From positions 60,541-124,540 of IMG/VR virus record IMGVR_UViG_3300043438_002264: 64,000 bases of DNA. One strand, 5' to 3'. The notes under the pieces were generated by a model. It was not told where the DNA came from, did not search any database, and saw only the letters and a list, made by a program, of their open reading frames with translations. Origin of the DNA: a virus. Position 1 is the stretch's first letter. The number at the start of each line of letters is the position of its first letter. A program made the position numbers and the translations under genes. Shown here piece by piece: positions 1-64,000 of this stretch.

Positions 1-405
1 TGAATCAATATCTGTAACATCAATGTCTCTAATTACTGCAGTGTTCTTTTTAAGCTCTGAAGTTTTTGTAATTATGTTTTCTAATGCTTCTGAACCTTTG
101 CCACCCTGGACATCAGAGGCCGTCGTCATTAAGATTTCTTTTAAGCTGTCGTTTAGATACTGCCCCTGTAATTCTTCTAAGTGATGTTTTGTTGCACCTA
201 CATTATCTACAACAGAAAAATCTCTAAACTTTTCTACGACTAGGCTTGTAGGAGGAACTGTTCCATTAGCCTCAGCATATTTACGAATAAACTGCCAGAC
301 GTCGTTGTGTGTTCGCAAGATATTTTCTACGTTTGCTTGCAACAATACGTGAACCTGTTTGTCTTGCAACACTGCAGATATTAGTCTGGCCTCTGTGTTA
401 TTCAC
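1..405 (-). CDS. Replicative DNA helicase DnaB-like, N-terminal part (runs off window)
   Basis: Read manually: GTG at 405, open to position 1: MNNTEARLISAVLQDKQVHVLLQANVENILRTHNDVWQFIRKYAEANGTVPPTSLVVEKF... Resembles phage DnaB N-terminal domains; the ATPase motifs lie outside the window. Confidence 0.65.
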   Translation of the reverse strand, partial: MNNTEARLISAVLQDKQVHVLLQANVENILRTHNDVWQFIRKYAEANGTVPPTSLVVEKFRDFSVVDNVGATKHHLEELQGQYLNDSLKEILMTTASDVQGGKGSEALENIITKTSELKKNTAVIRDIDVTDIDS

Positions 406-706
406 TTAACCACTCTTTTGCTTTCTTTCGTCTTTCAGTTCGTTCTCTTAAATCTTGAATAAGCTGTTCCCTAGAATTAATAATGTTGTCTGCGTAATTT
501 GCAAAATACTTCCAGCTTGGATTTGGGCTAACATCAAAATAGTATTGTAGCATATCATAGCAAATGTCTAGGCCAAACGATTCAATGAGGGCATCAGCCG
601 CCCACTGCTCTACATTTAAATTAACTATTGGCTTTTCTTGATACTTTATCTTATGAAGTTTACTGTATCTGCTTAGCAAAGCCATTCGGTCTTTGCGGTC
701 TGCCAT
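398..706 (-). CDS. Hypothetical protein (possibly helicase-associated)
   Basis: 102-aa ORF overlapping the helicase start. Confidence 0.6.
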   Translation of the reverse strand: MADRKDRMALLSRYSKLHKIKYQEKPIVNLNVEQWAADALIESFGLDICYDMLQYYFDVSPNPSWKYFANYADNIINSREQLIQDLRERTERRKKAKEWLSE

Positions 707-915
707 TATCTACTTTCGATTTCGGCAGAAGCCTCTTTAACCTTTTCTGCTAGCTTGTTTTCAACAAACTCATAAACTCGCTCGAAAGCCTCGTTTGTAG
801 TTTCGGCTTCACGCTTATTGTCAGAAACCTCTAGATCGATTCTTAGTGACTGAAAGTTGCCAAGATTCAATGTGTATCCTAGTGCTACCTTGACTTTAGT
901 GTTTTCGTTTTCCAT
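706..915 (-). CDS. Hypothetical phage protein
   Basis: 69 aa, TLNLGNFQSLRID motif, coupled to the next gene. Confidence 0.6.
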   Translation of the reverse strand: MENENTKVKVALGYTLNLGNFQSLRIDLEVSDNKREAETTNEAFERVYEFVENKLAEKVKEASAEIESR

Positions 916-930
916 ACCCGTATCTTTCTA

Positions 931-1473
931 TTAAATAGATTCAGACCAAACTGGAATGAATCGCCCATCTTCTGTTTTAGTATAAGTAAGTATACCATCT
1001 CCCATACGCCTTGTCAACTCTTGACGTGTTGGCGTAATATCGTTGGTTATCAGCTTATCCAATCTTGGTCTACCCATGTGGTAGGTAGCAAGTATATCAC
1101 GAATTTCTCTTACCTGTGATTCTGAATAATATGATCTAACTTGCCATGCAGTTTCTCCACCTTTTTGAGATCCTGTAGGAAGGGGAATTACCCCTCTTTT
1201 CATTAGACTAGGCATATACTTTTTATGACGATTAACCAAAGAGGCTGTTTCACCAACTGTATAAGCTCTCTCTCTGTTCTTTTTAAAGTCTGAGATTAGG
1301 CAGCTTTCTATTTGATCTTTAATAATATTATAAACAGACATGATTCCGTTTGACTTATTCAAGTGATGAACTCTTACAAGGTGCCCGTTTAAAAACCAAA
1401 CTTTTTTGTTTCCTGGAATTGCTGGGGCAGAATTATATTCTGACATATCCATTGGACCATGTTTTTTGCCCAT
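931..1473 (-). CDS. MerR-like HTH DNA-binding protein
   Basis: YTVGETASLVNR...LMKRGVIP...YYSESQVREIR fits a MerR/excisionase-type winged HTH pattern. Confidence 0.55.
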   Translation of the reverse strand: MGKKHGPMDMSEYNSAPAIPGNKKVWFLNGHLVRVHHLNKSNGIMSVYNIIKDQIESCLISDFKKNRERAYTVGETASLVNRHKKYMPSLMKRGVIPLPTGSQKGGETAWQVRSYYSESQVREIRDILATYHMGRPRLDKLITNDITPTRQELTRRMGDGILTYTKTEDGRFIPVWSESI

Positions 1474-1477
1474 TATA

Positions 1478-1921
1478 TTAGTCTGGAATACCTATTGCAA
1501 TGATGTGAACTTTAAGGGCCAAAGACCCTCCTGTATTAAAGCGAACAATGCCGTTAACAGATGAGTTGGTAACGCTTTGAATAATAACTGACACGTTTTG
1601 GCCAGAAGAAGTTCCTTCAATTAAAACTGGAGTAATCGTTACAATTGGCGGGTACCTGTATTCTCCCTTAAAAGAGTAAGAAAAAGACTGTGTGGTTTCG
1701 GCTGTCACATTTGTAAGGGTGGGATAGATTACTTTTTCTCCAGCGACTACCTTGGTGTCTGTAAGCAAGGTGCTTTCATTTCCACTTGTAGTATCAATAG
1801 ATGCGTACTTATATCTTGCTGAAGATATTTGTGACGAAAGGTCATTAATTGCTTCTACAATTTGATAAACATATGATACGTCTAGAGGCTGTCCTCTATC
1901 TGGAGTTGGTATTTTGGCCAT
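1478..1921 (-). CDS. Tail-tip protein with small lectin-like beta domain
   Basis: FSYSFKGEYRYPPIVTIT...VHIIAIG C-terminal pattern; end of tail operon. Confidence 0.5.
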   Translation of the reverse strand: MAKIPTPDRGQPLDVSYVYQIVEAINDLSSQISSARYKYASIDTTSGNESTLLTDTKVVAGEKVIYPTLTNVTAETTQSFSYSFKGEYRYPPIVTITPVLIEGTSSGQNVSVIIQSVTNSSVNGIVRFNTGGSLALKVHIIAIGIPD

Positions 1922-1963
1922 AGCTAATTATAACACAAACCTGGCAAAATAGCTATCTACTTG

Positions 1964-2413
1964 CTATCTTGATGTTGCCTCTAGGCTGCAGATTGTCAAG
2001 ACGTTGTTTACAACCTTTTCAATCCCAGCAAGTTGAATTTTTACACGGATATCCGTGTGAACCTCTTGCTTTAAAAATGAGTATGTGTGTATTGGAGAAG
2101 ACCCGTGATAGAAATATTCTTGCCAAGCAATTGTACTAGTTCCTGGATTATAGATACCAAAACTTACAAAAATATCATATAATGATTTAAGGTTTGTGTC
2201 TCCCCAGATCGCCGTCACACCAGAGGCACTATTTATTTGTAAGTCTCCAGAAACTTGCTCTATAAACGGTGTGGCATCTAATTTATAAACTGGGGACCAG
2301 TGAGAGGTTCTGTTTTTGTCTTCTGAAATAATTCTATATCTTAGCAAGTATTCACCATCAGGAGATAATGGTGGAAAATCTTTTTTTTCAATAGTTACTT
2401 TTTTAACTGACAA
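1964..2413 (-). CDS. Minor tail/structural protein
   Basis: 149-aa beta-rich ORF in the tail-tip operon. Confidence 0.5.
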   Translation of the reverse strand: MSVKKVTIEKKDFPPLSPDGEYLLRYRIISEDKNRTSHWSPVYKLDATPFIEQVSGDLQINSASGVTAIWGDTNLKSLYDIFVSFGIYNPGTSTIAWQEYFYHGSSPIHTYSFLKQEVHTDIRVKIQLAGIEKVVNNVLTICSLEATSR

Positions 2414-3572
2414 CGTCTATCCCCAAGTCAACATCTAAAGCAAAACGAAATTCTACTAGGTTTGCAGTATTAGGAATTTTAACAATTGGCAAAGCATCTT
2501 GAGATTTTACTACAGAATATCCCGTTAATCCGTAAAGAGGATTGACAGATGTAGTGTTTTCTAGCCTCAAAGCATCTAAGGCAACGTAGTAATCGTCTGT
2601 TGGATTTCCTACAGAGTCTAATACTGATGCCCAAATTTTAACAACAGTCACAGAGTTCCAAGTAAAGGTTGAACTTTTAACTAAATCTTTTAGTGGTTTT
2701 GTGACTACGACATATCTATTATTCTCAAAGTCTTGTTGACCAGACCCAGTTCCGTTTTGAATATCTACCTGAAGCTGAGCATAGTTTGTTGCAGAGTCGC
2801 TATCTGATGAAGCAAACTCCACCAAAACCTTTACTCTGCTTGGCTCTACACTATCATATGCATTTTTGTTAACTACAGAAAAAGCAAACCTTAACTCATC
2901 AGAAGCAGAATTTCTATTAAAATCAATACTTGCTCCAGTTAAATGTATATGATTTGAACCCACTGCTGGAACCATTCTTGAACCACTTAGAGACAAAGTT
3001 GATTCTCCGCCAGCCATTAAAATAATATTGTTTAAATACCTACAAGATTCATACCTTGTTATCCTAGACTCATTAAGCAGTGTTCTGTTGTCTGCATTAG
3101 TTTGAAAAACTGGTGATGTCTGAATAATATCGTCTGGGTCTGCTTCTGTTCCTAGCGGCTGAGTAATTGTTGGAATTGTGACGGCAGCTGTATCAGTATG
3201 ATATTCCCAATTTTCGGTTCTAGTAAAAGAGTAAATTGGTTTGCTGTCATAGGCTCCTGCAGTTGGATTTGATCCTGAAGAGTAAACTCCAATCTCAGTA
3301 ATTTCATATCTTTCAATAGTTGGAAGCTCTGCAGTTAAAACAATTTTTGATATTCCATTTTCATTGACATACCCTCTTGAAGTAATGGGCACACGAAACA
3401 TTTCAAAGTCTAGCTGCTTTTTATCTAATATATCTTGAATATCATTACCCGTAAAGGCATAATCTATAGCCTTTGGAGTTGCCCCACATCCTAAAGCAAT
3501 GTGCGATGCATAGGCTGGAGCCTGGCCAATTAAATATTTGGCTAATATGTTTTTTCCAACATTAGTAATCAT
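2403..3572 (-). CDS. Tail-tip/baseplate-like structural protein
   Basis: MITNVGKNILAKYL...IALGCG...ITEIGVY N-terminus typical of tail/baseplate proteins. Confidence 0.55.
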   Translation of the reverse strand: MITNVGKNILAKYLIGQAPAYASHIALGCGATPKAIDYAFTGNDIQDILDKKQLDFEMFRVPITSRGYVNENGISKIVLTAELPTIERYEITEIGVYSSGSNPTAGAYDSKPIYSFTRTENWEYHTDTAAVTIPTITQPLGTEADPDDIIQTSPVFQTNADNRTLLNESRITRYESCRYLNNIILMAGGESTLSLSGSRMVPAVGSNHIHLTGASIDFNRNSASDELRFAFSVVNKNAYDSVEPSRVKVLVEFASSDSDSATNYAQLQVDIQNGTGSGQQDFENNRYVVVTKPLKDLVKSSTFTWNSVTVVKIWASVLDSVGNPTDDYYVALDALRLENTTSVNPLYGLTGYSVVKSQDALPIVKIPNTANLVEFRFALDVDLGIDVVS

Positions 3573-4345
3573 GAGACATCCTCTTCATATATTGTATCAT
3601 TAAAAATTTGGCCAGAAGCCATCATCTGGACCTCTATCTCATAGTCTGCTTTTAAATTTACAGTTTCAATAACTATATTTCCATTAACAGAATCAATATA
3701 AACAGATTCTGGGGGTGTTTCATTTGTATCCTGTACAATATGATTTTCCATCTTTATGGCAAAATTCTTAAAGTATATCTCTGCAGTATCTGGAATATTT
3801 ATAATGTTTTGTGGATTATAGCTAATTGCTATATCTGAAATATTTTTAACTGGCTGATAAACTATGTTCTGTCCATTAACAGTATCATGTCTTACAAGGC
3901 TTATTAATTCCTGTGCCCCAATTTTTTCTAAAGTTAATTTTAAGATTAAGTCTATTGGTAAATCGTTTTGATCAACAAGAATTATATCTGGAGATGCTGA
4001 TTTTATAGACTTATCTTCTGTTACTGGAACTGGTTGCGGAACGGCTGGGACTGCGGGTACTGAAGCTACCACTGGACTAGACGGTACAAACGCTCCGCCT
4101 GGATCCATGTTTGCTGGAGAATAAAGCCTTACATTATCTAAAGGTGTAGATGATGGGGTTGATATGCTCACACCTTTTCCAAGTTTTACATTTTCTCCAG
4201 AGTCAAAAGCAGCCCCTCTTTTTTGATTGTTAAGCTCCAGTATTTGATCTGCTAAAGCTCTTTGCTGCTTAGCTGTACCGTCTGGCAATGCTTGTTTAGC
4301 AAGACCAATTGCTTTTATTGGCTGTACTACTTTTGTTTTTGCCAT
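3569..4345 (-). CDS. Minor tail protein, hypothetical
   Basis: 258-aa ORF with Pro/Val linker, coupled to neighbours. Confidence 0.5.
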   Translation of the reverse strand: MAKTKVVQPIKAIGLAKQALPDGTAKQQRALADQILELNNQKRGAAFDSGENVKLGKGVSISTPSSTPLDNVRLYSPANMDPGGAFVPSSPVVASVPAVPAVPQPVPVTEDKSIKSASPDIILVDQNDLPIDLILKLTLEKIGAQELISLVRHDTVNGQNIVYQPVKNISDIAISYNPQNIINIPDTAEIYFKNFAIKMENHIVQDTNETPPESVYIDSVNGNIVIETVNLKADYEIEVQMMASGQIFNDTIYEEDVS

Positions 4346-7300
4346 TATATAACCTCACTTAAATAAATAGTCATGCCTGGACCAGAAACATCTTTTTGAT
4401 GCTCAATACTGTACACAACAAACCTTTGCTGAGGATCAAGGACATACCCCGTATCTGTTTCTGAATAATCAATTGTTACAATATCACCAAGCTGAATTGT
4501 CGGTGTTGCGAATATTCTTACACCAACAGACTTTCTGGGCTTCATAGTTTTAGAAATAATCCACTCCATAATTTTTGTAGCTTCATCTTTGCTTTGTATG
4601 TATAAAGAATCTAACGAAAACTCATTACGTCCGTAGGTTATGCGACTATTTTTTACATCATTATATAGCTCTTTTTGCTTTACTGGAGATAAAATAGTCA
4701 TGTCTTCTTTTGTTTGTGGATTTGAAAAATCCGAAGTTTTACTAAAATAATCATCTACTGTTAGTTCGCTTTTTGAGTCTTGGGTAAAAGTGATTCCCTG
4801 AATTCTTAAGTAGTTCCCAACCATTTCATCAAAACGTAAGAATGTGTCTGTGGCATTAAAGATTAAGAACTCTGCTCCGTATGCCCCAGCAAAAAATCCA
4901 GATACGGTATAGCCACGAATCTTGTTAAAGGTTGGAGAAATTGTTGCGTATAAGGCTGGGTAGGCTTTATCATATTTTACATTAAAGTAAGCAACCTCTC
5001 TCATGATAGTTCCGAACTCATCATAAAAAATATTATACTTTGGTGGTTCAGAGGGGCTAATCCCAGAAAGATATGTTGGCTGAATAATTCCACTAATTGC
5101 ATACTTTCTAAAAGATTCATTGGCAGAAATATCAATTTTATTAGTAAATATAGAATTTGCCACTGAGTCTAAAGTAAAGCTAGTGTTTTGACTATAGTTG
5201 TTTGCTAGGGCATAAATGTTTTCAAACATACACTGAGACCCTCCACGAACAAAAAGAGCCATATTGTTTGAATTAACTATTGGCAATGGCTTTGTGTCAT
5301 CTACAGTTGCAACTTGGGTATCATTTATATAGAGGTAGAATCTTCTAAAGGAGCCAAAGTCTTGATACTCTAGAGCAAGATCGTACACGTTTGTGTTTTC
5401 TTCTGCAACAACTCTAGCCTGTCCAGCAAAATTTCCATCATCAACAATTATTGTAGTCAAGCCGCTCCAAAGCTTAACTGGAATTCCAGCCTCATCTCTT
5501 GTTAGCAACCACTTTTCAGTTGATGAGCCAACAGCCGTTACTTTGTAATATCCGTCGTTGTCCGCAATCGTTTGGTTAGTTAAACGAATTCTTTCTCCTA
5601 CAGATACAGCAGATCCTCCAATAGTCAGTGCCCCATTTGTTTGTGCGGTTAGAGTTGTTGTAGTAGAGGCCCCTGGAAGATTTGTTGAAGATGTTTTGTC
5701 ATAGCTTTGATTTTCAACTATTTTATAAAAGAAAACATTTGCAACACCATCAGTTGGAGCATACTTATCAACATTGCTTTCTGATAAAGCTGCTATTTCA
5801 AAATAATAACCGTTATTTGTTTGAGGATTAAGAAGTGCAACAATTCCTCCGCTGCCTCCGCTAACAGCTAAGTTTTGCTCTGGGGTAGTTGTTGGAACAT
5901 TGTAATAAGTCGTAGCTCCCGCAGCTGTTTGAACAGAGGTTTCATTATTTTCAACTTTTCCAACTATTCTCATTCTTGTTCCAAAATGCTTAAAAGAATC
6001 ATTTAAAGGTTTGTTTATATATGAAATAAAATCAATTGAATTTTCTTGTGCAGAAAATGATGGACCCTTCATAACAAGGGCTGAAGACTGAACAGTTTCT
6101 GATGTTGCAGATAGCTTGTTCTTTCTAGAAACTTCTTCATTATATGAGTAAGACAAATAATTTTTTATCAAACTAGATCTTGATGATTTAGTGGCAAGAG
6201 ATTTGTTGATACCAGCCTTGCCAGTGCCTGTGGTTTTTTCAAAAACAGAATTTCCAAATAAATATTTAGAGTCCATGGAGCATCCAAAAACATTATCGTT
6301 ACTTGTCCAGTATTGATTAAGCCCAGCAGAGTGTTCTGTAATTTTAGTTCCAAACTGCTCTCTTCCGTGCTTGGAGACTGGGCCATTTGACATCTTAGTC
6401 ACTCCAGCTTGAGTCTCATAGTTTGGCTCGGCATATATCCTTACACGGCCTGTTGGATAAATTTTTCCATTAAAGGAAAGTTTTGAGAAATAGTTTTCGT
6501 ACTCCTCTGCATTTGTTATCCAAACGTTACCGCCAACAAACCCAGAATTAAGAACGCTAGAGGGCAATACGGATACGTTATACTCTACAGCATCATACTT
6601 TATGACTTCCCCATTAGAATAAAAGTATCCATTGTACTGACCTATATATAAAATTCCATCGCCAAAATCAATAATGTTATTGACAATTTCATGATTAACG
6701 ACTTCTGGAATTTGACTGCTTAAGTCTGAATTCAAAGGAATGGCTGACAAAGCATACTTATTTCCAGTTGCTGCCTGACCGTTTGTCGGTGTCATGTTTT
6801 CTGTTCCCGAAACTTCCCAAAGAAGAGATGGCTTGTATATCCAAGTAATGTCTTTATCTGCAACATAAGCTTGCTTAATAGAGCCCATTGTTTTTTGAAT
6901 ATATCTAGTTATATAACTAATCTTTCCATCGTTGTATGCATTATTGTCTTGAGAGCTTATATCTATAATATTTGCAATTGATGGTATTATTGGATTAGTC
7001 AAATTTTCTACAATGCCCTGCTTAATTTGATCTTTTGAACCTACAAGAACAAGATCAGATTCTCTGTCAGTCCTAGAAGGCAAAATATAATTTTTGCTCA
7101 TCATTATAAAATTATTATACTCATCAAAGAACATTGCCGTTTGAGTTGATCTTGCCAAATCTTGCAGTACTTCAGCAATGCTTTTGTCTGGAGCAACAAA
7201 GAAAAATGGAATTATAGGGTCTGGTTCGCCTGGAATTCTTTTAAAAGAGTAGTTGCTAAAACCAATACTGTCGAATATAGTGGCTATGGCATAGGACAGA

Positions 7301-8982
7301 GAGGTGTTAGGAATTAAAATTTCTGGAGCAGTTTGTGATTCAAAATAAAAAAACAAATCTCTTAGCTCAATGCTCAGCTCTCTTGTTTTTGGATTTGAGG
7401 CTGGAAAAAATTCAGAGTACATAGTTTTTAATGGAACATAAAAAGTTTTTTTAATTATGTTATTATCTATGTCAGTAATCTCTATATCTGAAATAATTTC
7501 ATAAAACTTTATCTGAATATTTTTATTTATATATTGAGCAATAACGCTTCCAGTTTGAGAATCTGGGTTCCAGGTATTGTTAGGGTTAAAGGATTGGTCA
7601 TAATCAAATAAAGCTAAGCTGCCTGTAGAAGCCAGCAACTGACCTACTGGCAAACCACTAATGCCAAGGTCTGAGGCATTCTTCTTTAAATTATAAGCAA
7701 TTGTTTTGCCAGTTAAGTCTACTGCTAATCTGGGGGAAAGTTCAATTAGGTCAAAGGTTGCACCAAACTTATTCATTGTATCTACAACTATTCTAATTCC
7801 AGATATAAAAGTAAATTCTTCATAATCTAAAATACCGTTTTGGTTTGAACCATACTTTTGTGGAGTTGTGGTATCAGTTAAAAAGTTTGTAAGCTGATCA
7901 ACATTTTCGTCAGCAACGTACCAGCCATACTGTGGGATAAAGGTTTTGTACTCTCCAGAATTCCAAATATAGAAAACTCCTACGTCAGAGCTGTTTGCTT
8001 TAACTAGATATGCCTGACCCTCTTCATTTTCGTCTGGCAAGACAGTAGTTGAAGCTAGAATGCCGTTATTAATAAAACTTTTTCTAAATTTTTCTGGGAC
8101 GATTAAGCCATAACCAAGCTCTAGATATCCATCTGTTCCAAATATAGAATCTCCGTTTGACCGTACAGAATTTTTGTCAAAAGAAATTGCATCTATCCAA
8201 ATATTATTTTTTAGGTATTGAACCTTCCATTTGGTTGGAACGGTCTTATTCTGTTCTCCAAAAAATGGATCTGCAAAGGTTCCAGCTGGGCCAGAGAATG
8301 GCCCTAAGTTTATGTCTCCAACGTTTGTCTGTGTCTTTATAATAATTCTGTTAACTGGAATTTCTTCCTTATAAACAATATAAGGGGCTGCATCTTGTAT
8401 AAAATAGTCAAGCCCTTCCTGGCTAAGCTCTTCAAAGCCAATTCCAGTCAGTGAGTTTGTTTCAAAGGCAATCCCATACTCTTGTCCATTTTCAGTTCTA
8501 TACGATGTCCAGTATTTAAATTTATCATTTTTATCTGGCATATAGTATCTGGGACGATTAAACATTTCAGTATTGCTGTGATGTAAGTAATTACCTGTAA
8601 TGCCATACCTAAGTTTGTTAATTCCAGATCTTGGTCTAAACTTTCCAAAGCATTCTTCTAAAGAAAATAAAAGCTTTTCTTTTTCTTTTTTAGGTTTAAA
8701 CAACACAGGAGTCTGACCGTCTTCTTCAAAACCGCCGTCAACAACTATGTCTGCATCTGTTGCATCAGTATAAAAATTACCTGTATCTCTAGGATCATAA
8801 AAATTTATTAATGATCTATACTTTTCATCTTCAACAGAAGAAGAGTATGGCCTATATCTGTAGTTTCCAATATCAGCAATATTGTCAGAAAAGTTCATAT
8901 TCCATTCTGCAATTACTGCTGTCTGAGATTTAATTGTAGAAGAATTTTTTAAGTGGTCGTTTAGCTCTTTGCTCTCAAACAT
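4345..8982 (-). CDS. Large tail-tip/hub protein
   Basis: 1545 aa, two genes downstream of the tape measure; C-terminal IQLGDIVTI...FVVYSIEH is typical of siphovirus tail hub proteins. Confidence 0.65.
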   Translation of the reverse strand: MFESKELNDHLKNSSTIKSQTAVIAEWNMNFSDNIADIGNYRYRPYSSSVEDEKYRSLINFYDPRDTGNFYTDATDADIVVDGGFEEDGQTPVLFKPKKEKEKLLFSLEECFGKFRPRSGINKLRYGITGNYLHHSNTEMFNRPRYYMPDKNDKFKYWTSYRTENGQEYGIAFETNSLTGIGFEELSQEGLDYFIQDAAPYIVYKEEIPVNRIIIKTQTNVGDINLGPFSGPAGTFADPFFGEQNKTVPTKWKVQYLKNNIWIDAISFDKNSVRSNGDSIFGTDGYLELGYGLIVPEKFRKSFINNGILASTTVLPDENEEGQAYLVKANSSDVGVFYIWNSGEYKTFIPQYGWYVADENVDQLTNFLTDTTTPQKYGSNQNGILDYEEFTFISGIRIVVDTMNKFGATFDLIELSPRLAVDLTGKTIAYNLKKNASDLGISGLPVGQLLASTGSLALFDYDQSFNPNNTWNPDSQTGSVIAQYINKNIQIKFYEIISDIEITDIDNNIIKKTFYVPLKTMYSEFFPASNPKTRELSIELRDLFFYFESQTAPEILIPNTSLSYAIATIFDSIGFSNYSFKRIPGEPDPIIPFFFVAPDKSIAEVLQDLARSTQTAMFFDEYNNFIMMSKNYILPSRTDRESDLVLVGSKDQIKQGIVENLTNPIIPSIANIIDISSQDNNAYNDGKISYITRYIQKTMGSIKQAYVADKDITWIYKPSLLWEVSGTENMTPTNGQAATGNKYALSAIPLNSDLSSQIPEVVNHEIVNNIIDFGDGILYIGQYNGYFYSNGEVIKYDAVEYNVSVLPSSVLNSGFVGGNVWITNAEEYENYFSKLSFNGKIYPTGRVRIYAEPNYETQAGVTKMSNGPVSKHGREQFGTKITEHSAGLNQYWTSNDNVFGCSMDSKYLFGNSVFEKTTGTGKAGINKSLATKSSRSSLIKNYLSYSYNEEVSRKNKLSATSETVQSSALVMKGPSFSAQENSIDFISYINKPLNDSFKHFGTRMRIVGKVENNETSVQTAAGATTYYNVPTTTPEQNLAVSGGSGGIVALLNPQTNNGYYFEIAALSESNVDKYAPTDGVANVFFYKIVENQSYDKTSSTNLPGASTTTTLTAQTNGALTIGGSAVSVGERIRLTNQTIADNDGYYKVTAVGSSTEKWLLTRDEAGIPVKLWSGLTTIIVDDGNFAGQARVVAEENTNVYDLALEYQDFGSFRRFYLYINDTQVATVDDTKPLPIVNSNNMALFVRGGSQCMFENIYALANNYSQNTSFTLDSVANSIFTNKIDISANESFRKYAISGIIQPTYLSGISPSEPPKYNIFYDEFGTIMREVAYFNVKYDKAYPALYATISPTFNKIRGYTVSGFFAGAYGAEFLIFNATDTFLRFDEMVGNYLRIQGITFTQDSKSELTVDDYFSKTSDFSNPQTKEDMTILSPVKQKELYNDVKNSRITYGRNEFSLDSLYIQSKDEATKIMEWIISKTMKPRKSVGVRIFATPTIQLGDIVTIDYSETDTGYVLDPQQRFVVYSIEHQKDVSGPGMTIYLSEVI

Positions 8983-9684
8983 TTAAACCTCTTCTAGAGT
9001 TACAGAAATATTCCAGAAATCATAATTTGATCCACCACGTTTTTCAACAGAGTAACTAAAATCAGAGATATACATTTCTATGATTTGGTTATACTGTCCA
9101 AGTTTTTTATATCTATTTACATCGTCTTCGCTAAAGTTAGTATACTTATCGTAAGCTAAATACACCCAAAAAGAATCCTGATGGCTGTTATACCAATCTA
9201 AAATTTCTACCCCGCCAGCTCCGCCATCAGTTGTATACTGCTCTGAAGCTGTAGTTGCATTCGGAAGAATTTTAAAAGATCCATCTGTTCCAGGACTACG
9301 AACTCCAGAAACTATCAGGTCTGGATCTGCTATTTCAGAATCAAAATTCGGGTATTCTGAAAATGACCTAGATGGAAGCATATTCCAAGATGTTGAAATA
9401 GTAAGCTTATCTGCAATGTGATAAGACCTCATTCTTCCGTTAATCATTCTTTCTCTGCGTTCCAACCTAAAGGGCTGAAACTGTAATGGCTGACGATTAT
9501 CATCAGACAACACAATAAATTCATTTAAAAGGTCTCCAGACTCAGTCTGTGAAATATCTTGACCAACCTCAAAGCCGTTAGGTATGTAAAGGCCAGATGA
9601 AAGAGTCCCTGGATTATTTGCCCATAGCATTGCCTGAGGCCTTTGGTACTTTTTCCTACTGGTCATATATACGTTAGTAGCCAT
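8983..9684 (-). CDS. Distal tail (Dit)-like protein
   Basis: Directly downstream of the tape measure; RMINGRMRSYHIADK...WNISVTLEEV. Confidence 0.55.
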   Translation of the reverse strand: MATNVYMTSRKKYQRPQAMLWANNPGTLSSGLYIPNGFEVGQDISQTESGDLLNEFIVLSDDNRQPLQFQPFRLERRERMINGRMRSYHIADKLTISTSWNMLPSRSFSEYPNFDSEIADPDLIVSGVRSPGTDGSFKILPNATTASEQYTTDGGAGGVEILDWYNSHQDSFWVYLAYDKYTNFSEDDVNRYKKLGQYNQIIEMYISDFSYSVEKRGGSNYDFWNISVTLEEV

Positions 9685-12600
9685 TAGAACCTGTTGCTCC
9701 TTATTCTTTGAGAATCGATTCTACGAATCTGCCCCATAACTGTTTGTGCAATAGCATTTGGATCTGATACAGAAGACACATTTACACTCAAGTTATAATT
9801 ATACACTGAACTGTTGTCTGATATCGAAGGTACATTAATGTTTACTGGAGCAGAGTCAACTCCATAGTTGCCAGTTGTACCCTTAAAGCTTGGATTATTA
9901 AAAGATGGAATCATTCCATTATTAAGTTGTTCAAAGAACTTTGGTCCAAATTTTCTAACTGCTGGTCGTCTTATTACAAACTCTCCAGGAGTCAGCATTG
10001 CGGGGACGATATCTGATCCTAGAGGAGACCCTCCATTTGAGTAGTTAGCCATAATCTTGCCACCCATGGCCCTCTTAACCCACTGGACTCCATTCCAAAT
10101 AAACTGTCCTCCAGGCCCTACCTGACCAGGCTTATCTCCAGGCTTTTCTGGTCCAGGTCTTGTATTGCCAGGAGTTGGTTTAAATTCTGGATTAGGAGTT
10201 AAGATATTCTTTCCTGTTTCGCTACCTATCTTTACCCAAGACTTTCCATCCCAGACAAAGTTGCCCTGAGGACCAAGCTGTCCAACAAAAGACCCATCTT
10301 TTTCTGGTCCAGGTCTTGAACCTTCAAATCCTCCTGATCCTCCTGGCAACTGCATTCCCGCCATCTGCTGCAAGGTAGCCAAAGCTTCTTTAAGACTATC
10401 CGCATACTCTTTAGTAGAAAACTTTGCACTGTTAATCTTATTAACAAGATCATCATACTTTAGGCTTTGCAGCTTCAAGCTTGCCAAAGCCGTTTCTCTT
10501 TCAACCTCTATAAGCCTTACTCTTTCCCTTGCTGGCTCAAGCCTATCTTCTTCAATCGCAAATATTTCTTTTTCTTTTTTAAGAATATCTTCTTCAAGCT
10601 GCAACCTTGACTTGCCCTTTGAAGAACGTACAAAGCCTAGCTCTTTTTCTCTTGCTGACTCAAGAGCAGAAGACTGTCTTTCAAAAGCTTGCTCAGCCTG
10701 AGTTTCTCTTATATTTTGAACTGCTTGAGCCGCAGCTGAAAGGTCTCCTCTAGTGATAGCTTCTGCAAGTGATAGCTGTCCTTTTTGCTGATCAGAAATA
10801 TCAGAGTTTATGCGTCTTACTTTATCTAGAGCTTCTGCTCGTTTATCATACTTATCATTGATAGCATCTTCTTTCCAGCTTATCTCCTGAAGTCCTGCTT
10901 GGAAGTCATCTATTTGGAATTGTAAAGCAGCAATATCAGATTCAGCTGAACGTATTGCCGTCATGTCTCCAGATACTGCAAACTCAAAATTAATCTCAAC
11001 TCTTTCTGTTGCAGAGTCTATGCTTTCTTTTAAGAAGCTAGCAAGGCTTTCTGGGCTTATCTCCCTTATTGCTTTTTCTGCTTCTTTTGCAGAGTTAACG
11101 ATAGTCTTTAATTCTTCCCTGCCTTTTTTACCAAGTTTCATTGTTGCAATACCAGCAGCAAAGGCAGCATCCTCCACTGCACTGTAAGCATCTGAGGCAG
11201 CCATTCCAGCAGAGATTAGTCTTTCAGCCGCTATCTTTTGGTTTTTTGAATTTGCAATAGCTCTTTGCTGATCTATAACAAAACCACCGATAGAAATTTC
11301 ATTAAAGGTTTTTTGCAAAGCCTTTCCTTCATTGGTTAGCTTTGCTACACCCTTGCTAATTTTAAATAGCTTATTTTGTTCTGATTTATCTAAGCCTGAT
11401 ATAAAGCTTTGAAACTCTTCTGTTGTTCCTCCAGCTACAAGGGCGTTCATAGTGCCCTTAAAAGGCCTCATGTCTTTAGCCTTGCCCAACCACTTAGTTA
11501 GCTCCTTAAGGCCTCCTGTGGCCTTCACAGCGTCTTGGCGGAGCTCTTTAAGATCTGTTAGGACATTCTTGTAAGGGCTTTCTTTTTTAGTTCCACCTGT
11601 AGGGGTTTTCTCGGTGTCAATTTCACCAGTAGGATCTTTTGCTAGGTTTCCTGTAACATATTGCTCTGCATCTTCTCCCGCAATAATTGAAGCAACTTGC
11701 TCATCTGTAAGTTTGCTTTCAAAAGCTGGCTTTTGTGTATTTCTCCAGGCTTGAATCATATCAGGAGCTTTCAAAACTGTTTCATATTGAGTAGCATATA
11801 CCTGTGTGTAAACAACCTTTTGATCTGGTGGAAGATCTTTGTAGAAGTCGTCGAACTGTGCACCCTGCTCTGCAGTAATAATTTTTTGTTCTATAAGACT
11901 TTCTACATTGAGCATTCCTTTATTCTCTAGGTCTTTTAGCTTGTTAAATTTTTCCGTTAGCTCTGTTAGTTTATTTAAATTTTCTCCATAAAATTTCAAA
12001 ACAACTTCTGGCTCAATTGCATTGCCATCAAATGTTGCTATTTGGGTTAAGGTATCTACTGTATCTTTTGCCTGCTTTTCGCTTTTTCTATTGATGCTTA
12101 ATGAAATTTGATAAGCAACCTCTGGATCTTTTAATATTGCAAAAACTGTTTCAAGCTGGCCCAAAGACTGAGGCCCAACCTTTGTGCTTATGTCTGCTAA
12201 AACTGATAAAGTAGCCTGCCCCTTACCAGTAGTTGGATCAAACATTTTCATTAACCCATTAAAAGTTTCGGAATCTATGTTTCCTGCTGTAAGCTCTCCC
12301 AAAATTTGAAGCTTAACCTCTTGAAAGGCTGCCTCTTTTGCAATATTTTCTGCTCCAGTTAATCTGCCACCACCAGTAGCTCTAAGAGTCTTTGTAGAAA
12401 CATCTTGGCCAAATGCATTTTTGGCCACTACAGCTGAAGAGCCTTGTAACTTTCTAGCAGCTTCACCAACCTTTGGGTCTAAGCCTATTGCAGTGTTTGC
12501 TAGTTGTGATAAAATTCCTTGTTGGTTTGCAAAATCCGCTGCCGAAAAGTCTTTTTGCAACTTATAAATTTCTGATGTATAAGTCTCTATAAGTCCAGCT

Positions 12601-15600
12601 CTTTCAATTTGATACTTTTCTTCTAAAGCAAGAGCTTCATCGTATTTTCCTTCAGCATAAAGCTTATCAATATTTTTTAGATTTTCTACATCAAAAGCAT
12701 CAACTAGTTGTTGGTTTTCATCATAGAAATTAGCAACTATTCCAGCTGCTTCTCCTTCTAATTTTGCAACTCGTTCAGTATCCATCCACCAGAGTGGGCC
12801 AGCTTTATCTGTAAAGTCTTTTGACTGAAGAATTCCTCCTGCTCCAGCGATGCCAGAGGTTGACCCTTTGACAAACTCTGTGTAAATCTTTATAGTGTTT
12901 CCTTCTAACAACTTTCCGTCTGGTCCAATAATTGATTGAATTGACGCATTTATGTTTGCAGTTACATTGTAGTCGTTTAGCTTTTGCCCTAAAGAATTTG
13001 CTATGCTCTTTGCTTGCTCTGGACTTAATACTCCTGTGGCTACGGCTGTGGTTAGTTTTTTCTGTAAAGATTCTATAGCCTTAGATCGTCCAAATTTTTC
13101 TGTTTGATTTTCAAATTCAGAAAGCATTCCTTGGCCAGCTTCTGATTGAACAAACGACTGGCCAAAAGTTGTCTTTCCTGTCTGTACAGTAAATGGAGAA
13201 AATTGCTGTTGCCTTCTTTTTTCCATAAATTCAGATGGCGTTACTGTTCCTGCAGCTTCAGCAAACCTTGACATTGCATCTTTACCAGAACTTAGCGATC
13301 TAGTTGCATCGAACGATTCTTTTCTAATGTTTTGTAAAGCTATTTGAACAGCTACAAAACCGCCAACAACGGCTGCAAGAGCAGCAACAACTAGTCCGAC
13401 TTTGCTTGCTAGCATTGGAGCTATCATAGAAAGCATCATCACTGGCATCATTAGCTGATTTGCAATTTCTCCAATTTGTCCACCAACCATGGATCCGCCA
13501 ATTACACCAACCATTGCAGCTGCTCCTACCCCGCCAGCAACTTTTCCTCCCATACCTCGCATCTTAGATTGACGAGCTAACCGCTTTTCTTCTTTAGTCG
13601 CTAGGCGTGTCTTTTCTTCTGCAACTTTTTGTTCGTCAACAAGTCTAGCTTTTGTCTCAGCCACTCTTCTTTGTTTTTCTGCAGCTTCATTCTTTTTTCT
13701 TTGTGCCCGAAGTTTTGCCTGCTCATCCTTTGTAGCCTTATCCCAGTCTTTTGAGGACATCCCATAAGCTTGACTAATGCCAGAAGATCTTCTATCTGGA
13801 GTTTGCCCCTCTGGAAAACCATCCGCAAATCCTGGAAGTCTTGGGAAATTACTTGACCCTAATGTAGCAAGCCTTCCTATTCCAGGAAGCATAACTCCCC
13901 TACCCCGCATTAACTCTCTGTTTGTTTTTTTAGTTAGAATTGTTTCCCCAGGAGTTACTGCAGCCATTCGTGTATCTGATGCTGAGCCACCAGATACCCT
14001 AGCCCCAGCTGGAACCTTTTCATCTGATCCACCGATAGTTTGAGACTGCCTCCTTTTGTCCTCAATAACGTTTTCGCCTATAAGTTGAGAATAAGTCCTT
14101 AGACCTCTATCGTAAAGGTTGCGTTCAAATCTTCGATCTAAAAGCTTTCTGGTTAGTATGGCCTGATATTTTCCTTCTCTAACCTTACTGTTTCTGCTGT
14201 TTTTTGACCATACCTTTTCATCAAATGTTGTAATTGCTTTAAGGGTTGCAGCTGCAGCTTTGGTTTTTGGATGATCACCAGACACTAGTTTTTCAAGCTC
14301 TTTTCGATCTTTAATTTTTAATCGTCTTAGCTGTCCATCACTTAAAGACATTAGGTGTTTTCCTAGGTTTCCGCTTACTCTATTTAGGTAATTATTTAGA
14401 CCACCAACGTCTGGACCTATCTTAGATATATCTTTCCAGTCTTTAATGCCGTCGCCTTTTGCCGCAAAGTGTGATGCATCAATTTTTGTAAATCTTGCAA
14501 GCTGGCTGTTAGAAATACCTAGCTTTTTAGCCTCAGCTTCTAAAAATTTTATTTCGTCATTAAAGAGTCCTGATTTAATAACACTACCAGTTAAAGTTCC
14601 AACTCCCGAACCTGAACCTCCAGAAATTGTGTATTCGTGTCTTTTTCCACTTGAGGTAGCAGTATTGTTAACTCTAGAAGGAGTTAAAATTTGTTCTCTG
14701 TCAGAAAGATCTGTTAGCCTTCTTAAAATGCTCTCATCTGGTCTTCCGCTTACTCGCATTGCTTCAATAGTCTCTGGAAGTTTTTTAGCATTTCTTTCAG
14801 CAAATCTACCTCTAGTTTTAAATCTTTTGCCCAAGAATTCAACCCAATGTTCTCCATCGGTACTGCCACTAATTGCTTTTGATCCTTGACTATACCCAGG
14901 AACACCCATCTTTTTAAATAGTCTTGCAACAAAGCCAGATCCAACAACACGAACTGACCCCATGCCTGCAGCCCTTAACTCTTGTTTTAGCTGTTTTGCA
15001 ATGGCTGGGTCACGAGCAATAATTTTGTCAATTTCTTTAAATGCAAATCCGCCAGGAGTATAGGTCTCTATGTATGGTGGTTTTGGATTAGTTGTAAAGC
15101 TGTTTCCACCAGTTGGGATATTTCCAAATGGCTGTCCAAATCTTCCAAATTGAGCTGCTTGTGACTGACTTCTTGTTGCCCCACGCATTGGTGCTGGAGA
15201 ACTTGATAAGTTTCTGTTTCTAGAATAATCTAAAAGAATATCTCCAGCATAAGCAGATGATCTTTTGGCTACAGATCCCTTTGTTATTAAGGAAAGATCT
15301 CCGTATCTATCTAGCTTAGATGATCTTGGGTTCATTGCTCCTGAAGCTCTTGCTCCAGTTTTTCCAAAAAGAAGTGTGTTTAAAATTGTTTGAAGAGGTG
15401 ATGATGAAGCAAACCCATATGTTGGACGTTGACCTGCTGAGGTAGAGCCTGGCAGGCCAAAAACATCTTGCTCTAATTTAGTTCTTAATTGCTTTTGCTT
15501 AGGCTTCTTTAGTCCATATTTACTTAAGAAGTCGTCTCCAGTTCCTGTAGCAAAACCACTTTGATACTTTTTGTTTCCAGATGCTAGTGCCTGAGAAAAA

Positions 15601-17816
15601 GCCTGAGATTGCATCCTAACGCCAACATTTGATCTTCCAAGCATTGAAGCAAATGGATTTCTACCAATTCTAAATCCAGGAACGTTGTCTGAAATAAGAG
15701 AAGAAATAATTCCGCTGTATTTCTTTGATTGCTTAGCTGGAATAACTGCTTCTCCTGGGGAAAGCATTGCTGGAACAACATCTCCAGCCCCCTTTGGTCC
15801 AGGAACAGACAGAACTCCAGAGGCATACTTTTTAGGAGCTCTTGTCCTTCCAATTACACCACCACTCATGGCTGTTTGAGCTGCCAAGGATCTTCTGTAT
15901 GCAGCTGTCAAGGCATCTACGGCACCAGCTTCTGAGGTAAAAGTCTGCCTTAGTGTTTGGTGTACCTGGTTCAAGGATGAGGCTACTGCAGCAGCTTCAA
16001 GCTGTTGCTGAGTCATATACTCTGTTTGTAATCCTAGCTGTGTGCTAGAGCTTGCTGCTTTATTCATTGCAGTTTTAAAGAATACAAATCCTTTTATTAC
16101 GTTTGCAACACCGTTAGCAATAAGACCAAAGCCCATTAAGAATACTGGACCAATTACTCCAGCAATTGCTGTTAAGCCCACAACAAACTGTTTAGCTCCA
16201 GCATCCAGTTCATTAAACTTTTCAAGAATCTTTGTTCCAAATTCTAGAACTGGAGTTACAGCCTTTAAGAATGCCTCTCCAAGAGGAACAAGTGTGACCT
16301 TGATATCTTCAACAGCTTTTTGGAACTTAAACATTGGAGAGTCTTCAACTTTTTTCAACTCTCGCTCAGAAAGGATTGCTAGCTCTTCAGTAGTTGCATT
16401 TGCTAGCTTTAAAACACGACTAGCTTGGTTACCTTCTTTAATAACGTTTTGGAACAATGTAGATAGACGTGCAAACTGGAACTTACCAAATAGCTGTTCA
16501 ATTGCCTGTGCACGATTTAGCGGGTCTAAGGTATCTAAAGCCTTAGCAAAATCTATTACAATTCCTTTAACGTTCCCCTTGTTTGCTTCAACAATACCCT
16601 TAAGATTAATCCCAAATCCTTGAAGCATTTCTGCAGCTTTACCAGTTGGGTTAATCATGGATGCAAGACCAGACTTTAGTGCGTTTGCACCTTCTGAAGC
16701 ATTAATGCCTCCCTCACGCATGGCGGTGAGGAAGAAGGTCAGGTCTTGAACATCTCCACCAAGCTGCTGAACTACTGGACCAGCTTTTGGAATAGCAATT
16801 GTAAGATCTTCAATAGAAGTAACCGTTTGGTTTTCAACAGCGTTTAGGAAGTCAATCTTACCTGCTAGATCTTCTGCAGAAACTCCAAATGCGTCTGTTA
16901 ATGATATTGTAGCTTTAAGGGCTTCTGCTTGCTCTACCCCACCCAAAACAGCAAGGCGTGTAGATTCTGCAACTTGAGCAGTTAGGTCTGCACCCATTTT
17001 ACCAGTAGCAGCAATGTCAGCAGCTAGCTCCATGGTTTTTGATACAGCTATGCCATACCTTGTAAACTCATTAGCAAGGTCTTTTATTTCTGCTAAAGCT
17101 TTGTTTGTTTGTTCTGTTGTAGTAAACAACTCTCCATAAACACGTTTAAACCTAATAGCCTGTTTTTCCATGTCCATGAATGTTTTTGATGCAACGCTAC
17201 CAAACATTACTAGAGGAATTGTAAAACCAACCATAAGCTGACGTCCAGCCCACTGGGTATTCTTACCAAAGTTTAGAAGATTGGTTGAGCCTTGCTTTAA
17301 CATTTGGTTTAGCAAAGCTTGACGTTGAGCAGCAATCTGAGTTTTTGTTCCCAGACTTTCCATATCTAAAGCAAGCGGTCTAACTGCAATTGCTTTTATT
17401 GCACCGTTTGCATCACGGCCCATTCTAATGTACTGGGTCTGAAGGTCTTTGACACGTTCACGTGCGACCTTGTTTATTGTATCAAATTCAGTTCTAAAGA
17501 ATCTACCAAAAGTTTTTGTTGCAGCACCAGAGTATCTAAAATACTCTCGCATAGAAAGCTTATTTTTTTCTAATGCGTTTGTAAAGGACTCTGTGGTAGA
17601 TTTTACATTTTTTATAGTTGCAGAGAATTGGCCAGTTCTGTTTATACTATTAAGCAGTCCCTGCTGCAAATTCATGGAGGTGGCAGCGGCAGCTGCACCA
17701 CCCTTGGCCATATTAGTATGGAAGGCTGAAATCTGCCGTTGAAGATTCTTGATACTTGCCAATGCGGCAGCGGTATCAATATCAACTCTTATATTGGCAT
17801 TGGCGTCTTCAGCCAT
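9684..17816 (-). CDS. Tail tape measure protein (TP901-like core) with internal cargo domains
   Basis: 2710 aa, helical Ala-rich tape-measure core (GGINASEGANALKSGL...LFGK), hydrophobic segments, D(I/V)VPAML(T/S)PGE motifs, position after the tail chaperones. Confidence 0.92.
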   Translation of the reverse strand: MAEDANANIRVDIDTAAALASIKNLQRQISAFHTNMAKGGAAAAATSMNLQQGLLNSINRTGQFSATIKNVKSTTESFTNALEKNKLSMREYFRYSGAATKTFGRFFRTEFDTINKVARERVKDLQTQYIRMGRDANGAIKAIAVRPLALDMESLGTKTQIAAQRQALLNQMLKQGSTNLLNFGKNTQWAGRQLMVGFTIPLVMFGSVASKTFMDMEKQAIRFKRVYGELFTTTEQTNKALAEIKDLANEFTRYGIAVSKTMELAADIAATGKMGADLTAQVAESTRLAVLGGVEQAEALKATISLTDAFGVSAEDLAGKIDFLNAVENQTVTSIEDLTIAIPKAGPVVQQLGGDVQDLTFFLTAMREGGINASEGANALKSGLASMINPTGKAAEMLQGFGINLKGIVEANKGNVKGIVIDFAKALDTLDPLNRAQAIEQLFGKFQFARLSTLFQNVIKEGNQASRVLKLANATTEELAILSERELKKVEDSPMFKFQKAVEDIKVTLVPLGEAFLKAVTPVLEFGTKILEKFNELDAGAKQFVVGLTAIAGVIGPVFLMGFGLIANGVANVIKGFVFFKTAMNKAASSSTQLGLQTEYMTQQQLEAAAVASSLNQVHQTLRQTFTSEAGAVDALTAAYRRSLAAQTAMSGGVIGRTRAPKKYASGVLSVPGPKGAGDVVPAMLSPGEAVIPAKQSKKYSGIISSLISDNVPGFRIGRNPFASMLGRSNVGVRMQSQAFSQALASGNKKYQSGFATGTGDDFLSKYGLKKPKQKQLRTKLEQDVFGLPGSTSAGQRPTYGFASSSPLQTILNTLLFGKTGARASGAMNPRSSKLDRYGDLSLITKGSVAKRSSAYAGDILLDYSRNRNLSSSPAPMRGATRSQSQAAQFGRFGQPFGNIPTGGNSFTTNPKPPYIETYTPGGFAFKEIDKIIARDPAIAKQLKQELRAAGMGSVRVVGSGFVARLFKKMGVPGYSQGSKAISGSTDGEHWVEFLGKRFKTRGRFAERNAKKLPETIEAMRVSGRPDESILRRLTDLSDREQILTPSRVNNTATSSGKRHEYTISGGSGSGVGTLTGSVIKSGLFNDEIKFLEAEAKKLGISNSQLARFTKIDASHFAAKGDGIKDWKDISKIGPDVGGLNNYLNRVSGNLGKHLMSLSDGQLRRLKIKDRKELEKLVSGDHPKTKAAAATLKAITTFDEKVWSKNSRNSKVREGKYQAILTRKLLDRRFERNLYDRGLRTYSQLIGENVIEDKRRQSQTIGGSDEKVPAGARVSGGSASDTRMAAVTPGETILTKKTNRELMRGRGVMLPGIGRLATLGSSNFPRLPGFADGFPEGQTPDRRSSGISQAYGMSSKDWDKATKDEQAKLRAQRKKNEAAEKQRRVAETKARLVDEQKVAEEKTRLATKEEKRLARQSKMRGMGGKVAGGVGAAAMVGVIGGSMVGGQIGEIANQLMMPVMMLSMIAPMLASKVGLVVAALAAVVGGFVAVQIALQNIRKESFDATRSLSSGKDAMSRFAEAAGTVTPSEFMEKRRQQQFSPFTVQTGKTTFGQSFVQSEAGQGMLSEFENQTEKFGRSKAIESLQKKLTTAVATGVLSPEQAKSIANSLGQKLNDYNVTANINASIQSIIGPDGKLLEGNTIKIYTEFVKGSTSGIAGAGGILQSKDFTDKAGPLWWMDTERVAKLEGEAAGIVANFYDENQQLVDAFDVENLKNIDKLYAEGKYDEALALEEKYQIERAGLIETYTSEIYKLQKDFSAADFANQQGILSQLANTAIGLDPKVGEAARKLQGSSAVVAKNAFGQDVSTKTLRATGGGRLTGAENIAKEAAFQEVKLQILGELTAGNIDSETFNGLMKMFDPTTGKGQATLSVLADISTKVGPQSLGQLETVFAILKDPEVAYQISLSINRKSEKQAKDTVDTLTQIATFDGNAIEPEVVLKFYGENLNKLTELTEKFNKLKDLENKGMLNVESLIEQKIITAEQGAQFDDFYKDLPPDQKVVYTQVYATQYETVLKAPDMIQAWRNTQKPAFESKLTDEQVASIIAGEDAEQYVTGNLAKDPTGEIDTEKTPTGGTKKESPYKNVLTDLKELRQDAVKATGGLKELTKWLGKAKDMRPFKGTMNALVAGGTTEEFQSFISGLDKSEQNKLFKISKGVAKLTNEGKALQKTFNEISIGGFVIDQQRAIANSKNQKIAAERLISAGMAASDAYSAVEDAAFAAGIATMKLGKKGREELKTIVNSAKEAEKAIREISPESLASFLKESIDSATERVEINFEFAVSGDMTAIRSAESDIAALQFQIDDFQAGLQEISWKEDAINDKYDKRAEALDKVRRINSDISDQQKGQLSLAEAITRGDLSAAAQAVQNIRETQAEQAFERQSSALESAREKELGFVRSSKGKSRLQLEEDILKKEKEIFAIEEDRLEPARERVRLIEVERETALASLKLQSLKYDDLVNKINSAKFSTKEYADSLKEALATLQQMAGMQLPGGSGGFEGSRPGPEKDGSFVGQLGPQGNFVWDGKSWVKIGSETGKNILTPNPEFKPTPGNTRPGPEKPGDKPGQVGPGGQFIWNGVQWVKRAMGGKIMANYSNGGSPLGSDIVPAMLTPGEFVIRRPAVRKFGPKFFEQLNNGMIPSFNNPSFKGTTGNYGVDSAPVNINVPSISDNSSVYNYNLSVNVSSVSDPNAIAQTVMGQIRRIDSQRIRSNRF

Positions 17817-17834
17817 CCATTAACACCTCTTTAT

Positions 17835-18158
17835 TTAGTTGCTAACAAGACCGTTAAGAGAAACTTCTCCAAGCTTAACGCCTGATGCTTCCTCAACAAT
17901 CTTGTAAACTGTAGGGAGATCTAGAATCTCCTCTAAAGCCTTTAAATCTTCAGCCAGTTCTGGCTTGTACTGCTTCATTGCGATTTGAACACAGTCCATC
18001 AAAATACTCATTGACTTGTCGTTATCCTCTGCAACTTCTGCAATACCCTCAAACTTCTTCATAAAAGGACGAAGCAAAGAAATCTTCAAGGGACGAACCT
18101 TGATCTCTGTTCCGTCAATTAGCTTAATTGTCTTTTCTTCGTATACTTCTGTGCTCAT
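17835..18158 (-). CDS. Tail assembly chaperone (G-like, short)
   Basis: Between major tail protein and tape measure; paralogous to the N-terminus of 18212-18913. Confidence 0.7.
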   Translation of the reverse strand: MSTEVYEEKTIKLIDGTEIKVRPLKISLLRPFMKKFEGIAEVAEDNDKSMSILMDCVQIAMKQYKPELAEDLKALEEILDLPTVYKIVEEASGVKLGEVSLNGLVSN

Positions 18159-18211
18159 ATTATTTTAGTCCTTCCGCTATGAGGCTTTACCTATTATAAC
18201 ATAAAAGGCTT

Positions 18212-18913
18212 TTAATTTATAGGCTTTTTGGTTAAATCTTCGTATCCAAGGCCCATCCCAATACCAAATCCTGCCTTTTGAGCATTAACCCCCTGTAGGG
18301 CAAGAACATCGTTTGCATTGGCAGCTTTACCACCACTAAAGACTTTGGCCTTCATTTCTTCCCATTTATTACCAGAACTATTCCCATTATTTTTATCTAA
18401 ATCTACCCCTTGCATTGCTGCAAGAAACTTTTTTTCCTGATAGTCTAAGTCTCTTTTAGATTCAAGAGTTAGCATTAGTTCTGGCATAGATAAAGATATC
18501 TCAAGCTCTTCATAATCTTTCCAAATACCAAGCAAAAATAGCTCAGCTTCAAGCTTTGCCAAATCTAGTTTTTCCCAAGAAGATCCGCTGTCTTCTGCCT
18601 GCTGCTTTACTGGATTTTCAGATTTTCCATCAATTTTTATTCCAGCAGCAATGTCTAAAATTTTATAGATTGTTGGCAAATTAACGCTGTCTTCTAGTTC
18701 TGATATAGTTGATATTTTAGGATAGTATTGCCTCATTGCTATTGCTGCACAATTTGACAAAAAGATAATAGCTTCTTCATCATTGTCAGCTGTTTTTACA
18801 AGCTCAAAAGCCTCCATAAACTGTCTTAAATATTTTATTTTTAGCGGTACCAGAGTTAGTTCTGTGCCATCTATAAGAGTAATGTTTTTTGATTCATATG
18901 CTTCTGTTGCCAT
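18212..18913 (-). CDS. Tail assembly chaperone (GT-like, long)
   Basis: Start reassigned to ATG 18913 (6 nt after TATACT); N-terminal half paralogous to 17835-18158, plus a C-terminal extension. Confidence 0.65.
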   Translation of the reverse strand: MATEAYESKNITLIDGTELTLVPLKIKYLRQFMEAFELVKTADNDEEAIIFLSNCAAIAMRQYYPKISTISELEDSVNLPTIYKILDIAAGIKIDGKSENPVKQQAEDSGSSWEKLDLAKLEAELFLLGIWKDYEELEISLSMPELMLTLESKRDLDYQEKKFLAAMQGVDLDKNNGNSSGNKWEEMKAKVFSGGKAANANDVLALQGVNAQKAGFGIGMGLGYEDLTKKPIN

Positions 18914-18929
18914 ATTATAAGTATACCGC

Positions 18930-18968
18930 AAAAACAAAACTGCCCAGCCTAAAAAGACTGGACAGCTT
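18930..18968 (-). terminator. Putative intrinsic terminator after the major tail gene
   Basis: Imperfect inverted repeat ctgcccag...ctggacag followed by TTTTGTTTTT on the minus strand. Confidence 0.55.
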
Positions 18969-18992
18969 CGTGTTATTAAGTTATATATTAAA

Positions 18993-19661
18993 TTATGATA
19001 CTGCTGGGATAGTGCGGTCTACGATCTTACCGTATGATGCATCATCGTTTGGTAGCAAACGGAATGAAACTTCGTACATTGTAGGCTCGTCACGCTTTGC
19101 AGATACTGTAACACTCTCAATTGAAAGTGCACGGTATGCTACATAGATACGCTCAATCTGCTCGTCTGGGTTACAGTCACCTGTACCTGGACCAACAGCT
19201 ACGAGTCCACGCTCTACTGGACACTCACCAATGTCACCTGCTGTTAGGTTTAGGGTTGGAGATCCAGCCTTAATACCTGTAGCACCTGCACTTGCGGTTA
19301 GGTCATCGTCCTTACCAGCTAGTGAGAATAGCAAGTTCTCTAGTGTTGCCTCAGCAAAAGCAGTGTTCAGGTTAACCTGCATACCCTGCTTGTATAGCTT
19401 TGCAACGTCAAGAACCTGGTCAACCTGTACCTCACCGAAGTCAGGCTGGAACTGTAGCTCTAGACCATTCATTGTGTAACCTACGTTACGGTAGTCTGCG
19501 TCATTTGCTAAAGTCTCACGGTAAGTTCCTGTTGTGTTTCCAACAGTTCCTTCAGCCTGGTAGGCTGGAAGATCTGCATCCGTCAATACACCTGCTTCGT
19601 ATGTAAACAAAGCGGCTGCACCAACGATAATGTTGGTACTTGTACCTCTTGTATATGCCAT
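18993..19661 (-). CDS. Major tail tube protein
   Basis: MAYTRG...NVGYTMNGLELQFQPDFGEVQVDQ...EATLENL; GAGGTG RBS upstream. Confidence 0.85.
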   Translation of the reverse strand: MAYTRGTSTNIIVGAAALFTYEAGVLTDADLPAYQAEGTVGNTTGTYRETLANDADYRNVGYTMNGLELQFQPDFGEVQVDQVLDVAKLYKQGMQVNLNTAFAEATLENLLFSLAGKDDDLTASAGATGIKAGSPTLNLTAGDIGECPVERGLVAVGPGTGDCNPDEQIERIYVAYRALSIESVTVSAKRDEPTMYEVSFRLLPNDDASYGKIVDRTIPAVS

Positions 19662-19727
19662 GTAATTCACCTCTTTTTCTTAGAAATAGGGGGCTTGTTT
19701 CCTCAAAATTAAGTATACCAGTCTATT

Positions 19728-20312
19728 TTAAATAATTTGTTTTGTTGCTAGTTTACGCTCTGGAGTCCAGTCTGAGCCAGTGAGTTCTGGCATTGCGTGG
19801 TAGTCATACTCTATAATAATCTTATTTCCACCATAAGTTCTGGCGGTTCCAAAGTCAATAATATCTCTGGATTCTTCTAGCTGGTATACCTTAAAATCAT
19901 GAAAGAAAAACATGTTATCTATTAGGTCTGGAGACTGAGATGTCCCTAGGTTTACCTGACGGTTCATGGCCCAGTTATTAATTTCTTCTGCTGTTTCATT
20001 GCCACGGTCCATTAGCCTCAAAACTTGCTCTTGAATTTGAACCATTTTTTCTATGGGGTTGTCACCAGTTGCGTAAAAGTAATACATAATCTGCTCACAT
20101 TTTATGTGTGGAAAGCTTTTCTTGTTCATTTTAATAAGTCTATCCCAAGTAGCCATGGTTCCGCCTGTTGGAAAATATTGAGTTAAGTCATTAATAGTTG
20201 CTGGCAAAGTTGGAAAAAATGGAGTATCCAAACCAGTACTATTAAGAATTTTGCTTTGAAGATATTTGTTTATCCAAAGAATTGGTGTGTTTAATAATGT
20301 ATCGTTAGCCAA
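19728..20312 (-). CDS. Tail terminator/completion-like protein
   Basis: Syntenic position just upstream of the major tail gene. Confidence 0.5.
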   Translation of the reverse strand: MANDTLLNTPILWINKYLQSKILNSTGLDTPFFPTLPATINDLTQYFPTGGTMATWDRLIKMNKKSFPHIKCEQIMYYFYATGDNPIEKMVQIQEQVLRLMDRGNETAEEINNWAMNRQVNLGTSQSPDLIDNMFFFHDFKVYQLEESRDIIDFGTARTYGGNKIIIEYDYHAMPELTGSDWTPERKLATKQII

Positions 20313-20982
20313 CCTTAATCACCCCTGCATTTGCTATCCATCGATATCCAGTTGACAACCCTTTTGAACGGCCAGCACGTTTACCAGCTGCTAAATTATT
20401 CTTATAAGCAACAGGGTTTTCAAGATATGAAGCCATTCCGCTAACCCTTAAGAATGCCTGTGTAAAGTATTTATTAAAGAAGCTGTCAAATGCTTGCTCA
20501 AATCTTCCTTGTACATTTCCTCCTGGGTTTTGAACAGTTACTTCTGACTTTGTAAAAACTTCTTCTCCATCTTGAATAAACCTTAAGGCCTGGGCCTGCT
20601 TTGGCCTAATCTTTACTGGAATGCCCTCTTCCATAATCTTAGCCTTATTATAGAACGGGGTATTAGATCCGTCCTGAATACTATTTGACTGCCTAAATGA
20701 AGACCTAAAAGAAAGCCCTAAATTGCTAATTGAATAGTCAATGTCGTATAGCCTAGCTGCTGGGCTTCCCGTCTGGTTCCACTCGTATACGTGATGAAGT
20801 ATTGATGGGTTGGTTTTTGCATTAGCATCTATGTAGCTTTTTAAAACTTCTATTGTTTGTACTCCTATAGAGTGCATTAATTGCTGCTTTCCCATCTGAA
20901 TACCGTCCAAAAATCCAGCAGAGTAATCCATTATGTTTTTCATATCTTTTGCAAACTGTCTTCCATCAAAGCGAACTCTCAT
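20305..20982 (-). CDS. Neck/tail completion protein (HK97 gp10-like position)
   Basis: Synteny; AKIMEEG motif. Confidence 0.5.
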   Translation of the reverse strand: MRVRFDGRQFAKDMKNIMDYSAGFLDGIQMGKQQLMHSIGVQTIEVLKSYIDANAKTNPSILHHVYEWNQTGSPAARLYDIDYSISNLGLSFRSSFRQSNSIQDGSNTPFYNKAKIMEEGIPVKIRPKQAQALRFIQDGEEVFTKSEVTVQNPGGNVQGRFEQAFDSFFNKYFTQAFLRVSGMASYLENPVAYKNNLAAGKRAGRSKGLSTGYRWIANAGVIKVG

Positions 20983-21428
20983 AGGTCTACCGCCTGATTC
21001 TCGGACCTGCGTACAACAACCTTGTAATATTCTGGAGACCCAAAAGGTCCCACAAAAGGCTCAACAGTAGCAACCTCAAATAAGGTTGACTTGCCAGCTC
21101 TTGGGCCAGAGGTTTCTAGGTAAACCTCATTAAGATTTCTATCTTTAATATTTGTCACAATTATATTGGTAATTGAGTTTTTATTTTCTGTACTAGAAAA
21201 ACGAATATCTGATTTTACACGGCCTAGCATAACACTATCCTGTGTAATATTAGCATTTGGCTTTACGTCTTCTTTCCAGGCTGTTCCAGCTGAATTAAAG
21301 TTACAAGCAATTGTCTTGTCATGTATCCAAGTTTTTTGAACATTTCCGTACGCTCCTTGATCTACAATTGGATAGTAAATATCTGCAAGCATTGGAAATA
21401 TAAAAGAGGTCTCTTCGCAGGTAGCCAT
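20979..21428 (-). CDS. Head closure/stopper protein
   Basis: Synteny, size and beta-rich composition. Confidence 0.55.
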   Translation of the reverse strand: MATCEETSFIFPMLADIYYPIVDQGAYGNVQKTWIHDKTIACNFNSAGTAWKEDVKPNANITQDSVMLGRVKSDIRFSSTENKNSITNIIVTNIKDRNLNEVYLETSGPRAGKSTLFEVATVEPFVGPFGSPEYYKVVVRRSENQAVDL

Positions 21429-22324
21429 TATAGCACCCCAAGTCTAGTAATAGATTTAGCATACTTTGACAGTATCTTATCTACAACAATGTTTCCTGTT
21501 CCCTCAAACATTCTCTTGTCAAACTGAAGCCTAAACTGGTCAGTATTGTAAGACGTAATGTACCTCTGGTAGTAATCAATTCTTCCACACTTGATATCAT
21601 CAATTAGCAAAGTCGCAGCTCTTGCAATATCTGATGGAACAGCTGGGTATCCTGATTCTAAAATAAACTTGTAGTCGTATCCGTTAGGGAATCCTTTAAG
21701 TGGTGGTAGGTTTGCGTCAACAATATCAGAGCTTGCAAGTGGAATAATTAGAGGGGCCTGCTCGTTTCTATTTACTCCGTCAACAACTGTTTCTGTAATT
21801 GCTGTTTTGTCTTGTGTTATTTCAAATGTGCGGTCTGTTACCAAAACGTTATTTTCGTATACCGCCAAAATCTTTTTTGCATCCATCCACAATGGGATAT
21901 AGTCTGCCCCTAGGCCTACAGTATCTAAGACCTTCTTTTTGTAGTAAAAACCTTCTGGAATTACTGAGTCAATAACCGCTCTAGCAATTTCTTCAAACCT
22001 AGTGTATTCTGCAATTTGTGAGGCAGTCTCACCCAATGTTGATGGATTAACATATGGCCTTACAATGCTAAAAACATCATCAAATAAGGTCTCTGTGTCT
22101 TCTAAGTCTACTGTAATAATAACCTGATAGTCTGTATCATACTTTGAGTTTAATGGGTACTGAATAGTATCCCCAGACATTGCTAAATAAGAAAAGGTAT
22201 CTTGAACTGAAAGGTCGGCCAAATCAATTACGGTTACTGTTATGTCTGAATCCAGAGTAACTATGCTTGGAATTTCAAAACTAATCGTAAGGTTAGAGTA
22301 TGGCTGAGCTCTCAGGATTTCCAT
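21428..22324 (-). CDS. Head-tail adaptor protein
   Basis: GYPAVPSDIARAATLL...VDKILSKY adaptor-like motifs. Confidence 0.65.
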   Translation of the reverse strand: MEILRAQPYSNLTISFEIPSIVTLDSDITVTVIDLADLSVQDTFSYLAMSGDTIQYPLNSKYDTDYQVIITVDLEDTETLFDDVFSIVRPYVNPSTLGETASQIAEYTRFEEIARAVIDSVIPEGFYYKKKVLDTVGLGADYIPLWMDAKKILAVYENNVLVTDRTFEITQDKTAITETVVDGVNRNEQAPLIIPLASSDIVDANLPPLKGFPNGYDYKFILESGYPAVPSDIARAATLLIDDIKCGRIDYYQRYITSYNTDQFRLQFDKRMFEGTGNIVVDKILSKYAKSITRLGVL

Positions 22325-22629
22325 TACTTACCAAATTCCCTGGCAACTTCTTCTGGGGTTGCAATTCGAACATGGTTACGCTCTAGCCACTTTTTAGAAT
22401 TTCCCTTAGTTACAATATTGTAACCTTTTAAAACTTTTCCTACACCTGGCCAAGAAACATTCTTTGTAGAATGAATGGCTACCGTCTCTTTTTCATCGGT
22501 TTCTGGGGTGTTGCCAGTATCTGTTTTTCTTATTGAATTAGAGCCAATTACATCATTGCTGTCAGAAACAACTGATACATTTTTATTGGCTACTGGATCA
22601 GCAGAAGTAACGACATTATTTTCTTGCAT
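22324..22629 (-). CDS. Hypothetical protein after the capsid gene
   Basis: 101 aa with GGAGG RBS. Confidence 0.6.
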   Translation of the reverse strand: MQENNVVTSADPVANKNVSVVSDSNDVIGSNSIRKTDTGNTPETDEKETVAIHSTKNVSWPGVGKVLKGYNIVTKGNSKKWLERNHVRIATPEEVAREFGK

Positions 22630-22668
22630 TTAATAGCCTCCTAGGCTTATATTATAACAGATATTAAA

Positions 22669-22700
22669 AGAGGGCAGGAGCCGAAACTCCTGCCCCCTCT
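22669..22700 (-). terminator. Intrinsic terminator after the major capsid gene
   Basis: Stem agagggcaggag/ctcctgccccctct followed by a T-tract on the minus strand. Confidence 0.75.
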
Positions 22701-22716
22701 AAAGGTTAGCTAAGAC

Positions 22717-23829
22717 TTAGGAGTCTGAGCCATCTGCGTCAGCGAACGCAATGGCGTCCTCTTCCTCCCACTGAATACCGAAACGTACGAATACGGTGTA
22801 CTCAATGGTGTCCTTCTTTGGTACGTACTGACGGTTTACAGTGATGTCTCTCTGGAAACCCCATACACGGTTCTGAGGGAATGTAAGGTCTACATAACCT
22901 GCAGGGTAGTAAGGAACTTCCTGAACATCAATGCCTAGAACACGAGTTGTACGTGCTCCACCGAATGTCTGGCCCTGTCCATCAAGGTAAGCCTGGGTGT
23001 TAGCCTGGGTGTTACCGTTCTTTCCAAGTGCCTCAGCAATTGCATCTGACAAGGTTCCGTTATTCTTAACGATTCCCTGGAATGCATCTGTACCAGCGTA
23101 GAACTTAAGGTTTGCCTTAAGTGCACGGTACTTACGTGGCAATGCAGTAATAATCTTCTGCATAACCTCTGGTGTCCATGCGTTGTCAGCTACTGTTACA
23201 ACAGCTTCGTGTGCATCTCCATTGGTCTTGACCTTGTTAACAAATCCATTCATAATAGATGTGAATGGGTTGCTTCCAGTGCCAGTACCGTTGATTGCTA
23301 GATCCTCAATGTCATTCGCAAAAGCGTTTGTCATCAAACGAACTAGGTGATCTTCAAGAGCACCACCTTCAACGTTGTCTTCTAGTGCTTCAGATGAAAC
23401 TTCCCAGTCCAGACGAATCTTCTTTGTAGTAAGTTCGACCTTTGAGAATGTTGCACCTGTGTTTGTGTACTCTGCGTTAGCCTGGGCTGCTGCACGAATA
23501 ACACGCTCTCCTACGTTAACTTTCTCAAGTTCCATAGAGTTAGCTCTCATCGTTACACGACGACCATCCTTGGCGAGAACTGTAGCATCCCATACGTAGT
23601 CAATAAAACGACGTGCCTGTTCAGGGCGTAGGATACCACTTGCCGCATCACCCGAAGGATTTACGGCGTTTGGACCAGTTGTTAGACCAAGTTCGGCAGT
23701 TGGAATGTTACCTAGTGTATTAGGACCAGGGTTGCTCACATTTCCAACACCTCCAGACGCAAATGCACCTTCGCCATTAACTTCGTTAGCACCAGCACCT
23801 GGGTAGTTTTTAATAATCTCTTCCGACAT
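22717..23829 (-). CDS. Major capsid protein (HK97 fold)
   Basis: GILRPEQARRFIDYV...ELTTKKIRLDWEVSSEALEDN...DLAINGTG; follows the prohead protease; GGAGGTG RBS. Confidence 0.92.
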   Translation of the reverse strand: MSEEIIKNYPGAGANEVNGEGAFASGGVGNVSNPGPNTLGNIPTAELGLTTGPNAVNPSGDAASGILRPEQARRFIDYVWDATVLAKDGRRVTMRANSMELEKVNVGERVIRAAAQANAEYTNTGATFSKVELTTKKIRLDWEVSSEALEDNVEGGALEDHLVRLMTNAFANDIEDLAINGTGTGSNPFTSIMNGFVNKVKTNGDAHEAVVTVADNAWTPEVMQKIITALPRKYRALKANLKFYAGTDAFQGIVKNNGTLSDAIAEALGKNGNTQANTQAYLDGQGQTFGGARTTRVLGIDVQEVPYYPAGYVDLTFPQNRVWGFQRDITVNRQYVPKKDTIEYTVFVRFGIQWEEEDAIAFADADGSDS

Positions 23830-23854
23830 AATTGTCACCTCCTAGTGATTTTGT

Positions 23855-25174
23855 TTATCTAAATAGATCGGCAGTTTTGAGGAAACGTCCGCCCCATAGG
23901 GATTTCTCAATCTGTTCTGATTGAGCTTCCTGTACGATCTCGCCTAGATCGCCAGACTTGCGGAAAGCGGTGTCAGCCTCAACAGCGTCCACTCTCTTTC
24001 CAAACTCGTTAAACTGTCCCTTGGCTTCTGTTACCTCTGTTTTTACAGAATCAATTGACTTGCTTAGTGCAGATACCTGCTCGTGTAGAGCTTTTACAGT
24101 ATTTGCTAGATCGCTAAAGGCTGATGTTAGAGTACCCTGAATCTCAGTAACTGCATCTGCAATTACCTGATTCGACTTAGATACCTCATCCACCTCTGGT
24201 GCAGCTTCTGCCTTCATTTCATCCTCAGACTTCATTTCTTCGTCTTCGTCCATGTCGTCAGACTTCTTATCTGGATCCATAGACTTCTCTACGTCATCAG
24301 AAGAAGCTTCTGCTGCATCTTCGGTTGGGGCATCTGCCTCTGGAGCGACCTGTGACTCTTCTACTACCTCATCAGACTTCTCAACGATGTCTGCTGTGAT
24401 TGTTTCTTCATTCATAGGACTTGCCTCCTTCTTAATCTCAATTGTATTAATGCCTTTAGCACTATCAACTAAGAACTTTATCATATCTGTTTTTTCGTTA
24501 TCGTTCTTTTCAACGAAACCTATATTTTGCATTGGAGCATTTGATGTAGGGCTTACCTCAGAATCATTTTCTGACAACATGACTATGCCAGACTCTGCAT
24601 CCCAGAAAACATTTTCAATGGGGGTATCTAAGCTTTCGCCCTTAATCATATCTACTCCGTCAACTTTTTCGACAGACAATACATTCGCAAACTGATTTGC
24701 TGGATTATCTACTAGAGACAATTCTACCAGATCATAGTCTTTAATAATGCGAATTTTTGAATCAATTTTTTCATCATATCCGTCATCCCATTTGTTCATC
24801 TTTCCACCGATAGAAAAGCCAGACAGAGTTCCGTCTAGAACTTTCTCCCAAGTGTTCTGTGCACCCTTTGAGATGTATGTTGAAACATAGACTCCAGAAT
24901 AAAACTTTTTAGCTTCTGGATCAAAATATTTATCTTCTTTAAAAGAAATCATTTTTCCAACTGCTGTTGGCTGATGCATTTCTCTTATGTTCCCACGAAA
25001 TTTAGCAAAAGCCTTTAGGCTTGCATCTGTGGTGACTATGTCAGCTTGCTTGTCTACGTTATCAAGTGTAGCAAATCCAGAGACAACACGTCTCTCCTTA
25101 TCCACTTTAGTGAACGGCATTGATAGGCGAACGTTGTCGCCCTCTGTGTCCCAATGGGCCTTTTGCATAGTCAT
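23855..25174 (-). CDS. Prohead serine protease (XkdF-like) with acidic/coiled-coil scaffold
   Basis: VSGFATLDNVDKQAD, IREMHQ, GFSIGG and ELSLVDNPAN motifs; acidic C-terminal half. Confidence 0.88.
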   Translation of the reverse strand: MTMQKAHWDTEGDNVRLSMPFTKVDKERRVVSGFATLDNVDKQADIVTTDASLKAFAKFRGNIREMHQPTAVGKMISFKEDKYFDPEAKKFYSGVYVSTYISKGAQNTWEKVLDGTLSGFSIGGKMNKWDDGYDEKIDSKIRIIKDYDLVELSLVDNPANQFANVLSVEKVDGVDMIKGESLDTPIENVFWDAESGIVMLSENDSEVSPTSNAPMQNIGFVEKNDNEKTDMIKFLVDSAKGINTIEIKKEASPMNEETITADIVEKSDEVVEESQVAPEADAPTEDAAEASSDDVEKSMDPDKKSDDMDEDEEMKSEDEMKAEAAPEVDEVSKSNQVIADAVTEIQGTLTSAFSDLANTVKALHEQVSALSKSIDSVKTEVTEAKGQFNEFGKRVDAVEADTAFRKSGDLGEIVQEAQSEQIEKSLWGGRFLKTADLFR

Positions 25175-25222
25175 GTTATCTCAATTATAAGGGCTTTTTA
25201 CAAAAAAGTTACAAAAATGTTA

Positions 25223-26854
25223 CTAATTTGAAGACCTGCCCTCGCCTGCTGGATTTCTTCCAGATATTGTGGCGGGGCTATCTGAAGAGTTATTTGCTCT
25301 TTCAGAGTCTCTTGATCTATTCTGAGAAGTATTAGCTCTTGTATCGGCAGACTGTCTTGGGGACATTTCAAATGGTTCGTCCCCGTCTGGACGCTGAGGA
25401 AGACCCAGCTTTTCACGTGCCTCATTTGGAACCATAATCTGAGTCTTTACGTAACGCTCCAAAATCTGGGACTGAGCAATTTCATCTGTAAGGGTTAGCT
25501 CATTAAACTTAAAGTCTAGAATATCTGTCTTTTCTTTAACAATCTTGCTAATAATTTTTTCTAGATTTGCCTGGGCTGGTCTTGCAACCTGCTCTTTGAA
25601 CGTACGGTCTTGAGCAAGTGCTGCGGCAATCTGAGAAGAATCTCCTCCACCAATCTTGGATAGAGGAACCTGATGTGCAACAAGAATATCATCACGGTTT
25701 CTAAGGCGGTAGTCATTAAACGATGCCTCCTGAACTCCTGCTTCAATTGGTTCCATCTTAAACTCTACCTTGTTTGTATCTGTGTCAGCTGGAAGCGGGA
25801 TGTACAGTGTTCTGTGAGATTGTCCCTTTAGGCTAGTCTGTAAGAATCTAAACATCTTATCTTCTGCGTCGGAAGATAGCTTTGCACCCTTTAGCGTTAC
25901 AATGTATCTAGGAACACCCTTATTTCCAAAGTAGTCAATGTTGTATTGAGAAGCTAGCTGATCTCCATGCAAAGAAGAGATGGCAGACATGATATCTGGC
26001 ACCCCATAAAAAGTATTTAATGGTGAGTATTCTTTGTAATGAATAATCTCATTTGGTCTTGGGTCTCCAGTAATTGGATTTGGATTCTTTGCCCCGAAAT
26101 TTCTAAAGTATACAACCTTTTGTCCAATAATCTGAACATAGCCGTCACGCAATCTACGCACACGCATAGTGGTTGCTGGGATGTGTCCGATATATCCAAT
26201 TTCTCCAGCAACTGTTCTTCCAATTTCAAGATAACCATTTCCAGTAGCCTGCACATCAGTATAGAACTTTGTCATTACATTTGTGAATGAATCATCACTA
26301 TTAAGACTCTCTAGCCATTCCTTTAGTTCTACCTTAGCTCTTTCAATACGCTTTCTTGCTTTCTCAACCGCAGAATCGCTACTAGATGCCTCTAGCTGCA
26401 TAAGAGTTCTCTTAGAAACATGGAAGTCATAACCTAAACCAACAATGTTTTCTACCTTAGCATCAATTGCTGCGTGGTTAGCAAATGAGGTATCGTAGTA
26501 GTTTGCAAGCTCGTAAAGATTCCATGGTGGGGTAATAACATCAAACATTCCGTAGCCGTTGTGGAAAACGGAACCTGGGTTTATCTCTTTAGATGTTGAT
26601 CCATTTATTCCAGTGTTTCTTGCTAGAGCACTATTTTGATACCCCTGATTTGTGGTATCTATTCCAGTAAAGTCTAGGCTTTCGTAGGACTTGGCAATGC
26701 GATCAGAGCGTCTCTTAAAGTTCTTTTCTAAGCCAGAAAGGGTTTTTAAGTCTTCCCACTTCTTCGCAAATGGATCTTGCTTTTTAAAAACATTTTCTTC
26801 TTGCTCTAACTCTGGAGCAAAAATTTGAATTGGGTACTGATAATCGTCTGACAT
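25223..26854 (-). CDS. Portal protein
   Basis: TGNGYLEI, EIIHYKEYSPLNTFYGVP, YFGNKGVP and PNEAREKLGLP portal motifs. Confidence 0.92.
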   Translation of the reverse strand: MSDDYQYPIQIFAPELEQEENVFKKQDPFAKKWEDLKTLSGLEKNFKRRSDRIAKSYESLDFTGIDTTNQGYQNSALARNTGINGSTSKEINPGSVFHNGYGMFDVITPPWNLYELANYYDTSFANHAAIDAKVENIVGLGYDFHVSKRTLMQLEASSSDSAVEKARKRIERAKVELKEWLESLNSDDSFTNVMTKFYTDVQATGNGYLEIGRTVAGEIGYIGHIPATTMRVRRLRDGYVQIIGQKVVYFRNFGAKNPNPITGDPRPNEIIHYKEYSPLNTFYGVPDIMSAISSLHGDQLASQYNIDYFGNKGVPRYIVTLKGAKLSSDAEDKMFRFLQTSLKGQSHRTLYIPLPADTDTNKVEFKMEPIEAGVQEASFNDYRLRNRDDILVAHQVPLSKIGGGDSSQIAAALAQDRTFKEQVARPAQANLEKIISKIVKEKTDILDFKFNELTLTDEIAQSQILERYVKTQIMVPNEAREKLGLPQRPDGDEPFEMSPRQSADTRANTSQNRSRDSERANNSSDSPATISGRNPAGEGRSSN

Positions 26855-27225
26855 TAGCCTTCATCTCCGTAAGCTTCTATGGTTTTCTTTGCAGCCATAA
26901 CCGCACCAATATCATTTAGTGATGGGATTAGGCCCTGTTTCATGCGATCAATCTGTTCGCTATATTCTTCATCGCTGATTCGAGCTGAGCCAGGAAAGAA
27001 TACTGGAGAACCGTTTGGCTCTCCGTGATAGGCTGCTGCCTGTTTTAGCTTGGCTATTTGGTTTTCATCACCTTTGTTTGCTGGAATGTTTAGAATATTT
27101 CCGCTGCCGTCAGTAAACCATTTACCGTTAGCTTTTTTCCAGACATAAACTCCCCAGGCATACCCTGTTTGCTCAACTAATGTTAGCTTTGCTTTACCAA
27201 GTGCTTCTGCAAATTTGTCTTCCAT
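26854..27225 (-). CDS. Hypothetical protein upstream of portal
   Basis: ORF coupled to portal; extended -10 TGGTATACT upstream. Confidence 0.6.
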   Translation of the reverse strand: MEDKFAEALGKAKLTLVEQTGYAWGVYVWKKANGKWFTDGSGNILNIPANKGDENQIAKLKQAAAYHGEPNGSPVFFPGSARISDEEYSEQIDRMKQGLIPSLNDIGAVMAAKKTIEAYGDEG

Positions 27226-27243
27226 AACCACCAGTATACCATA

Positions 27244-30200
27244 TTATACAGCAGAAACAACCCTGTTTTGCCATCCAATGTTCTGATAGTTTGTGTATTC
27301 ATAGTTATTAATCTTTAATGGGGTATCGTCATCAATAATTATCTTATTTGTTCCAGTATAAGTTTTATAAATGTCTGCTGGGTTTACCCCAAAATATGTA
27401 GATGAAGAGAAGACCAATACGCCGTTCCAGGTATAGTCTTCATTCCAGAAATCCCAGTCATAAACGTCTATATTATCAAACTTAGCGGTATACCAAGACC
27501 TAAGAGTTTGTCGCTGAATTTCTTGTAAATTAGTAGACTGATACTGAGAGATGTTGTTAATTAAAACTGATCCAGTTACCCTAAATCCTCCAACATAGGA
27601 GCTAAAATCTAGCACATTTGAAAAAGATATACCTAACACACCCCAGTCATTAAGAGTAATTACTGGCTCTCTAACAATCCTTCCATTCCAATAAAATGCA
27701 ATTCCGTTTTCAAATCTACCAGTTTTAGCATTAATTCCATAAATTCTTGCACGGCTTCCAGAGGTGTCATTAGCAACTATAAAGAATTTTATGTAAGTAT
27801 CTTTGCTTTCAATTTCAAAGATTTGCTCTGGAGTTGTTGGGAATCTTGCTTGACCATATCTAATAAATGCTTGAAGAGCAATTACTTTATAATTTTCTGC
27901 TAAGTTTTGATTAATAGGAATTGAAAGCCCACGGTTTACTAATGGGTCATAATTTCCAACTTTCTCAATGCCGCTGCGTTTTGTGAGATATAAGTATGGA
28001 GTGCTTCCTTTATAGATTCTAAATGGGTTTTTAGATTTATAGTCAAAGTAAGAGCCGTACTTTAAGTATGGAAATATAGATGTTCCAAATCTTGTTCCGA
28101 CGGGATTAGAAGTTCTTTCATTAAAGGCTTGTGAAGCATACTGCATTTTCTTTACAACTAATGGGTTGGAAATAATGCCATCAATACTCCACTCTAAGTG
28201 TGTAACAATAGAGACATCTGCTAACTTAATATTTTTTGGTGGATAGATTATTGTTCCATCTACAACCTCATACTTGGTAGTTAACCATTCATCTCCAGGA
28301 CTTACTACGTTATTCTTGGGGGCAAGAGCTTTAGTAAAATAAGAGTTTTTTGCAGATGTATTAGTTTTTAAATATTGAAATGAAACATATGATTTAACAA
28401 GGCTGCTGTCAGTATTATAATAATTACCAGTAAAGTTTTCTAATGCTGGATAATCTAAGTTAAACTGAATAAAGTCAAGATCGTAATACTTCTTATCAAA
28501 AACATCTGAAACATATTGTGCAAAATATGTTAATGGCAAGTAATCTTCCCAGTATCCATCTATGGCAATGTCCATAAACATCGACTCAAAACTTATCTTT
28601 GGAATGAGTGTGTAGCTACCAATAAAGCTATCTATAAGGTCAAAGCTAAGTTGGCTGGCAAATGAGGTTGGAGAACCGCCATCAAGCTCTTCAGTATATG
28701 CTGGGCTATTGCTAAAATATTCACTTCCCGCATCGTAAGCTATTTCTGCTGGATAATCTTCAAATACATCCTCATAATTATAATACGTAAGCAAGCCTGA
28801 ATTATCAAATAAAGCTGAAATTTTTTCTAAATTTGTCTGTGTACAAAATCCAAATTTATAAATTTTTCCAGAAAATGTATTTTCAAAAGTTGCATCTCCT
28901 CCGATTGTTAAAGATAGGTTTTGCTTATTATTAAAAAATGAGGTAGCAGATTGTCCAAAGTATTTAGAGAACTTATCTATGTCAACTCCAACGGCAAGGC
29001 TTTCGTTTGCTAAAACCATTGACTCTGAATATATCGCCGAAATAGTTCCTGCAAAACTAAGGCTGTAATATAAAACATTGTTCTGAATATAGCATTCTAA
29101 ATATGTGTCTTTCCTAGTTTTATCGTTTATTTTAAACAATATTTGTTTTGATGAGCTAAGGGATCCTGGCTTAAATACCCCAAAAAACCCTTTTAGATTT
29201 TCTTTAATAATGTTTATATCTTCAAATAAAAGATATCCATCTTTTCCAGTAAGCCCAATAAAAGAATCTCCCAGCTGATCGTCGTATAACTCCTCATACC
29301 AGACTTTTTGAGTCGTACCATCTTCAAATATTACCTTTGGTAGTTTATATTCTGGAACTGAGAGTGCCTCATCTTTTACTAACAGGTTTTCTACAATTGC
29401 TTGATTCCAACGGCCAATGTCTGGGTAGCTATAGTTGCTTGTATAGTCAGCAAAAGCATAGTCTATAAGAACAGAGGTTCCTCCATATGCACTGTTTGCA
29501 TTTTCTGGGTATTCTACCGCCTGGCCATAAGCAAAGCGTCTTTTGGCAACAATAGCTGGAACCAAGTATGGGTATATTGCAACACAATCAATATCTAAAA
29601 ATGGAACATTCTCAGATGCATAAAATCCTAGCCAATCATTGCTTTTTGTTGTTCCGCTTTGAATAATTGTTTCTGATGCTAAAGCAACATCTGAAGTAGA
29701 AAAAGAAACTTCTATTGCCTGTTCTCCATTTATCAATAATGAAGCAGTATTTTCAGAAATTTTAAAGTCTAAAAGCATTGGCCTGTACCACTCTGTAATC
29801 GGGTGTGCACCAACAGAATCTCCAACCTTAATCTTTATAAATGGACCATCTACGTAAATTCCATCGGCTGAGCCAATTGGCCCAAAGATCCTAGTTGGAG
29901 AAGTTGCCTTTGAGTCAATCCTTGCCCACATCTCAGCAGTGTATTCCCTATATCTTCCAGCCTCATTTAAAAATCCTTGTCCAGGAATTATCACCGATGG
30001 ATCTGATCCATTTGGTAAAATTCTTGTAACGTTTGATGAACCATAAACAATTGGTACCCCAGAATTTTTTGCAGTCAAATATCCGTTATTAATAAAGTAA
30101 TACCCGTCTAAATCTTGTAAGCCATATGATTTTGCAGGGATTGACAAGTAGCTAAATGGAACATTGGATGGTAGGGTTTCTCCAAAAAGTCCAGGGGATG

Positions 30201-30804
30201 TTGCTAAAAATTCTTCTGACCACTGTCCAAAAGTAACTCCATTAACATAAAACTTATACTCATCTGGCAGGCCACCATTATTAACATGATTAATTTTTAT
30301 TACCATCTTTATAGGATTTATAGTTTGGGGGATGCTAAAGGTTTCTGAAATTAAGCTCCACCTATTGCTAATTTGAGAATCAAATTTTCTAAGAACTGGA
30401 CTGGCTAACCCATCATAGGTATAGCCAATTTCATAAGAAAGCACAAATGGATTTGCAGCAAACATATAGGCACTAACAGAAAAAGTCTCTAAGTCTGCAT
30501 TCATCAAAGCTGGGCTAATAATTGCAGAGCTAGTTAAAGTTATTTGATTAGTCTGCTCTAGCCCAATAACTGCTTTTACAGTGGTGGTTGAGGTAGTTGA
30601 TAGTGGTTCATTCAGTATGGCCAGGTTTTGTTCTTTTGTACCGTTGGAAATTGTCCAAGCATTGGCATCTGGAGAAGATCTATAGATATCTCTTTTTGCA
30701 TCAGAAATCAGGGAAATATAGTCAGCTTGATCATCTAACGCCCACATCGCAATAGGATGCTCGCTAAAAATCTTTTCTGCGTACAGGTTTGAAGGATTGG
30801 GCAT
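27244..30804 (-). CDS. Large virion protein with ConA/LamG-like domains
   Basis: 1186 aa; HPIAMWALDD N-terminus, YTAEMWARI and IDCVAIY LamG-like motifs. Confidence 0.6.
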   Translation of the reverse strand: MPNPSNLYAEKIFSEHPIAMWALDDQADYISLISDAKRDIYRSSPDANAWTISNGTKEQNLAILNEPLSTTSTTTVKAVIGLEQTNQITLTSSAIISPALMNADLETFSVSAYMFAANPFVLSYEIGYTYDGLASPVLRKFDSQISNRWSLISETFSIPQTINPIKMVIKINHVNNGGLPDEYKFYVNGVTFGQWSEEFLATSPGLFGETLPSNVPFSYLSIPAKSYGLQDLDGYYFINNGYLTAKNSGVPIVYGSSNVTRILPNGSDPSVIIPGQGFLNEAGRYREYTAEMWARIDSKATSPTRIFGPIGSADGIYVDGPFIKIKVGDSVGAHPITEWYRPMLLDFKISENTASLLINGEQAIEVSFSTSDVALASETIIQSGTTKSNDWLGFYASENVPFLDIDCVAIYPYLVPAIVAKRRFAYGQAVEYPENANSAYGGTSVLIDYAFADYTSNYSYPDIGRWNQAIVENLLVKDEALSVPEYKLPKVIFEDGTTQKVWYEELYDDQLGDSFIGLTGKDGYLLFEDINIIKENLKGFFGVFKPGSLSSSKQILFKINDKTRKDTYLECYIQNNVLYYSLSFAGTISAIYSESMVLANESLAVGVDIDKFSKYFGQSATSFFNNKQNLSLTIGGDATFENTFSGKIYKFGFCTQTNLEKISALFDNSGLLTYYNYEDVFEDYPAEIAYDAGSEYFSNSPAYTEELDGGSPTSFASQLSFDLIDSFIGSYTLIPKISFESMFMDIAIDGYWEDYLPLTYFAQYVSDVFDKKYYDLDFIQFNLDYPALENFTGNYYNTDSSLVKSYVSFQYLKTNTSAKNSYFTKALAPKNNVVSPGDEWLTTKYEVVDGTIIYPPKNIKLADVSIVTHLEWSIDGIISNPLVVKKMQYASQAFNERTSNPVGTRFGTSIFPYLKYGSYFDYKSKNPFRIYKGSTPYLYLTKRSGIEKVGNYDPLVNRGLSIPINQNLAENYKVIALQAFIRYGQARFPTTPEQIFEIESKDTYIKFFIVANDTSGSRARIYGINAKTGRFENGIAFYWNGRIVREPVITLNDWGVLGISFSNVLDFSSYVGGFRVTGSVLINNISQYQSTNLQEIQRQTLRSWYTAKFDNIDVYDWDFWNEDYTWNGVLVFSSSTYFGVNPADIYKTYTGTNKIIIDDDTPLKINNYEYTNYQNIGWQNRVVSAV

Positions 30805-30872
30805 ATGTCTATTTTAACACATTAGAAGATTGTTTTTATTAACATGGATTGCTTTTATCAGAGAGCTAAAGA

Positions 30873-31328
30873 TTAGCATCTGACGCATTCCGCCCACATG
30901 CCACAGCTTCCGTCTGCATAGGTAGTACAAATAAACCCTCCAGTACATGAAGGCTGCTGATATAAGATGGTGTATAAAGATGGGCAGGGTGCAGGTGCAA
31001 AGCTGAATGGTGCAAAAGAAAATGTTGTTGTTATTTGAACAGAATACGGAGACCAATCTCCTAAGCCAACTGCATTTTGTGCACGTACACGATATTTCTG
31101 GCCAGTTCCAGCTTCTTGCGATACAATAGCAGATGTGCTTACCGTTGTTCCACTCTTGCCGTCATCACTTTCCCAATAATAAAGTAAAATTGGGCTTCCT
31201 CCATTATTTGGAGCAACCCAGCTAATGTTATCTTGGTTAGCATTTGGTGAGGATACAGATGGGGCAGATGGGGCGGCTGGGACCGTTAGACCCAATGATC
31301 CAACAAGCCCGCCTAAAATTCCGCCCAT
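30873..31328 (-). CDS. FN3-domain protein with FSFAP motif and Cys-rich tail
   Basis: PAAPSAP...ISWVAPNNGGSPI..Y...YRVRAQNAVGLGDWS FN3 pattern. Confidence 0.7.
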   Translation of the reverse strand: MGGILGGLVGSLGLTVPAAPSAPSVSSPNANQDNISWVAPNNGGSPILLYYWESDDGKSGTTVSTSAIVSQEAGTGQKYRVRAQNAVGLGDWSPYSVQITTTFSFAPFSFAPAPCPSLYTILYQQPSCTGGFICTTYADGSCGMWAECVRC

Positions 31329-32191
31329 TAGGTTAGTCCACTACCAGAAACTATCCACGTAGTTGATTCTACTTTTACAGCTGTTGCTAGTCCGTATGCG
31401 GCAAGAGACCTAGTTCCTGTAAGGGAACTTCCAGCAAGCCTAAGGGTGTCAGTTGTAATTGCAATAGAGCTGGTTACGTTTCCATTTATAATAACAATAG
31501 CTGTTCCAATTTCAAACGGTACTGAAGAGTTAGCTGGGATTGTAATAGTTTGTGAAGAACCAGTTACATAAATATGTTCACCTGCGTGAGCTTTACTTAA
31601 GGTTAATCCGCCAGAAGCAAGAATATTTTGTGGCATTCCAATATAACCAACTGATGATGCCGTGTTGGTGTTTGCAGATGGTTCAGCTGTCAAAAGACCA
31701 GACTTTGCATTTAACTGAGTTTGAATTGCAGAGGTTACGCCATCTACATAGTTAAGCTCTGTTGCTGTTGCACTAAGGGCTACATCCTCATTAATCTTTG
31801 GCGAGGTAAGTGTTTTGTTGGTAAAAGTCTCTGTTTTAGATGCAGTTGATTTATCATTTAACTGAGTCTGTATTGAAGATGTTACCCCGTCCAAATACCC
31901 AATTTCAGTATCGGATACGTTGGTAACTTTGTCTTGCTTTGTTGATAGATCTACAGTTGCCCAGCTAGCAGCTGTTCCATCAGTAGTTAAAAACTTGCCA
32001 GAATTGCTTGTTTGAGTTGGGAGTGCTTGTTCAGAAATTGATTTTAAGGAATTCCAGGCGGTAGCCCCATCGCCTATCTTAAAAATCTTTGTATCATAAG
32101 CAAATCCAATTTCGCCAGCAGCTAAAACGGTATTTGCGGTAGACCATTGGCTGGCAGTACCACGTCTTTGAAGCATTCTGTATAGGGTCAT
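31328..32191 (-). CDS. Fibre protein with Mtd-N/hyaluronidase-N-like N-terminus
   Basis: QRRGTASQWSTANTVLAAGEIGFAYDTKIFKIGDG; DGVTSSIQTQLN repeats; conserved C-terminal adaptor domain. Confidence 0.75.
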   Translation of the reverse strand: MTLYRMLQRRGTASQWSTANTVLAAGEIGFAYDTKIFKIGDGATAWNSLKSISEQALPTQTSNSGKFLTTDGTAASWATVDLSTKQDKVTNVSDTEIGYLDGVTSSIQTQLNDKSTASKTETFTNKTLTSPKINEDVALSATATELNYVDGVTSAIQTQLNAKSGLLTAEPSANTNTASSVGYIGMPQNILASGGLTLSKAHAGEHIYVTGSSQTITIPANSSVPFEIGTAIVIINGNVTSSIAITTDTLRLAGSSLTGTRSLAAYGLATAVKVESTTWIVSGSGLT

Positions 32192-32216
32192 GTTACTATT
32201 TTAACACATTAAAAGA

Positions 32217-32816
32217 TTAAAATCCTTTTATTTCCCAGTCATCCCAATTTGTGGCTTCGTAGTCTACCCCAGGCATCCAGGCTTTTCCAACCTTACCTAC
32301 CCAGGCTTCCGAAAGAAATAGGGGGCTATCTTCAATTGTGTTAATTCTATATCTATTTTCTTCATTTTCAACAAAAAAGATTAAGTCGCCTGATTCTAAA
32401 TTAAAAGTTTTATCCCATCCTGGAAAGCTAATAGATCCTCCATTAAAGTCATCGTTCCAATAAATGTAGGATTTATAGGTTCCTTCTGGCTTTTCTGGGT
32501 CAAACTGTGGGCCTAGGCAAGTGCCTGGCTTATACCTTGCAATATAGTGTTTTGAAAACATTGGGGGATGGTATTCATCATTTTCTATACTCTGAACGTT
32601 CTCGTAATATCCCTTAGAGTATTTTGAAAAAATTTCTAATATATCATCTGGCATTTCTCCACGAGTATGCAAATCAAAAACAGCATTGTTTTTTTCAAAA
32701 AGCTCATTGTGAAGCGGTACGTGATCTTCTTTTGTATTAAACTTAATTGACTTAATGTAATCCTGAACAATTTTTACATCTTCTGGAGATATAAACTGTT
32801 TTACTAAATGTATCAT
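32217..32816 (-). CDS. 2OG-Fe(II) oxygenase-like protein, metal ligands apparently lost
   Basis: RYKPG..LGPQFD...YWNDDFNGGSISF...GDLIFF prolyl-hydroxylase-type scaffold lacking HxD...H. Confidence 0.6.
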   Translation of the reverse strand: MIHLVKQFISPEDVKIVQDYIKSIKFNTKEDHVPLHNELFEKNNAVFDLHTRGEMPDDILEIFSKYSKGYYENVQSIENDEYHPPMFSKHYIARYKPGTCLGPQFDPEKPEGTYKSYIYWNDDFNGGSISFPGWDKTFNLESGDLIFFVENEENRYRINTIEDSPLFLSEAWVGKVGKAWMPGVDYEATNWDDWEIKGF

Positions 32817-32962
32817 TTAAAGCTCATTCTGCTGCCATGAGAACGATTGTCTGGGCCGCAGGAGGTACAGGAAGAAAGCTTAGCCCCTGTAACGGGACAA
32901 GATTCAACAACTTTTTTATGATTAAACAAAAAACATTTTAAATTTTTAATAAAATTATGCAA
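32813..32962 (-). CDS. Small Cys/His (zinc-finger-like) protein, not in ORF track
   Basis: TTG start; MHNFIKNLKCFLFNHKKVVESCPVTGAKLSSCTSCGPDNRSHGSRMSFK; overlaps both neighbours. Confidence 0.55.
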   Translation of the reverse strand: MHNFIKNLKCFLFNHKKVVESCPVTGAKLSSCTSCGPDNRSHGSRMSFK

Positions 32963-33608
32963 GAGGTATCCAATGCTGTTCTTGTGTCATGCCAATTTCA
33001 TTTTGAAGTCCCCTAAGAGGTAAGACATCGTAGGCAACGCTTATTCTTGGACCTTCCCAATCCCAATCGCCCATTGCGTGTGGATGCCCCATTTCTGATA
33101 AAATTGCACGATTATTTTTATTATGATTTTCTATTTTTTTATCAAAAGTGACGTAATGGGTGACAGATGGCTCTGCCGAAACACAGTAATATCCATGAAA
33201 AAATGGAGCACCCTCTGCTCCGTGATCGTGCCAATCAAGTTTTCCTTTATGAGCTTCATTAATATTAAACCAGCCCTGAAGCATAAATTGCTGTTTCTCA
33301 AAGTCTATATCGTAGTAATCGCAGGCTTCGTGAACCATCGTAGATATTCCATCATAAAGTTTTCTAATTCCATCAATATGAAATTGAAAAACATTATACT
33401 CTCTCCACTTAATTGTAGAAAGGCTATTAGACTCTAGCCAAAGTTCTTGGTCATGAATTTTTGTGACTCCAGGAACTTCGATTTTTTTTATTTGCATATA
33501 TCGGTCTACAAGCTCTCCTGAAAGTTGCTCTAAATCATTTTCTAAAAATATATCAAAAAATTTATGTGGTTGTGTAGATTTGCTTACGCTTTTAATTTCA
33601 TTATCCAT
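32955..33608 (-). CDS. Putative 2OG-Fe(II) oxygenase
   Basis: WFNIN...WHDHG...HGYYCV...HPHAMG...RISVAYD double-stranded beta-helix motifs. Confidence 0.7.
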   Translation of the reverse strand: MDNEIKSVSKSTQPHKFFDIFLENDLEQLSGELVDRYMQIKKIEVPGVTKIHDQELWLESNSLSTIKWREYNVFQFHIDGIRKLYDGISTMVHEACDYYDIDFEKQQFMLQGWFNINEAHKGKLDWHDHGAEGAPFFHGYYCVSAEPSVTHYVTFDKKIENHNKNNRAILSEMGHPHAMGDWDWEGPRISVAYDVLPLRGLQNEIGMTQEQHWIPLA

Positions 33609-33666
33609 ATTTCATGCCCTTCTTTTACGATAATTTTGTATAATAATTATACACTATAAAGTTTTA

Positions 33667-35022
33667 TTAGCAAGCAATTATGTCGCCAGCTATAAAGGTA
33701 TTGTCTCCGTCTGGCGTAATTAAATAAACAGTTTCCTCAATATTATCAAGAATTTGAACATCTTCAATAAGTACCTCTTCGAATTCTTCTTCCAAAGGGT
33801 TGTACTGCATAACTATATCTCCAGCAGCAATTGTGCCAGTTATTTCCCAAGCAAAAGTTTCAGTACCCTGTTTTTTTGCAAGAATGGGCTGAAGTTTTGA
33901 AAAGTGCTTTTTTGCATCAGAATTAAAAATTATTGTGTCTGTTACAACTTTAGAGGAAATGTCTTTTACATAAGCAAAATTGTGTTTAAGACTAGTTATC
34001 TGCTTATAAAAAACTTTTTCATGTTGATAGTCTAAATAGTCGTCGACATCAAACTCTTCCCAAATAGGACAGATTAGTTTATCTCCAATTTTAAGGTCTT
34101 CAGCTGCAACAAGAACAACCTCAAGGTAGTCATTTATTGTAGATATTTTAGTTTTTGATGCAATGCAGCTTGGAGCAAATCCAAAAGCCCTAAATGGGGC
34201 AAATCCAAAAGCATTAAAAGGATAGAAGTAAAATGGAGAAAAACTAAAAGCCATAAAAGGAGAAAAACCAAAAGCATTAAACGGTGAAAAGCCAAAAGCC
34301 ATAAAAGGAGAGAAACCAAAAGCACTAAACGGTGAAAAGCCAAAGGCTCCAAAAGGAGAAAAGCCAAAAGCTCCGAATGGAGCAAAAGAAAATGTAGTTG
34401 TAATAGAATTGGATGCTGCAGAAGCTAGAGAGTTTCCATTTGCATTAATAGCATAAACGGTATAAGTTTGTGCTGTAGCTGCTTCTTGGTTTACAGTAAC
34501 AGAAAGGTTAGCTGTTGGTCCACCTCCTGGAGTACCTCCAGCAAGGTTTGTCTTGCCATCAGAGGCTGTCCAAATATATCCTGTAATAGTTTTTCCGCCA
34601 GTATTTGGTGCAAGCCAGACAACTACGTCTTGGTTTGCATTTGGAGAAGACGCTGTTGGAGCTGCTGGAGTCGCTGGAACGGTAGTGATTAGTGTAGCTG
34701 TGGATGGATCACTGGGGGCACCTTCATCGCCTTCGCTATTAAATCCTGTTACAGTAAAAGTATATAAAATATTTGACTTAAGACCTGTAATAATTATTGG
34801 AGAAGAAGCTCCAGTGGCAGTTACGGTAGTTTCTCCAGCACTTGCCGCATAAATTTTATAGGAAACAGCTAGGTCTACAGAACTAAATTCAACAACTGCA
34901 GAACCATTGTCAAAAGGTCTATCTGTTCCTACATCATTTGCTGTTGGTGGACCTGGTGGTAGTGGAATTAGGAAATCATTTGCCGCTAGGGACTTTCTAC
35001 CAGTTCTTTTACTTACCGCCAT
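33667..35022 (-). CDS. FN3-repeat protein with Phe-rich octapeptide repeats and C-terminal Hint-like domain
   Basis: Two FN3-like domains, about 9 (xAFGFSPF)-type repeats, then CIASKTKI...AEDLKIGDKL...VYLITPDGDNTFIAGDIIAC. Confidence 0.75.
   Translation of the reverse strand: MAVSKRTGRKSLAANDFLIPLPPGPPTANDVGTDRPFDNGSAVVEFSSVDLAVSYKIYAASAGETTVTATGASSPIIITGLKSNILYTFTVTGFNSEGDEGAPSDPSTATLITTVPATPAAPTASSPNANQDVVVWLAPNTGGKTITGYIWTASDGKTNLAGGTPGGGPTANLSVTVNQEAATAQTYTVYAINANGNSLASAASNSITTTFSFAPFGAFGFSPFGAFGFSPFSAFGFSPFMAFGFSPFNAFGFSPFMAFSFSPFYFYPFNAFGFAPFRAFGFAPSCIASKTKISTINDYLEVVLVAAEDLKIGDKLICPIWEEFDVDDYLDYQHEKVFYKQITSLKHNFAYVKDISSKVVTDTIIFNSDAKKHFSKLQPILAKKQGTETFAWEITGTIAAGDIVMQYNPLEEEFEEVLIEDVQILDNIEETVYLITPDGDNTFIAGDIIAC
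34168..34392 (-). repeat. 24-bp coding tandem repeat (xAFGFSPF)n
   Basis: Periodic units such as aaaaggagaaaagccaaaagc on the plus strand. Confidence 0.85.
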
Positions 35023-35037
35023 CAGTTTTTCTCTCTA

Positions 35038-35724
35038 CTAAGCTTCTAGGTCTCCGAATAGCACCCAGCTATTTCTAGACCTCTTAAATATTGTACCAGA
35101 TGACCACTTAGTTCGTAGCTTATTTCCTGGAGTAAAAGCTAATCCAACCTTAAAAGTTAGTGTACCAGAAACTTGATCAGAAAACGGAGTATCTACTGTT
35201 ACTTCTGTTCCATTTGTACTAACTACTAAAGTTCCTGGAACAATTCCAGTACCAGAAATTCCCTGTCCAGCTTCAACGTTTAAGTTTTGTGCTGAAAGAG
35301 TAACGGTTATTCCACTAGATGATCCTCCAGAACCATAAGTGGAGGTTGTAATTGGACTTGAGGTGACAGTAACTTGTCCAGAATTAGCTTGTAGAACATC
35401 TAAAGATGAACCTATTGGAAAATCTACTTCCTGGTCTGTTGGAATAGTTAGAACAATTGGCAAAGTGCTGTTCATCTCAATCAGACAATCTCTTTCATTA
35501 AGACTTGATAATGTATATGCAGATGTTTTTCTAATTATAGTAGTTCTAGATACAACGCCCTCTTTTGTCTGAAATCCGTCAGTAAATTTAATACCATCGC
35601 TTGGCAAAACTGGTGGATTGGTAAAAACAGGATTAGCAGTAGATGCCTTAGAGGTTAGGTCTGCAATAAGGTTGAGAACCTTCTCTTGACTAATCTCGCT
35701 TACTTTAGCTTTGTTAATTGGCAT
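35038..35724 (-). CDS. Fibre adaptor-like protein
   Basis: Shares the TIP...FPIG...WVLFGDL domain with 31328-32191 and 44699-45334. Confidence 0.6.
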   Translation of the reverse strand: MPINKAKVSEISQEKVLNLIADLTSKASTANPVFTNPPVLPSDGIKFTDGFQTKEGVVSRTTIIRKTSAYTLSSLNERDCLIEMNSTLPIVLTIPTDQEVDFPIGSSLDVLQANSGQVTVTSSPITTSTYGSGGSSSGITVTLSAQNLNVEAGQGISGTGIVPGTLVVSTNGTEVTVDTPFSDQVSGTLTFKVGLAFTPGNKLRTKWSSGTIFKRSRNSWVLFGDLEA

Positions 35725-35741
35725 CTACATACCCTTCCTAA

Positions 35742-38700
35742 TTAAGCCTGAGCTTCAGTCCAGGATAATCTTCCAAGAATGTCGATGGAGGATCCTCCAG
35801 CTGTGTTTAGGTTTGTAACCACAATCGTAAGAGTGTCTGGTCCATCTGGGTAAAGCTGGGTAGCTGAAGATGTACTTCCTCCACCAAGAATTGAGTTTCC
35901 AAGATCTCTCAACTGAGTTAAATCAATCGAATCAGTTCCTTGAGACAAGAAACCACCAGTAATTTCTCCACCAGTAACGGTCACGTTAGATGCACTTGGA
36001 TAAACTGCAATTTGTGAGAGAGATGAGTTTGCAATTCCTGCTGCACCTTCTGTTGGGGTTGTCCAAGTTGCAGCTGATGATGGTGTTGCATTAAGGAATG
36101 CTCTAACCAAGTAGTTGGAGCTAGATGTTCTTGTAGAAACACCAAGAGTATTTAGCTTTAGCTGCATTCTGTTAATTAGATCACGCTGACCAAATGCTGC
36201 TGCAATACCATTATCTGCTGATGGAGCTACACGAATTGCAAATAGTGCACGAGAAGCTTGTGCTGGAATTACGGTTGGAGTTGTCATTCCGTAGGTAAAG
36301 ATAAGAGACTTATCGTCATCAAATCCTCCATCCATAATTACTGAGGTACCCCAGTGAGAAAGGCTTGGTCCATAAGATGGAAAAGCTAATTCTACAGATG
36401 TTGGAGCAGTAACCGAATAAGCAAATGTCTCAGCAGCTGAAGCTCCCATAGGGGAAATCAAAACATCTGTTGGGTTTGCTCCTGTAGCAGCATTGCTTAG
36501 TCTAACAGAGTTATTAGATACATTAATATTTGTGATATAAGTTCCTTCTGGAATTGATGCAGAGTGAACTCTCATACCGACCTGAAGAGCACTGACGCTT
36601 GTTAAAGTTCCTGAGTTTGACCCAGCAGCAATCGTCATAGTTGCGGCTGTTGTAATTCCAGCTTTAGCTCTTGTTAAGTTAAGGAATGAGTCTGCATCAC
36701 GTGAAGAATAGTTCACATATTCTGTGGTCGATCCATTTTTAATAAGCAAAGTTCCTACATTGGGGAATCCTGCAGTGCTTACAACAGAAAGGCTTGTGTC
36801 TAGTGCACCTATAAGTGCTGTTGTTTGAGTGATAGGCTGTAAGGCAGAAGATTCATATCTTGCTGGCAAGTTACCAGAACGCATGTAGGCTTCTTGATTA
36901 ATGTTATTGTTTTCCATCTTGTGGACGTAGGTAACTTCTCCGTTAATTCCTCTTACACCCCAACGAACATATCCAGCACCGTACCATGAGTAGTCGATGT
37001 AGAACATCTGCATTTTAGTTAGGTCTATGTTAAATCCAGAAGGTCCAGTTCCATCAATCTTGTCAATGTTAAACTGTGATTGGGGGATTCTAGTTTCTAC
37101 TGTTTTTGATGCAACAACATGTGTAGCAGTTGCTCCACGGTATGTAGGGGATATTGACAATGATGTGTCCGAAGCAATTCCTTCTATCTTGTAAGACTGT
37201 CCACGAAGAACGATATAATCTCCGATTGATAACTGCTTAGCAAATGATGTTGGGAATGATGCATCTGTCTGAGATACAGTAGAAGATCCATTTGTGACAG
37301 TTACACGGCCAGAAATCTGGAACGTAGAGTTTCTACGAACTGCCGATAATACCTGACCATCAAATTCCCAGAAAAGTCCATTTTGCTGGTCAAAGCTTCC
37401 TAGTCTATTTACTGCTCCATACCAGCCATTAATTGCTGCATAGTATGGGCCAGTTCCTACGGTTCCAACTGGTTCTGATAGCATTGTATACTGGAATGTA
37501 TTAAAACCAGTTACAGAAGTAATTTCAAAGGTTCCGTTGTAAGCTGCATCAAGACATCCAGCGATTGTTACGCTAGTTCCTGGCTGAATGTTGTGTCTTT
37601 CTTTTGTCAATACCGTTGCAACTAGTCCAGATGATGTAATTGAATCTAGCTGTAGGTTTGGCTTTAGAATAGTTCCAGAGGAAATCTGAATACCCTTACC
37701 AGACTGGTAGCGGAAATAACGTCTAGTCTGACGAATTAGCTGCTCTCCATTAGAACTTGAGTTTGATGAAAAGATTACTCCTCCATCGAATGGACGGTGC
37801 AGTACCTGTCCCTGTGGAACAACATAGATAAGTACGCTAGTTGCGGCCAGAGTTCCAGTTGGAGCTGCGTTAACATAGTATTTAAAAACTGTTGGGCTAA
37901 TTACTGTTGAAACAATCTGAGTTCCATTTGGAGCATTAGTAGATGCTGTTGCACCAATTACTGCAATTTCATTTCCAATAGAAAGACCGTGTGGAACAGT
38001 TGTTGTTACTGTAATCTCACGACCAGAGTAAGTCATTGTTGGTGCTCCACCAATTCTTGCTGATGAATAAACGTTTCCTTCATAAACAGCTGTCTTATTT
38101 GGATCAAGAATATTTGTAATTGATGTAGTGTTTGTGGCTCTAGCAGTATAAGTAATTTCTCCAGTTCCACCACCTGACTCAATAATAAAGTTACCGTTTG
38201 CAATTGTTAAAAATGCGTCCTGAACATAAATTGCAGAACCGTTAGCTGGGAAGTTTCCAGAAGATCTAGTAACTGTCACTGTTCTTGAGCCATTGCTCAT
38301 TGTCATTGCAGAGATGGAAGTTACTGCGTTTGCACTTGGAAATGCAAATGGTCTATTGTTAACCATGGCGAGGTTTTCCCACTTGGTTTGCTGAGCACCG
38401 TACTCGAAGTCTGTATCAATAAGTGCTTGTGCCTGAGAAACACGGAATTTGTTTACTGGGTCTTTAAGATTTTCGGCTGGAGCCATAGTCTCGTCTACCT
38501 GGTCAACAATAAACTGAAGCTTGTCAGTAGATAGCATTGCTGCTGTATTAAAGTTTAAGGTAATAGTGGTAGTTCCAGTTGCACCAGAAATAGAAGTTGT
38601 ATAGGCTGTTGCTTTTAGTGAAGGATCAGAGAAGTTATAAATTACCTGTCCCGCAGTTACGTTAGTAATAAGAATAAGCTGTTCTTGCTTAATAATTCCT

Positions 38701-38768
38701 GGGTATGTGATAACCCTAGTAGATGGATTAAGGGTATATCCTTTTAGATCCAAAATTCTTCTTGCCAT
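35742..38768 (-). CDS. Large virion fibre/spike protein with repeated small beta domains
   Basis: 1008 aa, Thr/Ser/Gly-rich; TVTTTVPHGLSIG and ERHNIQPG repeats. Confidence 0.6.
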   Translation of the reverse strand: MARRILDLKGYTLNPSTRVITYPGIIKQEQLILITNVTAGQVIYNFSDPSLKATAYTTSISGATGTTTITLNFNTAAMLSTDKLQFIVDQVDETMAPAENLKDPVNKFRVSQAQALIDTDFEYGAQQTKWENLAMVNNRPFAFPSANAVTSISAMTMSNGSRTVTVTRSSGNFPANGSAIYVQDAFLTIANGNFIIESGGGTGEITYTARATNTTSITNILDPNKTAVYEGNVYSSARIGGAPTMTYSGREITVTTTVPHGLSIGNEIAVIGATASTNAPNGTQIVSTVISPTVFKYYVNAAPTGTLAATSVLIYVVPQGQVLHRPFDGGVIFSSNSSSNGEQLIRQTRRYFRYQSGKGIQISSGTILKPNLQLDSITSSGLVATVLTKERHNIQPGTSVTIAGCLDAAYNGTFEITSVTGFNTFQYTMLSEPVGTVGTGPYYAAINGWYGAVNRLGSFDQQNGLFWEFDGQVLSAVRRNSTFQISGRVTVTNGSSTVSQTDASFPTSFAKQLSIGDYIVLRGQSYKIEGIASDTSLSISPTYRGATATHVVASKTVETRIPQSQFNIDKIDGTGPSGFNIDLTKMQMFYIDYSWYGAGYVRWGVRGINGEVTYVHKMENNNINQEAYMRSGNLPARYESSALQPITQTTALIGALDTSLSVVSTAGFPNVGTLLIKNGSTTEYVNYSSRDADSFLNLTRAKAGITTAATMTIAAGSNSGTLTSVSALQVGMRVHSASIPEGTYITNINVSNNSVRLSNAATGANPTDVLISPMGASAAETFAYSVTAPTSVELAFPSYGPSLSHWGTSVIMDGGFDDDKSLIFTYGMTTPTVIPAQASRALFAIRVAPSADNGIAAAFGQRDLINRMQLKLNTLGVSTRTSSSNYLVRAFLNATPSSAATWTTPTEGAAGIANSSLSQIAVYPSASNVTVTGGEITGGFLSQGTDSIDLTQLRDLGNSILGGGSTSSATQLYPDGPDTLTIVVTNLNTAGGSSIDILGRLSWTEAQA

Positions 38769-38769
38769 A

Positions 38770-40122
38770 TTAATATCCTCCTAAGACAATATCCATTGCT
38801 TTAAATGGATAAACCTTTGTTTGTGTAGTTGTTGCCGACCCTACTAAAACTCTTGCATCAAAGCTAGATCCTACTGGAATTGCTTCTGGGAAAGCTATGT
38901 AGCCGTCGTTGTCTATCCTAAAACCTACCCTTGGCATAACAGATTGCCAGACATAATCTGGAGAACCTACTGATTGTATTATACCATCAATTGTTAGTAA
39001 AAGGTTGAAAGGATTTTGAAGTGTTACTGGAAATCCCTGATAGGTGGGTAGAAATCGACTATTGTAGCCATTAAAATAGTTAGATAAATCGTCTATTGTT
39101 GTAATTTCTACAGATGACTGATTTAGTAGATTATCTACATAGTCTTTTGTTGTTGCATGAGAAGACAGGGTCGGTGCTGGCACAGAAATTTCTGCCTCAA
39201 ATAAAGCGTTTCCTGAAAAAGTAGAAACTCCGCTAACATCAAAATCCCCTGAAAAAACAGAGTTTCCGCTAACACCAAGGTTTTCTGTGACATTAAGGTC
39301 CGTTGTGACATCAAGGTTCCCTAGGACATTAAGGTCCATTGTGATTTCAAGGTTTCCTGTGATATCAAGGTCCCCCACGAAAGATAGAGTTTCCCCTTCT
39401 GGGGCTGAAATATCGCCTGCAACTTGTAAACTTCCATCAAGATATAAGTTCTCTCCAAAATCTGCACTTCCAGTAACATTTAGACTTTCTAGAGTTCCAA
39501 CACTTGTTAAGCTAGATCCTAAAATATCCCCACTTAAATTTTTAACATTAAACTCATCAACAGCAATTGTTGCTACAAAGTCCTGATCAACTTCAAGCAG
39601 ATTGTTTTCAATAAGAAGACCAGTTCCAGGTTTTGTTGGTCCCAAAAGATTAAAGGTTAATGGCTGAGTGCCAACCACAATGGTATTACTAGATAATGAC
39701 CAATAACTTTCTCCATTTACAGAACCAGACCTAACATAAATCTGGTCTCCAGTTCTTATTTGATCATTAGCATTATAATCTAAAGCTCTTGTCGCTGGTC
39801 CAGAAGAATTTACAACATAAATACCATTTTGAGAGGCAGTTGTTTGATTTTTAATTAAAATTCTTGTGTTGGCTTCAAGCGTGATTCCGTCTATAATATC
39901 TCCAACAATAGTATCTGTTGAAATATTTATATTAGCTGTTGTTGCACATCCAACTGGGTCAATAACAAATCCAAGAATAGCGGCATCTACATAACCCTTA
40001 CTAGCTGCATGATCAGCAGCAGTGGGTTCGCCAATTTCGATTGCCTGGCCAAAGGTTGCTCCGCCAGAAACGGCTAAGCCATGCTTGACTTTAAAGTCTT
40101 TATTTGTTGTAGTCAATAGCAC
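38770..40122 (-). CDS. Fibre protein with beta-helix-like repeats
   Basis: RILIKNQTTASQNGIYVV domain; (GDLDIT/GNLEIT)n repeats; likely start is TTG at 40116 after AGGAG. Confidence 0.6.
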   Translation of the reverse strand: MLLTTTNKDFKVKHGLAVSGGATFGQAIEIGEPTAADHAASKGYVDAAILGFVIDPVGCATTANINISTDTIVGDIIDGITLEANTRILIKNQTTASQNGIYVVNSSGPATRALDYNANDQIRTGDQIYVRSGSVNGESYWSLSSNTIVVGTQPLTFNLLGPTKPGTGLLIENNLLEVDQDFVATIAVDEFNVKNLSGDILGSSLTSVGTLESLNVTGSADFGENLYLDGSLQVAGDISAPEGETLSFVGDLDITGNLEITMDLNVLGNLDVTTDLNVTENLGVSGNSVFSGDFDVSGVSTFSGNALFEAEISVPAPTLSSHATTKDYVDNLLNQSSVEITTIDDLSNYFNGYNSRFLPTYQGFPVTLQNPFNLLLTIDGIIQSVGSPDYVWQSVMPRVGFRIDNDGYIAFPEAIPVGSSFDARVLVGSATTTQTKVYPFKAMDIVLGGY

Positions 40123-40224
40123 TCCTATTACTATAAGATAATTATAGTCTACCCCAATTTTACCATATATTATAAAAATAAAGCCTTTCCCTGGCTAAAG
40201 AGAAAGGCCTTATCTTTTTTTAAA

Positions 40225-41931
40225 TTAAACTAGTAATGTTCCCATTACTGTAACTGTTGAGCTAGCATTAACTGGAGTTACACGTAGTCTTACGTTAGTT
40301 CCATCAATATCAGCAGAAATTGCAGAAGAAGATCCGTTGGTTCCTACAACTGCATATTCAGTTATTGCAATGTTATCGCTTGTGTCTAGAGTTAGTAGCA
40401 CCTCTGAAATTTCAGTGTGAGTGCTGTAAGCAACTTTGACTAAGAACTTTGCTGAGCGATAAGATGCCTTAGCAAACGCATAAGCGGTTACTGCGGATCC
40501 TGCTGTTGGAGCAGAAACTGTAGCTGCAACCTGTCTTGCTATATTGTTTACCTCTACCGCTGTAAAGTCAGGGACGACTGCCTGAAGTGCATCTACTGCT
40601 CTTTGGTCTGTGAAGAATAGCTTGGTTCCTTCAGCAACATCAGTTGTACTAAACTCTGTGAAGTCTAGAGCAAGAGTAAGGGAGTTACCATTGTCATTAT
40701 AAGTTTTGCTAATTCCTGTACCGCCAACAAGTAAGCCATCAACACGATCGTCAACACGCTCGTCTGTGTAGTACTTGTTAGTTCCTTCTGGAAGAGTTGA
40801 TGTGTCTACCTCGGAAAGGTCAAGAACAAACTCTGTACCATTTAGGTCAAGACCAATTCCAGCAGTAAATGTTCCAGCTCCAGAGAACTGAGTAAACTGA
40901 AGTGGATCTGTTCCAATTGTAGCTGGCTTAAGAGTTTGAACCCAACCAGTGTTTGCATAGGTTCCTTCACTTACGAAAACAAAGTCTCCGCTATCAACTT
41001 CTGTTGCAGTGTCAAAGTCTGTTGCACGAAGTGCCTGACCAGAAACCTGAACAACATAAATACCATTTTCAGCAGCGTTTGTCTGATCCTTAAGAAGAAC
41101 ACGGTTTCCTGTGGCAAGTGTTACTCCACCAGCAGTGTCTCCATTTTCAAGACCATTAGCAATTGAAATGTTTCCATTTACTGCTACTCTGGCTGCCTCA
41201 TGAACGTGCAGTCCCTCAACAGCAGCATCTACATAAGCTTTTGTTGCTGCGTCGGTTGATTCGGTTGGTGCACCAAGATTAACAATCTTGTATGTTGCTG
41301 CATCTAAGTTAGCACCAAGATCTACGTTAGTGCTAAGAATCTTGTTGGTTAGTGTCTGCTGGTCTGTTAGCGTTGCTACTGTAGAGTCAATGTCTACTTT
41401 TACCTTGTTGTTGCTAACTGTAGATGTGATTCCAGTTCCACCCTCAAAAGTCAGGGTATCTGTTAGAAGTGAAACTGTGTCAGTTCCAGTATCTCCAGCA
41501 ATTCCTAGACCTGTAGAAATTGTGTTTGTAGTAACGTTTGTTACTCTACCTTTACCGTCTACTGTAATAGATGGAATCGCAGTAGTGCTTCCGTATGTTC
41601 CAACAGCTGTGTTTACTGTGTCTAGGGTAACGTTAATTGTAGTATCTCCAAGGTTTGTCATTGTGGCATTACCATCAACGTCACCTGCGATAGTGATTAC
41701 TGGATCACTAACATTAAAATCAATTTTTCCGTTAGCATCGTCATATGTTACTGAAATACCGCTTTCAGTATTCGTTGATACCATTCCACCAACAATGTCT
41801 TGAACAAGCTCTAGGGGGTTACCTGAACCGATGTTTGCTTCTGTAAGGATTGGGGAACCATTAATAGTTCCTGTAGTTCCTTCAACTACTAAACCAGATT
41901 TAATTCTAAAATCTTTAGTTACTGTTGCCAT
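40225..41931 (-). CDS. Fibre/decoration protein
   Basis: DAATKAYVD, RVLLKDQTNAAENGIYVV and EGTNKYYTDERV fibre motifs; paralogous to 38770-40122. Confidence 0.65.
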   Translation of the reverse strand: MATVTKDFRIKSGLVVEGTTGTINGSPILTEANIGSGNPLELVQDIVGGMVSTNTESGISVTYDDANGKIDFNVSDPVITIAGDVDGNATMTNLGDTTINVTLDTVNTAVGTYGSTTAIPSITVDGKGRVTNVTTNTISTGLGIAGDTGTDTVSLLTDTLTFEGGTGITSTVSNNKVKVDIDSTVATLTDQQTLTNKILSTNVDLGANLDAATYKIVNLGAPTESTDAATKAYVDAAVEGLHVHEAARVAVNGNISIANGLENGDTAGGVTLATGNRVLLKDQTNAAENGIYVVQVSGQALRATDFDTATEVDSGDFVFVSEGTYANTGWVQTLKPATIGTDPLQFTQFSGAGTFTAGIGLDLNGTEFVLDLSEVDTSTLPEGTNKYYTDERVDDRVDGLLVGGTGISKTYNDNGNSLTLALDFTEFSTTDVAEGTKLFFTDQRAVDALQAVVPDFTAVEVNNIARQVAATVSAPTAGSAVTAYAFAKASYRSAKFLVKVAYSTHTEISEVLLTLDTSDNIAITEYAVVGTNGSSSAISADIDGTNVRLRVTPVNASSTVTVMGTLLV

Positions 41932-41948
41932 GGGTTTATCTCCTTATT

Positions 41949-42395
41949 TTATGCCTTAAGTCCAACACGAGCGAATCGTGCTGTGACTGGCTTAACTGCA
42001 GGGTTTGGAATAATACTTAATACTAAGTTTGCTCCTACCCTTGAGACATCAACGGTTCCTATATCCCCATCATTGTCTATAATTCCATATTGACTGACAT
42101 TAATGTTTGTTCCGTCAATCAGTATGGTAAATTCTGTTGCGTAAAATTTATTAGCTCCGTCTGTCGTCTTTGACAAAGAAACCATATACTTTACAAGTCT
42201 CCAGGTTGCCACTGGAATACTTTCTAAAACTGTTGTGTTTTCAATACCCGAAACAACGCTTTCGTTATTTCCGTTCGTTCCAAGATCTGTAGATGCAGCA
42301 GCAAGAGTATCGATAAGATCAGTAAAATCTTGCTGGCTTGGACGGTCTCCAGATTCAAAACGTGTTTTTAGGTAGGACATCTCAACTTTAGCCAT
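41949..42395 (-). CDS. Virion structural protein
   Basis: LKTRFESGDRPSQQDFTDLIDT; C-terminus similar to the C-terminal domain of 40225-41931. Confidence 0.55.
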   Translation of the reverse strand: MAKVEMSYLKTRFESGDRPSQQDFTDLIDTLAAASTDLGTNGNNESVVSGIENTTVLESIPVATWRLVKYMVSLSKTTDGANKFYATEFTILIDGTNINVSQYGIIDNDGDIGTVDVSRVGANLVLSIIPNPAVKPVTARFARVGLKA

Positions 42396-42415
42396 ATTAT
42401 GATTATATCATTATA

Positions 42416-42643
42416 TTAGAGAATATAGTTGTTTATGCCAATAACAGCGATACCGATTGGTGGTGGATTGTTTACGTCATACCCCTGAATTTGAATATTG
42501 GTAAATTGAACTCTAAAAGGTAAAATCTGAGAAGCTTGAATTTTTGAGTATTTTACCTGAGTAAGAGTAGCCTTTGGATATTTTAGAGATACTACAGAAC
42601 CTACTTTTCTGTCAGACAGATAAGTAATTGTTGCTGTTGCCAT
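42416..42643 (-). CDS. Hypothetical protein
   Basis: 75 aa ending PPPIGIAVIGINNYIL, coupled to the upstream gene. Confidence 0.55.
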   Translation of the reverse strand: MATATITYLSDRKVGSVVSLKYPKATLTQVKYSKIQASQILPFRVQFTNIQIQGYDVNNPPPIGIAVIGINNYIL

Positions 42644-43053
42644 TATACAGTAACGTCCTCAATAACAGATAAAGAGCCTCTTGCAACGGTCCAGACTTGA
42701 CCATAGCCAATAGATTGTGTGTTAGTGCTTGTGTTTGTCATCTGAATATCAAATATATCTCCAGTTTGAAGTAAATTAGATTGTACAGAAGTTATCTTTA
42801 CTAAAAATTCTCCAGGAATTGGCTCACTATCAATTGGGTCTAAAATCGCAGTTGGAGATAAGGTAATTACAACAAGATCATTACGTCTTACTTCTAGCTT
42901 AGTGGTCCAGTCTGGAACATGCAAAGCTGCCAAAGTGTCATCGGTTACATAAACCTTAAAAGATGCGGTATCTCCACGGACAACAGTCCAAACTATTTCT
43001 GGGGGAGCAGAACCAATAAGATAGGATCCAGAAGATCCTCTAAGCGTAGCCAT
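42643..43053 (-). CDS. Ig-like structural protein (RGDT family)
   Basis: VVRGDT motif shared with 46763-47158 and 47247-47627. Confidence 0.55.
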   Translation of the reverse strand: MATLRGSSGSYLIGSAPPEIVWTVVRGDTASFKVYVTDDTLAALHVPDWTTKLEVRRNDLVVITLSPTAILDPIDSEPIPGEFLVKITSVQSNLLQTGDIFDIQMTNTSTNTQSIGYGQVWTVARGSLSVIEDVTV

Positions 43054-43087
43054 GTCTAAATTATATCATAATATATTGATTTAGTCT

Positions 43088-43306
43088 TTAGCTTACATCT
43101 GCTTTCCAGTGTAAATAAGATTTTATATATACTGCTGCATATGCGATAGCTGAAACAATAAAGCCATATTGCTCAGTAACAATAGCATAAGCAATCCAGA
43201 TTACTTCATTAAAAAGTAATACAAACCATCCCCAAAGAGTTTTTCTACCAACAAAGTAAATTCCTGCAACACCAATAGCGGCAAGTACCCATGACCAATA
43301 TTCCAT
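43088..43306 (-). CDS. Small three-helix membrane protein, PnuC-like
   Basis: Three hydrophobic segments; WGWFV..NEVIWIAY...QYGFI pattern. Confidence 0.55.
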   Translation of the reverse strand: MEYWSWVLAAIGVAGIYFVGRKTLWGWFVLLFNEVIWIAYAIVTEQYGFIVSAIAYAAVYIKSYLHWKADVS

Positions 43307-43315
43307 TTGTGATTA

Positions 43316-43555
43316 CTACCAATTTCCAACAGGGCACTCAGCATGCTTTAGTTTTGTTTTTAGGTGCATAATACATCCACACTTTTGACATTGCCCAGTT
43401 GCTTTAATTAAAAATGGACAAGCCTTGCAAATATCCATTCGCTTATCAGATTCTTCTTTTTCAACATATTCAGTATTGGGATTAAGCATGTCCCAGGGTC
43501 TTGTGGTTCCTAGGTTCTTTTTCCATTGCTGATATGGGGTAAGTTTTTCTTCCAT
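43316..43555 (-). CDS. Small Cys-rich protein (CxxC-CxxCGC-CP)
   Basis: RMDICKACP...CQKCGCIM..K.....CPVGNW; paralog at 49234-49431. Confidence 0.7.
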   Translation of the reverse strand: MEEKLTPYQQWKKNLGTTRPWDMLNPNTEYVEKEESDKRMDICKACPFLIKATGQCQKCGCIMHLKTKLKHAECPVGNW

Positions 43556-43557
43556 AA

Positions 43558-43803
43558 TTACCCCTCAGAAATTGGCGGGATAAAGGAATCTCCTTCTTGA
43601 GTCCAGCCAAAATCAATCTCTTCATGATTTAAATCGGTAATATCTATAATTTTTGGGTTAGATTGTAGCCCATAGATTAAAGCAGCAAGGTATGCGTTGT
43701 CGTAATTTTCTTCAACATGCCACTTATGAAAAACTTCATTATCTGCAGTTAAAGCAAAAATTCTTTCTGGTTTTTTTGTTTCTATTTCTTCATTTTTATT
43801 CAT
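43558..43803 (-). CDS. Hypothetical protein
   Basis: Start reassigned to ATG 43803, 6 nt after TGCTATAAT. Confidence 0.6.
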   Translation of the reverse strand: MNKNEEIETKKPERIFALTADNEVFHKWHVEENYDNAYLAALIYGLQSNPKIIDITDLNHEEIDFGWTQEGDSFIPPISEG

Positions 43804-43827
43804 AAAAAAATTATAGCATACTTGCAA

Positions 43828-44685
43828 CTAGCATGCCACTGAGGATGAAGAGCTTGATTGACTACAATCTGAGCTTGTTGTTGTTGTAGTACAAGTTTTT
43901 CTAAAAGGCTTGGTTTTTGAACAAGAAGTACAGCTCGTGGTACTTCTTGGGGTACAAGTTATTGTGGTTGTAGTATAAGTAGAGCAATCAGCCCTTCTAT
44001 AATAACAAGTTTTAGAAGACCCTCCAGACACTGCTACTGGAGCATCACAAAACCTTAATCCAGCAGTACAGCAATTCTCAGTTTCGGTAGTTCGTGTCTC
44101 ATTACAATAGATGTCCCTGCTACCAACAGTTCTTGTCCTAGTTCCTCCGCTACAAGCACTCCATGGAACAACTACAAAATAATTATCTGCTGTGTTTATG
44201 CATGCAGCAACAGGTGCCTTAACATAGCCACATAGTCCATCTACAAATTCTGATCCGCCTCCGCCGTAAGTGTCTGCACAAGCTTCATGATGAGAAAAAA
44301 CACCATCATAAAAAACTTCTCGTTGACGCTGATATGTATATGATGGGTAATTATATTTTTTATCAGCTGCACAAGACCCTCCTGTACTTTGAGTATTATA
44401 GGTAAAACAATTACCATAAGTTACTGTTGGAACGTATGGGGGAACGTAGTATTCGTAGTTATAAGAAATGCTTGTTTCATAGTTTACTAAAGAGTTTGCT
44501 GCAATAGACTGGGTATTTATCTTTTCATTTCTTGCATTATTTGAAGTGGGGGAGCTTGTTCTTGTAGACCTAAAAAGGCCAGCAAGCGATAGTGTGGAAT
44601 CTGCCTGCTCCATTGTTAACCCGTCAAGGTTTGGAACTCTTACCATTCCTTTGGAGGAACCAAATCTAGTTATAAAGCCTAGCAT
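43828..44685 (-). CDS. PASTA-domain protein with Cys/Thr-rich thrombospondin-like tail
   Basis: VRVPNLDGLTMEQADSTLSLAGL...INTQSIAANSLV (PASTA); PWSACSGGTRTRT (TSP1-like). Confidence 0.65.
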   Translation of the reverse strand: MLGFITRFGSSKGMVRVPNLDGLTMEQADSTLSLAGLFRSTRTSSPTSNNARNEKINTQSIAANSLVNYETSISYNYEYYVPPYVPTVTYGNCFTYNTQSTGGSCAADKKYNYPSYTYQRQREVFYDGVFSHHEACADTYGGGGSEFVDGLCGYVKAPVAACINTADNYFVVVPWSACSGGTRTRTVGSRDIYCNETRTTETENCCTAGLRFCDAPVAVSGGSSKTCYYRRADCSTYTTTTITCTPRSTTSCTSCSKTKPFRKTCTTTTTSSDCSQSSSSSSVAC

Positions 44686-44698
44686 AAGATGTTTCCTC

Positions 44699-45334
44699 CT
44701 ACGCCGTCAAATCTCCAACTAAAACCCAGGTATTAGTGTCTTTTTTGATTAATGTGGCTGGGGAATATCTAGAAGAAATTTTTCTATTAGAGTTTTTACT
44801 TAAAATAATAACTGTAACTGCATCTGATGGAGAAAAAACAGTTTGCCCAGCTCCCGTTTGGATAAAGGCTATCTGTGTACCAATTAAAAATGGAACAGCT
44901 GCGTTTGTTGGAATTGTTATGGTGTTTGTAGTCGCAACATCTATATCCAAAGTTCTTCCAGCATCTGCTAGTTCAAGAGTGTGGTTAGATGTCTTTGTTA
45001 CTAAGTTTGCATTTTCACCATAAACTCTCCAAGCACCATTAAAGTAATATTGAATTTGGTTAATAACTGCCCCAGCATTTGTTTGTCTAACAAAAACAAC
45101 AATTCCATTTGTTGGAGAGGTTATAGCTAAATCTCTAGCTGCGGCATCTAAAAAATTGTTAATACCAGCTTTTGCATTTAAGACAGAATTAAAGTTTACT
45201 GTATTAGAGAAATTGTGAGCTCCAGACCAGGCAAAAGCCTCTGTGGTATTGGTGTATCCAGCGACTGGATGCCAAGTATCATTTGGCTGATCATAAACGT
45301 ACGCAACTTTTCCAACATTACTAATAGTAGACAT
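44699..45334 (-). CDS. Fibre adaptor-like protein
   Basis: TIPTNAAVPFLIGTQI...ATLIKKDTNTWVLVGDLTA domain; start reassigned to 45334. Confidence 0.6.
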   Translation of the reverse strand: MSTISNVGKVAYVYDQPNDTWHPVAGYTNTTEAFAWSGAHNFSNTVNFNSVLNAKAGINNFLDAAARDLAITSPTNGIVVFVRQTNAGAVINQIQYYFNGAWRVYGENANLVTKTSNHTLELADAGRTLDIDVATTNTITIPTNAAVPFLIGTQIAFIQTGAGQTVFSPSDAVTVIILSKNSNRKISSRYSPATLIKKDTNTWVLVGDLTA

Positions 45335-45930
45335 TATACTCCTAGAGGTCTCCATCCAACTGATGAATCATAAACGTACATCATTAATGGCGATGAATCT
45401 TTATCTACCCACAAAGACCCCTCAACAATATTTCCAGTAGGAGCACTAATCTGATATTTAGCAATCTGATTAGATCTTATCCATGAAGTAGTGCCTAGGT
45501 CATAAACATACATTGTTAAAAAGGCATCATCTTTATCTACCCACTGCATTCCATCTTTAAGATTTGTTGTTGGCTGTGAATTTTGATATTTTGCAACAGA
45601 TGGAACAGAAACAACTGTTTCATCAAAAATCGGGGCAGCTGAATCAGCATCTACCCACATATATCCATTGACTGCAGTTGTTGGCTCATTTGTCTGATAG
45701 CTAGCTCCAACCCCTAAATTTTCTACTACTTGAACTCTGTTAGAAAGTGTATTAAGATGTCCTGCAACTGATTTTGAGGTTACGCTAGCTAAGTTTGCTG
45801 GTGGAGTTTTAGAACCATAATGATAGATTCTAAGAGCTTCTTGAATATCGGCATTGTCTGCCAGTCCTGGAATAGAAGTGTTGTATGGCCCAGTGCCGCC
45901 TGTAGTACCATCAATGTTTTCAATTGCCAT
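45334..45930 (-). CDS. Fibre protein with three internal repeats
   Basis: YQxxxPT...GxxWVD repeated three times. Confidence 0.6.
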   Translation of the reverse strand: MAIENIDGTTGGTGPYNTSIPGLADNADIQEALRIYHYGSKTPPANLASVTSKSVAGHLNTLSNRVQVVENLGVGASYQTNEPTTAVNGYMWVDADSAAPIFDETVVSVPSVAKYQNSQPTTNLKDGMQWVDKDDAFLTMYVYDLGTTSWIRSNQIAKYQISAPTGNIVEGSLWVDKDSSPLMMYVYDSSVGWRPLGV

Positions 45931-45965
45931 TATCTATTCACCTCATTAAATTTTATCATAATATA

Positions 45966-46763
45966 CTAAATTTCTATTGTTCCAATATTTGCAGTAACAA
46001 CAAAGCTCAAAGTCTTAATGCCAGTTATCTTTTCCCAAGTCAAAAGATCAGATTCAGTCTGCGATGCCTTAATAAATACTGGTAAGTACACTTTGCTTCC
46101 AATCTCAGTCAATTCCCCAAGCGTAAGCCCCGAAGCAATCGGAGTTTCATTAAGAATTACATACTGAATATTAAAATTTTCTGAGCTTAAAGTTCCTAGC
46201 TCAGAGAATGTAAAATAATCTCCAATTGGAAAAGAAAGTCCAGGAATAACAGTTCCTAGTTTTACCCAGCTAGAAAGTAGGCTAACATAAATCTTAAGCT
46301 CTAGCGGAGACAAAGAAAGGTCTAGCCAGAGCATCCCGTTGGTAGGGGAGCTTGGGGCTGTAGGGCTAGGAATAATTGTTGTAAGGTCTATATCTTCTGG
46401 GCCAGCTGGGGCTCCTGGCTCTGCAATAAAAGTAACAGCCTCTCCGTTGTAAAAAATTACGGGAATATTTGCAAGTGCGGTATTCGGAATAAGCCTAAGA
46501 ACTCTGGACCAAGTTAAGACTCCATTAACGCTTCCATATTGATACAAGAAAAGATACTCAAGATCTGATGGCTTTAAGTTTATGTAAAGATCATATGGCT
46601 TAATTTCTTGAGAAAAATCTACGTCTGGATCAGTAGGCTTTCCATTTCCAGTAAAAATATAGCTTCCACGAATACCCTGAGCACCAATGTCAACATTTAA
46701 ATCAATGCTTGCTGGTCCACCAAAAACCGATAGCTCATCTGAAGATAAAAGAATATCTACCAT
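45966..46763 (-). CDS. Virion structural protein, hypothetical
   Basis: GAQGIRGS collagen-like triplets; PSSPTNGMLWLD motif. Confidence 0.55.
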   Translation of the reverse strand: MVDILLSSDELSVFGGPASIDLNVDIGAQGIRGSYIFTGNGKPTDPDVDFSQEIKPYDLYINLKPSDLEYLFLYQYGSVNGVLTWSRVLRLIPNTALANIPVIFYNGEAVTFIAEPGAPAGPEDIDLTTIIPSPTAPSSPTNGMLWLDLSLSPLELKIYVSLLSSWVKLGTVIPGLSFPIGDYFTFSELGTLSSENFNIQYVILNETPIASGLTLGELTEIGSKVYLPVFIKASQTESDLLTWEKITGIKTLSFVVTANIGTIEI

Positions 46764-47158
46764 TAGCTCACCAAATCTTCGGCCTCAATAGCTCCAGAAA
46801 CTTGGTCAGTAACAGAGATTCCTCCAGTTAGCAAAGTTCTAACAATATTATAAGGAGTTCCAGCTTTATTTATTTCTACGTCATAAACATAGTTAAAAGT
46901 TGGTGTAAGCAAATTTCCGTTTTCGGGACGAATGGCACAGGTAATGTGGGTTCTGTCTGCAGATATAGCAGCATAACCTTCAATTTGATCATCTATTCCA
47001 GCATTTCCACGATCGCTTGAGATTGTAAACTTAACGCCTTCAGAAAGATCGTATCCTTCTAGCGGGAATGCAGCACCACTGGCATCTTTAGGATAAATCT
47101 TAAACTCATAGGTGTCTCCCCTATAGTATGAAATATTATATGTACCTGGAAATGCCAT
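46763..47158 (-). CDS. Ig-like structural protein (RGDT family)
   Basis: YYRGDTY...YVYDVEI...TLLTGGISV. Confidence 0.6.
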   Translation of the reverse strand: MAFPGTYNISYYRGDTYEFKIYPKDASGAAFPLEGYDLSEGVKFTISSDRGNAGIDDQIEGYAAISADRTHITCAIRPENGNLLTPTFNYVYDVEINKAGTPYNIVRTLLTGGISVTDQVSGAIEAEDLVS

Positions 47159-47166
47159 GATTCTCC

Positions 47167-47247
47167 TTAAACCTTGTAAGCCTTGTTTTTTATTTTAATT
47201 ACTGGTGGAAGCTGGCTTTTTACCGTTGAAATTTTAACAACTGGCAT
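47167..47247 (-). CDS. 26-aa basic microprotein, not in ORF track
   Basis: MPVVKISTVKSQLPPVIKIKNKAYKV; TAATG-coupled to the upstream gene; GGAGG RBS. Confidence 0.5.
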   Translation of the reverse strand: MPVVKISTVKSQLPPVIKIKNKAYKV

Positions 47248-47627
47248 TATAGACTTCCTCCTGTAACATCAGCAGAAACCTTTATTGTTCCTAGGACTGG
47301 TGTCCAAATTATACCGTTAATCTCTACCTGTAAATCAAATGCAAGTTCCGCAACTGTAGAGTTATAGCCAGTACCCCACAAAGAAGTTATGCTAGCTGGA
47401 GCAATAATGTTTACATATCCAGATCCAGACTCAACGGTCAGATTGTCTAGAACATCTCCAAATGAATCATAGGTAGTTGAAGCAAAAGTCCAACCAGTTG
47501 TGCTAAATGCTGTTACTTCATCATTTTGAAGAAAATCAACACGTAGCCTAGCAGTATCCCCACGAACAATATTCCATTTAATAATTGCTGGGGTATTGCC
47601 AAAGGCTTCAGGAATGGACATAGTCAT
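47247..47627 (-). CDS. Ig-like structural protein (RGDT family)
   Basis: IVRGDT...FDLQVE; start reassigned to ATG 47627, 6 nt after TGTTATAAT. Confidence 0.6.
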   Translation of the reverse strand: MTMSIPEAFGNTPAIIKWNIVRGDTARLRVDFLQNDEVTAFSTTGWTFASTTYDSFGDVLDNLTVESGSGYVNIIAPASITSLWGTGYNSTVAELAFDLQVEINGIIWTPVLGTIKVSADVTGGSL

Positions 47628-47652
47628 AAGACGATTATAACACATAAACCTA

Positions 47653-47709
47653 CAAAAATGACTAATACCCAGGCAAGTGGGTATGAGAGACAAACCTGGG
47701 TACTAGTCT
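47653..47709 (-). ncRNA. Candidate small hairpin RNA
   Basis: TGCTATAAT at 47715-47723 lies just upstream of a 14-bp stem (GACTAGTACCCAGG/CCTGGGTATTAGTC) followed by a T-tract. Confidence 0.4.
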
Positions 47710-47882
47710 TTAAAATTATAGCATACTTGTAGTTTATAAAATCGTTATAGAATCGTTATACGAAATACGGGAATAAAATTTGAAAAAGTATGTTATATTA
47801 TTATAATTAGGTTTTAGAAAAACTATATAGAGTATATAAATATATAAATATATAATATAGCTTTATATATTATATATAATAA

Positions 47883-48134
47883 TCAGTCTTTCTTTTTAAC
47901 AACCTTGGTCGGTTTTGTTTGTCCTAGCAAAATATCATATATTTTATCAACTTTTAAATCCAACTTTTCATGTTGTTTTTCTAGTCGGTTAACCTGATCT
48001 TTTATAGAAGATCCTCCATTAGGCTTTAATTCTGCAAAGTAGTGTTTTATTAGATGTCTAATTACAAACACCAGGGAACCCAGGATGGATATGATACCTA
48101 CGGTAACAGCTACTAGGGATTCAAGCATAGTCAT
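47883..48134 (-). CDS. Single-TM coiled-coil protein, holin-like
   Basis: N-terminal TM then ELKPNGGSSIKDQVNRLE; start reassigned to 48134. Confidence 0.55.
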   Translation of the reverse strand: MTMLESLVAVTVGIISILGSLVFVIRHLIKHYFAELKPNGGSSIKDQVNRLEKQHEKLDLKVDKIYDILLGQTKPTKVVKKKD

Positions 48135-48298
48135 GATTATATAATTATAACGGAGTTTATGAAATATAAGAGTTCGTCGCAAAAAAGTTTTTGAAATCGG
48201 CGGTTTTAAACACGGCGATAATAGAGCTTTATAAACAGATACACACAAGATATGCACTAAAAGTGCACTATGTAGGACTTCTGTGGTAAACTAATAAA

Positions 48299-49165
48299 AT
48301 GAAAAAGTATGGAAAATATTATTATTTAAATAATCGGCAAATCAACCTTTTTAAAAATAATTTATCTTTTAATCTTAAAAATTATCCTAATTTTACTGAT
48401 GAGTCTCAAGGAATCACCTATACTTTTAATAATCTTGGATACAGATCTGACGATTTTTCTAAAGAAGCAGCTTCTGATAATTTTCTCTTTGCTGGCTGTT
48501 CTTTTACTTTTGGGACTGGAGTTCCTTATGAAAATAGCTGGGGATATGAATTAAATAAACAGCTTAACGGAAATCATTTTTATAATATTTCTGAAGCTGG
48601 AAGAAATGCTCAAGTAATTGTTAATGAAATTTATCAATATATTAAATTATTTGGAAAACCTAAAAAGGTTTTTGCAATGTTTCCTAACATGGATAGAGAT
48701 TATTCTATTAGTTTTAATAATGATGATCTTTATGGATTACATTATAAGATAGAGCCTGTTGGTCTATTAAATCCTGGCGGAAAAAGTTTTAAAACAGATG
48801 ATGACTTTTACACGATTTTTAATTATATAAAAATTGAAACATTGTTTTATGATTTTTATCATGCAGTATCTCAATTAGAAGATTACCTAGAGTTATTAGG
48901 AGTCCCGTTTTTATGGACAACCTGGAATGAAAATTTAGCTGAATCTTTAAGGGGCGAGCCAATATTCAAAAATTATTTTGAGCTTGATTTTAATGGTTTT
49001 GGAGAATATCGAAAAGAAAATTTTTATCCGCCAAAAAGTCTCGGCAAAAATAGAAAGTTTTGGCTAGAGGGGGCTGATAAGCCTGGCCCACATCCAGGTA
49101 TTTTAGAGCATAAATATTTTGCTTTTCAATTTTTAAAAAAGCTCGACGAAATAGAGAATACCTAA
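48299..49165 (+). CDS. SGNH/GDSL-hydrolase-like protein
   Basis: FNNLGYRS, AGCSFTFGTG and HPGILEH motifs; markedly AT-rich. Confidence 0.6.
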   Translation: MKKYGKYYYLNNRQINLFKNNLSFNLKNYPNFTDESQGITYTFNNLGYRSDDFSKEAASDNFLFAGCSFTFGTGVPYENSWGYELNKQLNGNHFYNISEAGRNAQVIVNEIYQYIKLFGKPKKVFAMFPNMDRDYSISFNNDDLYGLHYKIEPVGLLNPGGKSFKTDDDFYTIFNYIKIETLFYDFYHAVSQLEDYLELLGVPFLWTTWNENLAESLRGEPIFKNYFELDFNGFGEYRKENFYPPKSLGKNRKFWLEGADKPGPHPGILEHKYFAFQFLKKLDEIENT

Positions 49166-49233
49166 ACACCCTACCTACAACCTCTGCATGACACATGCAA
49201 CTATGTAGGACCTTGGTGTGGTATAATTTTTTT

Positions 49234-49431
49234 ATGGGAGACGTAACATTCTTTGATCTATTTGATCCTAACAAGCCTAGAAGCGACAAAGAGCTTATTG
49301 AGCAAAGGCTGGCAATTTGCAATACTTGCCCAGCTTTTAGACCTAAAACACAACGCTGCAGTAAATGTGGCTGTTTTATGCAATTAAAAAGCACTCTCCT
49401 ACAAGCTAAATGTCCGATTGGAAAATGGTAA
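49234..49431 (+). CDS. Small Cys-rich protein, paralog of 43316-43555
   Basis: RLAICNTCP...CSKCGCFM..K.....CPIGKW; leaderless ATG at 49234. Confidence 0.7.
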   Translation: MGDVTFFDLFDPNKPRSDKELIEQRLAICNTCPAFRPKTQRCSKCGCFMQLKSTLLQAKCPIGKW

Positions 49432-49433
49432 AA

Positions 49434-50327
49434 ATGTTAAATGAAAGATACTACACTAAAGACGCCTCAGAGCCTTTCCTAGCCCCTGAAAGCATAGACC
49501 TGTTCGTAACCCACCCACCATACTTTAATCTCAACAGTGAGGCGTATGGCAACCCTGAGGGGCAATTGCAGAACACTGGTGACAGAGAAGTTTTTGTAAA
49601 TAAGATTATTGGTGTTATTAAGCATATGGAAATGGCGTTAAAGCCTACTGGAACCATTCTTATTGGATTTCCAACAGACCCAAATATCTATAAAATAATT
49701 GAAAAAATTAACCAAGAAACAAAATTACAATATGGTCCAATGTTTTATTGGGATTTTACGGGAAGTGGTCACTTGGGTGGCAAAGTTGTCGGGGTAGAGA
49801 ATAATATCTTTTTAAACCTTCATAAGGGAGAACAATACGTAAGTCCAGACTATAAGCTAGATAGCTATACTTTGGTTCATCATTGGCTTATTCCAGATGA
49901 GCTAGTGAAAAAAAGCTATGTGGCCTTTGTTAATGATTCGGCACCAAAGATAGTTTATGAGAGGTTAATTGGCAGACATTCTAAGCCAGGAGATGTAGTT
50001 GCTGATCTTATGGCTGGCACTGGAATGGTTTTAAGTGTGGCCAAGGAAATGGGCAGAGAAGTAGTGTATAATGATATATCCACAGAGCAACTAAAACTAG
50101 CAAAAATGATAATAGACAATGAAGAGGAGACACAAGTGGAGTTAAAAAGAAAAGAAGTAATTGAGCTTATGACCAAAGAGCTTATAGATATGAATTTGGC
50201 TATGGCGACTAGTCAGTCAATTCCAAATGAGCAAATTCAAGAATATATAAAGCATGCTACTTTTGAGTTTAATAGGGTTAATGCGATTTTATTTGATATG
50301 CTCGTTCAGCGTGGGGTTATCCGATGA
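49434..50327 (+). CDS. Beta-class N6A/N4C DNA methyltransferase-like protein with C-terminal appendage
   Basis: SIDLFVTHPPY (motif IV) precedes PGDVVADLMAGTG (motif I). Confidence 0.75.
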   Translation: MLNERYYTKDASEPFLAPESIDLFVTHPPYFNLNSEAYGNPEGQLQNTGDREVFVNKIIGVIKHMEMALKPTGTILIGFPTDPNIYKIIEKINQETKLQYGPMFYWDFTGSGHLGGKVVGVENNIFLNLHKGEQYVSPDYKLDSYTLVHHWLIPDELVKKSYVAFVNDSAPKIVYERLIGRHSKPGDVVADLMAGTGMVLSVAKEMGREVVYNDISTEQLKLAKMIIDNEEETQVELKRKEVIELMTKELIDMNLAMATSQSIPNEQIQEYIKHATFEFNRVNAILFDMLVQRGVIR

Positions 50328-50441
50328 ATACCCCGAAAAATATAAAAATCTAAAACTAGTTAGATTCAGGCTGTGGAGTATTTTGTCCACAAGTACAGTT
50401 ACCGTTACACATAAAATAATTATATCACCATAGGAGACAAA

Positions 50442-50618
50442 ATGGAAAAGAAGCCTTATATTAAGTATTATGAGGATAAGGATTGGTTGCAGAATGAATA
50501 CAATACCCTGCAAAAATCATCAAGAGAGATTGGCAATGATTTGCATGTGTCATATAAGCTAATTGAGATTTGGCTAAGAAAATTTGATATCCCTGTTAGA
50601 CAGCCTATTTATTCTTAG
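50442..50618 (+). CDS. Small HTH protein, not in ORF track
   Basis: MEKKPYIKYYEDKDWLQNEY..LQKSSREIGNDLHVSYKLIEIWLRKFDIP; AGGAG RBS. Confidence 0.65.
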   Translation: MEKKPYIKYYEDKDWLQNEYNTLQKSSREIGNDLHVSYKLIEIWLRKFDIPVRQPIYS

Positions 50619-50893
50619 GCTTTTGGCTGCACTTATTACAAAATTGATCCAGGAATAGCTTTAGTGTCCATGAGCATGATGGCTTCTTCATGGATCTATT
50701 GTATACCCCGATTTTACCAAAATCTGAAAAAATTTAAATTTACCAAAATCTGAATATTTCTAGCAAGTGTATGATGCATCATTGGAACAAAAACGCAAAC
50801 GGTTATTAGTGAGCACACCGCTTACGCTATTGCCATACTAAGAATAACAGTAGTGCTACCACTAAAATAATGAACACCTCTGCCACCATTTTT

Positions 50894-51094
50894 CTACTTG
50901 ATAATACTTAGGCTTGCCAAAGCATCTTCCGCATTGTCAAACATTTTGATAAAAGCATTTTGTGCTTTCTTGTCTTTACAGAATTGTAAAGTGTGAACGC
51001 TGTCCCAAGCCTTCTTCATCTTGTAATAAGTTCCAACCTGTGAAACTTTGTATTCGCAACCCTTACAAGTCCAAGTTCTTCCAGCTGTTGTCAT
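50894..51094 (-). CDS. Small Zn-finger-like protein
   Basis: CKGC...H....C; coupled to the upstream gene. Confidence 0.55.
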   Translation of the reverse strand: MTTAGRTWTCKGCEYKVSQVGTYYKMKKAWDSVHTLQFCKDKKAQNAFIKMFDNAEDALASLSIIK

Positions 51095-51192
51095 TAGTTA
51101 TTTTCCTTTTCTGTTAGTGCGATTGTTAGTGTTGTAATGTTGCTAATTGCTTGGTCGTATTCTTCCCAAGTGTCAAAGGTTAGGGTTATCAA
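51094..51192 (-). CDS. 32-aa microprotein (paralog of 52042-52137)
   Basis: TTG start; MITLTFDTWEEYDQAISNITTLTIALTEKENN. Confidence 0.6.
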   Translation of the reverse strand: MITLTFDTWEEYDQAISNITTLTIALTEKENN

Positions 51193-51347
51193 ACTTTACC
51201 CCCAAAACTTTTGACCAGCTTAGTTAGTCTAAGTAGTTCGTTATAGAAACTATCGTCAAGTTCTACATTAGCGTTCATACTTGATTCTGCTATTGCTTTT
51301 AGCTTGTCGTATTCCTTTTGGTAATCGGAAACTTTTTTTATTCGCAT
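51189..51347 (-). CDS. Hypothetical small protein
   Basis: MRIKKVSDYQKEY...; start reassigned to avoid a long overlap. Confidence 0.5.
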   Translation of the reverse strand: MRIKKVSDYQKEYDKLKAIAESSMNANVELDDSFYNELLRLTKLVKSFGGKV

Positions 51348-51348
51348 A

Positions 51349-51540
51349 CTATTCACCACTTCCGCAAACAATACCCTTATCGCAAGACTCCCAATAGGCG
51401 AAGCTTGAGCAAAAGGCACAACCTTGGAACTTATCGTGTGAAACACAATACTCTCTATCTTGGTATTCTTCGCAACAGCGGAATAAGTCATCACCCTCAA
51501 TGGTGTAGTAAGTTTTTTCTCTATTTATCATTTTGTTCAT
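51349..51540 (-). CDS. Small Cys-rich protein
   Basis: ATG 51540 after AGAAAGGAA RBS; CC...C..H....C..C. Confidence 0.55.
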   Translation of the reverse strand: MNKMINREKTYYTIEGDDLFRCCEEYQDREYCVSHDKFQGCAFCSSFAYWESCDKGIVCGSGE

Positions 51541-51565
51541 TTTTATTTCCTTTCTTTCTACAATT

Positions 51566-51587
51566 AGCCTATCACGAGCTACCGACA
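51566..51587 (-). promoter_or_regulatory. TGTCGG-N10-TANNNT promoter (leftward)
   Basis: TGTCGGtagctcgtgaTAGGCT upstream of the 51540 gene. Confidence 0.65.
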
Positions 51588-51665
51588 ATTGTGCCACCTT
51601 TACAAGCCTTTTGACTACAAACTTTTACCTTCTTTTTTGTAGGGTATCTACAACAATAATTAGAG

Positions 51666-51797
51666 TTATCCACAGATTTAGAGTAGTTATCCACAGGTTT
51701 GTTATCAAATCGTTATAATTATTTTTATTTTATCGGCGTGTCGGTTTGACAATTCTAAAAAAATCGGCTAGCCAACTGTGGATAACTTTGTGTATAA
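51666..51797. promoter_or_regulatory. DnaA-box cluster 1
   Basis: TTATCCACA at 51666 and 51687; TGTGGATAA at 51777; TGTGTATAA at 51789. Confidence 0.7.
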
Positions 51798-51893
51798 CTC
51801 TGTTATGATATCGTTATGAAACACCCCGAATTACCTCCCCAAATGTCGGTGGTTTGTGATAGGGTTTTAGTAAGGCAAAAGAAAGGAAACTAA

Positions 51894-52034
51894 ATGGACA
51901 AAATGTGTGTTTACTGCGAGAGTGTTTTTACTTCAGACACTATCGTCTGCCACAACTGTAATGAGTATGATGGTATGATGCCATTGGAACAGGCTATCGA
52001 CTACCTCAACCTTGACCCCAACGACTTTATTTAG
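51894..52034 (+). CDS. Small CxxC-CxxC protein
   Basis: MDKMCVYCESVFTSDTIVCHNCNEYDG...; GAAAGGAA RBS. Confidence 0.6.
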   Translation: MDKMCVYCESVFTSDTIVCHNCNEYDGMMPLEQAIDYLNLDPNDFI

Positions 52035-52041
52035 GAGAAAA

Positions 52042-52137
52042 ATGATAACACTAACATTCGAAACTTGGGAAGAGTTTGACAACGCTATCGCTGGGATAGT
52101 ATCATTGGAAACAGAGCTAACTAAGGAGAGCAAGTAA
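52042..52137 (+). CDS. 31-aa microprotein
   Basis: MITLTFETWEEFDNAIAGIVSLETELTKESK; AGGAG RBS. Confidence 0.6.
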   Translation: MITLTFETWEEFDNAIAGIVSLETELTKESK

Positions 52138-52295
52138 TGACTGAAGAAATGTTTGATGAAATGCTTGATGAGATTTACCCTGTTGTGATAATGGGTGAAC
52201 TAACTTTTTACCCTTCACAAATACTAAAGAATTGCGACCCTATCGCATACAGAATTGCGATGTCAGAAATGGAAGAAGATGAAGATGACAATTGA
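52137..52295 (+). CDS. Small acidic protein
   Basis: MTEEMFDEMLDEIYP...PSQILKNCDPIAYRI; TAATG coupling. Confidence 0.6.
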   Translation: MTEEMFDEMLDEIYPVVIMGELTFYPSQILKNCDPIAYRIAMSEMEEDEDDN

Positions 52296-52381
52296 AGAAT
52301 TAGAAACTTTGATTTATCAAATTGACCTAATGCTGTCAGAGGATACTGCTACACTATTTACAACACCAGAGGAGAAATAAA

Positions 52382-52516
52382 ATGGAACTGTTTTTGATTT
52401 TAGTAGTTGTTGGCGTTTCAGTTTTTGTTGGAACTTCGCTTGCCGCTATTTTGTTTTTGCTACAAGAAAATAACAGACTTGGCGAAGAGTTAGAAAAGAA
52501 CGAGCCACCGTTTTGA
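52382..52516 (+). CDS. Small membrane protein
   Basis: MELFLILVVVGVSVFVGTSLAAILFLL...; GAGGAG RBS. Confidence 0.55.
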   Translation: MELFLILVVVGVSVFVGTSLAAILFLLQENNRLGEELEKNEPPF

Positions 52517-52648
52517 TTTGACAAAACCGCAGAAATGCGGCTAGCCATTTTCTTAGATCGATCTAATGTTTTTTACGAAGAAGTTTAAGAACCCCCCAAA
52601 ATGTCTTAGGGTCGTGGTAAGTTTATCTTATCAACGAAAGGAAACCCT

Positions 52649-53167
52649 ATGGACTACGCTGCAATTTATTCAGGAATCGTAAAGAACGCTACCTTTGGTC
52701 AGGTAGAGCAAGCAAGTAAGTGGTATGTTGACGCAGAGCGTATTGCAGAAAAGGTTGCAGAGAATCTAAACACTACCCTTGAGGTTGGTGCAAGTGTTGT
52801 ATCTGCATTCTCTCCACGTGAACGATGGAGTATAAACGTTGCAAGAGCTATTGCATTCTCACTTGGCCAAGAAGTCACCTGCCTAAAGAATAACATAGTC
52901 ATGGCTAACAATGCCTTGACACTTGGCTTTAGTGCTCTAAACGGATTGAAGACTAATGCATTTGCTAAAGCTATTGCAGGTGACGAGCAAGCCGTTGTGA
53001 TTGATGTTTGGATGTTGAGAGCTGTTGGAATTGAAAAGAAGACACCAGGACAGGGGTTGTATCATGAGTTATCGGAAGCTGTAAAGAAAACTGCTTTTGA
53101 TTTTGGGATGACTCCAAGAGCTATGCAGGCTTTGATTTGGATTGTTGTTAGAGGTGCAGCAGAGTAA
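52649..53167 (+). CDS. Conserved phage protein (WY...SP...W..N...IDxW; possibly DNA-glycosylase-like fold)
   Basis: Motifs KWYVDA, SAFSPRERWSIN, VVIDVWM and QALIW. Confidence 0.55.
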   Translation: MDYAAIYSGIVKNATFGQVEQASKWYVDAERIAEKVAENLNTTLEVGASVVSAFSPRERWSINVARAIAFSLGQEVTCLKNNIVMANNALTLGFSALNGLKTNAFAKAIAGDEQAVVIDVWMLRAVGIEKKTPGQGLYHELSEAVKKTAFDFGMTPRAMQALIWIVVRGAAE

Positions 53168-53278
53168 GCTTGACAGCTACCCCGAAAGGGGCTAGCCGTT
53201 ATCAGATCGTTATAAAACGATTTATGAAGATGTGTGTTTTTCCCCCAAAATGTCTGAGGGTAATGCTAAGATAAAACT

Positions 53279-53431
53279 ATGATGAACAAGAACAATGAGG
53301 CAAGACGAAGGGCAGAGTCTAAAGAGTTATTTAGGCTAATGCTAAAGTCGCCACACCTTGTTGAGCTACCTAAGAAATACAAAGGAAGCCGTCAGTCTAA
53401 TAAGGCTAAGGCAATAAAGGAGAGCGAATGA
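53279..53431 (+). CDS. Small basic protein (leaderless)
   Basis: MMNKNNEARRRAESKELF...KKYKGSR; ATG 6 nt after the -10 box. Confidence 0.55.
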   Translation: MMNKNNEARRRAESKELFRLMLKSPHLVELPKKYKGSRQSNKAKAIKESE

Positions 53432-53577
53432 TTCTACAAGGCTTGATTCACTATGTTTGCGAAGATTGTAATAGGTTTGTTCACTCTAATACAGTCTATG
53501 GCTATGACCTCAAGAATGTCTGTGGCAGATGTTATGCTATTCACGCAGGACACCCCTCAACAAGAAAGGTAAAGTAA
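53428..53577 (+). CDS. Small CxxC-CxxC protein
   Basis: MILQGLIHYVCEDC...VCGRC; ATGA overlap. Confidence 0.45.
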   Translation: MILQGLIHYVCEDCNRFVHSNTVYGYDLKNVCGRCYAIHAGHPSTRKVK

Positions 53578-53771
53578 TGTCAAAGTATGCCGTATCAGTT
53601 CAGCTATCAGGTAATGATGGAAATGCTTTTGCCGTAATGGGAGCCGTAAAGTCTGCCCTCAAAAAAGCTGGAGCAAGCAAGGAAGAAATTGAGCAATACC
53701 TAACAGACTCTATGTCTGGCGACTATGACAACTTATTGCGTGTAGCAATGGAATGGGTAAAGGTAAAGTAA
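53577..53771 (+). CDS. Conserved small phage protein (DGNAF family)
   Basis: LSGNDGNAFAVMGAV...SGDYDNLL; start reassigned to 53577. Confidence 0.65.
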   Translation: MSKYAVSVQLSGNDGNAFAVMGAVKSALKKAGASKEEIEQYLTDSMSGDYDNLLRVAMEWVKVK

Positions 53772-53898
53772 TGTTAGGACAACTAAGCATAAGCTTTTGC
53801 GATACCTGTAATGAGTTTGGTATGGTGTCGGTAGTAGATGGTAAACTAATGGTACAGTATTGTGATTGTGAAGTAGAAACCGTAGAAGGAGAATAGTA

Positions 53899-54213
53899 AT
53901 GGGATACGCAACAGCAGTTGGACTTACAGATACAGACCTAACCCTATCGGACCAAATTAGTATTCACTTTAGTAGCAATTGTTATCCGCCAATTCCGAAG
54001 ATAATGATTCCTGTAGCAGTAGCAGCTATTGACGCTTATTGGGAAGAGGACTACAACCGTCTAATTGAATTACCGTTTGATGGAGTAGACCGTAATGGAG
54101 AGCCTTTTCAGATTCGTTGGCGTGATGGTTCAACAAGTGTTTCTGCCTCAAAAGCAATTCAGTCTCTCAGACTTGACGCTTGGTGTGTAGATGACTATGA
54201 AGATGAGGACTGA
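53899..54213 (+). CDS. Hypothetical protein
   Basis: 104 aa, AGGAG RBS, HFSSNCYPPIP. Confidence 0.6.
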   Translation: MGYATAVGLTDTDLTLSDQISIHFSSNCYPPIPKIMIPVAVAAIDAYWEEDYNRLIELPFDGVDRNGEPFQIRWRDGSTSVSASKAIQSLRLDAWCVDDYEDED

Positions 54214-54454
54214 TGCAGGGTATTCATATTCTAATGATAGCTTTTGTTCTCGCAATGTTGCTGATTAGAGAATAAGCTACCCCGAAAGGGGCTAGCCTAT
54301 TTGGATCCAAAAGTCAAGCAAAAACAAATGTTACGATTGTGTAACGAATCCCCCCAAATACTATACAATGTCGGTGGGTAATGCTACAATAAAGCTATCA
54401 ACAAATGTTGGTAATAAATAGAAAAAGACCATCTTGGTCGGAAAGAAGCAAAAA

Positions 54455-54607
54455 ATGGAAAACACTCTAACTGTTGGCTCACAGTTCACCACCGCTAAGT
54501 CTGGAGTATCAGGCACAATTCAGGAAGTCGTAGCAAACAAGAACGGCACTTTCCGTGTTCGTCTTGATGTTGCTGGACAGCCTCGCTGGACTACTGTAAA
54601 GAAGTAG
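54455..54607 (+). CDS. 50-aa SH3-like small protein, not in ORF track
   Basis: MENTLTVGSQFTTAKSGVSGTIQEVVANKNGTFRVRLDVAGQPRWTTVKK. Confidence 0.6.
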   Translation: MENTLTVGSQFTTAKSGVSGTIQEVVANKNGTFRVRLDVAGQPRWTTVKK

Positions 54608-54744
54608 TCTAATCTTTGTTGGTGGCGTTAGACTACATAAAAGGGTGAATCAGAGTCTATTTGAGAACCCCTGCCACTTTCACAAATGTCGTAGGTATCC
54701 CCTATAATGTAAACAACCCAATCAAGAAAAGGAAGTAATAAACT

Positions 54745-55188
54745 ATGGCAAGAACCCTGTCAGTAAAAATCCCAACCGCAAAACTAATCGCAGATGTAGA
54801 GCAGTCTATCGCAAAGATAGATGTTGCTATTGCTGAGTATGCTGAGAAGCGTAAGCAGTATGAAACAGAAATCAAGCAGTATGACAAAGACATTGTTGCT
54901 CACGCTATAAAGGCTATGTCAGACCCAGACAACATTGGAACAGAACACGGCTCATTAGTTCGTGTATCAAGAGGATACAACGGAAACATTTCTGTTGATT
55001 TTGATGTTGAGGCACTTGGCTTACCACCAAAGCCAGTAGAGCCACCAAGACCAAATGAGAAAACTTATTTTGGTCGTGAGTATGCTACACGCAAGGAAGT
55101 CTTAGAGCGTAATCTTCGTATTCTAAAGATGACAAGTCAAGAAGAGGTTTCAGCAAGTTCTTACTCTGCTGTTATTGACCTTATCTAA
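54745..55188 (+). CDS. Hypothetical coiled-coil protein
   Basis: 147 aa, preceded by promoter 54687 and an RBS. Confidence 0.65.
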   Translation: MARTLSVKIPTAKLIADVEQSIAKIDVAIAEYAEKRKQYETEIKQYDKDIVAHAIKAMSDPDNIGTEHGSLVRVSRGYNGNISVDFDVEALGLPPKPVEPPRPNEKTYFGREYATRKEVLERNLRILKMTSQEEVSASSYSAVIDLI

Positions 55189-55230
55189 ACTTAGGGAACA
55201 AGCCTTGCTTGACAAGGAAAACGCCCGAAG

Positions 55231-55257
55231 CAACCTGAGTATGTTGTAAAACTGCTT
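55231..55257 (+). ncRNA. Putative H-type pseudoknot, copy 1
   Basis: CAAC-CTGAGTA-T-GTTG-TAAAA-CTGCTT. Confidence 0.5.
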
Positions 55258-55425
55258 CCCCTCCCCCTCTAAAGCTGAAGGACTTATGTCCACAAATACT
55301 GCGGGGGACTCAAGGGGGCTAGCCCAAAATAACAAATTGATAACAACTTTAAGAAAAGCCTTTACGAACCCTTGAAAATGTCGGTGGTATACCCTACAAT
55401 GGAAGCAAGCAACGAAAGGAAAACA

Positions 55426-55626
55426 ATGTCGTATGACGAAATTAGAAATGTAGGATACGTGTCCTATGATGGAAACTATGGAGCAGAGGCAGACTTGCTT
55501 GTGTTTGATAGCGATGTCCTGACCTTGCAGCAATGGGAAACTCTTGGTGAGGTAAGCGACAACGATAGGTATGAGTATGTTCAGGCTATCTTTGCTGGCA
55601 AAGACTTATCACTATGGGAGGGCTAA
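55426..55626 (+). CDS. Hypothetical protein
   Basis: MSYDEIRNVG...; start reassigned after the GAAAGGAA RBS. Confidence 0.6.
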   Translation: MSYDEIRNVGYVSYDGNYGAEADLLVFDSDVLTLQQWETLGEVSDNDRYEYVQAIFAGKDLSLWEG

Positions 55627-55946
55627 TGTTAGACCTGATAGAGATGGATTACAGGATTGATGAGTATACCAATGAGGCTAAAGGTATTGCTTTCGATACC
55701 TGCCACAAAATCTACGTCCTAATGGATGAGGAGCAGGTTGCTCTTATGCGTGAGTATGGCTATGAAAAACTAATCACAAGTGATGAGATGAATGGTGATG
55801 AGCTAAGACGGCAAGTCATGGACTGGTATCACGAGTCTTGTGGACTTAGGTTTGTCAATGCCGTGTCAAGTGATAAAAGTTTTGGGGATGATGGTTGGGT
55901 CACCATTATTGGTCAGGGCGAGGATTCTGAAGACGAAGATGAATAA
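55626..55946 (+). CDS. Hypothetical protein
   Basis: IAFDTCHKIYVLMD...WYHESCGLRFV; TAATG coupling. Confidence 0.6.
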   Translation: MLDLIEMDYRIDEYTNEAKGIAFDTCHKIYVLMDEEQVALMREYGYEKLITSDEMNGDELRRQVMDWYHESCGLRFVNAVSSDKSFGDDGWVTIIGQGEDSEDEDE

Positions 55947-55987
55947 TGTCGGTGGGTGCTGATAAAGTGGAAGAAAGAAAGGAAACT

Positions 55988-56158
55988 ATGAAAACTTGGC
56001 AAGTAGAATACAATGCCGCTTATTGGGTAGAAGCAGAGACAGAAGATGAGGCTATTGAATTAGCTATGGAGAAACACGCTGACCTACCAGACGGAGATTG
56101 GGAAGCTATGATTGACCCCTATGATAGCAACAACTTCAATACCCTTGGAGAAAAGTAA
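55988..56158 (+). CDS. Small acidic protein (VEAxxxxEA family)
   Basis: MKTWQVEYNAAYWVEAETEDEAIELA; similar to 58525-58704. Confidence 0.6.
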   Translation: MKTWQVEYNAAYWVEAETEDEAIELAMEKHADLPDGDWEAMIDPYDSNNFNTLGEK

Positions 56159-56277
56159 TGTCAGCGGGTAGCGTTATAATTATTGAGTGCCCAAGGCACG
56201 AAGGCAATTTCGATTGCACACCATTCTGCAACATATGTGAAGGAGAACAGGAGATAAAATGGGCACCAGGAATCTAA
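56158..56277 (+). CDS. Small Cys-rich peptide
   Basis: MSAGSVIIIECPRHEGNFDCTPFCNICEGEQEIKWAPGI. Confidence 0.45.
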   Translation: MSAGSVIIIECPRHEGNFDCTPFCNICEGEQEIKWAPGI

Positions 56278-56762
56278 CAGTAGTAAAGAATTCGCAGGGT
56301 ACTACCAAAATTGCTCAATACGGACAATGGGACGGATACCCAAGCTATTCAGGTATTCAGGTCTTAGAGTTTTTGCGTGATGAGTATAACCAACAGCTGT
56401 TGGAAGCTAAGCTTGATGTTGTAGAGTTTATTACAGACGAAGAGCTTGACACTATCTATGAGCCTTTCAAGACTATGGATTTTGAGAATAAGGAATTCCT
56501 AAACGCCTACCCTGGCCTACACAGAGATACAGGTGTTGACATTTTGAAAGTTGTTGCCAACGCCAAGGGTATTATCAAGACTGTAGACAATTCAGACTTT
56601 AGGAATGATGAACTATTTTGCGAGGGCGTCTATGAAGTAGACTTCCAATCTAAAAAGTTTATCTCTACTTATAACGAAATCATCAAAGAGTTCTTTTTAG
56701 AAAACCTTCCGACTAATGAACACTACCTAACTGCAATGGGTGTGGAGCTGGAAACAGTATAA
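56259..56762 (+). CDS. Conserved phage protein (MGTR...WDGYP family)
   Basis: MGTRNLT...QYGQWDGYPS...YEVDF. Confidence 0.65.
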   Translation: MGTRNLTVVKNSQGTTKIAQYGQWDGYPSYSGIQVLEFLRDEYNQQLLEAKLDVVEFITDEELDTIYEPFKTMDFENKEFLNAYPGLHRDTGVDILKVVANAKGIIKTVDNSDFRNDELFCEGVYEVDFQSKKFISTYNEIIKEFFLENLPTNEHYLTAMGVELETV

Positions 56763-56802
56763 GCATGTTGGCCTAACCTTACTTCCTTTCTGTTAGGTCA
56801 AC

Positions 56803-56830
56803 CGTCCTGGACACGACGTACAAACTGTCC
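56803..56830 (+). ncRNA. Putative H-type pseudoknot, copy 2
   Basis: CGTC-CTGGACA-C-GACG-TACAAA-CTGTCC. Confidence 0.5.
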
Positions 56831-56980
56831 ACTCTTTTGGGCTAGCCCACTTGTGTCTAAATGTCAAGCCCTTTACGATCTGTTTACGATAACCTCGAAT
56901 CTTTTCCCAAATTAGTCTTGACTTTGTCGGTGGGTGGGTGTAAGATAGTCTTATCTAAACACTAAAGAAAGGCAATACAA

Positions 56981-57991
56981 ATGGCACATTTGTTAGAATC
57001 AGTAAACGGAGAAACAGCATTTGCTTCTTTTCGTGAGCCAGCTTGGCACGGATTGGGAACTGTATTCACTGAGGAAGTTTCAACAGCTGAAATGCTAAAG
57101 AAAGCTAAACTAAACAACTGGGATGTTCGCTTGGAAGATGTAGAGATTCCTAACCAGTTTAGTTCCGACAAGAATTATTCTTTTGTCGTTAGAGATAACC
57201 CATTTACCTTGGGCAATAAGGATGTTCTTGGCATTGTCGGTGAGCGTTATGTTCCTCTTCAGAATGAGGAGCTATTTGATTTTGCTGACACACTATTAGA
57301 CAATGGTGGCAGATGGGAAACTGCTGGTTCCATCAAGGGCGGTAGAGTTGTATTTGGCTCACTTGCTCTTGAGCGTGAAACTGTTATTGACCCTAACGGA
57401 GTTGGAGATAAAGTAAACACCTATCTTCTTGTAAACACATCTCACGACGGCTCTATTGCTATTCAGGCAAGCATTACACCTGTCCGAGTTGTATGTGCTA
57501 ACACTCTAAACCTTGCTCTTGGTAATCGTGGGCGTAATGGTTCAGTAAAGCAGTCATTCAAGATTCGCCACACACAGACAGCAGAAGGTAAGATTCAGGT
57601 TGCTCGTGAGGCTCTTGGACTTGCTAACGCATACATTGATGAGTTTAGCCTAATGGCAAACAAGATGATTCAAGCTGAGGTTAGCAAAAAGAAGTTTGAT
57701 GAAATTGTTTTGGCATTGTATCCACAGCCAAAAGAAGAAGCAAAGAACGCCAACAGTCGTTGGGCAAAAAAGATTGACCTTATCAATGACATCTATGTTG
57801 GTGATTTCAACAACACAATTACTGGAACAGCTTGGGGTGTTGCTAATGCCCTAACTGAAAGATTAGACTGGTATAGAACAGGTCGCAAAGGCAAAACAGA
57901 ATCACTTCTTGTTGGTGCCTCTGGTCTTGACCCAGTCATCAATGCTGAGAAGAATAGAATCTTCAAGGCAGTTCAGTTGGCAACAGCCTAA
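56981..57991 (+). CDS. DUF932 / TIGR03299-like phage-plasmid protein
   Basis: PAWHGLG, ETAGSIKGG, NTSHDGS, TPVRVVCANTL and IRHT motifs. Confidence 0.85.
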   Translation: MAHLLESVNGETAFASFREPAWHGLGTVFTEEVSTAEMLKKAKLNNWDVRLEDVEIPNQFSSDKNYSFVVRDNPFTLGNKDVLGIVGERYVPLQNEELFDFADTLLDNGGRWETAGSIKGGRVVFGSLALERETVIDPNGVGDKVNTYLLVNTSHDGSIAIQASITPVRVVCANTLNLALGNRGRNGSVKQSFKIRHTQTAEGKIQVAREALGLANAYIDEFSLMANKMIQAEVSKKKFDEIVLALYPQPKEEAKNANSRWAKKIDLINDIYVGDFNNTITGTAWGVANALTERLDWYRTGRKGKTESLLVGASGLDPVINAEKNRIFKAVQLATA

Positions 57992-57998
57992 CAGCAAA

Positions 57999-64000: not shown

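Follow-up and report, generated by a model that had tools for sequence, protein, structure and literature searches.

The closest described system is SopF, a Salmonella T3SS1 effector of the DUF3626 family (PF12294; PDB 7DN8, 7DN9). SopF is the characterised member of this family (PMC6682159). It is a free 374-aa animal-cell effector, activated by an ARF GTPase, that modifies Gln124 of the V-ATPase subunit ATP6V0C, and an 'I-Y-E' triad has been described for it (PMC10333799). Alanine substitution of E325, which contacts the N-ribose, or of Y224 and Y240, which contact the nicotinamide (E325A, Y224A/Y240A), largely blocked activity, and the primer table of the same paper confirms the local SopF sequence (PMC11937434).

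A second ADP-ribosyltransferase (ART) of very similar fold is DarT, the ssDNA thymidine/guanosine toxin of the DarTG system, which serves the host as a defence toxin against phage DNA. Its catalytic pair is R51/E160. Among phage enzymes, T4 Alt and the MuF-ART and polyvalent ARTs are carried in the virion, delivered with the DNA and act before phage gene expression (PMC9503650, PMC8120803). These enzymes belong to the R-S-E clade (Alt/VIP2) and are packaged in the head. Catalytic domains are also found in tape measure proteins (TMPs), where muralytic domains form globular insertions thought to act on the envelope peptidoglycan at ejection. Virion-borne ARTs are thus known from heads, and TMPs are known for envelope-degrading domains; the locus described here joins both, with a SopF-type ART in a TMP.

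The locus lies in a 64,000-nucleotide stretch (the window) of a siphovirus-type phage genome of 124.5 kb. All features below are on the minus strand and are numbered in the window. The ORF list and translation give a TMP gene of 2710 aa at 9684..17816, stop codon counted in the coordinates. Its assignment is based on a PhageMin_Tail core, with aa 247-444 (16485-17078) matching the Pfam model at 86 bits (cut-off 33.2), on matches to 11 PHROG tape-measure families, on its great length and hydrophobic segments, and on its slot between the tail chaperone and distal tail genes. The genes are arranged as in a siphovirus structural module, with portal, protease, capsid and major tail genes upstream of the TMP and tail tip genes downstream. 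Comparison of homologues delimits a conserved N-terminal core, aa 1-650 (15867..17816), which contains the PhageMin_Tail match and a first hydrophobic block at aa 541-574 (16095-16196) found by hydropathy scan. A second block, aa 1426-1497 (13326..13541), peaks at 2.45 in a Kyte-Doolittle scan with a 19-residue window and likely forms several membrane-spanning segments. No MuF domain was found in this TMP by Pfam.

A first-pass annotation, made from the DNA alone, had proposed a DUF3626-like domain inside the tape measure at 14950-15640, with a possible ART fold, from the order of the family's motifs. That interval corresponds approximately to aa 726-956 and falls inside the domain now delimited at aa 724-966 (14919..15647) by the AF2 model, structure matches and hhalign. 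The ORF translation contains KYQSGFATGTG (aa 750-760), RTKLEQDVFG (aa 778-787), QRPTYG (aa 796-801), RYGDLSLITKGSVAKRSSAYAGD (aa 837-859) and PYIETYTPGG (aa 914-923). All five lie in the one 2710-aa ORF, and their order is as the annotation had it. The consensus computed from 18 DUF3626 proteins reads KTQFETGTS, RxxxExxxFG, RPVYGY, YGxV..LKPxVxxRTTxTxGDSL and YVEAQIHGGV, in agreement with the one given in the annotation. The family series of (F)ETGT, RxxxE..FG, RPxYG, YG..R.T..GD and YxE..GG is complete and in order in the window, which departs from the consensus in having FATGTG for FETGTS, GDI for GDS, ETY for EAQ and TPGG for IHGG. The residues invariant in the family are retained; the substitutions are E to A, S to I, Q to Y and H to P.

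A motif order of this kind could be a chance resemblance in a low-complexity tape measure stretch, and some single-sequence results would agree with that: the sequence by itself has no Pfam or PDB sequence match, and its single-sequence AF2 model has a pLDDT of only 37.5. The comparisons that follow refute this explanation, to which we give practically no weight. Using phmmer with aa 717-1000 against 1.84 billion representatives, 55 proteins were retrieved at E<=1e-3, 30 of them at E<=1e-30, with the strongest homologues reaching E 1.9e-146. A 31-row domain alignment (A1), in which the rows P0053a, P0054 and P0056a are members from other contexts, was compared with a profile of 18 free-standing PF12294 proteins (A2). 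The window domain alone matches A2 in hhalign with a probability of 97.0% (E 1.2e-10, score 75.7, 200 columns), whereas 20 shuffles of the same domain reach at most 0.2% (E 0.25, score 15.3). The probability is 99.3% for the window domain with its 10 closest tape-measure relatives, 99.8% for the 28 A1 rows left when the three members from other contexts are removed, and 99.93% (E 1.8e-35) for the full A1. The confident model obtained from the alignment, whose structural neighbours are ARTs, likewise speaks against chance.

No PF12294 match was found by Pfam for the window TMP or its domain at E<=10, below the gathering score of 27 bits; this threshold is operational, so the window domain counts as a divergent member. 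Relatives score 40.7 bits (P0053), 20.6 (P0054) and 15.9 (P0046) against the same cut-off, and 13 of the 31 A1 members match PF12294 at E<=1 (best 3.4e-8), with no other family recurring. Pfam and PHROG searches of the domain region alone returned no family, the PDB sequence search with the window domain gave only a spurious OSTC match (E 1.6), and NCBIfam on all 31 members gave only four unrelated single matches (E 0.035-0.26). The best ESM Atlas score for the domain was 0.89, with no Pfam family, and gave no usable lead. Scanning all six frames of the phage genome with PF12294 found no match, a negative that is uninformative because the control matched in 0/14 genomes, and tblastn of the region against 50,697 GenBank phage records gave no match at E<=1e-3. 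A pattern scan of IMG/VR identified two near-identical loci only, with 95% and 88% identity. Searched against PDB sequences, the A1 profile ranks SopF first, but at E 1.1 only, and P0053 finds nothing relevant; the A2 profile finds SopF chain 7dn8_C at E 1.3e-12, and the SopF link is significant only through A2.

To describe the fold, the domain was modelled with AF2 from the alignment, giving a pLDDT of 94.4 and a pTM of 0.89. Foldseek against the PDB returned seven matches at E<=1e-3, namely two SopF entries and five DarT chains, with SopF first (E 1.8e-6) and DarT at 6e-5 to 3e-3. Realignment of the Foldseek candidates with VIA-align gave SopF a Z of 11.4 (179 residues, 3.2 A) and DarT a Z of 9.1-10.7 over 159-176 residues. 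A scan of 48,161 chains independent of Foldseek left the order unchanged, with SopF first (Z 11.2) and DarT next; only 45 chains reached Z>=2, and nearly all of them are ARTs. The fold is thus that of an ART, and SopF is the nearest solved structure in all three rankings. The R-S-E toxins reach a Z of only 3-4 against the model.

The proposal of a DUF3626-like ART fold within the tape measure is borne out by the profile-profile match, by a confident model that finds SopF and then DarT, and by relatives that match PF12294 directly. Both kinds of comparison named in the first-pass annotation as its check, by profile and by structure, point the same way: hhalign matches DUF3626, and AF2 with Foldseek matches SopF and DarT. 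Homology of the domain to DUF3626 with an ART fold can be regarded as nearly certain.

SopF and the phage domain form one sequence family through the DUF3626 profile, and model residues 1-237 superpose on SopF 131-374. The phage domain is without the N-terminal 130 residues of SopF, carries an extra helix between RPTYG and RYGD, is strongly basic, and sits inside a bacterial-virus tail protein; the structural alignment has an identity of only 15-16%. The residues that contact NAD+ correspond. In the alignment of A2 with SopF, RPIY224, AY240G and YIE325AH fall on the RPxYG, YG and YxE motifs. By the alignment of the DUF3626 profile to 7dn8_C, the RPTYG motif (aa 797-801, 15414..15428) provides Y800 (15417-15419) as the equivalent of SopF Y224, Y838 of RYGD (15303..15305) is that of Y240, and E917 of YIETY (15066..15068) is that of the catalytic E325. 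Conservation was counted over 122 unique domain instances. Position 800 is Tyr in 120 and Phe in the other two, position 838 is Tyr in 121, and E917 is Glu in all 122. R778 and E782, which form an R-x3-E pair (15471..15485), are kept in 122 and 121 instances respectively, and D859 (15240-15242) in 122. Free-standing DUF3626 proteins keep the equivalent columns, with R120 and E124 in at least 90% and D206 invariant. The first catalytic-triad position is R734 on strand beta1 (15615..15617), Arg in 115 of the 122, where the SopF triad has Ile; the SopF strand 'LTINF' aligns to 'vtvrv' around R734 in a low-scoring stretch, and the SopF residue there is Ile.

The annotation had added that several consensus residues differ, such that the domain may be divergent or inactive. 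The first half of this is correct, as the absence of a Pfam match at E<=10 indicates. The second half is less likely, as Y800, Y838 and E917 are kept. A catalytically dead ART fold serving as a structural or binding module (a tail spacer, plug or nucleotide sensor) would account for four motif positions that are off the DUF3626 consensus and for the missed Pfam model. Where the window departs from the consensus, however, active SopF departs too, with a different residue at three of the four sites; the serine of GDS is replaced by Ile in both proteins (GDIL in the window, FDIY in SopF). The equivalents of Y224, Y240 and E325, together with R778, E782 and D859, persist in relatives down to 23-30% identity, and a dead module is accordingly quite improbable. 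With the counterparts of the three SopF residues conserved this widely (120-122 of 122 instances), activity of the domain is probable, and its residue pattern predicts, with fair though incomplete confidence, a catalytically competent ADP-ribosyltransferase.

Charge sets the domain apart from the rest of the family. Free-standing DUF3626 proteins, e.g. Nocardia P0061 and P0063, share its motif order and its invariants (R..E, RPxYG, YG, GD, YxE..GG), and differ in being stand-alone proteins of 200-400 aa, in reading FETGTS, GDS, EAQ and IHGG, and in a net charge of -16 to +3, mostly acidic. The window domain has a net charge of +21, and the 27 other A1 rows (excluding P0053a, P0054 and P0056a) range from +7 to +28; nearly all rows outside those three are tape-measure-linked. 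The domain represents a divergent, strongly basic, tape-measure-embedded subfamily of DUF3626/SopF. Relatives are also carried by other proteins. P0054 combines Phage_Mu_F (31.3 bits, cut-off 29.6) with DUF3626, and the BFVD matches have among them one annotated 'Minor capsid protein' and another that is a ParB-N fusion protein.

The same charge bears on what the enzyme may modify. DarT binds DNA through basic grooves (PMC9967889), is likewise a small basic ART domain, and in structure is statistically tied with SopF (Z 9.1-10.7 against 11.2-11.4). All 28 of the A1 rows just described are strongly basic, unlike free-standing DUF3626. An active ART with a DarT-like nucleic-acid target, arresting the host by modification of its DNA or RNA or else modifying the phage DNA on its way in, would fit these observations. 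We consider it unlikely, since DUF3626 is the sole recurrent sequence family and no DarT family appears among the Pfam matches of the 31 members at E<=1, and since neither a DarG-like macro nor a NADAR partner is encoded in the genome. Packing in an electronegative tail lumen, or membrane binding, could explain the basic charge equally well. DarT, moreover, acts for the host, whereas the TMP domain is on the phage side. In a search of the 124.5-kb genome at E<=1, macro, NADAR and ARH erasers gave no match, with controls matching in 10, 3 and 7 of 14 genomes, respectively, and no antidote partner was found there.

Comparison of relatives shows how the domain is carried. By blastp of the window TMP (P0001), a mosaic ART module spans aa 719-984 (14865..15662), with recombination breakpoints at aa 718 and 984. 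The ART-less P0103 and P0146 match it with 89% and 83% identity as far as aa 718, beyond which the identity is lost; against P0097, it is 91% up to aa 984 and about 31% from aa 1414. Among the 120 closest TMP homologues, which are 72-100% identical over aa 1-650, 60 have the ART domain and 60 do not, and five have two copies. Half of the closest TMPs being without it, the module is not structurally required, which counts further against a dead structural fold. Of N-terminal cores that are 83-92% identical, some are followed by the cassette, some by another cassette and some by none, and the core of aa 1-650 is common to 43 of the 55 domain-bearing proteins.

Repeated linkers mark the boundaries. 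An upstream linker unit, aa 664-716 (15669..15827), was identified by repeat comparison among relatives and contains the motif VPAMLSPGEAVIP (aa 681-693, 15738-15776) found by motif search. In relatives, a further copy of the unit stands immediately behind the ART module; aa 664-716 of P0001 and aa 975-1027 of P0097 are 68% identical. A degenerate second copy of the motif, RMAAVTPGETILTKK, lies at aa 1283-1297 (13926..13970), and the variant is also present in P0006, P0007 and P0015. A third copy, VPAMLTPGEFVIR, at aa 2604-2616 (9969..10007), is about 100 aa from the C-terminus and has an equivalent position in most relatives, so that the linker motif flags the C-terminal end of the TMP as well. 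The ART domain is thus part of an accessory cassette, aa 719-984, which recombines at one constant position behind the conserved N-terminal core and has copies of a linker of about 50 aa on either side.

Other contents were observed at the slot. Besides the SopF-like ART, sometimes in two copies, it holds an unrelated domain of about 340 aa and companion modules. In the window, a companion module of basic composition follows at aa 967-1283 (13968..14918), common to only 10 of the 55 domain-bearing proteins; it has no Pfam match, and its best ESM Atlas score, 0.79, gave no usable lead. The companion and alternative cassettes of P0009, P0013 and P0049 match no Pfam family beyond PhageMin_Tail. 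The alternative cassette of about 340 aa has no Pfam match and no significant PDB sequence match, and it was ruled out as an ART relative (hhalign 1.2% and 0.1%).

TMPs are ejected into the cell envelope at infection, in few copies per virion. Our main reading, to which we assign a probability of roughly 55%, is that this TMP contains an active SopF-type ART that is carried into the host at infection and modifies a host target. The cassette, which is flanked by the hydrophobic blocks at aa 541-574 and 1426-1497, would be carried into the cell at infection because TMPs exit the tail before the DNA and insert into the envelope. Once inside, it would draw on the NAD+ of the cytoplasm and ADP-ribosylate a host target close to or at the site of entry, before phage gene expression. 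Candidate targets are host proteins, by analogy with SopF, and nucleic acids, by analogy with DarT. A point against this reading is that SopF depends on a eukaryotic ARF GTPase activator, a counterpart of which is not evident here. TMP-ART would in this respect be a tail-borne counterpart of the head cargo T4 Alt and MuF-ART, whose logic is the one proposed here and to which the MuF-fused relative P0054 provides a family link; the difference lies in clade (SopF/DarT-like against R-S-E) and in compartment (tail tape measure against head). SopF is injected into its target cell, and the phage domain presumably is too. TMP muralytic domains act on peptidoglycan, whereas an ART needs NAD+, which is available only in the cytoplasm, so the domain must reach the cytoplasm.

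Against delivery stands the tail tube lumen, which measures about 4 nm and would not hold three folded 27-kDa domains; the domain would thus have to travel unfolded and then refold. The alternative is that the active enzyme works late in the producing cell, or on phage components, its presence in the virion being incidental. The TMP is indeed made in an NAD+-containing cytoplasm, few copies are delivered by each virion, and the lumen leaves little room for a folded domain. A TMP would be an odd carrier for such a function, however, as it exits the tail first and the domain sits between two hydrophobic blocks. The family also occurs on a second virion cargo scaffold, in fusions with MuF minor head proteins, and the cassette recombines at a fixed slot. 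Action in the producing cell therefore appears improbable. For the main reading, we rate delivery of the ART into the host cytoplasm on entry as an even chance. The first-pass suggestion of a virion-delivered effector is plausible, drawing on general knowledge of TMP ejection and being consistent with the MuF-fused relatives.

The arrangement of the slot allows a bolder and more doubtful proposal. TMPs of this very abundant uncultivated phage clade may have a dedicated cargo slot after the N-terminal core, bracketed by copies of the linker of about 50 aa (SVPGPKGAGDVVPAMLSPGEAVIPAK), with the cargo exchanged by recombination. Should the repeated motif serve for processing during tail maturation, or for docking, the cargo would become a free protein within the tail lumen and be shot into the host before the DNA. 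We offer this tentatively, with the odds against it; if true, it would constitute a siphovirus tail-lumen effector delivery system comparable to MuF/polyvalent head cargo.

In the part of the literature on tape measure proteins and ADP-ribosyltransferases that was searched, no tape-measure-embedded ART was found. The main texts of two Aravind-group surveys contain neither 'tape' or 'tape measure' nor 'DUF3626', and that of PMC9503650 does not contain 'SopF'; their supplements might list such architectures. A published survey could not confirm recent domain mosaicism in TMPs (PMC10684548), of which the cassette described here is a clear case. As the NAD-binding residues of the module are intact, the tail ruler protein may at the same time bring an enzyme into the host. 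This would imply that part of a TMP acts enzymatically in the host cytoplasm, at the earliest moment possible for host takeover or counter-defence. DUF3626 has only one characterised member, an animal-cell effector, and the present finding sets the family in phage-bacterium conflict.

The phage capsid protein has at most 42% identity to capsids of roughly 130-kb Streptomyces phages, and host inference from it failed. Of 8000 TMP candidates scored, 5177 were homologues at E<=1e-10; the clade that carries the module is large, and the module may therefore be common in nature. Members of the TMP cluster derive from sources of metagenome type, under no name more specific than TMP; the Oxalobacteraceae MAG label of one partial member is a weak host lead.

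An exchangeable cassette (aa 719-984) in the tape measure protein (TMP) of this phage carries a divergent yet bona fide ADP-ribosyltransferase (ART) fold of the DUF3626/SopF family with conserved NAD+-site residues. The 2710-aa ORF, located at 9684-17816 on the minus strand by ORF listing and translation, is a tape measure protein on the basis of Pfam (PhageMin_Tail on aa 247-444, 86 bits against a cut-off of 33.2), PHROG (11 tape-measure families) and gene order. Genes for the portal, the maturation protease, the major capsid protein and the major tail protein are found upstream of it, along with two tail-chaperone-like genes; downstream are a 233-aa protein and a 1545-aa minor tail protein.

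The first-pass annotation had proposed a DUF3626-like domain with a possible ART fold at coordinates that translate to about aa 726-956. All five of its motifs were found in the same order at aa 750-923, and the motif order it gave for DUF3626 agrees with the consensus of free-standing DUF3626 proteins. As a single sequence, the ART region (aa 724-966) matched no family in Pfam or PHROG, fell below detection against Pfam PF12294 (DUF3626) and found nothing relevant in a PDB sequence search, and AF2 without an alignment gave a pLDDT of 37.5. An exhaustive phmmer search with aa 717-1000 against 1.84 billion representative proteins returned 55 proteins at E<=1e-3, of which 30 also passed E<=1e-30. 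In an alignment of 31 such domains (A1), 13 members match PF12294 at E<=1 (best 3.4e-8) with no second Pfam family recurring, and one relative, P0053, exceeds the PF12294 gathering score (40.7 bits versus 27). A search for free-standing relatives of P0053 gave 26 matches, and the 18 annotated as PF12294 were aligned (A2). Profile-profile comparison of A1 with A2 gave 99.93% (E 1.8e-35, 195 columns). As a guard against circularity the comparison was rerun on subsets, giving 97.0% (E 1.2e-10) for the window domain alone, 99.3% for it with its 10 closest tape-measure relatives, and 99.8% for the 28 A1 rows left after removing three from other contexts (P0053a, P0054, P0056a). Chance resemblance is excluded, as 20 shuffles of the window domain reached at most 0.2% against the 97.0% of the real sequence.

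Structure prediction and profile comparison both support the proposed fold. Using the A1 alignment, AF2 gave a pLDDT of 94.4 and a pTM of 0.89. Foldseek against PDB returned seven matches at E<=1e-3, with SopF, a Salmonella effector, at the top (7dn8_A, E 1.8e-6; 7dn9_A, 4e-6) and DarT chains next; tRNA 2'-phosphotransferase, CteC and pertussis toxin S1 ranked lower. VIA-align on the Foldseek candidates gave SopF a Z of 11.4 (179 residues, 3.2 A, model 1-237 on SopF 131-374), DarT 9.1-10.7, Tpt1 7.2, CteC about 6 and cholera-type toxins 3-4. A Foldseek-independent scan of 48,161 chains left this order unchanged, with Z>=2 in just 45 chains, nearly all ARTs. SopF and DarT lie within about 1-2 Z units of each other, too close to be told apart by fold alone; it is the sequence that separates them, and it points to DUF3626. 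Among viral models in BFVD, 15 matched at E<=1e-3, including a 588-aa 'Minor capsid protein', a Nodularia phage 'DUF3626 domain-containing protein' and a ParB-N fusion of Bacillus phage CP-51, with no tape measure protein among them.

DUF3626 has been linked to SopF (PMC6682159), an ADP-ribosyltransferase with an 'I-Y-E' triad, ARF GTPases as activators and structures 7DN8/7DN9 (PMC10333799). The A2 profile matches SopF at E 1.3e-12, aligning RPIY224 with the RPxYG motif, AY240G with the YG motif and YIE325AH with the YxE motif, in agreement with local SopF sequences in the primer table of PMC11937434. SopF activity was reported to be largely blocked by E325A (N-ribose contact) and by Y224A/Y240A (nicotinamide contact) (PMC11937434), and the predicted window counterparts of Y224, Y240 and E325 are Y800, Y838 and E917. 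Over 122 unique near-full-length domain instances, Y800 is kept in 120 (Phe in the other two), Y838 in 121 (Phe in the other), E782 in 121, R734 in 115, and E917, R778 and D859 in all. The invariant columns of A1 are R778, E782, P798, G839, D859, E917, G923 and G951. At the beta1 position, in a low-scoring stretch of the alignment, SopF has Ile whereas the window (R734) and most DUF3626 proteins have Arg. The window departs from the DUF3626 consensus at four places (FATGTG for FETGTS, GDI for GDS, ETY for EAQ, TPGG for IHGG), but active SopF is likewise off consensus there (YALGCRPG, FDIY, EAH, IHGD). The domain is probably active, since the NAD+-site residues are conserved and SopF deviates at the same positions. 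The same two observations argue against the module being a dead structural element. Of the earlier suggestion that the domain might be divergent or inactive, divergence holds, as it misses PF12294 and carries four motif changes, while inactivity is unlikely given the retained key residues.

The N-terminal TMP core of the window is common to 43 of the 55 domain-bearing proteins and the C-terminal part to 47, so most of the family belongs to a single clade of giant TMPs. Placement of the domain varies (about aa 720, 1100, 2100 or 2500); P0053 carries it twice in tandem, the 5843-aa P0056 also twice, and P0054 joins it to a Phage_Mu_F minor-head domain. Searching with the N-terminal core yielded 5177 proteins at E<=1e-10 among 8000 candidates scored. 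The best 120 homologues share 72-100% identity across aa 1-650; 60, counting the window, carry the ART domain (five with two copies; median 2826 aa), 12 lack it and have a different, roughly 340-aa cassette in its position (median 2865 aa), and 48 have neither (median 2550 aa). The alternative cassette (about aa 695-1035 in P0099, P0102-P0105, P0107, P0108, P0110-P0113 and P0154) contains ..YGHQISPTSGHSFPIFGLGGVYQKG.KQVFVKPVMDE.., is unrelated to the ART domain (hhalign 1.2% and 0.1%) and matched neither Pfam families nor PDB sequences. By blastp against the window TMP, P0103, with the alternative cassette, is 89% identical and P0146, with no cassette, 83% identical through aa 718, after which similarity is lost in both; P0097 is 91% identical through aa 984, and from aa 1414 onwards its identity is about 31%. 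Two copies occur in P0138, P0139, P0141, P0163 and P0171, at the usual slot and about 200-450 aa from the C-terminus, and P0032, P0033, P0036, P0037, P0043 and P0047 have a single copy far downstream (aa 1850-2780). A basic companion module, aa 967-1283 (13968-14918, minus strand), follows the ART domain, occurs in 10 of the 55 domain-bearing proteins, has no recognisable family and may represent a second cargo domain. Genuine recent mosaicism in TMPs could not be confirmed in a published study of mosaic phage proteins (PMC10684548); the ART cassette is such a case.

In most relatives, a linker of about 50 aa containing VPAMLSPGEAVIP, with the pattern ..SVPGPKGAGDV-VPAMLSPGEAVIPAK-..YS..I.S.ISDN(V/I)PGF, has one copy on each side of the cassette, and a third, related copy of the motif (VPAMLTPGEFV) is found 70-130 aa before the C-terminus. 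In the window, all on the minus strand, the first linker unit is at 15669-15827 (motif aa 681-693) before the cassette, a degenerate second motif at 13926-13970 (aa 1283-1297) after the companion module, and the third at 9969-10007 (aa 2604-2616). The motif, VPAML(S/T)PGE(A/F)V(I/M), is strongly conserved at 2-3 per TMP, also in relatives P0003-P0057 and P0088-P0198. A processing site, a docking element and a recombination hotspot are candidate roles for it.

During infection, tape measure proteins are driven out of the tail and become inserted in the envelope. The cassette has a hydrophobic block on either side (aa 541-574 and 1426-1497), and the window domain has a net charge of +21; with P0053a, P0054 and P0056a set aside, the 28 A1 rows are all positive (+7 to +28), and 16 of 18 free-standing DUF3626 domains are negative (range -16 to +3). 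A basic cassette between two hydrophobic blocks could reach the cytoplasmic side of the host membrane, refold there and, with NAD+ as substrate, modify a host molecule just as the DNA enters. It is plausible that the domain is a virion-delivered effector, as the first-pass annotation had suggested, and such a modification would make it an analogue of T4 Alt and MuF/polyvalent head cargo, tail-borne here (PMC9503650, PMC8120803). The DarT-like fold and basic charge would also suit a nucleic-acid target; the precedent in SopF is a membrane proteolipid. Alternatively, the domain might act in the producing cell. Against delivery at infection, there are few TMP copies per virion, and a folded domain fits poorly in the tail lumen. 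SopF also depends on a eukaryotic activator (PMC10333799). Macro, NADAR and ARH genes were searched for in the phage genome with positive controls, and none was found.

None of the papers searched was found to describe an ART within a TMP. The words 'tape', 'SopF' and 'DUF3626' are absent from the main text of a systematic survey of viral NAD+/ADP-ribose functions (PMC9503650), as are 'tape measure' and 'DUF3626' from that of a polyvalent-protein paper. A tblastn search of GenBank phage records with the ART region gave no match, and all relatives are metagenome-derived.

The virus record is 124,540 bp long and has direct terminal repeats; the window takes up its right-hand 64 kb. GC content is about 38-40%, and the capsid protein shares no more than 42% identity with its counterparts in Streptomyces phages of roughly 130 kb. 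The sole host hint, a weak one, is a partial member of the P0191 cluster of related TMPs, labelled in NCBI as derived from an Oxalobacteraceae metagenome-assembled genome. Two minus-strand ORFs directly upstream of the TMP gene (18212-18937 and 17835-18158) both match phrog_10504, the longer also phrog_10474, and may be paralogous or frameshift-related tail assembly chaperones. Just upstream of the portal gene, an 1186-aa ORF (27244-30804, minus strand) without a Pfam match at E<=1e-3 sits at a position that often encodes MuF or polyvalent cargo proteins packaged in the head. A 287-aa protein (31328-32191, minus strand) matches Mtd_N, the Major tropism determinant N-terminal domain (42.6 bits, cut-off 26.3), a hint of a receptor-binding protein that is Mtd-like or of the diversity-generating-retroelement type.

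Follow-up and report, generated by a model that had tools for sequence, protein, structure and literature searches.

A putative Hint-capped, FN3-bearing fibre protein and its adjacent oxygenase-fold gene in an uncultured phage

The window analysed here, 64,000 nucleotides of the IMG/VR virus record IMGVR_UViG_3300043438_002264 (positions 60,541 to 124,540), carries on its minus strand a gene (33667-35022) whose 451-aa product consists of a pair of FN3 domains, an octapeptide repeat rich in Phe and, at its C-terminus, a Hint domain. The proposed identity of this product is a fibre-type protein on the virion of a 124.5-kb uncultured phage. An original prediction made from the DNA alone had named these three elements and a set of downstream genes, and all of them were found where it had placed them on this strand. 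The features are listed below, in the direction of transcription.

35038-35724, minus strand: 228-aa fibre or minor-tail-like protein, upstream (PHROG minor tail and tail fibre matches)
34954-35022, minus strand: conserved N-terminal peptide, aa 1-23, MAVSKRTGRKSLAANDFL... (conservation across 122 sequences)
34684-34953, minus strand: first FN3 domain, ~aa 24-113 (Pfam fn3, best stretch aa 54-109; model pLDDT >90)
34393-34683, minus strand: second FN3 domain, ~aa 114-210 (Pfam, model and structure matches)
34168-34392, minus strand: Phe-rich tandem repeat, aa 211-285, consensus unit F-G-F-S-P-F-x-A (translation, DNA tandem repeat)
33670-34167, minus strand: Hint (intein-like, BIL-type) domain, aa 286-451 (fold match, profile matches)
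32955-33608, minus strand: 217-aa oxygenase-fold protein, hereafter ox217 (model, Foldseek, ESM Atlas)
32813-32962, minus strand: 49-aa Cys/His protein (homologues, invariant residues)
32217-32816, minus strand: 199-aa degenerate P4H-like (2OG-FeII_Oxy_3) protein (alignment with PF13640 relatives)
30873-31328, minus strand: paralogous 151-aa protein with FN3, then FSFAPFSFAP, then a six-Cys end (translation, paralogue comparison)

The surroundings point to a virion context: neighbouring genes give PHROG structural and tail matches, and a 1008-aa neighbour is 45% identical to a cyanomyovirus virion protein. The 228-aa protein has a homologue in 80 of 82 loci, has a weak segment in common with a 287-aa Mtd_N fibre protein (E 4e-4) and is likely to be the partner bearing the FN3 protein. 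The N-terminal peptide of the latter is 78-100% identical to that of close relatives, with K5, G8, S11, N15, D16, L18, P20 and P23 at least 90% conserved in 122 aligned sequences, and probably docks on a virion partner. The FN3 assignment holds by both sequence and fold, as Pfam fn3 matches two stretches of the 451-aa protein (E 6.2e-8, 33.2 bits against a cut-off of 25) and the region matches tandem-FN3 structures. The second FN3 domain is 52% identical to the paralogue at 30873-31328 (comparison E 2e-26). At the DNA level the repeat, which reads as originally described, is a true tandem array with a period of 24 nt (6.5 copies, 79% matches, 34231-34388), and a second stretch at 34171-34222 adds 2.2 further copies. 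Across 24 sequences its F, F and P columns do not vary, and aa 222-283 have a pLDDT <50 in the monomer AlphaFold2 model.

Directly after the final ...GFAPS of the repeat comes Cys286, the first residue of the C-terminal domain. The AlphaFold2 model of this domain (aa 286-451, pLDDT >90) confirms a Hint (horseshoe β) fold: VIA-align superimposes it on the Clostridium thermocellum BIL domain 2lwy with Z 16.0 (rmsd 1.9 Å, 132/138 residues), and the NpuDnaB intein (Z 15.9), the Mtu RecA intein (15.8) and Hedgehog 1at0 (15.7) follow so closely that the matches to BIL, inteins and Hedgehog are tied, each covering the whole domain. A profile of the Hint family likewise matches mini-inteins (Pho RadA intein E 8.6e-8; BIL 2lwy 2.1e-7), and with the fold this bears out the Hint-like domain that had been predicted. 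Pfam PF14890 (Intein_splicing) stays below its cut-off with the window's Hint alone (E 0.0034, 17.6 bits against 35.8), and among 35 aligned Hint members it matches 14 at E up to 0.01 (best 4.3e-8).

The predicted Cys start holds, and a nucleophile is kept there across the family as far as the position aligns. Cys286 is invariant across 122 aligned relatives at a mean column identity of 40%, and 217 distinct Hint domains have Cys (167) or Ser (16) at position 1, the remaining 34, which are fragments or an insertion-bearing form, being unaligned there; a non-nucleophile was found in none of the 183 domains in which the position is aligned. Block B is less orthodox. The window copy reads FSKLQP and lacks the Thr-x-x-His of the Hint superfamily, its Gln standing opposite the His in the TPSHP motif of the Pho RadA intein. 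In studied inteins the block-B His assists the acyl shift, and its replacement had been taken as a sign that autocleavage may be weak or absent. The replacement itself stands. Its reading as a sign of weakness does not: Gln is the majority residue of the family (Q 140, H 54, E 23 across the 217 domains) and, as it co-occurs with a canonical Cys1 and His-Asn in 91 sequences, gives no ground for calling the domain weak or dead. At the other end, the domain stops at ...GDIIAC with no C-extein, as had been noted; Cys451 is the last residue of the protein and occupies the position of the penultimate His. The window copy thus has neither the Asn nor the Cys, Ser or Thr-led C-extein of a splicing intein, nor the His-Asn of a type A BIL, and it sits in the variable, non-conserved protein context typical of the latter. 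His-Asn is kept in 148 of the 217 relatives, where it is followed mostly by 1-7 residues, usually with Lys first, and 27 of the 217 end at a terminal Cys of the window type. On the sequences compared, loss of the terminal His-Asn is specific to the window's clade.

What, then, would a Hint domain do at the very end of a fibre protein? Release, C-terminal conjugation and a chaperone role had been put forward as candidate functions in the original prediction; we favour a role as a cap that removes itself. The N-terminal peptide and the FN3 pair would carry the very hydrophobic Phe/Pro repeat, made as a precursor capped by the BIL-type Hint domain. Cys286 would attack the Ser285-Cys286 peptide bond in an N-S acyl shift, and resolution of the thioester would let the Hint domain leave a mature 285-aa FN3-FN3-repeat protein, the same end product for which sister phages have a gene with no Hint part. 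As the window's clade has dropped the C-terminal His-Asn, only the N-terminal reaction would matter. The fold, the nucleophile at position 1 and the Hint-less equivalents in sister phages support release, and so does the make-up of distant Hint relatives: whether their N-terminus is PASTA or something else, an aromatic/Pro repeat always comes directly before Cys1. Block-B Gln and the PF14890 score below cut-off count against it.

The evolutionary behaviour of the domain also fits another role. Hint is the most divergent module of the protein (31-98% identity, against 73-96% for the FN3 domains), a pattern that would also suit a receptor-binding tip that is retained. Such a domain would process nothing and would remain on the virion as a distal module, perhaps binding a receptor or capping the fibre. 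The replaced block-B His and the lost His-Asn of the window copy agree with this, as do the mosaic distribution of this fastest-diverging module and the small Cys-rich ends that alternate with Hint at the same position in related proteins, much as receptor-binding tips are exchanged. A binding domain, however, needs no nucleophile, and Cys or Ser stands at position 1 in all 183 aligned domains at identities down to ~30%, while the 91 sequences that combine block-B Gln with intact Cys1 and His-Asn indicate that Gln is no mark of decay. We regard a retained tip as improbable.

A second alternative shares the chemistry of self-removal up to the thioester and differs in how it ends. As in Hedgehog, water would not be what resolves the thioester; a specific nucleophile would do so, whether on a second protein of the virion, on a lipid or on the envelope of the host, leaving the end of the repeat covalently anchored. 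The Hint fold matches the Hedgehog autoprocessing domain just as closely, and retention of the N-terminal nucleophile with a dispensable C-terminal Asn is what would be expected if only thioester formation matters. The protein nevertheless ends with Hint: nothing follows the domain, neither the sterol-recognition region of Hedgehog nor any other adduct-binding part. Many sister phages, moreover, encode a Hint-less repeat protein, so that the fibre cannot depend on a covalent anchor. Transfer of this kind is given a low probability, and release of the cap remains the preferred outcome.

The ox217 gene begins 58 nt after the stop of 33667-35022. A 2OG-Fe(II) oxygenase had been predicted at this place, and the prediction holds for the modelled fold, but not for membership of a Pfam oxygenase family. 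The model (pLDDT 91, pTM 0.90) finds 3bvc_A as its best Foldseek match (E 4.7e-7, TM 0.62/0.66), with ThoJ, PHD2, AsqJ and P4H among those that follow, and in the ESM Atlas the closest cluster that bears a name is PF13759 (score 0.96). No Pfam oxygenase match was obtained for any of 33 ox217 members at E up to 10, the window copy has no Pfam match, and no PDB sequence match was found. From its model, ox217 belongs to an unnamed family that is distantly like PF13759 and has the double-stranded β-helix fold of 2OG oxygenases. H127, H129, H138, E146, H175, H177, R188 and D194 are invariant, and position 128 (D128) is Asp or Glu throughout; going by their order in the sequence, the putative ligands are arranged as expected, but as H-D-H...H-P-H and not as a plain HxD...H.

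Two small genes complete the block, the 49-aa ORF overlapping the preceding ox217 gene by 8 nt and the 199-aa gene overlapping the 49-aa ORF by 4 nt. The former, predicted to be a small putative Zn-finger, is present and conserved, with homologues in 31 of 82 loci and C10, H15, C22, C32 and C35 invariant in 15 aligned homologues; it has no Pfam match. The latter had been called a degenerate oxygenase, and its alignment agrees: it aligns with PF13640 (P4H-like) relatives but has QFD in place of their HxD, and the distal His and Arg of the catalytic set are missing, so that the iron and 2OG ligands appear to be gone. It has no Pfam match of its own; PF13640 matches relative L006 at E 2.3e-10 and orthologue L061 at 2e-5. 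We propose that it is a catalytically dead relative of prolyl hydroxylases.

Association of the oxygenase with the repeat and Hint genes was examined in two samples, one a set chosen by the FN3 protein and the other a reverse scan of loci found with the oxygenase. In the FN3-chosen set, 45 of 49 FGFSPF-type proteins have ox217 downstream within 4 kb; among the four that lack it is the sole PASTA-type locus examined (PASTA-repeat-Hint). The reverse scan found a repeat ORF upstream on the same strand in 79 of 80 ox217 loci, the exception lying at a contig edge, with the repeat ORF no more than 100 nt from ox217 in 54 loci and a gap of typically 40-100 nt; in 32 of the 80, the upstream repeat protein stops no more than 13 residues after its final unit. 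A co-occurrence of repeat-Hint genes with oxygenases had been anticipated, and it is upheld for the repeat, but not for Hint: in these gene comparisons the oxygenase is linked to the repeat, all 16 FGFSPF-type proteins without Hint still having ox217 downstream. A tree of the N-terminal part (48 FGFSPF-type rows) has Hint presence changing at least 10 times and the oxygenase once. Other repeats keep other company. FFPP-type (7/7) and PPGFF-type (3/3) repeats are accompanied by PF13640 P4H-like genes instead, with ox217 in none of the ten, and no oxygenase of any kind was found with the four Tyr-type repeat proteins. In sister phages, Sulfotransfer_2 and Asp/Asn-hydroxylase-like genes are placed among these genes.

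Counts of this kind invite the reading that these genes are merely neighbours. Conserved synteny among related phages could lie behind much of the raw co-occurrence, and the match of repeat to enzyme yields two supported independent contrasts (four on all branches), all concordant but too few for a test. The oxygenase-fold genes might then be auxiliary or host-directed, or the 217-aa protein might be a non-enzymatic partner in fibre assembly, kept adjacent by shared descent. Cyanophage S-RSM4 does have distant ox217 relatives, in an oxygenase island whose inspected 5-kb flanks carry no annotated repeat gene; the PASTA-repeat-Hint locus mentioned above goes without ox217, and the window's 199-aa copy has lost its ligands. 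Against mere adjacency stand the close, same-strand linkage in 79 of 80 loci, the persistence of ox217 while Hint comes and goes, the switch of oxygenase family with repeat chemistry, P4H-like genes going with Pro-rich repeats, and the invariant His, Asp and Arg of the 217-aa family. That these genes have no part in modifying the repeat is unlikely in our estimate, though less so than the other two alternatives.

On the preferred reading the repeat (aa 211-285) is the candidate substrate of the adjacent oxygenase. The repeat, and not Hint, would be acted upon by the 217-aa Fe/2OG-type enzyme, with Pro or Phe hydroxylated, and this is supported by the linkage of ox217 to the repeat, the conserved His/Asp/Arg residues and the change of oxygenase family with repeat type. 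The small number of independent contrasts, the 4 of 49 proteins without ox217, the absence of oxygenases from the Tyr-type set (0/4) and the unusual H-D-H...H-P-H count against it. Taken as a whole, the picture of a fibre tail tailored by enzymes and capped by a Hint domain that removes itself, with cleavage, timing, substrate relation and chemistry all inferred, is rated slightly better than an even bet. A bolder version, which we rate as a long shot, would see a RiPP-like maturation line on the virion, in which a repeat-specific enzyme set (ox217 for FGFSPF, P4H-like enzymes for Pro-rich repeats, Sulfotransfer_2 and Asp/Asn-hydroxylase-like proteins) rewrites the aromatic/Pro tail, turning Pro into Hyp or Phe into hydroxy-Phe/Tyr, with O-sulfation following in places. 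The Hint thioester would be handed to a nucleophile on the particle or the host envelope to give a covalently anchored and chemically modified adhesin. In the window's clade the terminal Cys451, standing beside Cys1 where the penultimate His would be, might serve as a redox latch for this transfer.

Few "auxiliary" genes of aquatic phages are as common as those for Fe/2OG oxygenases. Cyanophage papers, in the portions consulted, treat them as metabolic genes, and literature searches returned no description of a fibre tail that is capped and modified in the proposed way. The window locus and ~160 sampled relatives offer a concrete and cheap test of whether oxygenases decorate the phage's own fibre, and the gene linkage gives orphan phage Fe/2OG enzymes a testable target. 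If the preferred reading is true, it would add a third route of fibre maturation, via a self-removing C-terminal module, to separate chaperones and S74-type domains, and would give a defined structural job to BIL-type Hint domains, of whose part in biology there is as yet a vague picture. A natural His-free (Gln) block B with an Asn-free terminus would also be useful for the study of intein mechanism and for protein-engineering tags.

Phage tailspikes and fibres can carry intramolecular chaperone auto-cleavage (ICA, Peptidase_S74-type) domains (PMC8326128). These are C-terminal and remove themselves from the phage fibre after being synthesized with it. The window's Hint would resemble them, by analogy, in being a C-terminal domain made with the fibre and predicted to remove itself. 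In contrast, fold and chemistry are unrelated: the C-terminal domain has the Hint fold, and Pfam gives no Peptidase_S74 match in the 451-aa protein at E up to 1. BIL domains (2lwy) are closer, with the Hint fold (top structural match, Z 16.0), Cys1 and no homing endonuclease. As excerpted, PMC7765530 divides BIL domains into types A and B and describes type A BILs as having a conserved C-terminal His-Asn without a +1 nucleophile and as lying in variable, non-conserved proteins; the window's Hint likewise sits in a variable, surface-type protein and not at a conserved enzyme site, and its relatives end in His-Asn without a +1 nucleophile. Unlike BIL domains, it closes a phage protein of the virion, lying at the very C-terminus with nothing carried after it, its family always follows an aromatic/Pro tandem repeat and mostly has Gln for the block-B His, and the window copy lacks His-Asn. 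The Hedgehog Hog/Hint domain (1at0, Z 15.7) is also a C-terminal Hint, and the window's domain would likewise release the N-terminal part via a Cys thioester, but it lacks a sterol-recognition region and a known adduct, and belongs to a phage protein.

For the oxygenase, the best fold matches of ox217 are 3bvc and 2rg4, of PF13759 (2OG-FeII_Oxy_5, "hypothetical cyanophage protein"). Presumably the two families also have the same order of His-x-His ... His ... Arg motifs. In contrast, all 33 ox217 members examined score under every Pfam threshold. RiPP Fe/2OG hydroxylases are encoded next to the peptide that they modify, as ox217 is next to its candidate substrate, and ThoJ (6zyk) is the third-best fold match of ox217 (E 7.6e-6); one such RiPP-pathway enzyme, CzlI, converts peptide Phe to Tyr according to the available part of its description (PMC11575548). 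There is no sequence similarity, and the candidate substrate here is instead a repeat of 75 residues within a structural protein of 285 aa that has no leader peptide; lying inside a 451-aa protein next to folded FN3 domains, the repeat is no leader-core precursor, and the likeness is one of gene logic only. The nearest viral parallel is chlorovirus PBCV-1, whose prolyl 4-hydroxylase acts on viral Pro-Ala-Pro-Lys repeats (PMC3634087, as excerpted). PBCV-1 has a eukaryotic alga as its host and encodes a bona fide P4H (PMC3634087), whereas the window's candidate comes from an unnamed family and its P4H-like gene is degenerate. Both systems nonetheless pair a virus-encoded Fe/2OG-type enzyme with a Pro-containing tandem repeat of the same virus, its substrate in PBCV-1 (PMC3634087) and its candidate substrate in the window, and in the sister phages it is again P4H-like genes that accompany the Pro-rich repeat types.

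The source virus record is 124,540 bp long with direct terminal repeats; the window covers its bases 60541-124540, and all genes of window 30.8-41.9 kb are carried on the minus strand. The features that concern us are the following.

35742-38768 (-): 1008-aa protein, assigned to the virion protein family PHROG 5838
immediately upstream of the 451-aa gene: 228-aa minor-tail/fibre-like protein
33667-35022 (-): 451-aa fibre protein, made up of a conserved N-terminal peptide (aa 1-23), two FN3 domains, a Phe-rich repeat (aa 211-285) and a C-terminal Hint domain of 166 residues ending ...GDIIAC
34165-34167: Cys286, which directly follows the Phe-rich repeat and opens the Hint domain
32955-33608 (-): 217-aa protein with an oxygenase-like fold
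32813-32962 (-): 49-aa protein
32217-32816 (-): 199-aa protein
30873-31328 (-): 151-aa paralogue of the 451-aa protein, after an Mtd_N-type fibre gene

The FN3 domains are recognized by Pfam fn3 above its cut-off (E 6.2e-8) and by structural matches to FN3 tandems. The Phe-rich repeat is present as first described and is a true tandem array at the DNA level, with a 24 nt period, 6.5 copies and 79% matches. A gap of 58 nt separates the fibre gene from the 217-aa gene, which is followed by the 49-aa and 199-aa genes, each sharing a few bases with the gene before it (8 and 4 nt, respectively). Terminator-like sites are more frequent than expected (8 vs. 3.8), none of them lying in the 58-nt gap, and a promoter scan of the sequence did not rise above shuffles (14 found, 14.5 expected). 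By homology, the genes around the 451-aa gene are virion genes, with portal, protease and capsid genes found farther along. Along its whole length, the 1008-aa protein shares 44-46% identity with a protein of the T4-like cyanophages S-PM2, S-RSM4 and Syn1 that is described as structural or as a “fiber”, although this 124.5-kb phage has a different set of head and tail genes. In the 151-aa paralogue, the second FN3 domain is 52% identical to that of the 451-aa protein and the junction ...ITTTFSFAPF is common to both, with just FSFAPFSFAP and a six-Cys end in place of the long repeat and Hint domain.

The C-terminal fold proposed in the original prediction is borne out. AlphaFold2, using a 122-sequence alignment, modeled both FN3 domains and aa 286-451 with pLDDT >90, and the Phe-rich repeat of the monomer with pLDDT <50. 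A wide VIA-align search (48,161 chains) matched aa 282/286-451 to the BIL domain of Clostridium thermocellum with a Z-score of 16.0 (rmsd 1.9 Å, 132 residues). The NpuDnaB, RecA and VMA inteins, the Hedgehog autoprocessing domain (Z 15.7) and a Tetrahymena BIL domain all fall within one Z unit of this match, so BIL, intein and Hedgehog domains are tied. Foldseek with the whole 451-aa model returned nothing but FN3 tandems among the matches listed. Sequence searches with family profiles pick up mini-inteins (E 8.6e-8 for the Pho RadA intein, E 2.1e-7 for BIL domain 2lwy), and Pfam Intein_splicing matches 14 of 35 aligned family members, the window copy being sub-threshold (E 0.0034, 17.6 bits vs. 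35.8). Model and profiles agree that the predicted Hint domain is real. It is not the remnant of a mobile intein, since an endonuclease, a conserved insertion site and a C-extein are all absent.

Are the catalytic residues retained? Cys286 is invariant in 122 sequences that share a mean column identity of 40%. A set of 217 distinct Hint domains contains 167 with Cys and 16 with Ser at position 1. In the other 34 this residue did not align (these are truncated ORFs, or domains of a subgroup that has an insertion behind block A), and no aligned domain showed a non-nucleophile there. At the position of the block-B His, which corresponds to the His of TPSHP in the RadA intein, 140 domains have Gln, 54 have His and 23 have Glu. 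Because Gln with Cys1 and a His-Asn end is the commonest combination (91 domains), Gln is the family norm, and the replacement of the His noted in the window copy is no lesion of that gene. A His-Asn end is found in 148 of the 217, in most cases with 1 or 4 further residues, the first of them usually Lys; 15 end in His-Asp and 27 in the terminal Cys of the window type. Members of the window’s clade have lost His-Asn. Here Cys451 (window 33670-33672) takes the place of the penultimate His, a residue that adjoins residue 1 in Hint folds, and Cys286 and Cys451 might conceivably form a disulfide or a thiol relay. A second class of Hint domain combines Ser1 with S-x-S-His in block B and with a His-Asp end that is followed by a tail of 6-46 residues. 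It sits behind the same FGFSPF repeats in eight of the viral loci fetched (L023, L028, L032, L041, L043, L069, L127, and L141); L028, L041, and L050 carry two repeat and Ser1-Hint genes ~4 kb apart, with a single 217-aa gene 3.3 kb past the second.

A word-index search gave 639 relatives of the 451-aa protein, mostly full-length. When the full library was searched by phmmer with aa 293-451 (E up to 1e-3), 37 cluster representatives were obtained, the match lying at or near the C-terminus in each listed protein. Ten more distant relatives were inspected: their N-terminal parts are PASTA domains, fibre-like proteins of 745-932 aa, or nothing, yet in all ten an aromatic/Pro repeat immediately precedes Cys1, and repeat plus Hint thus form a portable unit. 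In one distant relative (P0160, 745 aa), small Cys-rich modules are interspersed with several FSFTP-type repeat blocks ahead of the final repeat and Hint; the repeat therefore also serves as a spacer between knots. Among cultured phages (50,697 records), neither the region nor the 451-aa protein found a match by blastn and tblastn.

Many sister proteins end exactly at the predicted Hint cut point. Together with a nucleophile kept across deep divergence and a dispensable C-terminal Asn, these point to N-terminal autoprocessing, which would leave FN3-FN3-repeat as the mature protein. Two other fates can be envisaged for the Hint domain. Hedgehog-like transfer of its thioester would suit the tied Hedgehog match, and a retained, inactive tip would suit the lost His-Asn of the window’s clade; set beside the Hint-less sister proteins and the conserved nucleophile, respectively, both are judged quite improbable. 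If autoprocessing occurs, what would the cap be for? With three Phe per eight residues and no confident fold in the model, the repeat is likely aggregation-prone; a collagen-like or β-solenoid shaft was considered, and the monomer model has no confident structure there. A soluble end domain that removes itself, or enzymatic hydroxylation, could help to handle such a repeat, the need for a cap being presumed.

The 217-aa protein is modeled as a double-stranded β-helix (pLDDT 91, pTM 0.90). Its best fold matches are the structural-genomics proteins 3bvc and 2rg4, the RiPP hydroxylase ThoJ, PHD2, AsqJ and a bacterial P4H, and the nearest named ESM Atlas cluster is the cyanophage family PF13759. 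By sequence, a profile search of the PDB gave nothing meaningful (best E 0.57) and none of 33 family members matched a Pfam oxygenase family. H127, H129, H175, H177 and R188 are among the invariant residues, and position 128 always holds Asp or Glu. The sole cultured-phage match (22.6% identity, E 4e-4; 50,697 phage records) is in S-RSM4 (L164, FM207411.1 84399-94926), where it belongs to a cluster of about ten small genes located just upstream of neck genes g13 and g14. Three genes of this island carry a 2OG-Fe(II) oxygenase-like annotation, and the 5-kb flanks contain no annotated repeat protein. The downstream 199-aa protein is, as anticipated, a degenerate oxygenase: its PF13640 relatives keep HxD...H...R, all three of which it has lost. 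The 49-aa protein keeps C-x4-H-x6-C-x9-C-x2-C, with C10, H15, C22, C32 and C35 invariant, and may bind metal as a small partner of the enzymes. Its ORF occurs in 31 of 82 loci and overlaps both oxygenase-fold genes.

Scanning viral contigs with the FN3 protein gave 576 confirmed relatives, and 80 of their loci were fetched; 60 have a homologue of the 217-aa gene, and 3 of the 20 without one have <700 nt downstream. In these loci the C-terminal end of the FN3-repeat protein varies between a Cys1-Hint, a Ser1-Hint, a short Cys motif and nothing past the repeat. The reverse scan with the 217-aa family gave 387 confirmed relatives, again with 80 loci fetched (L083-L162); this half of the loci was chosen by the oxygenase and was therefore used for the reverse question only. 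A same-strand repeat ORF lies upstream of the 217-aa gene in 79/80, the exception having merely 870 nt of upstream sequence. The distance is ≤100 nt in 54, and one or two genes intervene in 24, namely Sulfotransfer_2 (E 1.5e-7) and Asp/Asn β-hydroxylase-like (E 2.9e-12) genes. In sister phages, such genes lie in this position at L090:3224-3949, L136:2726-3397 and 3372-3938, and L055:7299-8556. The 79 upstream proteins carry a Hint domain in 46 cases, end ≤13 residues past the last repeat unit in 32, and have a Cys-rich end in 1.

Enzyme genes near each type of aromatic/Pro repeat. The set was chosen by the FN3 protein and holds 63 distinct repeat proteins with ≥1500 nt downstream (those of L046, L053 and L071, with less, were dropped); enzyme labels come from small custom HMMs built on Pfam-named sequences and are not Pfam’s own calls.
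Repeat type; distinct proteins; 217-aa gene within 4 kb; P4H-like gene
FGFSPF; 49; 45; 0
FFPP; 7; 0; 7
PPGFF; 3; 0; 3
Tyr (YxFTP); 4; 0; 0

The co-occurrence with oxygenases that had been predicted stands for the repeat gene but not for the Hint domain: among FGFSPF-type proteins the 217-aa gene accompanies 29/33 with Hint and 16/16 without. The four exceptions comprise the one PASTA-type locus examined and, at three loci, a second repeat-Hint gene. P4H-like genes of the Pro-rich repeat types include bona fide PF13640 matches, and no oxygenase gene of any kind lies near the four Tyr-type proteins. L056 is the sole Tyr-type locus with an enzyme nearby, a sulfotransferase.

Shared descent was considered with a quick maximum-likelihood tree built from the N-terminal parts of 62 rows (L050_630, where this part is short, was left out). 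Hint presence changes at least 12 times, 10 of them among 48 FGFSPF-type rows, and the 217-aa gene changes once among the same rows. Repeat type against oxygenase yields two supported independent contrasts (four on all branches), all concordant and too few for a test. Domain identities are mosaic (Hint 31-98%, FN3 73-96%), and recombination therefore blurs any single tree. That the oxygenase genes are mere neighbours of the repeat gene would accord with so few contrasts; against the recurrence of the pair in the reverse scan, it is considered unlikely.

In the literature covered, mostly outside subscription journals, no account was found of phage virions with a repeat protein capped by a Hint domain, or of an oxygenase associated with such a protein. 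Where Hint domains come up in phage papers (PMC3556154, PMC5259590), they are those of ordinary terminase inteins. By analogy with known enzymes, the 217-aa oxygenase is a candidate for modifying a residue of the repeat, either Pro or Phe. For prolyl hydroxylation, the P4H of PBCV-1 is a viral precedent (PMC3634087), and for Phe there is CzlI, an Fe/2OG enzyme that converts peptide Phe to Tyr (PMC11575548).
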